A stretch of DNA of 64,000 nucleotides from Eledone cirrhosa (Eukaryota): positions 101,556,001-101,620,000 of the forward strand of contig OZ024745.1 in the NCBI GenBank assembly GCA_964016885.1. Direction: 5' to 3'. The notes beneath the pieces are model-generated. The model was not told the DNA's origin. It ran no database searches and saw only the letters and a program-made list of their open reading frames with translations. This document shows positions 1-64,000 of the stretch, one piece after another. The position numbers and the translations under genes are program-made. The stretch's first letter is position 1. Every line of letters begins with the position of its first letter.

Positions 1-60
1 AGGGCAACTAAATAACAAATAGTATAAACTACTTCTATAGAGCTGTTCAAGCATTTCAGA

Positions 61-455
61 GAATCTATTTAACTTGAGCTTTTAGTGCTTACTGCTCTTG
101 TGCATCTGCCATACACAAAGTCTATATTTTTCATGGGTCTTTCTCTGATCTCACTACACCTCTTTGTGTCCATAGTTTACTGTGGGATCACTGTTTGGAA
201 TTTCTACTTACTCTTTTTCTGCATATCAAGTATAGCCATTTCTTTGATGGTATCAGGTTACTCACTTCTTTCCTACTTACTAAAACTTTAGTCTTTTCTA
301 AGTTTACCTTGAAACCTTTCAATTTCAGGTTTCATTTTCATGTTTGGAATTTTTTCTCTAAAACTACTAGAGATTCAGCTTTAAGAAATAGATCATTAGC
401 CTATATGAGTTCCCACAGTCTTAAACTCCTGTTATAGCCTAGAGAACTAGGGTAT
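61..455 (-). mobile_element. Degraded RTE-clade LINE fragment (RT C-terminal half)
   Basis: Minus-strand translation gives ELI*ANDL..KAESLVVLEKKFQT*K..LKGFKVNLEKTKVLVSRK, homologous to the ELLYADDL...KTKVL region of the better-preserved RTEs in this window. Confidence 0.8.
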
Positions 456-550
456 TTAACTATATATATATAGTGAGAGAGTGTATGTGGTGGTGAGACC
501 ATGGAGACCATTAATCATGGAAAAGGCTTGCTGAACACGCACCAAAACCG

Positions 551-654
<104 letters not shown>

Positions 655-759
655 AACTCGTGAAGATTAGGTCCCAAATTTGATTCCTCTTACATTCTGG
701 AGATATAGTCAATATTGGGCCTTGAAACCTTAGGTAACACTTTTGTTCCATGTATGAAC

Positions 760-763
<4 letters not shown>

Positions 764-807
<44 letters not shown>
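764..807. repeat. (TA)n microsatellite
   Basis: Direct reading. Confidence 0.99.
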
Positions 808-811
<4 letters not shown>

Positions 812-1258
812 CTAAGGAAGCTAGTCTGGTCATGGAACTGTTGTGACATTAGTTGCCAAATGATTATATCATGAGATGCACACACACACATAGATATAGA
901 TATGTGCTGTATAAAAATGGCTGCATCCAAAATGACTTTACCTTTCATTTCAAATGAGAGTAATAAAATAAATATCAGGCAATGTACTGTGCTCAGTATA
1001 ATTGACTTAACCCTAAAAAGGCTGTGCCCTAGCCTGGCCACTGTAGAATGACAAACCAATAAAGGAACATACCTAATTTAAAAAGTACTCTTTTTGTTTT
1101 CCTTTATTTACCAAGTTAAGGAAGGTTCAACCTTCCAGGTATTCATTTGAAAGTGAACATGCTTATTCAGCACTTAGGAAATTAGTTTAGGTTCATTGTG
1201 AATTAACAGGAACAATACTCATCTGTATTCTGACTAACGTTTGTAAAGACTTGATTAG

Positions 1259-1329
1259 AATTCAAAGAATCACAAGATGAACTCTGTGATTGGTCCCAAA
1301 GGCAGATCTATGAAATATTTAATGAGTTG
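1259..1329 (+). CDS. Possible host-gene exon (FKESQDELCDWSQRQIYEIFNEL)
   Basis: Branch-point-like CTGACTAAC at 1230-1238, AG at 1257-58 and a protein-like open frame. The donor is weak and ambiguous (GT at 1326 or 1330). Confidence 0.3.
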
Positions 1330-1665
1330 GTTTTGGTTTTATTCATTGTTTTGTTTTTAATCTCTTTCTATTCTATAACTCAATTTCCATTTCGGATTAA
1401 TTTTGAAACAAACTGACTTTCTCAAGTTTAATATGTTACAGCGTGTACAGGTGAACTCATTACTTAAATTAGTTACAGGGGAAGTTTTAAAGATTGTGTT
1501 TTGTTTAATTACAATGAAACACCAAGATACAATGTTAACTTGATGATTTCTGTAAAGTATTGATGGTTAAATTCCCAAGTTTGCTATTTCAAATGATTCA
1601 AAGTAATTGTTAACGGAGGCAATTATTCTGACACTCGAGTAAATCACTGTTTTTCTGAATGATAA

Positions 1666-1820
1666 TCTGTGGGATCACAGACAGGCTAATGGTGAAGATA
1701 GACTTCGTGTTTAGCAAATGCACAAGAGCAGTGCGCACTAAAATCACAAGTTAAATAGATTCTGTAAAATGTTTGAACAGCTCCATAGAAGTAATTTATA
1801 CCATTTGTTATCTAGATGAC
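1666..1820 (+). mobile_element. Old RTE LINE fragment
   Basis: CGITDRLMVKIDFVFSKCTRAV...SIEVI resembles the end of the zinc-finger insert of the RTEs. Confidence 0.6.
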
Positions 1821-2085
1821 CTAATTAGATAACAGTAGAAGTTGTGGTTCAGGCAAGGAAGTCATTACAGTGTGACCCAACCTGCTAGAAATAACAGCTA
1901 AATTTCCTTCAACCCACACTTTAAAAGACCCTCCATCTTGAATGGTTTGATTGTGAAGAGACAGTCTGGGAAAGATAGGCAAGTTAACCATGGCAGGAGT
2001 TCCTTTGATTAAAGGTATATTCAATGAAGGGACCAATACAATACAATGTTGATATATTACGTTAATGCTTGATATAATAGGAATA

Positions 2086-2243
2086 GGCAGCAAATTGGCA
2101 GAGTTGTTAGAACGTCAGATAGATTACTTTATGGTATTCGTTCCAGCTCTCTGCTCTCTGAGTTCAAATCCCACCAAGGTCAACTTTGCCTTTCATCCTT
2201 TCGAGGTCGATAGAAAAAGTACCAGTCTAGTACTGGGGTTGAT
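2086..2243 (+). mobile_element. SINE family A, diverged copy
   Basis: B-box GAGTTCAAATCC followed by the central AACTTTGCCTTTCATCCTTTCGAGGTCGATA motif. Confidence 0.8.
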
Positions 2244-3515
2244 TCTTACTCTATCTCCCTATCTTTCTCTGGAAGAAATCTGCTGTACTCAGACCTGGAG
2301 AGGGATGGGCTCTGCCAATCTTAAAATGCCCAAGAAACGTTATATGTCAATACAGCACCCCTAAGACTCTATCAGGAGTTACAGGACGATACAATACCAT
2401 AGTAGGAATACTCTAAGCGTTTCAGATGTTAGTCCTTTGTCAAAAGAAAGAATGAGATGTTTGGGAGAGAAAAAAAAATGGCGGGGGGGATATCTATCCT
2501 CCAATTTTTGGAGAGTCAGAAAGAAAAAAAAAAAAAAAATTGGGAAAAAGACAGGAAAATTAATAGTGGCACATGCATGCTTGTCACTACTTCCCATGTC
2601 ATGATTATGCTCCAGCAGTACAACATATTTGAAGGTCATTAGAGATACTACAAAGCATAATATATGGTGCTACAACAGTACATCTACCAACCTCTGATGG
2701 ATAAAGGCCAATGTTGACATATCATGATATCTATATATATAAGTAAATATAACAGACTTGATAGTGAATGACTTTCTTAATAGTGCAACTTACCATTTTC
2801 ATAATAAATCATTGCTGGCATTGATTATTGTTTTACTGTTTGTTTTGAGACAGTAACTACATCTTAACATGGAGACAGAATGAGTTTCTGCAGTTTCACT
2901 TTGGAAATATAAAGAAAATTATGTTACTAATAACATGGAGATTTTGGAATTTTGGATCCTAAAATAGCTACTCCTTATAATCATTGCATGAATAAAAGAT
3001 TCTTGGTTGGAAGCCAACTTGGTGCCAAAAAATTTAGAAAAGAAGATACTTTGAATGTTAATAGCTGTACTCTGGAAAATAAAAATGTTGTAGTAAAGAA
3101 TTAATTCAGACACTCTAATTGAATATTTCCTCCTATCACAATGACAAATGTTGCTTTTATTGTCTCATTCTTTGCCCTTCTTTATAATTTGAACAATAAC
3201 CATACTCCAAGGGAAATAAAATACAAAATGTTGAGACATAATTTTAATATTTCCTTTTCATGACTAAGAGAAGAAATATTGTTCTTTAATTTCATGGCTT
3301 TCATGCATTTTATTTTATTATTTATTTTACAGAATACAGGTTAAATAGTATTATTGAAATACACTTTTTGCCATGAGTAACGCTATAGATTTTAAACAGT
3401 ATTTAAAGTTTAAGAATGCAGTTTTGTTTCGTATCATTTCTTAAAACTTTTGTTAATGTATTTGTAATAAGAATGTTATAATTGATTTTGAAAATAGGAA
3501 AGAATTCAGTAGTGT

Positions 3516-3720
3516 TTAACTCTTTTGATACCAAGCCTTCTGAAATCACCTAGTTCCATGATTGAAAACTGTTTATTTTAAAGTGTTTATATTTATCTAG
3601 AAGTCTTCCATTATAATTTAATGCAAGAACATTCATTAATTTATATTCTTAATTAATTATATTACAAAAGCCTTCTAAATTCTTGATTATTTTGAAAATG
3701 TTTTTATAAGAAAGTAAAGA
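3516..3720 (+). mobile_element. MITE family 2 (TTAA-flanked), degraded
   Basis: Starts TTAACTCTTTTGATACCAA. Internal TTTTAAAGTGTTTATATTTATCTA and TTCTTGATTATTTT motifs are shared with copies at 5377, 12563, 37560, 51750, 54110 and 59898. Confidence 0.6.
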
Positions 3721-3779
3721 AACTAGCAAAACCACTGCCCTCAGGATGGTTTTCTGCTACTGTAAATATGTGTGTACTT

Positions 3780-4100
3780 TGTAACATTTATACAAATGTA
3801 TGAGGTTACAGCATACAAGGCGAAATGCAGTTTATTCTCAGGATAAGATGGCTGAGCTAAGTAGGCTTGATGGATAGATCTCTTCTCACTTGCAATTCTT
3901 GAATCTTCTTGTTGTTTTTATTAAACCAGTCTTTGTTCTTCTTTGATGTGAACTGGAGGACTTTCCCAGATGTCTGCAGAATGGCAGTTTAGTGTTGTTC
4001 CTAAATTGTTTCAGAAGCGAGATCTGTGGGAACACTTACAATTTCAAGCTTCGATTGAAGGGCTGCCTGGAAGTTAGCATATTGCTTAACCTTCTGGACG
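3780..4100 (-). mobile_element. RTE/BovB-type LINE fragment (EN-RT linker)
   Basis: Minus translation AILQTSGKVLQFTSKKNKDWFNKNNKKIQEL matches the typical K..DWFDEN.EI.LL motif. Confidence 0.65.
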
Positions 4101-4319
4101 CTACAGGCACATTGTCATCGATAGAGTAATCTTGCCTTAATACATAATGCAGTGTCAAGGGAAGCAATTCATTAATAGAATTCAGCGTCCTAAAGGTTAA
4201 TATCGATATTGTTTTGATATCGTGTCAATATTGTATCAACGTTGTGTCAGTGTGAATCAAGTTATTGTTGGGAAAAAGAGTGTTTGAAGTAACACTGTTT
4301 CACTTAACATCACTGATAC

Positions 4320-5145
4320 TCAAAAGAAAGAGGCCTGGAAATACTACTATGAGAGGTTAATGAATGTAGAGAATTAATGGCAGCAGGGGATACTATCCCA
4401 ACTTACCAGCTTTCGAAATTGACAGTTATGGGGTCAAAGAAGCAAACAAGAAGATGAAAAATGTTAAAGCCACAGGACCGTCTGAGATACTGTAAGCATC
4501 TGGAGAAGTAGGAGTTGTACTAGTCACCCGGGACTCAGAATCAAGGGGGCTTAGGATAAATTTAGCAAAACCCCAAAACTTAATAAGTAAGAAAAAAAGA
4601 TAGGGCACCAATCTCATCAGGAAAGTGGCTTTCCTCGATATGTAGAAAGGAGTAGGCATAAACTGTATACAATGCAAATCTTGGGTACACAATGCAAATC
4701 TTGGGTACACAAGAGGTGTAGTGGAATAGCATGCAGACTAACATGAAAGGATGACTGTGTGTAGCAGATGTTCAGGGACAATTGATAGTTAGAATGCCAA
4801 TAATAATAATAATAATTGTTTCTACTTTAGGCACAAGGCCAGCAATTACCCAGTGCATTACTGGTACTTTATTTTATCGATCCCGTAAGGATGAAAGGCA
4901 AAGTCAACCTCGGCGGGATTTGAACTCAGATCGTAAAGGGACGTAACTATGCTGGAAAGCATGGCGTCCGACCCTCTACCGATACTGCCAATAATAATAA
5001 ATAATACAAACCTTTCCCAACGAGAGAAGTGGTTGATAGCTTCTGCTACCTAGGTGATATAGTTAGCAGTGGAGGAGGGTGTTATGAGAGCATGATAGTT
5101 GGAATAAAGACAGCATGGAAGAAGTTTAGGGCATTGCTACCTTGT
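4320..5145 (+). mobile_element. Internally deleted, degraded RTE LINE interrupted by a SINE A
   Basis: EAWKYYYERLMNVEN, KATGPSE..ASGEVG, then a jump to SRGLRINLAK..SGKW..ICRKGVGINC, and VVDSFCYLGD after the SINE. Confidence 0.8.
4800..4992 (-). mobile_element. SINE family A (short subfamily)
   Basis: Near-identical to 24150-24331, with an (ATT)n tail. Confidence 0.9.
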
Positions 5146-5905
5146 GGTATTTTATTATCATGTCACTTTATGTACTGAGTCCAGATCCTGCCATTTGACT
5201 TAATTGTTTATCCTTCTGAAATTACTAAGATAAGTACTGGGACAAGGAAGCAATATGATCTGCTATACCACTGAATGCACTGCTCCAGCATTGCCACAGT
5301 CAAATGACTAAACTAGCTAAAATATAAATGATTTTATTTTATTCTGATATAGTTAGTGCTAACATAGTGAACATACTTAACTCTTTTGGTACCAAATTGC
5401 CACTAGTTTTATGATAAACTATTTTAAAGTGTTTATATTTATCTAAAAAGTTCCTTCATAATTTTATGTAAGAACCTTTGTTAAGTTATACTCCAAACAC
5501 CAACGTTATAATGAGAAAAGGTCAACAAGGAAAAGGAAGATGGGAGAACTATACAGTTCAATGATGATATATATTAGTTTAATGCTTGATATAATAGGAA
5601 AGATTCTTAATGTTTCAGATGTTATTCCTTCATTGGAAGATGAAAGGAAGAAATAGCAAAAAGATATTGACTGGAGGAAAGCATGTGAATATGATTATGA
5701 GAAAGTTAGTTATACTAAAGTTAGTAATACTAAATCTCATTAGATTCTTGATTATTTTCAAAATTATTCGAAAATCATATGCAATGTCTTTCATTAAAAA
5801 TTTAGTAATGAAACAGCTAAAAAATAAAAGATTCTATTCTGGTAAAGTCATCGTTAATGTGCTCAAAGTAGTGTGTGAAGAAATGTTAATTTATTTAAAT
5901 TACAG

Positions 5906-6099
5906 CCACGGGGAGAAAAAGACATTAGATCAACTATCAGTTCTGATAATGAAAGTCTGGCGAGACAATGTCAAAATTTTAATGAAAATTCAATTAATGA
6001 AAATATTAAAATGTGGGCAGTGGAGTGCAGAACAAATTATAACCTTGGTAGTACAGTGATAACTCTGAACATGTTTTGGTTTAATCAGACCTCAGCAAA
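5906..6099 (+). CDS. Probable host-gene exon (PRGEKDIRSTISSDNESLARQCQNFNENSINENIKMWAVECRTNYNLGSTVITLNMFWFNQTSA), product unknown
   Basis: TTAATTTATTTAAATTACAG acceptor, 194-nt open frame, GTATGG donor. Not repeat-like. Confidence 0.45.
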
Positions 6100-6443
6100 G
6101 TATGGTCTTTACCAACACTGCTAAAGATGACTGAATATCAGGTTAGATTTTTGTTCAATAAAAATCTTTTAAATACTACTATATACTCATATGAAACTAC
6201 AAGCCAGATGAGAGCTGGTGAGGTTTTAGATGTGTTTGTGATTTTGTGTCATCTTGTAAGGTTTGTAACTTTAATCTCAACTCTTATTGTAACCTTAGCC
6301 TCCACTTCTTTTCCTTTCTTCTTAACTTTTCACTCCTCTGTGCCAACACACTCATTTTTCAATCATTTATATATTTCATCTACTTTTCACCCTCCTAACA
6401 CCTTTCCATCTCTCCATAGCAATCACTGGTCACTGTTTTTAAG

Positions 6444-8180
6444 TCTAGCGGAGATGCTGGAGAGAAGGCATGTGGATGTGTGCTGTGTGCAAGAGGTGAG
6501 ATGGAGAGGTGCTTTTGCAAGACAAATCGCAGGCAAACATCGTAGTTATAATCTTTTCTGGGTGGGTAATGATGATGGGTTAGGTGGGATGGGCACATTA
6601 CTGGCTGAGAGATGGATCAATAAGACAATAACGGTAGTTAGAGTTAGTAATAGAATAATTAAGCTTAGATTAGTTGTAGGCAAGAGACTACTGACAATCA
6701 TCTCTGCCTATGCTCCCCAGGCAGGCCTAGGTAAAGAAGAGAAAGACTGCTTTTACGAGCAACATTTACAAACAGCCTCAATGACAGAGACATCGTTATG
6801 CTAGCAGGGGACTTCAATGGACATGTTGAACAGCTCCAGGATGGATACACTGGGGGTACATGGTGGGCACGGTTACGGCTCAAGAAATGAAGGAGTGAGG
6901 TTTCTCGAATTTTGTGATGCAAATGCATTAACCATTTGTAACACTAACTTCCAGAAGCCTAACAACCACCTAATAACCTACAAATCAGGTGAGCACATAA
7001 GCCAGATTGACTTCCTGCTAGTTAGACAGCGAGACAGACAGATGGTGTCAAATACTAAGGCATACCCCGGGGAAGAATGTACCCCACAGCATAGGTTAGT
7101 CATTAGTGACATCTCAGTAAGCAAGAGAAAGAATGAGACATACAGGAAGGTGTGGAAAAGAAAGGTCTGGAAGCTAAAAGACATTTCATTAAAATATAAA
7201 TTTAGCAAAGCTCTTCAAGATGTGTATGACGAAAAAGAAGACGATTTAGAGTTGTATGACATAGATGTTAACTGGAATTTCTTGCGTGACAACTTACTGC
7301 AGGCTACTGAAGAAACTTGCGGTTGGGGCAGTGCTTCAACCAGACAGAGAGTGACCTAGTGGTAGAACAGCACGATAGATAGAGACAAAAGACTGGCATG
7401 GAAGGCTTGGAAAAATGGTGGGAGTAGAGAAAGATATACAGCCGCTAAGAGAGAAGCTAGACGTCAGGTGTACTTAGCATGCAGGGAGGCTGAGTGTAGA
7501 AGGTTTCCCAATGTTCTGTGACGGGAAGATCAGACATGCATTGCAAGGCAGTGTGTCAGTGCAAATCAGGATGTTGTTGGAGATAACTGTGTCCGGAATG
7601 ATGCCGGTGTACTTAGTGTCACGAATGATCAAAAAAAGGAGGCCTGGAAATGTCATTATGAGAGACTGATGAATGTGGAGAACGAATGAGACAGAGAAAT
7701 TACCCCCAGTAAACCCGACAGAGAGACACAGCTATTGAGATTGACGAATATAGGGTACAAGAGGCAATTATGGAAATGAAGAATGGTAAGGCTGCTGGAC
7801 CGTCGGGGATAGTTGCTGAGATGCTGAAGGCATCAGGAGAAGTAGGTACTAAACTAGTTGCACGCATCATTAATCAAGCTATATATCGTGGTGTCATACC
7901 CAAAGACTGGTGCAGCAGTATTCTCATAAATTGCTACAAAGGTAAAGGGGATGCTCTAGAGAGGAGCAATTATAGGGGCATAAAGCTGATGGATCAGGTT
8001 ATGAAACTGGCAGAGAGAATATTAGCGCAACTGATTAGAGAAAGGGTTAAATTAGATGAGATGCAGTTTGGTTTTGTGCCTCGTAAAAGTACAACAGATG
8101 CCCTCTTAGTGAGGCAACTACAAGAGAGGTTCTTAGAGAAGAATAAGCCACTATACTTAGCTTTTGTTGACCTCGAGAGG
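6444..8180 (+). mobile_element. RTE LINE family B, truncated at both ends, with stops and frameshifts (APE endonuclease + RT start)
   Basis: DVCCVQEVRWRG, IISAYAPQ, GDFNGHV, SQIDFLLVR, QHRLVISD, KAAGPSG, NYRGIKLMD, QFGFVP, FVDLE. Confidence 0.95.
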
Positions 8181-8409
8181 GCCCTGTGTGTTAATACATG
8201 AAATCATTATTAATTATTTGTGAAATGTGTCAACTAGTATTGTTGTTAATCTCCATCATTAATGTTGTTCATATCAGCATTGGCGATGGTGAAAGCAAGG
8301 ATAAATCAAATTTAAAATGGATTTGACAAATATGTACTGGAAATGTCTAGTGATAATTGTGTCGCCTACGCAACAGAATTTATCTGCTCTCAGAAAGCCG
8401 AGAAATTCT

Positions 8410-8642
8410 TCATCGTCGTCATCGTTGCCACCACCATCACCACCATCACCAACACCAACACCATCACCATCATCATCACCATCACCACCATCACCACCAT
8501 CATCACCACCATCACCACCATCATCACCACCATCACCACCACCATCATCACTATCACCATCACCATCACCATCATCACTATCACCATCATCACCACCATC
8601 ATCAGTGCCACCATCACCACCATCATCAGCGCCACCATCACT
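8410..8642. repeat. Compound (CAC/CAT)n trinucleotide repeat
   Basis: Explains the poly-His/Thr/Pro-Ser ORFs seen in all frames. Confidence 0.97.
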
Positions 8643-9126
8643 GCCTTCAATCACTTCATACAACTCAGTTGTGTCATTTCTTGCAAGATCTTATTTAACT
8701 ATAGGATATATTCAACAAAATCATCTTTCATTCCACTGACCAATGTCTTTGTCCAACATTTTATATAGTTGTATAACCATATAAATATATACATCACCCT
8801 GTTGACTATATTCGTTAATTAGTATTAATTACCATATATACTCAAATATACAGTTGTATAAAAAGAAAAATTAAACAAATCTATTTCAAATAACAATACT
8901 ATAGATATTTAAAAATGGTAAATGAAGGGAGGAACAAGGGCTCTAGGGTCACAGGGGAATGGGAGGGGGAAGAGAGAGGGTGATGGGCTCTAGGCCTGGG
9001 GATGGCGGTGTTGAGGCTGCAGACAAGACCGCAAAAGCATTTCCGAATATGAGCTGAGGAATATGTGACCAAAAATTATTGGTTGGTGGGTGGGCTTATA
9101 TTTGGGGTCATTATTTTGATGATTTT

Positions 9127-9315
9127 TATGGCAGTGGATTGGCAATATCGGTAGAGGGTCGGATGCCATGTTTTGCAGCATAGTTACGGCCCTTTACGAT
9201 CTGAGTTCAAATCCCGCCGAGGTTAACGTTGCCTTTCATCCTTCCGGGGTTGATAAAATAAAGTACCAGTAATGCACTGAGATAATTGCTGGCCTTGTGC
9301 CTTTAGTAGAAACAA
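9127..9315 (+). mobile_element. SINE family A with 16-bp TSD
   Basis: tRNA-like head and B-box. TTATTTTGATGATTTT is duplicated at 9111-9126 and 9316-9331. Confidence 0.9.
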
Positions 9316-9419
9316 TTATTTTGATGATTTTCACCAACTTCAAATACTACATAAGTAAGGTTTTGATTTTTGCCCATTCCTCCGACATAAAATAGTGGAG
9401 TCAAATTAGCCATCTTTCC

Positions 9420-9740
9420 AACAACAACCCTGAGCACCTTTTTCAATTCCATATGTTAACACCTGTGGACATGCTTACAAAATAAGAAAACAGTACAGCT
9501 CCCATGACTTTCAGAACGATTTTTTTCATGCTCAGAGTTTCTGAAGTATGGAACAAACTACCTGGATCAGTTGTTAGCGTTAACTGTCAGGACATTGCAT
9601 CCTTCAAAACTTCCATGCTTCCTGAAATTCGCCAACACTACACTTGATATTCCCCCTCCATTCACACCCACACGTGTGTGTGTGTGTGTATGTATATCAT
9701 GACTCATACACTGTTCACTTTCCTGACATTTGTACATTAT
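9420..9740 (+). mobile_element. CR1-type LINE 3' end fragment
   Basis: TCGHAYKIRKQ...FFMLRVSEVWNKLPGSVV...SFK resembles the canonical CR1 ORF2 C-terminus (TRGH..K...FF..RV...WN.LP). Confidence 0.75.
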
Positions 9741-9751
9741 TCTATGTACTA

Positions 9752-10008
9752 TGGAGGTACATGGCTTAGTGGTTAGAGCATTGGCCTTGCAATCGAAAGG
9801 TTGTGAGTTCAATTCTCAGACCGGGTGATGTGTTGTTTCCTTGAGCAAGACACTTTATTTCACATTGCTCCAGTTTACTCAGCTGTAGAAATGAGATGAT
9901 AGGGACTGGGTTTCCTATCATTCCACTGTAAAGTGGTCGTGGAGGTGCCACAGCAAAAAAGCACCCAGCACTCACTGTAAATGAGGTTAGTGTTAGGAAG
10001 GGCATCCA
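9752..10008 (+). mobile_element. SINE family B (tRNA head + CORE-like domain), tail truncated
   Basis: A-box TGGCTTAGTGG, B-box GAGTTCAATTC, CCTTGAGCAAGACACTTTA. Confidence 0.9.
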
Positions 10009-10289
10009 TTTCGTAATTAGTATTATTTTGGATATCACCCTGTTGACTATTTGTTAATTAGTTTTAATTTAAATATCACATAGTTACTTATTTGGCATTT
10101 TGGATATTACACTGGTACATTATCATCATCGTCGTTTTTACATCAACTTTTCCATGGGTGGGATATTTTGAGACACCAACCCTTTGCCTAACGACAAGCA
10201 ACGGTACAATGTATCTATTCTAAACCGTATACACACTGTTACCTATTTGGTATTTAATAATATTTTGTATAACATAGATTTAGCTATTT

Positions 10290-10571
10290 GATCTAAAAGT
10301 CTAAACTCTGTCTTAAGCCAGAAGGCTCGTTAGGTTGGTTCTTATCTCGGTTTCATGCCGTGAAGTGACTGAGAGTACCAGACTCCACCCTTGACAGGAT
10401 GCCAGTCCATCGCAGGGTTATTGCTGGTACTCATTTACAGCTAAGTATACTGGAGCAACGTGAGATGAAGTGTTTTGCTCAAGAACACAACACGTAACCC
10501 AGCTCAGGAATTGAACCTACAACATTATCATTGTAAGTCTAACACCCTTACGACTACGGCACGTGCCTCCA
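10290..10571 (-). mobile_element. SINE family D (tRNA head, CORE-like, CCCTGCGATGGACTGGCATCCTGTC motif, ACTTTAG tail)
   Basis: Homologous to 22795-23051 and 27215-27499. Confidence 0.85.
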
Positions 10572-10572
10572 T

Positions 10573-12482
10573 CTATTTGGTAATTAGTAATATTTTGTAT
10601 AATATAGATTTACCTTTTGGGTAATTAGTAATGTTTTGTATAATCTAGATTTACCTTTTTGGTAATTAGTAATGTTTTGTATAATCTAGATTTACCTTTT
10701 GGGTAATTAGTAATGTTTTGTATAATCTAGATTTACCTTTTTGGTAATTAGTAATGTTTTGTATAATCTAGATTTACCTTTTGTGTAATTAGTAATGTTT
10801 TGTATAATACAGATTTACCTTTTGGGTAATTAGTAATGTTTTGTATAATCTAGATTTACCTTTTGAGTAATTAGTAATGTTTTGTATAATCTAGATTTAC
10901 CTTTTGGGTAATTAGTAATGTTTTGTATAATCTAGATTTACCTTTTTGGTAATTAGTAATGTTTTGTATAATCTAGATTTACCTTTTGAGTAATTAGTAA
11001 TGTTTTGTATAATCTAGATTTACCTTTTTGGTAATTAGTAATGTTTTGTATAATCTAGATTTACCTTTTGTGTAATTAGTAATGTTTTGTATAATACAGA
11101 TTTACCTTTTGGGTAATTAGTAATGTTTTGTATAATACAGATTTACCTTTTGGGTAATTAGTAATGTTTTGTATAATACAGATTTACCTTTTGGGTAATT
11201 AGTAATGTTTTGTATAATACAGATTTACCTTTTGAATAATTAGTAATGTTTTGTATAATATAAATTTACGTTTTGAGTAATTAGTAATGTTTTGTATAAT
11301 ATAGATTTACCTTTTGGGTAATTAGTAATGTTTTGTATAATATAGATTTGCCTTTTGGGTAATTAGTAATGTTTTGTATAATCTAGATTTACCTTTTGGG
11401 TAATTAGTAATGTTTTGTATAATCTAGATTTACCTTTTGGGTAATTAGTAATGTTTTGTATAATACAGATTTACCTTTTGGGTAATTAGTAATGTTTTGT
11501 ATAATACAGATTTACCTTTTGGGTAATTAGTAATGTTTTGTATAATCTAGATTTACCTTTTGGGTAATTAGTAATGTTTTGTATAATCTAGATTTACCTT
11601 TTGAATAATTAGTAATGTTTTGTATAATCTAGATTTACCTTTTGGGTAATTAGTAATGTTTTGTATAATATAGATTTACCTTTTGGTAATTAGTAATGTT
11701 TTGTATAATACAGATTTACCTTTTGGGTAATTAGTAATGTTTTGTATAATCTAGATTTACCTTTTGGGTAATTAGTAATGTTTTGTATAATATAGATTTA
11801 CCTTTTGGGTAATTAGTAATGTTTTGTATAATATAAATTTACCTTTTGAGTAATTAGTAATGTTTTGTATAATATAGATTTACCTTTTGGGTAATTAGTA
11901 ATGTTTTGTATAATATAGATTTGCCTTTTGGGTAATTAGTAATGTTTTGTATAATATAGATTTACCTTTTGGGTAATTAGTAATGTTTTGTATAATATAG
12001 ATTTACCTTTTGGGTAATTAGTAATGTTTTGTATAATCTAGATTTACCTTTTGGGTAATTAGTAATGTTTTGTATAATATAGATTTACCTTTTGGCTAAT
12101 TAGTAATGTTTTGTATAATCTAGATTTACCTTTTGGGTAATTAGTAATGTTTTGTATAATATAGATTTACCTTTTGGGTAATTAGTAATGTTTTGTACAA
12201 TATAGATTTACCTTTTGGGTAATTAGTAATGTTTTGTATAATCTAGATTTACCTTTTGGGTAATTCGTAATATTTTGTATAATCTAGATTTACCTTTTGA
12301 GTAATTAGTAATGTTTTGTATAATCTAGATTTACCTTTTGGGTAATTAGTAATGTTTTGTATAATCTAGATTTACCTTTTGAGTAATTAGTAATGTTTTG
12401 TATAATATAGATTTACCTTTTGAGTAATTAGTAATGTTTTGTATAATCTAGATTTACCTTTTGGCTAATTCGTAATATTTTG
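10573..12482. repeat. 41-bp minisatellite, about 46 copies (GGGTAATTAGTAATGTTTTGTATAATCTAGATTTACCTTTT)
   Basis: Head-to-tail tandem units with few substitutions. Confidence 0.98.
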
Positions 12483-12562
12483 ATATTCTTCCTTTATCTG
12501 TTAGTTAATTGGTATCATGTGAATATCATTATTTTACTTCTTTTGGAAAATTAGTATTATTT

Positions 12563-12820
12563 TCAACCTTTTCACTACCATACTTCTGACAAAAGCTACT
12601 GCCTATAACTTTCAAACCACTTTGAAAATAATCAAGAATTTGATGGGATTTAGAAATATAACTAACTTTCTCATTATTAAGCTGATATTTGGAGTATAAC
12701 TTAACAAACGTTCTAACATGAAACTATGATGAAAGTCTTTTTAGATGAACATGAACACGAACACTTTAAAATATACAATTTTGTATTTTAGAACTAGTAG
12801 CAGTTGGTCAAAAGAGTTAA
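12563..12820 (-). mobile_element. MITE family 2
   Basis: Ends TCAACCTTTT...AAAAGAGTTAA, internal homology to the other copies. Confidence 0.7.
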
Positions 12821-14822
12821 TATCGTAAATGTTCATATTTGGTAATTAACTATTTTTTTTACTGTCTATTTTTTGCACACCATTATTTGTGTTTCTTCCA
12901 GAATGTCATATCTTCCAGAAACTTTGTTTTACATACTCTGACTGTATGTAAACAATTTTTTGTTCCATGACTGCAGAATTTTATAGTAAATTTCCATTAG
13001 CCTAAAAGCTTGCATTGCTTTCCTATCCACAACCAATCATTTCAGGTTTATTATTGCTTTCTATTTGATCCATTAATGAGAAGTGTGTTAGCTACCGAAC
13101 TCCCAATAATTCTGTTTACTGTTAAGTTTGTCCTTTGAAGATGTTAGGTCATATCCATTTTACCATTACCAGATATCTCAGATTCCCCTATGATCAATTC
13201 ATAGATAATCTAAATAGCTCAGTCAGATCATTCATTTATTCTGGAATATTCCAGATTGAAAAAAGTTCTTGTAACATTTAACCAATGTAATATATACTTT
13301 ATTTTTCTCTTTTCTATTCAGTCAAATTGAAGAAATGAAACCTTTTATTATACAATAGCCTGACCTATTTAAACAATTGTTCATCTCTCATCAAACTTGT
13401 TGACATTTATTGTTTAACATCAATAATTTCGCATATAACACAAGCAAAATATTTTCTTGTGTTGATTTTTAAACTCTTGGCCACACACTACTTCATCTCT
13501 CTTCCTATTTTCATCACTATTATGTCATTTTCTTATCTGAATTTACAAGCTACCACCATCGTTCTATCTCATGCAAGTTACCACTGACTGATTTCAAAGA
13601 GCATTAACCAGAATTTGAGAGCCAGTGTTTGATTTTCTGTAGTGATTGCTGGCCACTTTTCCATCTATAGGGGATATTCTAAGATATTATCTATAGCAAT
13701 TAACTGTGCTCACAGTTATTCTCTGTATTCTAGACTTGTTACATTTACTAAGGCTATATCTATCATAATATATTTATAAATGGACAGTATTTATTTTATA
13801 GTTGACTGACTCAGCATTGCTACCCCAGTGATACAGGCCCTGACAGAGCAGGAAAGCTCTCTTTGATGTGGGAGAGCCCATGTGTATGCCTCCACGTGGT
13901 CCCAGCAGACAGAGGATGGCAAGGGAGACGCATTGGAATAGTCTTTACTGGTCTGTCCACAGCCAATTTCTTAGTGAGAGGTGGCAGAAAGCAGGAGAAG
14001 AGGAATCATAGACCCCCTAGTACTGGACTATGCTGTATTTATCAACAGCCCGAAAAGTAACTTCAGTGCGATTTAAAATGAGAGCTTGAAAGAATAACTG
14101 CAGGGCAGTCTAACTGTTCTAATGACTCTGCTAATTCAATGTATACATATTACATTATGGAGTAACAAAGCAGTTTATGTCAATACTAGCTTACCTTGTA
14201 AAAATCCTATGGGTTAATTAGAAACAAACATTAAGTATTAAAGATCAATATGGCATTTTAAGTGTTTTATTTTTAAGTAATGAGTCATCATTTTAAATCC
14301 GTTATTCCATGCACACATGGGTTGGATGGATCTTTTTAAATACAGTACCTCTCCACTCATCACATTCATTTGTCATCTCCTCTTGAGCTTCAGCGAGTTG
14401 GGATCAGCTCTCATCACCTCCGTCCACATCTTCTTTGATCTTCCTTTACTGCGGCTTCCATTCACTGATATTTCTTTACCCAGTGATCATCATCTGATAT
14501 TGTTGGACGACCTCTAGGGGTCACCCCTTTGTTCTCAAGGCTTGTGGACAGAGGAAGCGAGAGAGATAGCCTGTCTTAGATCAAGCCAGAGGCATTTCGA
14601 AGCAGTTCAAGATAGAGTAAACATGTTAAACATTTGCTTTCTACAGACTTCTTGGGGTCTTACATACTCTTACTTTCACTCTCTCTCTTGATCTCTCCTT
14701 TAACCAAGCCAGTGAAGTTCATGAAGTTTTCTTGGTAAATGGGACTTTAACTCTACTTTTATAAACTAACAAATAACGTACATAATTCTTGTGTATTTTT
14801 CGTATAGCATCGGCGTGAATTA

Positions 14823-15461
14823 TCTATACATATAAAACAGAAGATGTCTGTCTGTATGTGTGTGAGTTCGAATCCCTAAACCTCGAGAAGTACCCAACCG
14901 ATTTTTTTCAAACTTTACATGTGTATTACTCATGTTTCAGGGAGTGTTATGCACATAAAACAATTCAACTTTTTGATCCCCCTAGGGCCCGCATTAGGTG
15001 AAAAACTGCGTTTTTTCAGCTTTTTATTTTTTTTTTTAGGCGTTACGTCTGACCGATTTCCTTGAAATTGTAACTATGTATTAGTCAGTCTCTTTTGCAT
15101 ACCATGAGCAAAGAAAATCTAATTTTTTTATGGCCTGGCCCACATTAGGTGAAAAACTTCATTTTTTCAACTTTTTAGCGCCTTTTTGAGGCGTTACGTC
15201 TAGCCGATTTTCCCGAAATTTCAATGCATATTATGCACATTAGAACAATTCATTTTCTTGATCCCCTAGGGCCCGCATTAGGTGAAAACCTGCATTTTTC
15301 CTGCTTCATCGAGGAAAATTTTAAAGATTATCCAGCCACCAGAGTATTCGGTTTATTTTCTTTACATATTGTCCAGGCATGCAGTTTTTCCACGATTAGG
15401 TCTGTTGACGGCCCGCGTTCCAAAATACCTTATCCCGTGCAGCGCCGGGTACCACTGCTAG
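14823..15461 (+). mobile_element. Non-autonomous Helitron
   Basis: A|TCTATACATATAAAA 5' end followed by a (GTCT)n-like tract. 3' GC hairpin CCCGTGCAGCGCCGGG then CTAG|T. No TSD. Internal repeats of GGGCCCGCATTAGGTGAAAA. Confidence 0.85.
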
Positions 15462-15579
15462 TAATCAATAAATCAATGATATAGGTTTGGTGCTATCGTG
15501 GTTCATTTATATATATTCATTTTCTGCGTGATCAAGAAACTATCATATCAATCATCTTATTGAACACTTACTCACTTAC

Positions 15580-15740
15580 CTGCACACATGCAACCTCGGG
15601 TCACACTGTAGTTCAGAACAGTGACCACACGACACGGCAAGCTACAAATGATGACGCACGCAACAAACGAATCAACACCACAACACGATCATCTACCAAC
15701 TCGACCAAACAAAACAATCGCTATAAGCCAGCCCCGCCCA
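15580..15740 (-). promoter_or_regulatory. Putative promoter and non-coding first exon on the minus strand
   Basis: Locally CpG-rich, GC box (GGGCGGGGC at 15739-15731), TATA-like CTTATAG, perfect CAG|GTAAGT donor at 15580/15579. Confidence 0.5.
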
Positions 15741-16491
15741 ACCCTTCCTTTTTTCTGTCTTTTTTATTTATGTTGTATTATAAACGTATTAATTTAAATT
15801 TCTATTACTTTAAATTCAAGAGTCGTGGGTGTCTAGTACGTTATACGAACTTTGAGCTCATGCCAGCCCATCCCTTTCCCCTTCTTTTTCTTTCTTACTT
15901 TCTCTTTTTTTTTTATATTTCCTTATTCTCTGTTTCCTTTTGCCCCTCCCCCTCTTTTTTTCTTACTAAATAAGGTTTGTTTTTTGCTTTTGAATAAATT
16001 AAAAGGCGCAGGTGAACATATCTTTTATTAACTATAAATAACATCACACATTGTTCACAATTCTTTCAGAACGAAAATATAAACACATAATTGTTTCTAA
16101 ACACATAATAAATACAATTATATATCGCTATGAACTATACAAATATAACGCACCAAAATATACGAGCTGAGAGAGAGAAAAGGGTTAGAAAAACAAAAAC
16201 GACCATCAGTTCACCACCAAGTGCAACAATCGAGGTCGCATCGCATCACATCGCATCATATCACAAGGGGTCAACGGAATTATTTTAACTCTATCATAAT
16301 TGCTTTATTTTTTTGTTTTGCCACATAGACCCCCCCTCCCCCCCACACACACACACACGTTTTCTTTGTACTCTACTCATTTATTTTTGTTTTGCTGTTT
16401 ATTTATTTTGATAATCAAAGAAAAAAAATAAGAAAAACAAACAAAATAATTTCTCCACTCCCTTGAAAAATAGTAAAGTAGAGAAAGTAAG

Positions 16492-16522
<31 letters not shown>

Positions 16523-16538
16523 GCTAATTAAACATCGA

Positions 16539-16631
16539 ATTACTTAGCAACCAACAAGGGAATTAACTCATGGTGAGCTCTTGTTCTTTATCTCCCTTAA
16601 AAACAGTTGCAGCGATCAATCACAAGTGAGT
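16539..16631 (+). promoter_or_regulatory. Putative plus-strand promoter/first exon with X-box-like motif
   Basis: ATTACTTAGCAAC (RFX X-box-like) at 16539-51, ATG at 16570 open to the AA|GTGAGT donor at 16626 (alternative donor ATG|GTGAGC). Confidence 0.3.
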
Positions 16632-17000
16632 CAGGCTGTTGCATACTTTTGTGTTTATTTATATGTCTAGTTTTAGCAACCAATTACTATATATATTTTT
16701 TTAGGAGGTAAGAGAGGTACTAACGTGATAGAGTAATAAACAAAAGTAACAAACAGCTGGTGTCACTGGCCAATGCTTTTGCGGTGTTGTCTGCGGGGAG
16801 CAGCTCTTCTGCCTCCATGACCTAGGCCGAAAGCCCAATCTCCCTTCACCCCAACCCTCTCTTCTGCGACACTAGAATTCTTGCCATCCCCTCTCCTTCC
16901 CGTTTTTTTCTTTTTCTTTCTTTTACTCTTTCTTTTTCTCTATATTTTCCTGTTCTTTTTTCTTTTGTTTCCTTTTCTTTTATTATTATTATTGTTATAA

Positions 17001-17220
17001 GGGCGGTGGTTTGGAAGTATCGGTAGAGAGTCGGACACCATGCTTTGCACCATAGAGTTACGGCCCTTTATGATCTGAGTTCAAATCCCGCCGAGGTTAA
17101 CTTTGCCTTTCATCCTTACGGGGTCGATAAAATAAAGTACCAGTCACGAACTGGGGTCGATTTAATCGACTTTCCCCTCCCCCCAAATTGCTGGCCTTGT
17201 GCCTATATAAGAAATTATTA
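17001..17220 (+). mobile_element. SINE family A (long subfamily)
   Basis: Full head, central domain and an extra GGGGTCGATTTAATCGACTTTCCCC segment. Confidence 0.9.
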
Positions 17221-17246
17221 AATAAAGATTAACATTACACATAGTG

Positions 17247-17364
17247 AAGGCGTGTGGCTGAGTGGTTAGAGAACTGGATTCGCAATCATAAGGTTGTGAG
17301 TTCGATTCCTGGACCAGGCGATGCGTTATGTCCTTGGGCAAGACACTTTATTTCACGTTGCTCC
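17247..17364 (+). mobile_element. tRNA/CORE-like SINE 5' portion
   Basis: TGGCTGAGTGG A-box, GAGTTCGATTCC B-box, CCTTGGGCAAGACACTTTA. Confidence 0.8.
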
Positions 17365-17806
17365 TTCTACCTGGAGTTGCGACCGATAGATAGTATTAGC
17401 AATTGGAAAGACCAACGGAAACATTGTTCCCTCGGTCCGATTTGACGAAAGTCGATCGACTCCTATATATTACACATAAAAAAAATGAATAAATAAAATA
17501 GGGCTAATTAATTATTGAATATTTTAGTAAAGTGTACACAGGAAATTAAAAAAAACTACTTTATTCTTTCTGTCTCTGTAAGCCTTTACTCCTCTCTTTC
17601 TCTCATTTTCTCTTTCTCTCTCTTCTCTCTCTCTCTTTCTCATCTCTCTCTCTCTCTCTCATTTCTCCTCTTTAGCATTTTATTAACTCCAGAAGAATGA
17701 ATGGCAAAGTTGATCTTGACAGTATTTCAAAACAGAATGTGGGAAGCTTGGATAAATACCATGAGGCTTTTTGTCTAACTCTCTAATGCTTCTGCCAATT
17801 TGCCTT

Positions 17807-18035
17807 TTAACCCTTTACCATTTAAACCGGCCATATCTCGCCAGAATTCTCTCACTTCTTTCTGTTCAAGCCAGTCATAGAGAGCCGCTCATACTGATGT
17901 TAAGGTATTGTTCTCAAAATAAATAATATAAAAATCGCATAGATTCAATATTATGCGAGATAATTACGTGAGGTAAACTCTTTAGCATGAAAATATAATA
18001 GTAAATATAGTGTAATGTAAATGTTAAAGATTTAA
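17807..18035 (+). mobile_element. MITE family 1 (piggyBac-type, about 225 bp)
   Basis: TTAA|CCCTTTA... terminus, homologous to seven other copies. Confidence 0.8.
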
Positions 18036-18918
18036 TTAAAAGGATGGAAGGATTGAACGAGTGTGGTGTTGGTAGGTGGTGAACATTGCAGGTTTGTAAA
18101 TTGTGGATCCATGGGAAAAGAGAAATAATAGTTTCATTAAATAGCAGAATAAAGAGGGTAGATGTGTAGAGGTTGTTGTTTAACCCTAGGTCAGACCTAA
18201 CAAAAGCAACAGTATAATCCAAAACATTCCAGCTGTAGCTCTCTAATCTTTATTTTTAGATGTAGGTCTATCTATTATTTAATGTCTCCTTTACTTTCTC
18301 AAGGTGGTAAGATGGGATTTGTGAGAGATTTAGTTGTTATATGTAGCAGGTCAAAGAAGCAAGTGCAGAGGTAGAGATTGTTGGAGATTTCCGATGGATA
18401 GATTGAGGTATGCGACCAAGCTAGGAGAAATTGTGATCCGTGATATCTTTAAATAAGGTTTAGCTGCTACTTCTAGCACTCCTAGCAACCATGAAGGATT
18501 TTTTTTCAACACCTTGATGTATATGTATGTGTGTGTCTGTGTGTATGTGCATATGCATACATTTATATGTATCAGTATATAAATATAAACGCAGACACAC
18601 TTACAAAGATACACACTCACATACATTCACACAAATACACATACATTTACACAGACACGCACATACTCACACACAGTGTAGCAAATGGAACCCCAACCAC
18701 TGTTCTGCTATAGTTTTTTCACTATTCCCTTCCTTCCTTTTACACACACATACATTCACTCACACACACTGTGTGATGGCCGGACGGAAGTCACTCAAAT
18801 TTATATATAGATATGACCAAGCTAGAAAGAATTATGGAAAGCTTAGTCAGCTGATAACACCCATTTATGCAAGAATAAAAGTGATTTGAAAGCTGGATAT
18901 TTTGAGTAGTTGTAGAAG

Positions 18919-21900
18919 TCATCATCATCATCATCTTCGTTTAACGTCCATCTTCCACGCTAGCATGGGTTAGACGGGCGTTGTCCCACTTGAGGCAAAG
19001 TTGGTCGGGTGACCGTGTCTCGCTCATATAGGACTATCTGGCAGGTTTTCTACGGCTGGATGCCCTTCCTAACACCAACCACATTTACAGTGTGGAACTG
19101 GGAAGTTTTTACCATGTTACCTACACGGCCACATTACAGCGTGGACTGTGTTTTTTTTTGTTGTGACACCTACACGATCTCGATCATCTCATTTATTTGT
19201 ACTGGATGTTGTGGTACCAACTTTACAGAGAGAGGTTGGTGGGAGTGGGAGGATAGAGTAGGGGTAGTGGATTGAGGTGTATATTTGGTTAAGAGGTGCC
19301 TACTGACTGTAGGTTTTGCTTTGTACATAGGCAAGGCGGGTCTTCTGTATTACTGTGTAGCACCAAAGATCTCGGTCCAGTGACGTTGTCTTAGGTTTTT
19401 CTGGGACTACCTACTCCGTAACTTCCATCAATTTTGATCCCCCTGCACTTTTTTGTACAACTGTCGTCCTTCATGCGCATCACGTGACCATACCAACAAA
19501 GTCTTCTCTCGAGTAAACAGCATCTGATGCCTCTTATTCCTAATATCTCACTTAGTTCATTTATGCTTTGCCGTTCACGTATATTACTATTACACATCCA
19601 ACGGAGCATGCATGCTTCATTCCTTTCCAGTCTGCGCAGATCCTCTGTACACAATGCCCATGTCTCACTGCCATGTAACATTGCTGTTCGTATACAGGCA
19701 TCATACAATCTGCCTTTCATTTTTAGAGAGAAACCTTTTGTGACCAACAGCGGTATAAGCTCTCTGAACTTTTTCCATCCTGTTCTGACTCTGGTTTCTG
19801 TACTTTCAGAGCACCCTCCATCACTGATGATTTTGTCACTCGGGTAATGGAAAGTGTCCACTATTTCTATAGAACCATCTGGGCAATAGAAGGAGCTAGT
19901 ATCCTGTGGGCACTTATTGCACCTGAGCATCGACCACATATAAAATCTATGTTCTTAGATAGTTTACCTGTGATCCCACTACATCTTTTATGTACCCATA
20001 GTTTGCATTTGGTACATAAAATGGAATTTCTGCTTACTCCTTTCCTACACACTGAGCATGGCCATTTCCCTGAGGGCACCTGTGCCCTATTTTCCTTTTT
20101 ACAAACTAGAACTTTAGTCTTAGACAAGTTAACTTTAAGGCCTTTTGATTCTAGGCCATGCTTCCATGTTTGGAATTTTTTCTCTAGTTCAGCCATCGAT
20201 TCAGCTATGAGAGTTATATATATCTATGAGAGTTAGATCATCTGCGTATAGGAGTTCCCATGGGCAGCCGGTCTTAAACTCTTCTGTTATAGACTGAAGG
20301 GCAATAATAAATAGGAGGGGGCTAAGGACAGAGCCTTGATGAACACCAACTTTTACACTAAATTCTTCACAATATTCATTGTTAATTCTAACCTTACTGA
20401 CTGTTTCTTTATACATGGCTTGTATAGCTCTCATAAGCCATTCATTTACACCTAGTGGTCTAAGAGCCCACCAGATAATGGAGCGGGGAGTCTGTCAAAG
20501 GCTTTCTCCAGGTCTACAAAAACTAAGTAGAGGGGTTTACTTTTAGCTAGGTACTTCTCCTGTAGTTGTCATACAAGGAAAAGAGCGTCTGTAGTACTTT
20601 TACCTGACACAAACCCAAACTGCATTTCATCTAGATCAATTCGCTCTCTGATTAGTTGCGTTATAGCTTTCTATGACCCTCATGACCTGGTCAACTAACT
20701 TAATGCCTCTATAGTTTCCCCTATCTCGAGCATCCCCTTTACCCTTGTAGCAGTTAATGATGACGATGATGCTATGCCAGTCTTTTGGTATGACCCCATT
20801 CTGTATTACTTGGTTTACTATACGGGTGACCATAGTATGTCCCACCATTCCAGATGCCTTCAACATCTAAGTAATTATCTCCGAAGGCCCAGCTGCCTTG
20901 CCTGTCTTCATATCTTTGATTGCCTTACTTATTATACTACCTTTAACTTGCACTGCTGGACCTTCTATTGGATCGATTTGGGGCAGACTATCTTTTTCCC
21001 ATTTATTCTCCTCATTTAATAGTCTCTCGTAGTGACACTTCCAATCTCTCTTCTTATCAGTATCAGTGAGGGCAAGTACACCATTATCATTACGGACACA
21101 CTTCTCCCCGACAATATCACGGTTTTCCTTGACACATTGTCTAGCAATCCTGAACACCTCATGTTTTTGGTCCTCACATTGAAGAACATGCTTGAACTTT
21201 CTATCCTCTGCTTCCTTCTTTGCAAGGTACACTTGTCTCCTAGCTTCTCTCCTGGCCACTTGATAGTGTTCTCTACTTCCCCCATCCTGCCATACTTTCC
21301 AAGCCTGCTTTTTGGCCTTGATTGTCTCCTCCACCTTACTGTTCCACCACCAAGTTACTCTCCTCCTGCCAATAGGTCTGCTCCAGCCACAGATTTCATC
21401 CGTTGCTTTCAGCAGGTTCACTTTCAAGAATTCCCACTGTTCCTCTATATTGCACGTCTCTAATTGCTCTTCCTTATTGTCAAAGGCATCAAGTAATAAG
21501 CTTTTAAATTTGTCACTGGCTATGGGGTCCTTCAACTTCCATATTCTTCTCCTCAAGGTAGGCCTCCTCTGTTGTCGAGTACGTCTATTCCTGACTATGA
21601 GGTCACTAACTACTAGGCTATGTTGGGAGGTGCATTCTTCATGGGGGAGGGATTTAGTGTTTACAACAGACACTTTGTCACGTCTTCTAGTAAGGATATC
21701 TATCTGGCTGGTGTGTTCCCCTGATCTATAGGTGATCAAGTGATTTTCTCGTTTTTTGAAGTTTGTGTTACAGATAGTTAGGTTATTAACGTCACAGAAT
21801 TCCAGGATTCTGAAGCCTTCCTCATTTCTATTTCCAAACCCATAGCTTCCATGGATTCCATCATAGCCATCACTATGTTGTCCAACGTGTCCGTTTAAGT

Positions 21901-22400
21901 TGCCAGCAATAATTAAGTAGTCATTGTCGGTTATTTGGGAGGTAGTGTGCATTAGCGACTCATTGAACCTGTCCTTTATAACGTCAGGTAGACCAGATTG
22001 GGGTGCATAAGCAGAGATTATTGTCACAGTAGTTCTATTTAGAACTAGTCTTATTTTAATTATTCTGTCGTTCACTCTATTCACGTCAATTACCTTATCT
22101 ACCCAATTTTCAGCTAACATAATTCCTACACCACCCAGAAATGTTTATAGCATCGTTTTTTACCCACGATGAATCTGGCAGACCCACCTCTCCACCTAGT
22201 CTCTTGATCACAACAAACATCAACTTCTTTACGTTCAAGCATCTCTACAACCTCATTTGAGCGACCTTTCAATGTGCCTACGTTCATGGTACCAACTCTG
22301 AAGATGGATGGGTTGGCGGGGCAGGGAGGGGTATGGAGGACGGAATTATGTTGGTCATCTGTGTCTGAAATGAAGAGGAGTCCTTGTATTCTCGTCCTGC
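18919..22400 (-). mobile_element. Near full-length RTE LINE family A (APE-RT with PHD-like insert, long 3' UTR, (ATG)n tail), inactivated by frameshifts
   Basis: FRVGTMNVGTLKGR at about 22300, 417-aa APE ORF 20867-22120, RT motifs QGSVLSP and ELLYADDL, C-terminus, tail at 18919. The 5' limit is approximate. Confidence 0.95.
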
Positions 22401-22794
22401 AGCGGGAGTTATTTTTTTTTTATCTGTGTCAATGTCATTGAGTGTTCAGACTTTCCAACTTCCGCAGTTCACCTAGCAAACAGAAAATCAACCAGGTCTA
22501 AACTTAAGGAGTAATAACTGAGGTGGTAGCTTTGCTATACTGATTTGTAAGAGAACTTACTATAAACAGCTGAGTTATGATTGGATCATATAGCAATGGT
22601 GGTGTGTGTGGGGGGGGAATGGGTAACTTTAGGAGAAGGTTAGTTTTTAGGAAGGGTCCAACAGAATGAGGCATATTATTAAAAACAAGTAATAAAGAGA
22701 ACTGATAACATTGGGCAAAATCTAACCCATGCTAGCGTGGAAGATGGACGTTAAATGAAGATGATGATGATGATGATGATGAAAGTTAAAGACA

Positions 22795-23051
22795 CTAAAG
22801 TCTGTCTTAAGCCAGAAGTCTCGTTAGGCCGGTGATTATCCTGGTTTCATGGCATGAAGCGACTGCGAGTACAAGACTCCCCCCTGGCAGGACATAGTCC
22901 AACGCAGGGTTAAACAACCAGCTATTGCTGGTACTCATTTGAAATTAAGTGTTTTGCTTAAGAACACAACACGCAACACAACCCAGGAATTGAACCCACA
23001 ACATTCTGATCGCAAGTCCAGCACCCTTACCACTAGGCCACATGCCTCCAC
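22795..23051 (-). mobile_element. SINE family D
   Basis: Homology to the 10290 and 27215 copies. Confidence 0.85.
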
Positions 23052-23540
23052 TTTAATGACACTAACCTTTACTTAATTTATTTTAAAAAATCTGACCTCA
23101 AAAGGTCTTGTCCAACCCATGCCAGCGTAGTAAAGCAGCGTTATAAATGATGAGATACTCTCACATGGATCCCAGAAGCTGGTCAGTGATTATAAAAAGT
23201 ATATAATAGTTATGCAGATGGCAGTAAAATAGAAATTATAAGCTAGTAACAGAAGAACTCTGCTGCAGAATAGAAATATAAGCTAGAACTGTGCTGCTCT
23301 CTTATGAAAACATTGGCCAAAATAATAACGAAACTAATCAGTGTTTTTCTGAATGAATACTTCGTTTCATTTCCTTTCCTTTATTGATGTCAGTGTAATT
23401 CAGTTGGCTTTTGATGAGAGGTCACCTATTTATCTTTAATATTTCTGAATACAAATGCAAAAAAAAAGAAAGAAGAAAGAAAATGTGCGTTGCATTATTT
23501 ATTGCCCTGTTGAATTTGGGAAAAAGGAAGGTACAAAGAA

Positions 23541-23925
23541 TGCAGACATGGCTATGTGGTTAAGAAGTTTGCTTTGCAACTATGAGGTCTTAGGCAAGTG
23601 CCTTCAGCTATAACCTTGTTGTATTTACTAATGCCTTATAAGTGAAATTTGGTAGACAGAAACTGTACAGAACCCTGTTCTAAAGAACTTGTCAACTTCT
23701 CGTGTGCTTGTGTTATAAAATGCACCCAGTACACTCTGTAAAGGGGTTGGTTTTATGGAGAGCATCTGGCTTTATAAACTATGCCAAAACTAAGTATGTA
23801 CAATGTGACTGCCTGGCATGTCTAGGATAGTAACTCTGAGTAAATATTGACTTGGTGTGTGACAACCCATCCATACTATGCTAGCATGGAAAAATGAATG
23901 TTAAATGATGTTGATGATAGTGACG
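23541..23925 (+). mobile_element. Older tRNA-derived SINE with RTE-type (ATG)n tail
   Basis: Head GCAGACATGGCTATGTGGTTAAGAAG, tail ...GCTAGCATGGAAAAATGAATGTTAAATGATG. Confidence 0.65.
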
Positions 23926-24149
23926 ATATTGGTGGCATATGTGTATATGTATGTACATGTATCTGTGTGTTAGTACCTACATTGCTGAACAATCAGTGTT
24001 TGATTATGTCCTGTAACTTAACAGTTGGACAAATAGATATTGAAGAAATAAGTAGCAAACTTTAAAAACAAGTGCTCAACTAAAGCTTTGAAGTCAGTGC
24101 TCCATCATGGCTGCAGTTCAATGATTGAAACTAGTAATGGAATAAAAGA

Positions 24150-24331
24150 AATAATTGTTTCTACTTTAGGCACAAGGCCAGCAATTACCCAGTGCATTAC
24201 TGGTACTTTATTTTATCGACCCCATAAGGATGAAAGGCAAAGTCAACCTCGGCGGGATTTGAACTCAGATCGTAAAGTGACGTAACTATGCTGGAAAGCA
24301 TGGCATCCGACCCTCTACCGATACTGCCAAT
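24150..24331 (-). mobile_element. SINE family A (short subfamily)
   Basis: Near-identical to 4800-4992. Confidence 0.9.
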
Positions 24332-24340
24332 CAGACATAT

Positions 24341-24356
24341 CTCACACCACACACAT

Positions 24357-24397
<41 letters not shown>

Positions 24398-24472
24398 AAC
24401 ACACAACACACAACACACAACACACAACACATACACCACACACACATACACACACCTCACACCACACAGACA
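24341..24472. repeat. Imperfect (CA)n microsatellite
   Basis: Direct reading. Confidence 0.95.
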
Positions 24473-24547
24473 TATAAAAATAAATAATATTCTTTCATTC
24501 TTGTTCTACTCTTTTATCACCTTCTGTACTTCAGTCAACTAAAATAA

Positions 24548-25869
24548 ATCATTCTGTATGTATCAACAATTCATCTTGTATATAAACCCTACTATATTAA
24601 AAATCATTCTGTATATATCAATGATTCACTTTATATATAACACCATACCATATTGAAAATCATTCTGTATATATCAATGATTCACTTTATATATAACACC
24701 CTACCATATTGAAAATCATTCTGTATATATATCAATGATTCATTTTATATATAACACCCTACCATATTGAATATCATTCTGTATATATCAATGATTCACT
24801 TTATATATAACACCCTACCATATTAAATATCATTCTGTATATATCAATGATTCACTTTATATATAATACCCTACCATATTAAAAATCATTCTGTATATAT
24901 CAATGATTCACTTTATATATAACACCCTACCATATTAAAAATCATTCTGTATATATCAAATGATTCACTTTATATATAACACCCTACCATATTGAAAATC
25001 ATTCTGTATATATCAATGATTCATTTTATATATAACACCCTACCATATTGAATATCATTCTGTATATATCAATGATTCACTTTATATATAACACCCTACC
25101 ATATTGAATATCATTCTGTATATATCAATGATTCACTTTATATATAACACCCTACCATATTGAATATCATTCTGTATATATCAATGATTCACTTTATATA
25201 TAACACCCTACCATATTGAATATCATTCTGTATATATCAATGATTCACTTTATATATAACACCCTACCATATTGAATATCATTCTGTATATATCAATGAT
25301 TCACTTTATATATAACACCCTACCATATTGAAAATCATTCTGTATATATATCAATGATTCATTTTATATATAACACCCTACCATATTGAATATCATTCTG
25401 TATATATCAATGATTCACTTTATATATAACACCCTACCATATTGAATATCATTCTGTATATATCAATGATTCACTTTATATATAACACCCTACCATTTTG
25501 AATATCATTCTGTATATATCAATGATTCACTTTATATATAACACCCTACCATTTTGAATATCATTCTGTATATATCAATGATTCACTTTATATATAACAC
25601 CCTACCATATTGAATATCATTCTGTATATATCAATGATTCACTTTATATATAACACTCTACCTTATTGAATATCATTCTGTATATATCAATGATTCACTT
25701 TATATATAACACCCTACCATATTGAATATCATTCTGTATATATCAATGATTCACTTTATATATAACACCCTACCATTTTGAATATCATTCTGTATATATC
25801 AATGATTCACTTTATATATAACACCCTACCATATTGAATATCATTCTGTATATATCAATGATTCACTTT
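24548..25869. repeat. 56-bp minisatellite, about 23 copies (ATCATTCTGTATATATCAATGATTCACTTTATATATAACACCCTACCATATTGAAT); resumes at 27500-27588
   Basis: Tandem period of 56 with degenerate first units. Confidence 0.98.
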
Positions 25870-27214
25870 CATCATCATATCCATCATCATCATCATCGTT
25901 TAACGTCTATCTTCCAAGCTAGCATGGGTAGAGACAGGAATTGTCCCACTTAGGCAAGATTGGTCAGGTGACCATATATAGGACTGCCTGGCGGGTTTTT
26001 TTATGGCGGGATGCCCTTCCTAGCCAACCACATTTACAGTGTGGACTGGGAGGTTTTTACCGAGTTACCTACATGGCCACATTACAGTGTGGACTGTGTG
26101 TTTTTTATCGTGACACCTACACAACCTCATTTATTTTGGACTGGATGTTGTGGTAGAAACATAACTTTACAGAGAAAGGGGTGGAGGTGGTGGAGTAGGG
26201 GTAGTGGGACGGGGGTGTATATTTGGTTAAGAGGTGCCTACTGACTGTAGGCTTCGCTTTGTACATAGGAAAGGCGGGTCTTCTGTATTACTGCGTAGCG
26301 CCAAAGATCTCGGTCCAGTGAAATTGTCTTAGAGAGATGTAAGTGTGTAAGGTTGGAATTTATCAAATTGTCCCAGGTTTTTCTGGGTCTACCTAATCCG
26401 TAACTTCCATCAATTTTGATCGCCCTGCACTTTTTAGTACAACTGTCCTCCTTCATGCGCATCACGTGACCATACCAACAGAGTCTTCTCTCGAGTAAAC
26501 AGCATCTGATCCCTCTTATTCCTAATTTCTTAGTTAGTTCATTTATGCTTTGCCGGTCACGTATATTACTATTACACATCCAACGGAGCATGCATGCTTC
26601 GTTCCTCTACAGTTTGCGCAGATCCTCTGCACACAAAGCCCATGTCTCACTGCCATTTAACATTGCTGTTCATATACAGGCATCATACAATCTGCTTTTC
26701 ATTTTTAGAGAGAAAGCTTTAGTGGCCAATAGTGGTATAAACTCTCTGAACTTTTTCCATCCTGTTCTGACTCTGGTTTCTGTACTTTCTGAGCACCCTC
26801 CATCACTGATGATTTTGTCACTCAGGTAACGGAAAGTGTCCACTATTTCTATAGAACCACCTAGACAATAGAAGGAGCTAGTATCCTTTGGGCACTTGCT
26901 ACTTATTGCACCTGAGCATCGGCCACATATAATATCTACGTTCTTAGATAGTTTACCTGTGATCCCACTACATCTTTTATGTACCTATACTTTGCATTTG
27001 GGACATAAAATGGAATTTCTGCCTACTGCTTTCCTACACACTGAGCATGGCCATTTCCCTGAGGGCACCTGCACCCTATTTTCCTTTTTACAAACTAGAA
27101 CTTTAATCTTAGACAAGTTAACTTTAAGGCCTTTTGATTCTAGGCCATGCTTCCATGTTTGGAATTTCTTCTCTAGTTCAGCCATCGATTCAGCTATGAG
27201 AGTTATATATATCT
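25870..27214 (-). mobile_element. 5'-truncated RTE LINE family A
   Basis: AELEKKFQTWKHGLESK through AVIQKTRLSYVQSEAYSQ*, with the same 3' UTR and (ATG)n tail as the 18919 copy. Confidence 0.95.
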
Positions 27215-27499
27215 ATCTAAAGTCTGTCTTAAGCCAGGTGGCTTGTTAGGCTGGTGCTTATCCCGGTTCCGTGGCAGGCAGCGACCAAGAATACATGACG
27301 TCCTCCTGGATAGGACGCCAGTCCCTCACAGGGTTAAGTCCCCAACTATTGCTGGTATGCATTTTCAGCTGAGTATACTGAAGCAATGTGAAATGAAGTG
27401 TTTTGCTCAAGAACACAACATGCAATCCAGCCAAGAATTCAAACCCACAACATTATGATCATAACTCCAACACCCTTACCACTAGGACATGTGCCTCCA
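27215..27499 (-). mobile_element. SINE family D
   Basis: Homology to the 10290 and 22795 copies. Confidence 0.85.
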
Positions 27500-27948
27500 C
27501 ACTTTATATATAACACTCAACCATATTAAAAATCATTCTGTATGTATCAACGATTCACCTTACATATAATACCCTACCATCTTGAAAAGAAAGGAATTGT
27601 AGCATGAGCGCAAGATAAAAAAATGCAATGGTTACTGCCTTTGATCATGGATTTGTTTTGTTCAGGCTGATTAATGGCTAAAAAACACCACTGCTTGTCA
27701 TTGTTGGAATGTCTTAGATCATATGTTTGTTCAATCAAGCCTAACCATAGCTATACAACAACAGCAAGAATAATATGAAAACAAAAATACAAACATACTA
27801 TCAATAAATAATCCCCCCCTCTTTCCCTTTCTCTCACACCCTCTTTCTTTTTTTTCTCTCTCCTTTGCTGCCTTGCTGTCTCTTATTGATTTTCTCCTAT
27901 TTGATTCAATAATATTTATTAATGGTATGTTCTTTATATTTTACAACA

Positions 27949-28744
27949 TTGACCTTTCTATAATATAGGGCTCCAAAAATTGTCCACTATGACCTTTCTA
28001 TAATATAGGGCTCCAAAAATTGTCCACTATGACCTTGCTATAATATAGGGCTCCAAAAATTGTCCACTATGACCTTGCTATAATATAAGGCTCCAAAAAT
28101 TGTCCACTATGACCTTGCTATAATATAAGGCTCCAAAAATTGTCCACTATGACCTTGCTATAATATAGGGCTCCAAAAATTGTCCACTATGACCTTGCTA
28201 TAATATAAGGCTCCAAAAATTGTCCACTATGACCTTGCTATAATATAAGGCTCCAAAAATTGTCCACTATGACCTTGCTATAATATAGGGCTCCAAAAAT
28301 TGTCCACTATGACCTTGCTATAATATAAGGCTCCAAAAATTGTCCACTATGACCTTGCTATAATATAGGGCTCCAAAAATTGTCCACTATGACCTTGCTA
28401 TAATATAAGGCTCCAAAAATTGTCCACTATGACCTTGCTATAATATAGGGCTCCAAAAATTGTCCACTATGACCTTGCTATAATATAAGGCTCCAAAAAT
28501 TGTCCACTATGACCTTGCTATAATATAGGGCTCCAAAAATTGTCCACTATGACCTTGCTATAATATAGGGCTCCAAAAACTGTCCACTATGACCTTGCTA
28601 TAATATAGGGCTCCAAAAACTGTCCACTATGACCTTGCTATAATATAGGGCTCCAAAAACTGTCCACTATGACCTTGCTATAATATAAGGCTCCAAAAAT
28701 GATTCACTATGACCTTGCTATAATATAGGTCTCCAAAAATTGTC
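27949..28744. repeat. 40-bp minisatellite, about 20 copies (TGTCCACTATGACCTTGCTATAATATARGGCTCCAAAAAT)
   Basis: Near-perfect tandem units with no spacers. Confidence 0.98.
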
Positions 28745-29965
28745 GATCTGTGACTCAGCAATATGTTATCAATTGAGTTATTGATCTCCAGTATATTTAA
28801 TTATATATGTTTCATGCTGAACCACAAAATGCTTGTAAACTGATCTGTTAACAGGTTGTGGGTTTTTATGAAATCATAGCTGTATTATATATATAATTCT
28901 GTCATCATCACCTCTGTTTTACATCTCTTCTCCATGTTGGCATGGGTTAGACTGTCATCATCTATTGTGATTTGACAGGTCAGATGCCCACATTTTACTT
29001 ATGCTCCATTCTGACGGAGTTTCTTCAGCTGGATACCAACCACTTTACAACATGTTCTACATGTTTTATTATGACACCAGTACTATCACTTTACAAAATG
29101 GACTGAGTGTTTTTTATTGTGACACCAACACTACCACTTTACAAGGTGGACTGAGTGCTTTTTATTGACATCAGCACTACCTCTTTACAAGGTGGACTAT
29201 GTGTTTTTATCATGACACCCACACTACCACTTTACAATGTGGACTGGGTGCTTTTTATCGTGACACTAGCTCTACCACATTTACACATGTGTCCTAAGCC
29301 AGGTTGGGAGTTGGATAACAAGTGATATGTAACTTACTAAGAAAGGTAGTGATCCTGCAATGGAAGCTGAAGTGAAGAGGGAGAGTAAACTTTGGGTCAT
29401 GGTAAATTTTAACTGCAAAAATACTATGGTAGTTTTTTGTGGAGATAAAAATATTTGTATAAACCTTTCAGATTAAACATAGTCAGAAATAAAAAAAAAA
29501 ATAACAAATGGATTCAAGTATAAAATTAAATAGACTGCTTATGATGCATCATGTAAACTGAAAGCAGTTGAAAATGCAGAATCAGATAACAGCAGTGCAG
29601 CAGTTAGATAATTTGGTGTTGCTGAATGCAAAATGACGCTTTTTTCTCTCCCTTTTTTTCTTTCCAAAAGACAGTATTGTTGGAATAAATAAAATTTTTA
29701 TTTTTTTTTTATTTTCATAATATATAGAAAAATAATAGCTAAATATAATGTGTGAGATTGCTACTTTTATAGATAACATGGTACATGTTTACAAAACATG
29801 GCGATACTCCAGGGTCCTATCATTATACTTAAGTTGTATTATACACTTAGAAATACAGTAGTTATTTTACTATCCCTCCAAATTTCTGATTATTTTCATA
29901 ATCATATGCAGTATCTTTCATTAGAAATGTGATAAAAAAAAAAAAAGGGTTAATATATATATATA

Positions 29966-30396
29966 GAGGCATGGCCTAGAATCAAAAGACCTTAAAGTTA
30001 ACTTGCCTAAGACTAAAGTTCTAGTATGTAGAAAGGAAAATAGGGTACAGGTACCCTCTGGCAAATGGCCATGCTCAGTGTGTAGGAAAGGAGTAAGCAG
30101 AAATTCCATATTATGTCCCAAATGCAAACTATGAGTACATAAAAGATGTAGTGGGATCACAGGTAAACTATCTAAGAATGTAGATTTTATATGTGGCCGA
30201 TGCTCAGGTGCAATAAGAAGCAAGTGCCCACAGGATACTAGCTCCTTCTATTGCCCAGATGGTTCTATAGAAATAGTGGACACCTTCCGTTACTTGGGTG
30301 ACAAAATCAGCAGTGGCGGAGGGTGCTCTGAAAGTACAGTAGCCAGAGTCAGAACGGGATGGAAAAAGTTCAGAGAGCTTATACCGCTGTTGGCAC
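29966..30396 (+). mobile_element. Internal RT fragment of RTE family A
   Basis: HGLESKDLKVNLPKTKVL...KWPCSVC...FRYLGDKISSGGGCSES..RELIPLLA. Confidence 0.9.
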
Positions 30397-30402
30397 CAGG
30401 GG

Positions 30403-31978
30403 ATGGTTACACGCATCATCAATCAGGCTATATATGGTGGTGTCATACCCAAAGACTGGTGCAGCAGTATTCTCATAAATTGCTACAAAGGTAAAGAGGA
30501 TGCTCTGGAGAGGAGCAATTATAGGGGTATAAAACTGATGGATCAGGTTATGAAAGTGGCAGAAAGGAGATTAGCACAACTAATTAGAGAAAGGGTCAAA
30601 CTAGATGAGATGCAGTTTGGTTTTGTGCCTGGGAAGAGTACAACAGATGCCCTCTTCTTAGTGAGACAATTACAAGAGAGGTTCTTAGAGAAAAATAAGC
30701 CACTATACTTAGCCTTTGTTGACCTAGAAAAGGCCTTTGATAGGATACCCCGATCTGTCATCTGGTGGTCCCTAAGGAAACTATGTGTTGAGGAATGGCT
30801 TGTGAGGACAGTGCAAACTTTGTACAGAGGTACTCTCAGTAAAGTCAGGGTAGGAATGGAGTTTAGTGAGGAATTCCAGATACAAGTAGGAGTACATCAA
30901 GGTTCGGGCCTCAGCCCGCTCTTGTTCATTATAGTCCTCAAAGCCATAACAGAGGAGTTTAAGACTGGCTGTCCATGGGAACTTCTCTATGCTGACGATC
31001 TGGTTCTTATAGCAGAATCAGTAGAGGAACTAGAGAATAAATTCTGGCTATGGAAACAGCAGTTGGAAGCAAGAGGACTGAGAGTGAACCTAGCTAAGAC
31101 AAAAGTGTTGATGAGTAGAAAAGAGGACAAAACTCTGATTCCATCAGGGAAATGGCCATGTTCGATATGCAGAAAAGGAACTGGCATAAATTCTATAAAA
31201 TGTACAAAATGCAGATCCTGGGTACACAAGAGATGTAGCGGAATAGCAGGCAAACTAACAGGTAGGGAGAAATATGTATGCAGTAGATGTACATGGAAAT
31301 TTGACAGAAGTCGCATTGATAGACACATTTTTCAAATGCAGGCAGGTGCTATAGAAGTGGTGGATAGCTTCCGGTACCTAGGAGATCAGATTAGCATGGG
31401 AGGGGGGATGTTCCAAGGCCATAGTATCTAGAATAAGGATGAGTTGGAAGAAGTTTAGAGAGCTGCTTCCTCTGCTGACGAAGAAGGGTTTCTCTCTGCG
31501 TACGAAAGGCCGGTTATATGATGCCTGTGTGAGGAGCGCGATGCTGCATGGTAGTGAGACATGGGCAGCAACTGCAGAGGATATGCGACGGCTGGAGAGA
31601 AATGAGGAAAGCATACTCCGTTGGATGTGCAGTGTCAATGTGCGTGAATGACCCAGCATGAATGTGCTGAGAGAGAAACTGTCTGAGAGGGATAGAATGT
31701 AGTGTACGGGAGAGGAGACTGAGGTGGTATGGACATGTGATGCGCATGGAGGATGACCGATGGGTGAAGAAGTGCCAGGAAATGCCAGTTGAAGGAAGAC
31801 GTGGTAGGGGTAGACCATGACAAACATGGGCGGAGGTGGTGAGAACAGACCTTAGACCGCTGAAGCTCACGGTGGAGATGACGAAGGACCGTGACAAGTG
31901 TAGAGATGCTGTGCTGAATAAGACCCGTCCCACCCTTGCAAGCAGGGAAGAGCGGACGTAAAATGATGATGATGATGA
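30403..31978 (+). mobile_element. 5'-truncated RTE LINE family B with intact 3' end
   Basis: 342-aa RT ORF (FVDLEKAFD, QGSGLSP, YADDL, FRYLG). The C-terminus AVLNKTRPTLASREERT* runs directly into (ATG)n. Confidence 0.95.
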
Positions 31979-32254
31979 CAGCAGGCTTCTGTACAGTTTC
32001 CATCTACCAAATTTTATTCAGATGGTATTGGTCACCTTGAAACTATAGTAGAAGATACTTGCTCAAGAAGCAACACAATGGGACTGAAATAAACTTCTTA
32101 GCCTCACAACTAGAAATCCAGAAATAACAAGGGAGATAATTTTAATATGACCAGTTGGTCAAAGTATTTAGACAACATAGTCAATGCAGACTAACGTAGA
32201 TTTAATATTTAAAACGAACTGGTTAAAGCAACATACATGTTTTCATCTTATTAG

Positions 32255-32389
32255 ACCTCCTCAGCAAAGTATATTCTACTGTTGGCAAAAATGAGCAGTT
32301 TTGCATCATGGAAGCAGAGGTGGTCTCAGACAGGCTGCTATTAAAATGGTTAAGTCAGTGGTATTACAAAATTAGTAATAGAGCAATGG
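32255..32389 (+). CDS. Probable host-gene exon (LLSKVYSTVGKNEQFCIMEAEVVSDRLLLKWLSQWYYKISNRAM), product unknown
   Basis: GTTTTCATCTTATTAG acceptor, 135 nt phase 1-1 open frame, G|GTAAAC donor. Phase-compatible with exon 38614. Confidence 0.55.
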
Positions 32390-32549
32390 GTAAACTTATT
32401 TTCAGTATTTAGTTATGCCTTCCTATTTCTTAATGAATCGTATTTTGCTTTCATGTATTCTGGGACAAGGAAGAGAAGTACCAGTAATACACTGTTGTAA
32501 ATTTACTCTGTTATGCCTGTTCTATACAACTCTATGACTTTATGTTAAT

Positions 32550-32776
32550 TTAACCCTTTAGCATTTAAACCAGCTGAATTCGGTCAGAACTCTTTCACCT
32601 CTTTCTGTTCAAACCAGCTGTAACTGACCACTCACACTGATGTTAAGGTATTTTTCTCAAAATAAATAATATCAAAATCTCATAGTTTCGATATTATGAG
32701 ATAATTATGTGAGATAAAGCCTTTACTGTGAAAATACAATAATATATATAGGGTAATGTAAATGCTAAAGGGTTAA
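32550..32776 (+). mobile_element. MITE family 1
   Basis: TTAA-CCCTTTAGCATTTA ... TAAATGCTAAAGGG-TTAA. Confidence 0.9.
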
Positions 32777-33185
32777 GGTAGCAATATCTAACACTATTGT
32801 CCACATATCATCATCATCACCATTTGTCTGTTTTCTATGGTTGTATGATAGGATTATAGGACTTGGCCCCCTGTCATTAAAACACCTCGGTTAAACATAG
32901 CAGCTGTGAGCCATAACAGCAACATATATGTAATGGGGTATTCTAAGTTGAAATGTTGCTGTGCTCAACTTTACCTTTCATCTTTTTGGGGTGGATAAAT
33001 AAAGTACTAATTAAGTACTGGGATTGATTGTCTTTCTTTCTGTTTTTCTCTTACTCTATCTTTCTCTCATTCTCTGCTACCCTCTCTATTTTCTTACTAC
33101 TACTCTCTCTCTCCATCTTTCTCTCTTCTCTCTCACCATTTCTCTCAAACCATGACCATCCCATCTTTATTTCAGCAATAGTATA

Positions 33186-35028
33186 TCATCATCATCATCA
33201 TCATCGTTTAACGTCCGTGTTCCACGCTTGCATGGGTTTGGACGGGGGTTTTCCCACTTGAGGCAAGAGTGATTGTCTTGCTCGCATAGGACTGTCTGGC
33301 AGGTTTTCTACAGTTGGATGCCCTTCCTAACACCAACCACATTTACAGTGTGGGTCTGGGAGGTTTTTACCGTGTTGCCTACACGGCCACATCACAGCGT
33401 GGACTGTGTTTTTTTGTCGTGACACCTACACGATCTCATTTGTTTCGGCCTGGATGGTGTGGCACCAACATAACTTTACATAGAGGGGGCGGTGTGGATG
33501 GGGTGGTGGGACGGGGGTGTATTTTGTTAGAGATGCCTACTGACTGTAGTAGGTTTTACTTTGTATTTAGGTAAGGCGGGTCTTCTCTATTACTGAGTAC
33601 CGCCAAAGGTCTCGGTCCAGTGACATTGTCTTGGTGAGGTGTAACTGTGTGAGGTCGGAGTTTATCAGCTCGTCCCAGGTTTTTCTGGGTCTGCCTATTC
33701 CGTGGCTACTGTCTATCTTTATTGCCCTGCACTTTGTTATACAGCTATCGTCCTTCATGCGCATCACGTGACCATACCAACGTAGCCTTCTCTCTAGTAA
33801 ACATCTGATCCCTCTTATTTCTAATTTTTTCCTTAGTTCGTTTATGCTTTGTCGTTCACGTATATTACTATTACACATCCAGCGGAGCATGCAAGCTTCG
33901 TTTCTCTCTAGTCTGCGTATATCCTCTGCACACAATGCCCAGGTCTCACTGCCATGCAACATTGCTGTTCATATGCAGGCATCGTACAACCTGCCTTTCA
34001 TTTTTAGGGAAAACCCTTTAGCGGCTAATAGTGGTATAAGCTCTCTGAACTTTTTCCACCCAGTTCTGACTCTAGCTACTGTACTTTCAGAGCACCCTCC
34101 CCCACTGCTGATTTTGTCACCCAGGTAACGGAAGCTGTCCACTATTTCTATAGAACTCTCTGCGCAGTTGAAAGAGCTAGTATTTTGTGGGCACTTGCTG
34201 CTACTTATTGCCCCAGAACACCGGCCACATGTAAAATCTATGTTCTTAGTTAGCTTACCTGTGATCCCACTACATCTTTTATGAACCCAAACTTTGCATT
34301 TGGGACACAAAATGGAATTTCTACCTACGCCTTTCCTACACTCTGCGCATGGCCACTTCCCGGAGGGGACCGCCGCCTTATTTTCTTTCTTACAAACTAG
34401 AACTTTAGTCTTAGCCAGGTTAATTTTAAGGCCTTTTGATTCTAGCCCGTGCTTCCAAGTTTGGAATTTCTTCTCTAGCTCGGCCATTGATTCAGCTATG
34501 AGCGTTAGATCATCTGCGTATAGGAGTTCCCATGGGCAGCCGGTCTTGAACTCCACTGTTATAGCCTGGAGGGCAATAATAAATAGTAGGGGGCTAAGAA
34601 CAGAGCCCTGATGAACACCAACTTTTACACTAAACTCTTCACTATATTCGTTGTTAATTCTAACCTTGCTGACTGTTTCTTTATACATGGCTTGTATAGC
34701 TCTCACAAGCCATTCATCGACACCTAGTTTTCTAAGAGCCCACCAGATAATGGAACGGGGGACTCTGTCGAAGGCCTTCTCCAAGTCGACGAAAGCTAAG
34801 TATAGGGGTTTACTTTTAGCTAGGTACTTCTCCTGTAGTTGTCGTACAATGAAAAGAGCGTCTGTGGTACTTTTTCCTGACACAAACCCGAACTGCATTT
34901 CATCTAGATCAATTCGCTCTCTGATTAGTTGCGCTATTACTTTTTCCGTGACCTTCATGACCTGGTCGATTAATTTAATGCCTCTATAGTTACTCCTATC
35001 TAGGGCATCTCCTTTACCCTTATAACAG
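33186..35028 (-). mobile_element. 5'-truncated RTE LINE family A, best-preserved RT
   Basis: 329-aa and 131-aa ORFs separated by one TGA, followed by the 3' UTR and (ATG)n tail. Confidence 0.96.
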
Positions 35029-35158
35029 TATACTCCACGCTAAATCATACAATGTGTCCATTTTGATAATTTCTCAGAAAGATTTGGTTATCATTTCTAA
35101 CTGGTTATATGACTACATAAAGGCTCCTTTATTAGTACGTGTTCCAAGATGCAATATA

Positions 35159-35236
35159 CAGGGTGTTCCCCAAAATGTATACACACTTTGATTAGAATGC
35201 TGTTCAATTGTGTATATATTTTTTAGGGACACCCTA
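35159..35236. mobile_element. Tiny Tc1/mariner-type MITE
   Basis: TA|CAGGGTGTTCCCCAAAATGTATACAC ... GTGTATATATTTTTTAGGGACACCCTA|TA inverted repeats. Confidence 0.7.
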
Positions 35237-36203
35237 TATATATCAGGATTGTCTTTTGACCATTGGTCACCTTCCAAATGGCTCAGTATAATGTGATTCA
35301 GGAACTAAAATATTGTTTTACAGATAAATGTTCTTTGTCTGTTTTCAGGTCAGTAGAGCATAAATATTTTAGAGGTCTACCTAGAACTCAATGGTTTCGA
35401 TTATGAGATCTAAATTATTCAATTACTAATAGTAAATTAGGCTATTGACACTTTTCTGATGAGGAAATAAAGAAAGTCGATTGTTAATGGATTTTTACCC
35501 GGTTTTGACTGAGATAGAGTTTTTATCCATAACTGTAATGTCGTTTCTTCAGGCATAGTGTAGCTAAGACTACACTATCTAATATGTAATATGTGTGTGT
35601 GTGTATATATATATATACACACACACATGCATACACCCTGCACCCCCCCCCCCCATATATATATACACACACATATATATTTGCCGTTAAGTCAATCCTC
35701 ATTGAGCAGACATATGATTAAAAGTATTCCAGCCATGAACATGTTATAATTTTCAGAAATAGTGCATCTCAATCAAGATTCTTCAATGTATAGTTTTTAA
35801 TACTAATTCAGTCCTATGTGAGCAGACTTATGATCAACGGTGTTCCTGTACTGAACATCATGTCTTAGATAGTCTAAGATGCCTTTCTTTTTTGTAAGAT
35901 AGACGGGTGGGATTTGAGGGATATTTGACTCCTGTTTCTAACAGGTCAAGTGGCTGTGTTGAGGTGCTTTTCTTAGCTCATTGGGAAACTTAGTTGCTGT
36001 TTAACCCCAGCTCAGCTATGATTGAACAGACTTATTACAAACGTCATTCCAGCTGTGATCAAACCTTTTCAAGATGATAGGTTGGGATTTGGTGTTTATT
36101 TCTAGCTGGTTTAAGGACCACATAGAAGGCCCTACTGTTAAGGCACTAACACAATTCAATTAACTTAGTACATCTATACATTATACACCTGTTTTATTGA
36201 TTA

Positions 36204-37077
36204 CTAGGTGAGGTACCCAGCGTTGCTAGGGTTTAAGTAATACAGTTGTTTGTGCAGAAATAACACTTGATGAAGCTCTTGGCTGAAGTAAGTCTTATAG
36301 GAAAACACGGTCATCGTTGGGGATGTCCACACCACGGCTAACTGGTTAATGCGACCCACAGAGGCCTTCTATCCGTCCCATAAGATGTTCCATTCGGTTA
36401 AATATATGCTTGTTAGCAGCAAAGATGACACAGCCTAGGGTGGGTAGGTAATTTTTAAAATATACTTACGGCCTGTGAGTCAACTGTGGCCCGTTGAAGA
36501 TTTCTATTTGATTCACAAAGGGTCCACCCGGTATACCTTTTTGGAAAATACCCCCACATTACCCAACCAGAGCGCATAAATCCCATTTGTCTGGCTAAAA
36601 CTTGGGCCGTGGAGGGCAAATTCAATTGTTATCCATCCCATTGTTGTACAGCCCTGCGTCCTGCTGGAGAAAACCATCCACTGCACATAAGTGGTGTATC
36701 TATGATGTTTGAAAAAAGCATTTGTGACATTCGATATTTGCGGTGTTTTTGCTTTATTAAGGTGCCCTGGGGAAACTTTTATCACCTTATTGATACATAA
36801 ATAATGCACCTGTACAGTTTAAAACAAATTGGTTGCTCATATCAGAAGAAACAAACCAAATGAAAAATAGGTTTGTGTGGCCTTTTGCTTTCTGCGAGTT
36901 TCTGGGATAATGTTTTCTTAGCCAAAAGCCATCCTTAGCACATAATTTATCTGTTTCAATATTGAAGGAAATCGGTTGAGAACTTTAAAAGTTATGGCAG
37001 AAAATAACATTCATATGAGCATGTGCATGCAAATGTCCTATTGATTTATAAAAAATCGATGCAGACTGGAAATCATC

Positions 37078-37123
<46 letters not shown>

Positions 37124-37278
37124 TTCAAATTATGTAAGAAATCAAATAGGCATGAGAGGCACACGCGTATCAAGTTTCATCAAGATCAGTTTGGTAGTTT
37201 TTGAGTTTTAGGTTCACAAACAAATTCACAAACAAACACACACACAAACAGACAGAAATTGTCATTTATGTATATAGA
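36204..37278 (-). mobile_element. Non-autonomous Helitron with unexplained internal sequence
   Basis: Minus strand: A|TCTATATACATAAA 5' end with a GTCT/GTTT tract. 3' hairpin CCCTAGCAACGCTGGG then CTAG|T. Confidence 0.85.
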
Positions 37279-37798
37279 TATAAAACTAAAATGTAAACTC
37301 AATCACAGTAAGATTTTAAGTTCAGAAATAAGATAGTGTTCTCTTTGGGACATCTAGTTCTACAGAGTGAATTATTGTTATAATTTGTATTGGATTACTT
37401 ACTCAGAGGTTTTGTGTTCAAATCTGCCACAAACATTTTATTGTGCATTTGGTTAATACACTTCGTTTAGCATTTCACAGCTTACTTGTTGGGAATAGGT
37501 TAAATATTCTGACATTGCCACCCACAATAAACTAGCATACTATTTAGGGAGATATTCATTTCTTTTGATACAAACCTTTCAGAAACCATCTCAGTCTTTC
37601 TAACACAAAACCTCTAATCATCAAAACTTAATATTTAAATTAAAAGCCGTTAAAACTTTCCATCATAATTATGTCTAGGAGCAGCCTGGATTAATGCTAC
37701 GACTTGGCTGTTGGGTGTCTATAGGAAAGTTGTCTCGGTTGAATGCCTCAGGCCACATCTTTAATTTAAATATACCTTTCTCCACCCCTCTCACCAGC

Positions 37799-38032
37799 TT
37801 AACCCTTTAGTATTTAAACTGGCTGTATCTGGCCAGAATTCTCTCACCTCTTTCTGTTCAAACCGGCTGTAACCGGCTGCTCATCCAACATTAAGGTAGT
37901 GTTCTCCAAACAAATGATATCAAAATCTTATAGATTCAGTATTATGTGAGATAATTGTGAGGTAAAGCTTTTACCATGAAAATACAATAATACAATAGTA
38001 AATATAGACTAATGTGGATGCTAAAGGGTTAA
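37799..38032 (+). mobile_element. MITE family 1, nested in a family-2 MITE (about 37560-38146)
   Basis: TTAA/CCCTTTAG termini, with family-2 motifs on both sides. Confidence 0.85.
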
Positions 38033-38613
38033 TCATGTAAAAGTTATTTATTTTGTTTATTCCTTCAGAATTCTTGATTATTTTCAAAATTTATTGAAAC
38101 CTATGAACAGTGTATTTCATTAGAAATTTGATCATAAAATGGTTGAAGCCCAGAAAATAGGGCTAAGTGGGAGGTTTTTAATAAGACTGTGAAAACAAAT
38201 AAAACAAACAAAAGTAGAGCTGGTCATTTTCTGAAAAATTCCGCTACTTAAGATCAGTGTTGTAACCTTATTTTAGAGGGTAGTCCACAAAATTCATAGG
38301 AAACCTTCATGATATATATCTATTTTTAATTGCAGTATACATCACAGTAGGGCATAAAACTACCCATGTACTAAAGGTTGTCCAGTTGAACTGTATTGGA
38401 TATGATACATTGTTTGTAATGTGGTTGGTGTTAGGAAGGGCATCCAGCCGTAGAAAACCCACCAGACAATCCTATATGAGCAAGACAACCAATCTTGCCT
38501 CTAGTGGGAAAAATTCCCGTCCAAACCCATATAAGCGTGGAAGATGGACGTTAAACGATGATGATGATGATGATGATTCATGTTTTTTTTTTTGTCTTTG
38601 TTTCTACTTTCAG

Positions 38614-38678
38614 ATTCCACTGGTCGAGTTCGGAAGAAATGGAGTGATAACCCCATGAACATTGAAATGCCAATTTCT
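38614..38678 (+). CDS. Probable host-gene exon (STGRVRKKWSDNPMNIEMPIS)
   Basis: Strong polypyrimidine tract + TTTCAG acceptor and GTAAGT donor. Only the phase 1-0 frame is open. Confidence 0.7.
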
Positions 38679-39968
38679 GTAAGTTTTTTTTTTTTGTCTG
38701 TTTGTCTGTCTGGCACTTTTATAATTTTAATTTTGCTTTAAATGTTTGAAAACTATGAAAAATATACTAAAATCTTTTTTCTTCGTTCTGTGTTTCTGTC
38801 TGGCTGTCTATCTTTCTCTTTGGGTCATGAAGGCAGAGTCTTCAAGCGGGCCTTCCAGTGGGTCCTGTCAAAGCAACTATCTCCAATTGATTCTGCTGGA
38901 TCCCTAAGCGAGGCCAACCAAGCTCATGGATGTTATCCAACCCTCTTGCTCAGATTCTACACCTGGGTCTCCTGCTAGTTGATTTTGCCCGTAAAATATG
39001 TTCAGTGTTTCTTTCCTGAGATATTCTAACCTTATGTCTGTAATGTCAGCGCTGTGATCTCTCAATTCGAAGAAGTATATAAATATTTTCAAGTTATATA
39101 ATGAATGATTTTAAGTATTCCAATATTATTGTTCATAAATTTGCACACAATGTCCTTGGAGATAGTTAATTCAAGAGTAAACTTGTTTGAAGTTCTCTAG
39201 TGAATGATTTAAGCATCTCTTTTATTGTTCCTAAATTTATACAGAATGTCCTCAGAGATAGGTAATTCAAGTAAACTCTTTGAAGTTCAATGTTGAATGA
39301 ATATTCAATATTTGATGCTTTAAGTCTATTCTCTTATTCTCCTTGACATTAAACAAAACTATCTTGCATCTGATGGAGCTAGCAAAGTTCACTAAGGATC
39401 TTTGGTGTGTAGATCAGGCATATCTAACAAAGGTCTGTTCTCAGTTTTCTTCTATTCATCTTAGTCTTCAAAGCTGCTGCAAGGAAACACAAGACTGGTT
39501 ACCCTTGGGAAATTTTTGCATGTTGTCGATCTGATTATCATTGCAAAATCTATTTAAAATGTACATAAGAAGTTTGAAACTTCAAAGAATGGGCATGAAT
39601 AATATTTGATAAAAAAAGAATAAAAGCCTGAAAAGGAATATGTTTAAAGAAAATGGCATTGTTTGGTGTAAAGGAGATTATTTAACAAACAAACACTATA
39701 GTTATTTGAACAATGAATACACAAAAGTCATTGAGGGATATATAGACTGATTGAAAAGCAGAATTTTATGTGGGCCCCAAACACACTGGAGAATCTAATA
39801 TTTGCCATCATTGATTGAAAACCACAAGCTGTTTAAATGAATAACTGTGATGTGAATTAACTAATTAGTGTTGTTACATTAGTTTTATCATTTTAACTAT
39901 ATACTTAAAGAGAGATGGAAAACCTTTAAGGATCTGCCATGTGTTAAGATGTTATATTAGTTGTTTGA

Positions 39969-40197
39969 TTAACCCTTTAGCATTTACATTATTCTACTAT
40001 TATATTTTCATGGTAAAGGCTTTATCTCACATAGTTATCTTACATAATATGGAATCTATGAGATTTTGATGATGATATTATTTATTTTGAGAACAATACC
40101 TTAATGTCAGTATGAGTGGCCAGTTATGGTTGGTTTGAACAGAAAGAGATGAGAGAATTCTGGCTGGATATGGCTGGTTTAAATACTAAAGGGTTAA
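39969..40197 (-). mobile_element. MITE family 1
   Basis: TTAA-flanked TIRs, reverse orientation. Confidence 0.9.
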
Positions 40198-40249
40198 GGT
40201 GGTGGATTACTGACCACATAGTCATACTAATGTCATTGTGTCCTTTATC

Positions 40250-40915
40250 TATCATCATCATCATCCTTCGACTCCTCTGTGGGCAGTCGGAACTCTCTTG
40301 ACAATCACTTTCCACACTGTTCGGTCCTGCATTGCTGTCCCCAGATACCTTATTTCCAACCCTGAGTCCCAAGCTATGGTGTCTGGGAAAGTCAGTTTTC
40401 ATGAATCAACACATCCAGAGGGATGCCACAGAAGGAGAGATGAAATGATTTCTTTGTCGGCTCGATGACAGTGACCAGCAAACTGTAGTCTTTTTTGCTT
40501 GAGTCTGAGGAATATTGGAATCAAATCTCTGTACATAGTTTCAAGTGTTGCATGTGATCTCCAGCTTGTTTTTGATTCTTCTGAGCAGATTTGTATATGC
40601 TTCATCCAGCCATCTTTCAAGACGAACAGATAAGGTCCATGTTTCTGATCCATAAAGTAGTACTGGTTCAATCAATGTTCGAAAGATTTGGACTTTTAAG
40701 GAGGATGATAAATTTGAGCACCAAGTTTTGTCAAGCCTGTTGTGCGCATCCCATGCTAGAGCGTTACGAATGTTGACATCTTTTTGGAAGTCTATGACAT
40801 GAGAGCCAAGGTATTTAAAGTTCTCAACCCTTTTGATGGATGTATTATTGAGTGAGAACCTGTATCTATGCTAGGCACACAACTGTGCTTTCTCTGGGTC
40901 TTCCGACTGACAATA
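40250..40915 (-). mobile_element. 3' fragment of a third RTE-like LINE family
   Basis: RVENFKYLGS, LLYGSETWTL, KRLQFAGHCHRA, LLLWHP, and a (GAT)n tail. Confidence 0.8.
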
Positions 40916-41340
40916 TCAGAGTTCTCTTATGCAGCATAGTTCAGTGACTAGTTGAAGGGCAACATTCAACTGGTGGAAAGAAAACAAAAAACAACTGCTA
41001 TTATTAAGACAAGTAAGCAGCCCACCTAAGCAAGCATGGAAAAATGGGTTTAAAGTATTTAAAAAAAAAATGAAAATGAGATATAAGTGTGATACTGTAT
41101 GGCCATAAGACATGGGAAGTGAATATGAAAGAACTATAGTGAATGATGAAGAATGAGTAGAGTGTGGTACTTTAGGTGTGTAGTATATAAAACTAGTGTT
41201 ACTCATCATATGGTTGGTAATTTTGGGAGTATATCTTTGTTACTGTGGATAACAGTAGGTATATACATAAAAGTGTATAAACATTTAAATAGTCTACCAT
41301 GGCTTACTAGTTCTACACGGATATTTAACTTAAATATATA

Positions 41341-41684
41341 TCGTCATCATCATCATTTCATTTTACGTCCGCTTTTCCCTGCTTACAAGGGTGGGACGGG
41401 AACTGATTCTGGCTTGATTTCTACAGCTGGATGACCTTCCTAACACCAACCTCATTTACAGTGAGTGCTGGGTGCTTTTTTTGCCGTGGCACCTCTACGA
41501 CCACTTTGCAGTGGAATGATAGGGACCCCAGTCCTATCATCTCATTTCTACAGCTGAGTAAACTGGAGCAATGTGAAATAAAGTGTCTTGCTCAAGGAAA
41601 CAACATATCACCCGATCTGAGAATTGAAGTCACAACCTTTCGATTGCAAGGCCAATGCTCTTACCACTAAGCCATGTGCCTCCA
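41341..41684 (-). mobile_element. SINE family B, full length
   Basis: tRNA head, CORE-like domain, RTE-B-type tail. Confidence 0.93.
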
Positions 41685-41703
41685 TATATATATATATAAT
41701 ATA

Positions 41704-41934
41704 CTAGCTGGCCTGTCCGGCTGGCGCCTGGCTAGGTATACCTACCCCTACCACTCCACCGCAAAGATACCATTCACCCTCCCGTGTCACATTGTCCTTC
41801 CGACTCTCTCTCAATAACTAACACTTTAATTGTATCTCTCTCTGTCTAACGGCCTATCTCTCTCTTTTACCCTCCCTCTGTTTTTCTGTCTCTCTCTATA
41901 GATGTGTGTGTGTGTAGTTTTCCTAATCTTTCTC

Positions 41935-41979
<45 letters not shown>

Positions 41980-42217
41980 GTGTATATATTGAAGTGAGAT
42001 ACGGAAACTAAAACAGTGTTGTCATATAGTGAGTAAAGCAGTTAAATTTTAGAGAGGGGGAATGATCTTACATACATACATACGTACATACATATAAAGT
42101 ATAGATATGTGTATAGGTTTGTGTATGTGTGCATGTGTGTGTCTGTGTCTTTTGTTTTGATGTTATCCGGCAATTGGCGAAATCAGGTGTGAAAGTATGT
42201 GTATTTGTGTGTGTAGA

Positions 42218-42251
<34 letters not shown>

Positions 42252-42903
42252 TACTTATGTCAGCGGCGACAGAAAAAGTGTGTGGGATACATACATTATT
42301 ATATTTGTCTGTATTTTCGTTCTGCAACCATTATATTATGATATTTGTATCCAAATGATTTTAGATGTATGTATTACCTGCTTGCCCATCTCTCTGTTTC
42401 TCTTTCCCTGTCTCTCTCTCCCCTCTCTCTCTCTTTAGATGTGTGTGTGTGTGTAGTTTTCCTAATCTGTCTCTTTCACTCTCTGTCTCTCTAAGAGATG
42501 TATGTATTACCTGCTTGTGTGTTGACCAAATTTGAAGGAGGTTATCCTTTTGAAATAAACATACATACAACACTCATCTCTATGTTGACATATTGTAAGT
42601 AGATACGGAAAGTAAAAGAGTGTTGTCATATAGAGAGTGAGGAGAGACAGAGTAATGCAGTTAAATTATAGAGAGGGTGAAAGAGGCAGAGAGAGAGAGA
42701 GAGACAACGATCAGCTTTATAATATTTGAGAGTGAATAGTGACAGAAAGAGTAAAGCAGTTAAATTATAGAGAGGGGGAATGATCTATTATAGAGAGAGG
42801 GAAGAGCGACGGAGAGAGTAAAGCTAAGAAACTATAGAGAGGTGTGTCGGATACATACATACATAATACATACACACAACACTCGGCTTTATAATATTAT
42901 AGA
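41704..42903 (-). mobile_element. Non-autonomous Helitron, microsatellite-rich
   Basis: Minus strand: A|TCTATAATATTATAAAGCCGAG 5' end, GC-rich subterminal segment and CTAG|T. Internal duplications. Confidence 0.8.
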
Positions 42904-43086
42904 TATATATCACAAAGAGGGGGTGGTAAGATACCAGGTGGACCATAACGCACCAGAGTACTCAATACCAAGGGTAGTATAGTGGGTAATAGGAAAAGAG
43001 TCAAGACCCCGACAGCTAGATCTAGCTGTCGAAACGGCCAGAGCTCAGTTGGCAGGGTCCTGACTCTTTTCCTATATATATATATA

Positions 43087-43431
43087 TCATCATCATCATC
43101 ATCATCATCATTTTACGTCCACTTTTCCCTGCTTGCAAGGGTGGGACGGGAACTGATTCTGGCTTGATTTCTACAGCTGGATGCCCTTCCTAACACCAAC
43201 CTCATTTACAGTGAGTGGTGGGTGCTTTTTTTGCCGTGGCACCTCCACAACCACTTTGCAGAGGAATGATAGGGACCCCAGTCCCTAACCTCTCATTTCT
43301 ACAGCTGAGTAAACTGGAGCAATGTGAAATAAAGTGTCTTGCTCAAGGAAACAACACATCACCCGGTCTGAGAATTGAACTCACAACCTTTCGATTGCAA
43401 GCCCAATGCTCTAACCACTAAGCCATGTGCC
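43087..43431 (-). mobile_element. SINE family B, full length, between (TA)n tracts
   Basis: Near-identical to the other B copies. Confidence 0.93.
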
Positions 43432-43461
43432 TTTTATTTCATATATATATATATATATATA

Positions 43462-43937
43462 CACCTCTCCAAGACAATGTCACTGGACCGAGACCTTTGG
43501 CGGTACTCAGTAACAGAGAAGACCCGCCTTACCTAAATATATAGTAAAACCTACTCCAGCCAGTAGGCATCTCTAACAAAATACACCCCGTCCCACCACC
43601 ACCACCCCCACCCGATCCACACCACCCCGTTCTATGTAAAGTTATGTTGGTGCCGCGCCATCGAGGCCGAAACAAATGAGATCGTGTAGGTGTCACGACA
43701 AAAAAACACACAGTCCACGCTGTAATGTGGCCGTGTAGGCAACACGGTAAAAACCTCCCAGACCCACACTGTAAATGTGGTTGGTGTTAGGAAGGGCATC
43801 CAACTGTAGAAAACCTGCCAGACAGTCCTATGCGAGCAAGACAATCACTCTTGCCTCAAGTGGGACTACCCCCGTCCAAACCCATGCAAGCGTGGAACAC
43901 GGACGTTAAACGTTGATGATGATGATGATGATGATGA
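43462..43937 (+). mobile_element. Severely 5'-truncated RTE family A (last codons + 3' UTR + tail)
   Basis: LSKTMSLDRDLWRYSVTEKTRLT then a 3' UTR nearly identical to 33186-33570. Confidence 0.9.
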
Positions 43938-44064
43938 TAGATATATATATATATATATATGAAATACGTCCCTTCACGCACAAGGCGCCAAGGTACGCAT
44001 GTATTGTCCAACCAAGTGCCAATGTGGTTCAATGGCGGGTTAATAAATTAACGAGCCAGAACAA

Positions 44065-44323
44065 ATATAAACAAGGTTTAGTAAATAATGAAAAAGTTTC
44101 AAAATAAATTTTAAAAAATTGACTTTACCTACTTCTTTGAATGAAAAGAACCTTCTGACGAGAATCTCTCTTTGCAACGAAGGCCGTATGGTCTCCGTTT
44201 TATTTTTGGGATTCGAAACCGATCGGTAAAGGTAACTTTTATTTCAAAATAAATTTTAAAAAGTTAGGTAAAGTCAATTTTTTAAAATTTATTTTGAAAC
44301 TTTTTCATTATTTACTAAACCTT

Positions 44324-44331
<8 letters not shown>
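44065..44331. repeat. Perfect 67-bp inverted repeat enclosing HHR-1
   Basis: 44065-44131 is the reverse complement of 44265-44331. Confidence 0.95.
44150..44233 (+). ncRNA. Type I hammerhead ribozyme (HHR-1)
   Basis: Stem I ACCTT/AAGGT, core CTGACGA (44155-61), stem II GAATCTC/GGGATTC, GAAA (44215-18), palindromic stem III ACCGATCGGT, GUA cleavage triplet. Confidence 0.85.
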
Positions 44332-44364
<33 letters not shown>

Positions 44365-44380
44365 AAAAGAGTCATGTGTG

Positions 44381-44412
<32 letters not shown>

Positions 44413-44698
44413 GTAATAATAGGTAAATAAAAATTCAAGGTGTAGAGCAACTCAAGCCAGTAGGGCGAGGAGTTTGAATATTGATATTTAGATCAGTCCT
44501 ACAACACCATACGAGATAAATATGTTTCGTTGATCATTGATGACCAACTTGTTCAACCTGTTCCAATGAAAAGGGACTGGAAAATCTTTTTCCCCATTTC
44601 ATTGGCATAGGTTGAGCAAGCTGGTCATCAACGAAACATATATACCTGCTATGATGTTGTAGTAGTACTTACTTCAATATATATATATATGAAGTAAG

Positions 44699-45046
44699 AG
44701 GCACATGGCTTAGTGGTAAGAACATTGGCCTTGCAATCGAAAGGTTGTGAGTTCAATTCTCAGACCGGGTGATGTGTTGTTTCCTTGAGCAAGACACTTT
44801 ATTTCAAATTGCTCCAGTTTACTCAGCTGTAGAAATGAGATGATAGGGACTGGGGTCCCTATCATTCCACTGCAAAGTGGTCGTGGAGGTGCCACGGCAA
44901 AAAAGCACCCAGCACTCACTGTAAATGAGGTTGGTGTTAGGAAGGGCATCCAGCTGTAGAAATCAAGCCAGAATCAGTTCCCGTCCCACCCTTGCAAGCA
45001 GGGAAAAAGTGGACGTAAAATGAAATGATGATGATGATGATGATGA
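44699..45046 (+). mobile_element. SINE family B, full length
   Basis: Head to (ATG)n tail. Confidence 0.93.
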
Positions 45047-45052
45047 AATAAC

Positions 45053-45126
45053 TATTTCATCTGATGAACAAGCTGGACGTTTCTGTAATGATCGTCTAGC
45101 TTCCTGAAACCTCTGGTAATGGAATA
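45053..45126 (+). ncRNA. Type I hammerhead ribozyme (HHR-2)
   Basis: Stem I TATTTCAT/ATGGAATA, core CTGATGA (45061-67), stem II AAGCTGGACG/CGTCTAGCTT, GAAA (45106-09), minimal stem III CC-TCT-GG, GUA triplet. Confidence 0.8.
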
Positions 45127-45246
45127 ATTATATTGTATTGTTTATTATGTAATTAAATAGCTCTGTACTATATATAAGCACTCTTCTTTCCTTCACCTTT
45201 CCTACGGAAATACTTAACGCACGCGCACACACACACACACACACAC

Positions 45247-45509
45247 ACAGCTGGATGCCCTTCCTAACACCAACCTCATTTACAGTGAGTGCTGGGTGAT
45301 TTTTTTGCCGTGGCACCTCCACGACCACTTTGCAGTGGAATGATAGGGACCCCAGTCCCTATCATCTCATTTCTACAGCTGAGTAAACTGGAGCAATGTG
45401 AAATAAAGTGTCTTGCTCAAGGAAACAACACATCACCTGGTCTGAGAATTGAACTCACAACCTTTCGATTGCAAGGCCAATGCTCTAACCACTAAGCCAT
45501 GCGCCTCCA
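45247..45509 (-). mobile_element. SINE family B lacking its tail (abuts a (CA)n tract)
   Basis: Near-identical to the 44699 copy, inverted. Confidence 0.92.
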
Positions 45510-46622
45510 TTATATATATATATTCCATTAATCAAAAAGAATGAAGAAAAGAAAACATAGCTTTGTATAGATGCCCAGTCGATGACAATTACTTGTTTGT
45601 GATTGTATATGTGTGTGTATAGAAGTGTTTATGTATGTGGGTGCATGTATACTAGTATACTGTTCCTTTGTCAATTTATCTCTCTCACTTTTTGCCTGTT
45701 TTTCTACTCAGTATGTATACTCCTCCTTCAGCCTACATGTTAATTTTGTCACTCTCTCTTTATATGTTGTCAAATGTGACAGTAGACCAATGAATCAACA
45801 TGCATAAAGATCTTTAATGTTATATAACTTTATTTTCAACATCTCGCCGAGGTTAACTTTGCCGTTCATCCTTACGGGGTCGATAAAATAAAGTACCAGT
45901 AATACACTGGGTAATTGCTGGCCTTGCGCCAAAAGTAGAAACAATTATATATTAAAGATAAAATTGCCTTAAGTAGAGAAAGTTACTTAACTCTAAAAAC
46001 ATTGGGAGTCAACAGGTAATTTGTGAACAAATTGTGATATGAATGGATGATGTTTGTTGGGTGAATAAATGTCAAGAGATGAGAGTGCAGAGTAACTTTG
46101 CTTGATGTTGGTCAGCCCCACCAATGAGTGATAATCAAGCAGACATACGATCAATGGCATTCCAGCTATCATCATTGTATTGTTTTTTTTGTTTTTTTTC
46201 TAGGAAATTTGTACATCTGACTACATTATGCAATATGTCTTTCTTTTTTTATGATGGGGGTGTTCTGTGGGATATTTTGTTATTGCTAGGAAGTTGAGCA
46301 ACCCTAGAGAGGCTTTTTTTATAGTTTCAGACTATAAAAGAAAATTTTAAGATGAACTATGTCAGACTTGAGAATGACTGGACCTCACAGAGGAGATAGC
46401 ACAAGATTAAAATTCAAAGAGAGTCGTTGATGAAGATTAAAATTTTGCAGACAATGACTTTAATTATGATATTTAATTACATAATGGATAAATTGTATAT
46501 CTTGGGACATTGTGGAATTTGAATAAAACTTGTTGGTTAATTACATATGCAAATAATGTCAATTTTGCTGACTTCAGTTAAACTAACTGGAAAAAACTCT
46601 AGTATAATATTGAACATTTGAT

Positions 46623-46849
46623 TTAACCCTTTAGCATTTAAACCGGCCATATCCGACCAGAGTTCTCTCACCACTTTCTATTCAAACTGGCTGTAACTGG
46701 CCACTCATACTGATGTTAAGGTATTATTCTCAAAATTAATAATAACAAAATCTCATAGATTTGATATTATGAGATAATTATGTGAGGTAAAGCCTTAACC
46801 ATGAAAATATAATAGTAAATATAGATTAATGTAAATGCTAAAGGGTTAA
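46623..46849 (+). mobile_element. MITE family 1
   Basis: Perfect TTAA-CCCTTTAGCATTTA TIRs. Confidence 0.9.
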
Positions 46850-47156
46850 AATGAATAATTCTGGAAGTTTCCATTTCCCTGAGGAATTAAAATAGTTAGT
46901 ACTTCATGTTTACAAACAGCCAATGTCAAGAGTCAAATGTATTATTATATTTTTATCATCTCAACGAAAAACTGCTATAGTTCAGATTCCAGTGTATTTT
47001 TTTAATCTTATTTTTAATTGTATGATAACATTTTTCAGCAAATATACCTTGATTGTGTATATAATTTGTGGAAAGTTAGGTTGATATCAAGAAGGGGATG
47101 AACACTATTTTTATGTCTATTTCTTTATTTTAGTTTCCAAATTGAATACATTAGCC

Positions 47157-47318
47157 TAGGGTTTCCCAAACTTTTTCAAACACAGAACCCCTTTGATTTC
47201 AGAAACTTTTGGGGAACCCCAAAGTCTAATACTGTTATATGGTCGTAATATAAATATACTCCTCTATCTTTTTTCATGGAACCCTTGGGTTCTGTGGAAC
47301 ACACTTAGGGAACCACTG
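47157..47318. mobile_element. hAT-type MITE (162 bp)
   Basis: TIRs TAGGGTTTCCCAA / TAGGGAACCACTG, 8-bp TSD CATTAGCC/CATTAACC, internal GGAACCC repeats. Confidence 0.8.
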
Positions 47319-48589
47319 CATTAACCTATGATGAACTCAATTAAGGTTTTCTTGACCCATTTGACTCTAGTCGTTATTGTTAAATGATTCCAAATGTGTG
47401 AAAGCTATTGTCTGGTTCTATGAATCTGGTTGAGCTTAGTTAATTGGAGAATAACAAAGTGAATTGAAAAACTCCAGAGGGGATAAGTCAAATAACTGTC
47501 ATGTCAATATATATCAATAAAAGAATGTGTGGGACATGAGTAAATTAGGTGTACATAAAGATTATTGTCTGTAAAAAATGATATAACCTATAGATGTGTA
47601 ACACAACTACAATACTGTACAATATTGAAATTTTGTAATTTATTGCAGATTCATTTACTTCCATACTTAGGTGAAATTGCATAAGAATTTCAATGACTGA
47701 GGTTAGGCAATTAAGTAGAATCAACTGTATTTCTGAATAGTTTTCTGATCATATGAAGACTTTACTGATTACTATTGAAGATAATACGTCAGTTATTATC
47801 TTAACAAATATCATTTAGGGATGTTTGGTAGCTGAGAAATGGCTATTTTTATAAGATCTCTTTATTAAATTCAGAAGATACAGTCCAATTTTCATGTGTT
47901 CATGATTTGTAGTGAACATATCTGTCTGGAAGTATTCCTTTCATGTACAAACTCTTTCCTTTTTGATTATATGTATTAGTTCCAGTTCAGTAATATCGTG
48001 ATGGCAACTATTAGTATTCACTGTATTGATATTATCACAGAATTTTGATTAAGGTAAGGTGATTGATGCTACAGGTAGAAGAGGGGGTGTTAGTTATATA
48101 GAAATCAGTGTGTGTGAGTGTAAGGGGAAACCAAAGTAAAACTTCTGGCACTTTTATTTTCATATTGCCTATTACAAGATGTAAGTTTACTATTATTTTG
48201 TTCAATAATGGGCTAGCAATGACTTAGTTGGATTTAATTACAAGCAATAATATTTCAGGTTTTCTTTACTGACATGTCTGTTTAACCTTCCATGGAGACT
48301 TGTTATATTGAAAATATCTTTGAGCTTTATAATATAGAAGCTGAATAGCTTAAGTTGGTGGCTTATATAAATGTGTTCAAAACTTTGTCAGAGCCATTGT
48401 ACTCTAGCCATTAAAAGACAGAATCAATGAGGGAACGTATATATGGTTACTCAGTCTGCTGGAAATAAGTTAGATTTTCAATTCTCATTCTATTGTCTTA
48501 CGAAAAAAAAAAAAGACAAATTGGTCTGTTAGCTGAGATATACTATGTCTGGAAAAAGATGGGATGGTCATGGCTTGAACACTTTGATT

Positions 48590-48843
48590 ATATTGTGTGC
48601 AAGAGAGAAGACTGTCTGTACAGACAAGTGATGTGCATGTATGATGATCGCTAGGTGAAGTGCCAGGAATGTCAGTGGAAGGAAGCCGCAGTAGAGGAAG
48701 ACCAAGAAAGACCTGAACAGAGGTGGTGAGAGTTGATTTCAAATCACTGAGACTCACAGAGGAGATGGCAAAGGAATGCTGTGCTGAAAAGGACCCGTCC
48801 AACCCATGTGAGCTTGGAGAAACAGATGTAAAAATGATGATGA
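48590..48843 (+). mobile_element. Old RTE 3' end
   Basis: VEGSRSRGRPRKT*TEVVRVD..., with an (ATG)n tail. Confidence 0.75.
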
Positions 48844-49067
48844 AGTAATCAGGCATGTCCTTGTTACTAAACAACAACACAAGGAAGTATTTCTCATGTC
48901 CACCTTCCCTTATATTATATAATTGAAACAATGTACCATTCTTTTGTGGTTGTTGTTGGCATTTTTATTTTTTGATTGGAAGTTATTGAAACCAGGGTGG
49001 CAACTAACCAGTAATAAAGCAGCCCACCAAGAAAACAATTTGTTAGGTGGGAAAGAAAATGTAATGT

Positions 49068-49293
49068 TTCACCCTTTAACATTTAAACTGGCTGTATCCG
49101 GCCAGAATTCTCTTGCTTCTTTCTGTTCAAACCAGCCATAACCAGCCTCTTATACTGACATTAAGGTATTGTTTTCAAGATAAATATCAAAATCTCATTG
49201 ATTCAATATTATGTGAGATAATTGTGTCAGATAAAGACTTTACCACGAAAACACAATAGTATATATAGAGTAATGTAAATGCTAAAGGGTTAA
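49068..49293 (+). mobile_element. MITE family 1
   Basis: Homology to the family, right TIR intact. Confidence 0.85.
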
Positions 49294-49329
49294 TAAATTT
49301 AAAAAAACATCAGCAGAAGATTTAAAAGA

Positions 49330-49725
49330 ATTAAAATTATTCTCACCAGAGAAAGGAGGAGGAAGAGAGTTTCATATGAGAAATATTTGCAGAAACTCTT
49401 GTTATAAGAGGGGACACCCACAGCCACAATGAAAGGATGTGAATTAGTTGAAAAATGAGTCACTTTCTTAGCAACCTTAAGAGGGGGAAAACATGAAGAA
49501 AGCCCATCAGAAGAGCAATCGGGGATGTATTTATAGAATTGAAATACAGAAGCAGTGTCCTGGTGATTAGAAGTGGATTGATATTTAGCTACCGAAACCA
49601 GATAAACTATATTAGAAATTTGCTCTTGAATTTGATCAAGGAGAGAAAGGACAGCAGTAGGGGCACCTACCCAGATGTGACAGCAATATTCCATACAAGG
49701 ATGAATAAGGGACTTATAAAAGTGA
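49330..49725 (-). mobile_element. CR1-group LINE RT C-terminal fragment
   Basis: YKSLIHPCMEYCCHIWVGAP..LSLLDQIQ matches the LYKS.IRP.MEY...W motif of CR1-like LINEs. Confidence 0.75.
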
Positions 49726-50107
49726 ATTTAACTGTTAAACTCCTCCTTTAATACTAATGAAAATATCATCTTTTGTATAATAATGCACACGGCCTGCACT
49801 ATCATGTGTAAATGTAAAATACAAACTGCAGATAATTGCAATACTTTTATTTAGTGTCTTAACCTTTTCACTAACTTATTTTCAGTGAGAGCCATTGCTT
49901 ATGATTTTCAAATACATTTGAAAATAATAAAAAAAACAGGAGTGATTTAATAATATAACTAATTTTCACATTAAGCTGGTATTTAAGCATAACTTACCAT
50001 AAAATGATAATAGAAGGTACTGTTATACTTTTATAGGGTCATGTTGCCAATAAAAAAACACACACCAGTTGAGTTTCACTTCACTTTTATTATTGGTTAG
50101 GTAACTA

Positions 50108-50318
50108 GGGTGGTGGATTGGCAGTATCGGAAGAGTCGGGACCCTGCTCTGCAGCATAGTTACGACCCTTTATGGTCTGAGTTCAAATCCCGCTGAGGTT
50201 AACTTTGCCTTTCATCCTTACAGGGTCGATAAAATAAAGCAACAGTAACGTACTGGGGTCGATTTAATCGACTTTTCCCTCCTCCCAAATTACTGACCTT
50301 GTGCCTATAATAGAAATC
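50108..50318 (+). mobile_element. SINE family A (long subfamily) with 19-bp TSD
   Basis: ATTATTGGTTAGGTAACTA at 50089-50107 and 50319-50337. Confidence 0.9.
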
Positions 50319-51394
50319 ATTATTGGTTAGGTAACTAACTGAAGAATGGATTAGTTACCTAACTAATAATAAATTGAAGTGGAACTTAATTGGTGGCTGT
50401 TTTTTTTTTTTTTATTGGCAACCTGACCCTCCCAGAGTATCACAATATGTTTCAAGACTCGGTTTCACATCAAGAATCTTGCAAAACAAATACAAATATA
50501 AACAGGTTAGTATTGTAGAACTAGGAGCAGTTTCAGGAGCAGTTTCAGGTAGTTTGGAAGGAAAAGCTTTAAATTATTGAAGTCCTATGTCCAATTTGTA
50601 ATTAAATACATTAATTTAAAAGAAAAGGGAAGGTCTCTCTTAATGTGAGGAATGATTAATAGATTTTATTAGAGAGATGCTTGGTTAGTAATGCCAAACA
50701 TGTCTCATGTGAAATAATTTATCATCACAAATGAGAACACAGAAAAATTTATGGTAGAATCTAGTCAGTTATTTGGAAAGAAAAGAGAGCTCTCTTGGAA
50801 ATGAAAAGTAAAATTCCTAATTTGAACAATTATATTACTACATGTAAACCTTCTGCTCGAATCTTGGGTAGATTGATAGATGAGTATATCCAGCATTGAT
50901 TGCCAGAGATATGAGGTTTCTTAACTTTTTTTGTATCACTCTAATTACTGCAAGGCAATAAGGGAGCCTGCTAGAAATAGAAACCAAATGTCTGTTGAAT
51001 TACATCCTACCATTTATCAAAAAGGGCACATTGCAACAGGAAGTCCCAGTTTCAATCCCACTGCATGGCATCTTAAGTAAGGGTCATTACCATAGCCCCT
51101 AGTCAACTCGGGCCATGCGAGTGAAAATGGGGAAACTGAAACTATAGAAGACCATTGGATGGATTGTACCTGTAATTCAGAGTTTCAGACTTGTCATAGA
51201 TTGTCACACTTATTTAGCTTGGGAATTATGTTATGGGTGCATGTGTCTGTGGAATACTCAGCCACTTACAATTCATTCAGTTGATCAAATAATTGAATGT
51301 TCATCGTAGAAACCAACAGTGGATTCATTATCATCACCAATCTCTATCATCTCTTACTTTTATGTAGACAACACTTTTTACATGTCTGCATCCT

Positions 51395-51607
51395 TTAACT
51401 CTTTAGCATTTACATTACTCTATATTTACTATTGTATTTTCTCACATAATTATCTCCCATGATATCAAATCTATGAGATTTTAATGTTATTTATTTTGAG
51501 AACAATACCATAACATCAGTATGAGCAGCCAGTTACAGCTGGTTTGAACAGAAAGTGGTGAGAGAACTCTGGTCAGATATGGCCAGTTCAAATGCTAAAA
51601 GTGTTAA
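51395..51607 (-). mobile_element. MITE family 1 (diverged)
   Basis: Homology to the family, TTAA ends. Confidence 0.8.
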
Positions 51608-53219
51608 CAACCCCAACTCCTGCTGTTCATTTTTCTTTCACTGTCTTCATTGACTCTAAAACTTAGACATCACTCATTCAAGGAAAAAGAATTCTACTAT
51701 AATCCTACTTTTTATGCATACAAAAAAAAAAGAAAATTTTAATCCCAGATTAACCCCTTCATTACCATATTTTTAACAAAAAACGGTGCCTATAATTTTC
51801 AAATAATCTCAAAACATAATCTAGAATTTGGAGAGATTTAGTTATATAATTAATTTTCTCACTATTAAGTTGGTATTGGGAGTATATTTTAACACAAGTT
51901 CTTAGATAACATTATAATGGAAGGTTTTAAATAACTATAGACACTTTAAAATAGATAGCTATGTATCATAAAATTAGGTTAAGTTTCATCGGAATATAAC
52001 AATGAATGACTCCAGAAAATTGACATTGCTTCTTCGAGAAAGAAAAGTTGCACCAAAACTACCCCCCCCCCCCCCAAAAAAAAAAACGAAAGCAAAGCAA
52101 ACACATCCAGCTTAACCATTTTGGCACCAATTCACTTGTGATTGTCTCTGGTTCTCTTATACAAAACAGCTAATATTTCACTTCTAAATTAAAACTTTTC
52201 ATATTATTTTTACTATATTCAAAACATCAGTTTCATAATAGGAAAAATTAGTGAATCCCAGCAAATTTTGTATTACTTTAAAAGTAATTTTCCCCGTGTT
52301 TAATGAAGGGTGAAGGTCAACTTTTAGAATACTTTATTTTCTCAGGTCTTCTAAGCTGGTAGGATGAAAGGAGGTAGTTTCTCTCAAATGGAATACCAGC
52401 TGAAATGCTTGTAACAAAGTGAATTCTGCTGAAGACACCCAGTAACCAGGTGGTGGTGTTAAATCAGATGACAAATTAAGATCACCATCCAAGAACTGAG
52501 AGCTAGACTGAATACCACCTGATATTTTAACAATACTACTAATCCACCACCCTAGGTTGTAGTTTATTTTGTCAACCCTGAAAGGATGAAAGAAAGGCAA
52601 AGTTGACCTTTGTATGTTTTGAACATCATTATCATTTTACATACACCTTCCTTGCTGGCATGGGTTGGATGGGTTGTCATTGTCCAAGTCTAGACAGGTC
52701 AGAGAGACCTCAGGTTACTTATATGTTCTATATTTGGCATGGTTTCTATGGCTGGATACCCTTCCTAACACCAGTCACATTACAGGATGTACTGGGTGCA
52801 TTTTATCATGGCACAGCACTTTATAAATTCTAATGAATGCCTTTTATCATAGTACCAGCCCTATCACTTTTCCGAGTGTACTGGGTGTAAGGGATTGTCA
52901 TATGCTTGACTAGACTAATGCAAGCCCTCTACCTAATATTGTCTCCATTTGATTGCCAACTACATTACTGAGTGTATTGGGTGCATTCTACGGTGACACC
53001 AGCACTAAAGGAGTTGTCATATGCTTGACTAGACTAATGCAAACTCTCTACCTAGTAACATCTTCATTTGATCGCCAACTACATTATTCTACCATGGCAC
53101 CAATGTTATTTTGGTGTGTTTGTTTAGCACTTTACATGCCTTACATGGCAGAGGTTGTCTTGTCCATTGCAGGCAACGGGACCTCTCCTTTCTTTTGCCA
53201 TATTTACTCTTAATGCTTG

Positions 53220-54070
53220 TACTGGTAGATGGGTCTTTTGTAGTATGGCAAATTGCCAGTCAATTTGATTCTGAGTGTTCAGTTTCTTGAGGTCTTATTC
53301 TTCACAACTTCATCTCCTGTCATCTTGGTATACCTCTACCACTGGTTCTTCAAATGCTCAACATTTTATCATAAAACTCCCACTCTCCTGATGCATCACA
53401 TCACCATACCAATGCAATCGTCTTTCTTGCACATTACATTCAATTCCTCTTATACTCAGCTTTTGTCTCAGTTTACTACTAATCTGTCATTCATTAACAT
53501 TAGATATTCAGTGGAGCATGCTTTCTCCTTTCATTTTAACCCCCACAAATCTTTTGTACTTTTGTACTCAAAGCTTATGTCTTACTACCATGTAGCATAG
53601 CATTTTGCACATTAAGCATCATATAATGTGCTCTTCACTTGAAGGGAGAGGCCCAATGTTGCAAACAGAGGTAACGGATACCTGAACTTCTTCTGCCGTA
53701 TTCTCACCGTGAATATAACACTTTTGGTACATCCACTGACACTGCTATCACCTCAGTAGCAAAAGCTTTCTACTACTTATAGTGAACATTTGTGAAAATT
53801 TATATCCTAAGTGCCCTTACTGTTGTCTACTCCTGTGAATCTGACACATATGAAGTCTACTTTCTCTGTCAGCCTAACCATGACCTCACTACATCTTTTA
53901 AGTGACCATTGTGTACCATTTACAAGTTTCTACTTAGTTTCTGCATATTGAGTATGGTCGTTTTTCTGATGCTTACAGAGTCTTATCTTCTTTCCTACTT
54001 ACTAAACCTTTAGTCTTTGCTAAGGTTTACTTTGAACCCCTTTGATTCCAGATTTTGTTTTTATGTCTGA
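53220..54070 (-). mobile_element. Old degraded RTE LINE (RT C-terminus)
   Basis: LESKGFKVNLAKTKGLV, KKFRYPLPLFATLGLSLQVK..LYDA remnants. Confidence 0.75.
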
Positions 54071-54729
54071 TAGGTTTGTATTTCATTAAAAATATAACCA
54101 CAAGAAGGTTAACCCTTTCATTACCATATTTCTAACGAAAGAGACAAGCTAGAATTTTCAAATCATTCTGAAAATAAACAATAATCTGGAGAGATTTAGT
54201 AAAATAACTTTTTCATTATCCAGCTTGTGTTTGGATCATAATATAACAAAGGTTCTTATGTAGAAATGTGATGGAAGATGTTTAGATAAATATGAACACT
54301 TTAAAATAAATAGTTCTGTATCATACCCAGTGGCAGTATCAAATTGATGGAATACTTCACTATATATGTTAGTATTCACCAGTGAATACTTGTGGTTGCT
54401 TTATAGTTTACGTATTTTCTAAAGCATATCAAGCAAATTGAGATTTTTTTTTTTTTTAGGATTAAAAATATTTCAACTGTTGGCTCTGTAAATAATCCTC
54501 ACTATGTAGTACTGTTCTTGTATCTTAGATGTCTCACCTCCTTCAACTAATGGTATCGTACTTCACTAGCTTTTTAACTGTTACAATGATAGATTCTTGA
54601 AAGCTATCTACTCCACCTGGTTCTGTTACCTGTCTTCACCAGTAATAGATTTCTGTTAGTTTCACACCAAGTATTACACACACTGCTTCATTTTAACTGT
54701 AAATTCAATTTTTATATGTATTTCGATAC

Positions 54730-55230
54730 ATCATCATCATCATCACTATTTTATGTCCATTCTTCCATGTTAGCATGGGTTAGACGGGTTGTCCTGTTGC
54801 TCATACAGAACTGACTTTGGCTTGGTTTCCTAACACCAACCTCATTTACAGTGAATACTGGGTGCTTTTTATCATGGCACCTACATGACCACTTTACAGT
54901 GTGGACTCATTGCTTTTATTGTTGTGACACCTACATGACCACTTTAGTCTCTCTCTCAATTCATTCATGCTTTGTCGTTCACATATATTGCTATTACACA
55001 TCCATCGGAGCATGCAAACTTCATTTCTTTCTAATCCACGCAAGTCTTGTGCACACAAGGCCCAAGTCTCACTACCATGCAACATTGCTGTTCATATGCA
55101 CACATCATACATTCTGCCTTTCATTTTGAGGGGAAAGCCTTTTGCAGCTAGCAGTTGTAGTAGTTCCCTGAACTTCTTCCATCCCATTCTTACCCTGGTA
55201 ACTGTGTTTTCAAAACACCCACCTCCACTT
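54730..55230 (-). mobile_element. RTE RT fragment fused to a SINE-type 3' tail
   Basis: MLHGSETWALCAQDLRGLERNE followed directly by the GGTTGGTGTTAGGAA...(ATG)n module. Confidence 0.75.
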
Positions 55231-56664
55231 GACTTTTATTTCTGGATCTTGAAAATTCCTATTCCCTAACTTTATCAACAGTGTCTATCTTGGACATGAA
55301 CTGAAAAAAGAAGACATCTGAATGTTAAACTATACTTTGAATTTTGACAATACATAGCAATAAGATGTATTTATTGTATTTTTGATTGTCTGAGGCAAGT
55401 TAAAAACTTCAAAGAAATCTCTCATAAGTATCTATCTTTAATGTTAAACAGTTCTGAGACTAACATTCTGCTTCCTATCAAAACTTTTCTGCAAATTTTT
55501 ACTTCAAGAAGTTCCTCAGAGCTTTTCAACTGACTTCATTATGGATATACATAGACAAATTGATTGCTGAAGAGTTATCATTATGTAAGACTAAGCAGTC
55601 AAAACTCTGTCATGGCTACACATAAAAATTGATTGAAGAGATTAAGCAACAAAATATTAGTTGATGCTTCTTTCTCAAACTATATAGTTCCATACATTCT
55701 GACCATGTAATACTTTGTTTTTCATTCATTTGGGGGGTCAATAAAATGAAGTACCAGTCCATGGTCATGGATTGGTGGGATTGTTAGAGGATCAGAAATG
55801 ATGCCTTAATCTATCTGTGGCTGAACTCTGCATTCTAAGATCAAATTCCACTGATGGTCACAGCTAATTACCCAACCACAGAACCACATCTCATTATAAA
55901 AGCTGCAATGTGTCGAGGAGGAGTGTGGTTGTCTAATACAACAGTTGAACAATAGTGATGAATTCTGTATTATAATTGTGTTATTTGGAATAGCTATGAG
56001 TATCTGGAAGAAGATGGTCAAGCGTTATATTTTAGGAAATGGAATTCGTGCCTATTTTTGATTAGAAATGTAGGCAAAAGACTTTTTCTTTTTTTAGTGG
56101 GGGTGGGGGTGCTTAAAGGATGAAGGGTGGAATCCAAGACCTTTTGTAGGGACTCCAAGATTGACGCTACAAGGGCGGTGCCCCAGCATGGCCTCAGCCG
56201 GACGGCTGGAACAGGTAAAAGAGTAAGGGAAGAAGAAACCTTGGCTGTAAAAATGATTGTATCTGTAATTTAAAGGAGCCAGCCTTGTGACACACACACA
56301 GTGTGTCATGTTGAATCTCACTCAAAACTAGATTGAAAGTACATGTATCTGTAGAAAACTCAGCTACATGCACCTCAATTTCATGAACAGGCTGTGCCAT
56401 TGATCAAACAACTGGCATACACGTTTGTACTTGCTGAATTCCAACAACATGCGTGTGTGTGATGAACATTTAATGTCCATTTTATGCTGACAACAAGGGT
56501 TGATATATGTGGGCAGAGGAGTTCACCATCTATGTTGATACCCTTTTCTCCCAGTTGACTTTTTTGATGATGGCATCTTGTAAATAAGATGTAAACATTC
56601 TCGGAGAAATGTTATCTCCTTGTCTTTCTCCTCTTTTTAACTTGATCTTGTCGCTGTCTTGATG

Positions 56665-57100
56665 TAAGCAGAGACTGGATGATTGAAAACCCATGTCATG
56701 TTACTCAACAAGCTTTTTGACAAGTGTTTAGAAGAAGGCTGTCTTCCTAACAGCTGGATTAATGCTGTAATAGTCCTAATCCACAAGAAAAGTAATAAAG
56801 CAGACTTCAGAAATTACCATTCAATCCCAATCAATGTCCTTCCCACCATTTACAAGGTGTTTTCATAAATCCTACTCAGGAAAATGTTGAGTACATTAGA
56901 ACTACACCAGCAAAGAGAGCAGGCAAGATTCAGGTCAGGATACTCAACAATAGACCACATCTAGGTAGAAGGCAAATAAATACATCTTCCTTCACTGCTT
57001 CACCTTCGTTGACTATGAAAGGGCATTTGGTTCCATCAAGTTCACCTCACGATTCACAGAACTGGAGAACAACCAAGGAGTGGACCCAGCTTACATTGCA
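56665..57100 (+). mobile_element. RTE-clade RT N-terminal fragment (another family)
   Basis: LFDKCLEEGCLPNSWINAVIVLIHKK..NYHSI..YKVF...QQREQARFRSGYSTIDHI. Confidence 0.8.
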
Positions 57101-57124
57101 CTAGTATTATATATATATATTTAA

Positions 57125-58410
57125 TCTCTATATATAAAGTTGTATTCCTGTCTGTTTGTTTGTTCATGAACTACTCCTATGGTTTTGGAGATAGACCTCC
57201 ATAACCATATATATTCTGAAACTACATCGCCCAGGGTACTTTGGATAAGTATATTTCATTTTAATCAAAGGTTTCCCCGGGAGCACAAAACCCCTGCTGA
57301 AAATTTTTTCCTTTCGATTTTTATGAAATTTAAATGTAAAAAATGACAAGATATGAAATGTAAATGACAAGATATGATGCCTATTCACAGGGGGTTAAAC
57401 CTCCTATAGTGAAAATTTTTAATAATAAATGGAACAAGATTTCACGAACACCTCCTATGGTTTTGGAGATAGACCCCCTCCCCATTTTCATCATTTCATC
57501 ATCATTTCATTTTACGTCCACTTTTCCCTGCTTGCAAGGGTGGGACGGGAACTGATTCTGGCTTGATTTCTACAGCTGGATGCCCTTCCTAACACCAACC
57601 TCATTTACAGTGAGTGCTGGGTGCTTTTTGCCGTGGCACCTCCACGACCACTTTGCAGTGGAATGATAGGGACCACAGTCCCTATCATCTCATTTCTACA
57701 GCTGAGTAAACTGGAGCAATGTGAAATAAAGTGTCTTGCTCAAGGAAACAACACATCACCCGGTCTGAGAATTGAACTCACAACCTTTCGATTGCAAGGC
57801 CAATGCTCTAACCACTAAGCCATGTGCCTCCATAACCATATATATTCTGAAACTACATTGCCCAGGGTACTTGGATAAGTATATTTCATTTTAATCAAAG
57901 GGTTCCCCGGGGGAACAAAACCCTCGCTGTAAATATTTTCTCTTCGATTTATATGAAATTTAAACCATAGGTAAATGACAAGATATGATGCCTATTCACA
58001 AAATTTCAGCAAATTTCAATAATATTAAGACACCCTAATGGAGTTTAAACCCCCTATTAGGGTTCCCGGGAGGCACAAACCCCCACTGACAATTTTTTCC
58101 CTTCGATTTATATGAAATTTAAACCATAGGTAAATGACAAGATATGATGCCTATTCACAAAAGTTTTGAATTGATAGTTTGAAAAAAATTATTTACAAGA
58201 AACAAAATAAGAATAAGATTTAATAATGTAATTTTGATTTGATATATTACAAAAAATGTTTTCCAATTTTTCATGCATTACATTTTACATTGAGTAATAT
58301 TGAAATGCAGAGTTTTTCTCTACAAATTATATCACTGATTTAAAATTAATCATCATTTTCTTACAAAAAAAAATGTGTGAAACGCAGCAAGGCGCAGGTA
58401 ATTCGGCTAG
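57125..58410 (+). mobile_element. Non-autonomous Helitron with internal tandem duplications, interrupted by SINE B
   Basis: A|TCTCTATATATAAAG...GTCTGTTTGTTTG 5' end, ACGCAGCAAGGCGCAGGT..CTAG|T 3' end. Confidence 0.8.
57482..57831 (-). mobile_element. SINE family B, full length
   Basis: Near-identical to the other B copies. Confidence 0.93.
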
Positions 58411-59460
58411 TACTATATGTATATAATGGCATTAGGAGTTTCAGCCAGCCATAGAAACCAAGCCAAAATCAGTTCTATATGTACTGATGACATGGTCATT
58501 TGACCTGGCTTATCTCATAATGGTACAACTCATCTAACCCATACTAGCGTGATAAAATGGACATTATACGATGTTGATGATAACAGTAATTTAGATCAAT
58601 ACACAATAATATTGAGTATGCTGTTCAATAATACTCAATGAATAATTGTTACAAAAAGAACAATATTTCAGAGCATACTCATAAATGATATTATTGAGAC
58701 AACATATTCAATATCTTGCATATATATAAAACAAGGCATAAGTAAAAGGACAGTCAGTATAATTAACTTACATTAGAATGGTAAATTACAATTCTTAGAG
58801 CCTGACAGTTCTGTTTCAAGCAGTGAGAAACAATAGCAATTGCCATTATTAGATAAATAAATGACAATGTCAGGATATCAGGTCTCTTCTATAGCAGCAC
58901 ATCTTATGAATCATACTAGATATTAAACATCCACCATGAGGCAGCATAGAGAGAATGAACTTCACATGCATTCAAAATATAACAATTTGTGGATAGAAAC
59001 AGGCGAGTCAAGAGAAATGCTTAAAATAGCTCCTCACTAGACCCGTGAAGTCACTCATCCAATATATTAAATACTAGGTGTTGAAATACAACAATTTAGA
59101 TCAATACACAATAATTTTGACCTTGCTGCTTAATTGAATAATTGTTACAAGAACAATATTTCAGAATGCACTCATAAAAGAAATTATTATTGAGACAACA
59201 TACTTGATATATGTAATATATATATGTTTGTGTGTGTGTGTGTGTGTGTGTGCATGTTTAAGACCATACTGATGGAAATTTCAAACTTTGTTACATCCAT
59301 ATATTGTACATTATTCTGCTTGTTTCAGTTTAGCTTGTATGACATCTGGTACTCTCCTACTTCATAGTTGAGTGGGTAGCACCAGCAAAGGCATTCAGCT
59401 GTAAAATTACTTTTTCTAAGAATATACAATTATCCAAATATATATATATATATATTTATG

Positions 59461-59495
<35 letters not shown>

Positions 59496-59897
59496 TCCAA
59501 CTCATGTTGTCTTGAAAGCAAGCATGTTAAACGGAAGGGGGGGGGGGGGGTAATAAAGACCCCCCCCAAAGACAAAAAAAAAACAAGTTTGATGTTAAAT
59601 GTCTATTTCTTTTTATATATATTTCTTTCAAATGTATTTTCCAAGTTGACAGCATCTCCCTATCTTAGTCTTCTGTGAAATAATTACAGTTCAGTGCAAT
59701 ATTTTTGATGCTATTCATTCACTTAAATTGTCGATTATTTGCTTGAATTGTTATTTCCTTGCTCAAATTCTCCAATCCAAACTGCTCACTATCCCTAACA
59801 TGATATCTCTTACTTGCACCAATGAAAGAGGTTCTATGCGGTCACTCAGTCTGTTAGAAATAACAGCCATATCCCTCTCATATCACACCCTACCATC

Positions 59898-60701
59898 TTA
59901 ACCCTTTCATTACAATATTTCTAATGCAAACAATGCATATCGTCATCATTTCATTTTATGTCCGCTTTTCCCTGCTTGCAAGGGTGGGACGGGAACTGAT
60001 TCTGGCTTGATTTCTACAGCTGGATGCCCTTCCTAACACCAACCTCATTTACAGTGAGTGCTGGGTGCTTTTTTTCCGTGGTGCCTACACGTCCACTTTA
60101 CAGTGTGGGCTGGGCGCTCTTTTGCCGTGGCACCTCCACGACCACTTTGCAGTGGAATGATAGAGACCCCAGTCCCTATCATCTCATTTCTACAGCTGAG
60201 TGAACTGGAGCAATTTGATTGCAACCTTTTGATTGCAAGGCCAATGCTCTAACCACTAAGCCATGTGCCTCTATGATTTTTTTTTAATAATTTGAAAATA
60301 ATCAAGAATTTGTAAAGATTTAGTAATCTTACTACCTTTCTCATTATTGTGTTGGTGTTTGGAGGACAACATAAACATTCTTACAGGAAATTCTTAAACC
60401 TGGCAAAACCATCTTCTCTCCAGAGAGAGAGAGGGGAAATGAGAAAGAGATTTAGAAGAAGAATCAATCCCAGTACTGGACTGGTACTAGTTTTATCCAC
60501 CCCAAGAAATGAATGGCAAAGTTGACCTTGGCAGGTTTTGAACTGAAAGAGTGGGAATAAATGCCACAAAGCATTCTATCTGATGTTCTAGTGACTCTGC
60601 CAATTCATTGTCTTAGATAAATATATACACTTTAAAACAAACAGTCTTGTATTGTAGAACCCTGGCACAGTTTCAGACAGTTTCGAACCAAAAGGTTTGA
60701 A
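59898..60701 (-). mobile_element. MITE family 2 carrying nested SINE B (59941-60271) and SINE A (about 60420-60610)
   Basis: The three MITE pieces are colinear with the uninterrupted copies at 12563 and 54110. Confidence 0.75.
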
Positions 60702-62678
60702 TACAATGTAGCCTCTGATTTACAAATGGATTGGATGTTTATGGCAGGAATACCTTTCATCAGAGGTTTTCTTGCCCAAAGTTGACTAAACAACAACAAA
60801 ACAATGTCTCTTACTTTACCATATCAGAATTTTAAATTCATTGCATGTGTGTTTGAATATGAATTGAAACTGTTCAGATAGCGATGTAATTGTTCAAAGC
60901 AAAACAAACCACAACATTTTCTACAGAAATTTTATGGATAAAGATCTAACAACTTGTCCACTATAAATATATTTTTTTTCTTTAATAAAATCAAATCAAT
61001 GGAGCCTCCACATAATCACTTGCCTTGCAAGAAATATCAGCAAAGTTTCTGTCAAACCATTCCCACTCCAATGGTTCTCTAAAATGTTTAGTTGCAGCCT
61101 ATCATCATCATCATTTTTATATCTGCTTTACATGCTGGCATAGATTAGATGGGCCATTAGAGTTTGAGTTAGGTTTTATTTAAAGTTACTCTCTTCCTAG
61201 ATGGGTTGGAAGTCTACATATTGCTTGTACATTCCATTTCTACAGCTGGATGCCCTTCCCAACATCAGACACTTTACAGAGTGAACAAGATGTATTTCAT
61301 CTAAATACCAGCATTTGTGAGACAAATTCTCAACAAGAGTAACAAGTCCTCTCTATCCTACATTGTCTCCAGAGACAAATTCTCAACAAGAGTAACAAGT
61401 CCTCTGTACCCTCCAGTCAATCTCCATTGTCTCCAACCAATCTGTTTGATTCCCACTTTAGAACAAATGAAACTATTTTGTGCTTAAAATCAAAATGTGT
61501 GTTAAAAAAGGGTATTTGTAAATATAAGCACAACCAATCATGTGGTTATGTATAGCACATTGGGCTTTTTCATTTCCTTCAGGTTGTAAAAGTGGTTGGT
61601 GTTAGGAAGGACAGCCAGCCATAAAAAACCTGCCAGAGACACTTCCATATGAGCAACATATGGTCTCCTGACCAATCCAGCATCAAATGGAATAAAATCG
61701 TCTAACCCATGTTAGCGTGGAAGATGGACGTTAAACGATGATGATGATGATGACCAATACCTTGTTAAGGTTTGGTAGATAATATATTTATGGTATCCCA
61801 TTGTATATATATATCATCATGATCACCACCTTTTAACATCTATTTTCCATACTTGCATGGGTGAGGCAGGTTATTACATTCTGAGGCTAAACCAGTCAAG
61901 TGACCATATCTTGCTCATATGTTCCATTTTGGGCTTGGCTTTTGTGTGTTGATGCCCTTCTTAATAACAACTTTACACTATATACTTGGAACATTTTATC
62001 ATGACTTCAGCACTACCACTTTACAGAGTGGACTGGGTGATTTTTATCTTGGTACCTCATTACAACACTAGGGTGCTTTTTGTGTCCTTGGCCAGGTTGG
62101 GAAAGCAGTGATGGGAGAGTAGGGGTGTAAAATGAGAGTGTGACATGCTGCTTGCTGAGACAGGGTGTCATCCCATTGTGGGACAGCGTCAGTTCATGGA
62201 GGTGGTCTTGAAGAGGGTCAGATGCATTTAGCAGTATATGGTGGGGCATGTCCAGATTTCCTTGTTGCCATGGGTTGGACAATGAAGGTGATGTAGTGGG
62301 AAGAGGTCAGAGCAGAATACAGACTGGGTGGAGGGTACACTTCTTTTCATGCTGGCATGGGTTAGACAAGGAAGTAGGATGAAGGATATGAGAGGAAGGA
62401 GACTAAGGAGGAATCTCAGTGGTGAGGGGGGATCAAGGTTGGGAAAGTGGATGTTGACAGGCAGGGAATTTTGTTTTACCTCTCTCTACTGTCCCCATGC
62501 TTATTTAATCCTACCCACATGGGAAGGTGTGTCTTCTGTCATATGGCATATCGGCAGTCAAATTGATCTTGTATCATCTCCTTTGTGAGTTTTCAGCTGT
62601 ATTAGGTTAGCCTTCACCACATCAACCCAACTTTTCCTAAATTTTTCCTCTTCCACATGCTTTAACTCCCACTGTTGA

Positions 62679-62842
62679 TTAACCCTTTAGCATTTCCATT
62701 ATTCTATATTTACTATTGTATTTTCATGGTAAAGGCTTTATCTTACATAATTACCTCACATAATATCGAATCTATAAGATTTTAATATTATTTATTTTGA
62801 GAACAATACCTTAATATTGGTATGAGTGGTCAGTTACAGCCA
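62679..62842 (-). mobile_element. MITE family 1, truncated
   Basis: One TIR plus about 160 bp, then an abrupt switch to Helitron-like sequence. Confidence 0.8.
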
Positions 62843-62847
62843 GATTG

Positions 62848-64000
62848 ATCAGTAGCTGTTGCAGAGGTGTCCCTGCTTCATCGAACGGCATGTCGTCCTT
62901 TATCCTCTCGAGCGCAAGCAGCAGCAGTCGGGGCAACATCTTTCTGTCGAAGTTCACACCAACTGTCATCCTCCTCTGCTCTTGCAGCTGCTATCTGCAC
63001 AGCATTCTGTGAGAGCCTGATGGCAGTCACATTTACATCTTCGGTGAGACGTCTTCGCTTAGACCTACTTGCATCATTAGATAATCGACCAATGAAAGTT
63101 ATTTTCTTGGGGGCATTGTTTTTAGAAAATTAACCAGAGAGAACAATAAATAGTGGACAAATAATGTTTAAGTAAGCAAATCTAAATATAGATATAAATT
63201 GTGAAAAAATGTGATAAATCTATGTGGTCTGAGAAAGTGGGTATGTTTTGCAAGATTTTGTGTACCAGTCAAATTTCAGGTTTTAAGTTAGGGGCAACGC
63301 AGCGTACGGACTACCTGTGATAAAGGAAATTAAATAGTGTGGCTACAGTGGTAGGTATATAAGTGTCAGTATGTTTGTTCAGTTCGAACATAGCATTAAG
63401 TAAGTACTAACTATTGAAAGGATACAGGCAAAAATGGCCGAAAAATCACATGATAAACTGGAACCTTATGACTATAAACACATTAACTAAACCTCCTTTA
63501 AGGTGACAAATGTTGAAGAAGCATGCATTTCAGAAACATGGGGTAGCTTATGAGAGTACGAATGTAAAAAAACCTACCACTTGTCAAAAGCCAAAAAAGA
63601 AGTGTAATCCTAGGTCGGACTTGACCAATATAAATAGGAGTGATTTCGCTCAATGAACAACCCTCGAGTTGTCTGATTGGTTAGATAATACAAATAAGTG
63701 TGATGAAATCTACTGAACCATTTTGCACTTAATTGAGGTGCAATTAAACGTGGGAGACAACCGGGTGCAAAAGCTAATCAATCATTTGCACAGCTTAGGC
63801 ATGAGTGTGAAATAGCACAATCCACATACAGTAGGCATTGAAATTTACACCTGGGTTAAATCGCGCTTTCTTGGTTAGGAATGTGAAATGACGCCAAAGT
63901 TCAAGGAAAAAAAATTAACTCCCCATTCCGCTCTTAATTGTGGTGCAATTACACGGGGGAGACAACGGGGTGCAAAATTAAATTCAATCATCCTAAAGTT
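62848..64000 (-). mobile_element. Probable Helitron 5' region with frameshifted start of Rep/Hel ORF
   Basis: Minus strand ATG at about 63116: MPPRK / TFIGRLSNDASRSKRRRLTEDVNVTAIRLSQNAVQIAAARAEEDD resembles the basic/coiled N-termini of animal Helitron proteins. The upstream region has a repeated GGGAGACAACSGGGTGCAAAA. No catalytic motifs are visible. Confidence 0.5.

Follow-up and report, generated by a model that had tools for sequence, protein, structure and literature searches.

An intronic hammerhead motif of Eledone cirrhosa lies in a truncated, 5'-inverted copy of a 483-nt repeat family with paired long and short ends

Why should a complete hammerhead ribozyme motif lie inside a perfect 67-bp inverted repeat within an intron? 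The locus belongs to a 64,000-nucleotide stretch of the E. cirrhosa genome (contig OZ024745.1; hereafter the window). The first-pass annotation had placed there a full hammerhead core with three pairing stems at 44150-44233, and this was confirmed as a type I motif on the plus strand. Stem I pairs ACCTT (44150-44154) with AAGGT (44229-44233), the core bases are CTGACGA (44155-44161) and GAAA (44215-44218), stem II joins 44162-44168 to 44208-44214, and scission is predicted after A44228. The self-complementary palindrome ascribed to stem III is present at 44218-44227 and gives a helix III of 3 bp with a 4-nt loop, so the motif is not minimal in the sense of the consulted parts of PMC4209133, where minimal hammerheads of Penelope-like elements (PLEs) have neither helix III nor loop 3. 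Loop II, which had been called unusually long, does span 39 nt (44169-44207), but it is not an open loop: it folds as an extension of stem II (z = -3.7) with a distal hairpin at 44179-44196. With stem II capped at 40 nt, a hammerhead pattern search overlooked this motif and matched one at 45061. That second hammerhead-like motif, at 45052-45125 (+) in the same intron and on the same strand (core 45061, GTA 45116-45118), has a 10-bp stem II with an unpaired base and is probably a remnant of another PLE family.

A scan of positions 40000-48000 with Rfam models, at E up to 10, placed hammerhead families in none of its 34 matches; the identification therefore rests on core, pairing and covariation. 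Of 60 distinct hammerheads from the family described below and its sister family, 36 were aligned after chimeric or near-duplicate rows had been dropped. In this alignment 90.5% of the cells were paired, as against 26-53% for slid controls, and 12 of the 22 pairs had changed on both sides, a signal that comes mostly from two related clades, so that the shuffle control overstates it. Helices I and II and the distal helix of the stem II extension covary between the two families, whereas helix III is invariant. Core columns were invariant in all 36 rows, which had been chosen by the core pattern. The basal pair of stem II is disrupted in 15 of the 19 rows from the sister family.

Thermodynamic predictions were less favorable to the catalytic fold. 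In a model that leaves tertiary contacts and dimers outside its scope, this fold is less stable than the ensemble by 2.6 kcal/mol in the window copy, where stem III has a probability of 0.03, and by 4.1 kcal/mol in a circular monomer; core bases are mispaired in the best predicted fold of the window copy. A duplex of the palindrome between two RNAs is predicted at -16.6 kcal/mol.

The surrounding structure is an insertion at 43957-44331, and it is a sub-monomer, 5'-inverted copy of a 483-nt hammerhead repeat family. Unit positions are those of one natural monomer (L004:1597-2079), with position 1 the base after the cleavage site. Two arms stand back to back in a (TA)n tract and end 188 and 80 nt past the cleavage site. 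The inverted arm (43957-44133, minus strand) runs from unit position 188 to 12, lacks the ribozyme, has the long (+188) end as its 3' end and is 98.9% identical to the reference monomer. The forward arm (44133-44331, plus strand) comprises unit positions 388-483 followed by 1-80, spans the cleavage site and finishes at the short (+80) end. On the left the element abuts an (AT)10 microsatellite (43941-43960), the last 4 nt of which are common to the long end, and on the right a (TA)18 microsatellite (44327-44362), the first 5 nt of which are common to the short end; target-site duplications are unreadable inside (TA)n.

Since both arms contain unit positions 14-80, they form the 67-bp inverted repeat, which is exact as had been described: its left arm (44065-44131) is unit 80 to 14 read backwards and its right arm (44265-44331) is unit 14-80, both given on the plus strand. 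The exact match has no outward extension, and the repeat reaches 77 bp at 95% identity. A 276-nt region folds with z = -18.65 relative to 200 shuffles. The element does not begin at 44065, where it had been taken to start, for the inverted arm continues to 43957; nor is the repeat a frame around the ribozyme. It is a by-product of 5'-inverted insertion, the overlap of two arms, and not a terminal repeat. A 27-nt insertion (44238-44264, plus strand) replaces unit positions 10-13. It accounts for the short direct copy of the left arm that had been noticed downstream, since it holds 21 nt (44242-44262) identical to 44097-44117. The insertion is private to the window copy, its junction pattern occurs once in the genome, and we infer a repair or template-switch scar. 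It is predicted to lengthen stem I, with pairing probabilities of 0.68-1.0 as compared to 0.51-0.74 in the standard copy.

When the central 134 nt were searched against the 3.0-Gb genome of the species, 826 candidates were returned; among the 40 that were scored, many were 100% identical and spaced by 483 nt. Exact matches to stem III numbered 1,371, sister family included, with none for the reversed control. The copy number is high, and no sequence link to loci encoding GIY-YIG endonuclease and reverse transcriptase (RT) was found among the 33 GIY-YIG loci searched. Head-to-tail arrays extend to 8 units or more, each unit has a single hammerhead, the GC content of the unit is 38.5%, no reading frame exceeds 135 aa in the 1.7 units of L017, and LTR structure is absent from the maps of 76 regions. 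By sequence, then, the family has the features of non-LTR retrozymes (tandem units each with a type I hammerhead, non-coding, GC below 50%), and the earlier reading as a non-coding unit of PLE or retrozyme type held. Older subfamilies, about 80-93% identical, were reached through letter differences in the contigs of three runs over 43700-44600, none of which crossed the whole insertion. The sister family (L060:1900-2680 (-); L224-L253) has a unit of about 484 nt, the same stem III, collinear blocks in common and 2,240 search candidates. Other repeats were seen in passing. At L091:7500-9400, units of about 480-510 nt, each with a hammerhead-like motif, are repeated in tandem and may represent a third retrozyme family. 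Near the insertions of L002, L005, L008, L012, L013, L016, L017 and L030 there are several more hammerhead families whose stem III is short and palindromic, some of them arranged as inverted pairs, and (TA)n tracts gather nested PLE-type insertions.

In the consulted parts of PMC7229834 (coral, mussel, axolotl) and of preprint 10.64898/2026.07.22.740005, animal non-LTR retrozymes are likewise non-coding, with GC below 50%, and consist of head-to-tail units that each carry one type I hammerhead; they are dispersed as monomers to multimers and coexist with PLEs. The 483-nt unit exceeds the 150-450 bp given in the former and falls within the 51-972 bp of the latter. The present family differs from them by its long stem II extension and by PLE-type fixed ends and inversions, which are not described in the consulted parts of those papers.

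To characterize the ends, 120 loci were merged into 76 regions holding 77 insertions. Half of the loci (L001-L060) were the best-matching ones and the others (L131-L190) the first along contig 1, and the ends played no part in the choice; matches under 150 nt and one sister-family region (L187) were dropped before the count. The long end lies at +188/190, and was scored over 172-198 for diverged copies, the alignments of which stop early; the short end lies at +80. Inverted insertions numbered 41 of 77: 36 had one long and one short end, one had two short ends (L171), none had two long ends and four had another end. The 36 unidirectional insertions ended short in 26 cases, long in seven and elsewhere in three. 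Where both ends of an inverted copy fell on these two sites, 36 of 37 were thus mixed. Independent choice would give at most 50% mixed pairs, and the chance of at least 36 in 37 is then about 3e-10 (hand arithmetic). A hand count over the 30 nt next to each of the 110 defined ends gave 15 or more TA/AT steps, out of 29, in 106 of them. In the sister family the ends lie at about +96 and +202, and four of five inverted copies are long plus short, the fifth having an undefined end. ATAT occurs at both end sites and at only three places in the unit, which makes a short pairing with the target likely; the exact element boundary is ambiguous within these ATAT bases.

Inversion points and overlap lengths vary between loci. 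We compared the arms of 35 insertions, leaving out overlaps under 30 positions and L175. In 29 the two arms were closer to each other than to other loci (divergence within the insertion 1.09 vs. 1.79% to other loci for young copies, 4.65 vs. 10.17% for older ones), and in six they were not. Seven of 23 repeated stretches were identical between units. These values fit one template per event together with copying round a circle, and an uncut multimer or gene conversion could also produce them.

The same rule was found in autonomous elements of this genome. Of 10,596 GIY-YIG candidates 150 were scored and 33 loci examined. Family A (L081, L191-L210) is an autonomous Neptune-type element with RT and GIY-YIG domains, a unit of 4,979 nt and a recurring 775-aa open frame. 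It is young, as all 150 scored matches are 98-100% identical, and its hammerhead-like motif shows the U3-A8 core that is described in the consulted parts of PMC4209133. Copies of family A end in (TA)n, at either +82 or +150, and among 30 loci all 17 inverted copies with both ends visible were long plus short, two more being unclassified. Families C and D each contributed one inverted copy, also long plus short, bringing the autonomous Neptune-type elements to 19 of 19, and across five families the count is 59 of 60. Several copies of family D (L092:4890-4930, L088, L124-L129) carry a more degenerate motif with GCAA for GAAA, perhaps an inactive ribozyme retained as a positional mark.

Sequence comparison linked the retrozyme to none of the elements searched: its tail matched the tails of families A, B and D no better than 300 shuffles did, a low-stringency BLAST of the monomer against the 33 GIY-YIG loci gave a best E of 0.016, in AT-rich DNA, and visual inspection of families C and E gave no retrozyme match. 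It is thus the shared end signature that points to an autonomous partner. In its two fixed 3' ends, its 5' truncation and inversion and its microsatellite target, the retrozyme resembles a non-autonomous PLE derivative. PLE tails at one end only and inverted, 5'-truncated copies are already known qualitatively from the consulted parts of PMC8557442, where the tail measures 30-40 nt, as compared to 108 nt in the retrozyme and 68 nt in family A; here the element is non-coding, and inverted copies follow the one-end rule almost strictly. The same source describes non-autonomous elements of Chlamys, MRC1 among them, which are also PLE derivatives with multicopy head-to-tail insertions. Their 3' ends resemble those of their autonomous families and they lack canonical hammerheads, whereas the present family has a canonical hammerhead and gave no sequence match to a partner among the elements searched. 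Our library searches, which did not extend to older subscription papers on Penelope, found no paper on a cephalopod retrozyme or on strict end pairing.

We consider it highly probable that the window copy is a truncated, 5'-inverted non-LTR retrozyme copy, likely inserted into (TA)n by a borrowed Neptune-type RT-endonuclease. Tandem source copies would be transcribed and their hammerheads would cut out monomers, which are probably circularized. A PLE protein, probably a dimer, would nick both strands of the (TA)n tract, so that each target strand primes one of two sites on the same RNA: reverse transcription would begin at +188 from one nick and at +80 from its counterpart, with 4-5 nt of ATAT pairing in either case. 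The +80 cDNA would run back over the cleavage junction to unit position 388 and the +188 cDNA would halt at position 12. Joined back to back, they would overlap at unit 14-80 and leave the 67-bp inverted repeat. According to the consulted parts of PMC11167929, an anole PLE protein, a predicted dimer, nicks and extends both strands, and two internal RT start sites define the PLE tail. The anole Poseidon element PAc resembles the present families in having these two sites downstream of its hammerhead, one of them 85-92 nt past the cut by arithmetic from the paper's figures, next to 80, 82 and about 96 nt here. Priming by the anole enzyme is not homologous to the target, unlike the ATAT pairing proposed above. 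We lean, with some reserve, towards a reading in which the Neptune-type enzyme integrates as a dimer with two fixed binding sites on a single RNA. Each subunit would prime at one site, via ATAT, from one nicked strand of the (TA)n tract, which would give every inverted insertion exactly one short and one long end, and a retrozyme circle would mimic this signal by its shape and spacing, without sequence homology to the autonomous element.

The host intron measures 41 kb and belongs to a KATNIP-like gene, and the element lies in it on the sense strand, in agreement with the strand assignment made earlier. A coding exon at 38614-38678 (+) matches residues 3-26 of P0001, a KATNIP homolog, at 87.5%; the next exon with a match begins at 79851 in window numbering, past the window's end, and splice sites were identified. 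The gene was named via a downstream exon, and the exons match an octopod KATNIP homolog. A 21-aa exon had no match among solved structures. The neighborhood also holds an imperfect nested hairpin at 44499-44662 (36-bp and 42-bp arms, 86%), MITE-like or an old inverted remnant, and three copies, 96-99% identical, of a tRNA-derived SINE-like repeat (43123-43454, 44677-45007, 45247-45506), two of which form an inverted pair enclosing the insertion. Upstream of the KATNIP-like gene, on the opposite strand, is a tRNA-splicing endonuclease subunit gene; an exon at L220:5063-5146 (-) matches the Sen54 N-terminal family PF12928 (E 1.3e-07).

Cleavage of the host pre-mRNA by the predicted ribozyme, one of the consequences proposed at the outset, is possible. 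The site of the cut is the loop of a hairpin of 67-77 bp, which would keep the halves together, and a nicked intron can still be spliced through exon tethering. The two other proposed consequences do not follow. Release of a hairpin is not expected from a single cut in the hairpin loop, as both arms remain attached to the intron. Two tandem cuts are needed for a circular RNA; the inverted arm is unit 12-188, and with only one hammerhead the window copy cannot excise a circle. Active retrozymes in the consulted part of preprint 10.64898/2026.07.22.740005 have two consecutive units with complete hammerheads, and the window copy has one. For circle formation this copy would lead nowhere; at most, it would nick the host intron RNA. 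The consulted part of PMC3365414 offers nothing on intronic ribozymes beyond one reference title.

Could the locus be a host device, with a hairpin-clamped ribozyme retained because it cuts or regulates the pre-mRNA of the KATNIP-like gene, or because it gives rise to edited or small RNA? The sense orientation, the intact core, the perfect 67-bp duplex and the private insertion predicted to lengthen stem I speak for it. We nevertheless regard it as unlikely: many dispersed copies match the ribozyme at 100% over 105 nt, which indicates a young insertion without locus-specific conservation and argues against long-term co-option, and the inverted build is common to 41 of 77 insertions. A MITE-like DNA element that captured a ribozyme between 67-bp terminal inverted repeats would match the perfect arms and the TA-rich right flank, and is extremely improbable given that the left arm goes on for 108 further bases of the 483-nt unit, that inversion points and overlap lengths differ by locus, and that this build is unique among the 77 insertions, with its private junction. 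Terminal inverted repeats are not shared among copies, and a TIR DNA transposon was rejected.

It is also quite improbable that the 483-nt unit is the pseudo-LTR of an undiscovered autonomous PLE with the window copy as its truncated 3' end. The end rule and the (TA)n target are those of autonomous families, and the 33 loci examined are a small part of the 10,596 GIY-YIG candidates. Against this, the unit runs head to tail into itself in 76 regions, and long non-repetitive frames at the first 30 stem III loci are only fragments of other retroelements; descent of the retrozyme from a pseudo-LTR is possible. The retrozyme-copy reading has its own difficulties: the predicted energies of the catalytic fold, the broken stem II pair of the sister family, the six insertions with arms no closer than other loci (gene conversion could also homogenize arms), the lack of a sequence match to an autonomous partner, the priming of the anole enzyme (PMC11167929) and the in vitro cleavage of only one of nine frog retrozymes in the consulted part of preprint 10.64898/2026.07.22.740005.

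The window copy itself is probably an ordinary young insertion, and the interest is carried by the strict end pairing. The link between retrozymes and PLEs has so far consisted of co-occurrence and pseudo-LTR similarity; here it is an integration signature shared with autonomous elements of the same genome. The near-strict rule of one long and one short end likely shows how a Penelope-type enzyme primes both DNA strands, and it turns the question of how the PLE tail and the inversions originate into a specific in vitro test, for which the reagents would be a short RNA plus an autonomous family whose copies are young and 99% identical. If true, the two-site dimer reading would explain the PLE tail and would provide direct mechanistic evidence for retrozymes as PLE cargo.
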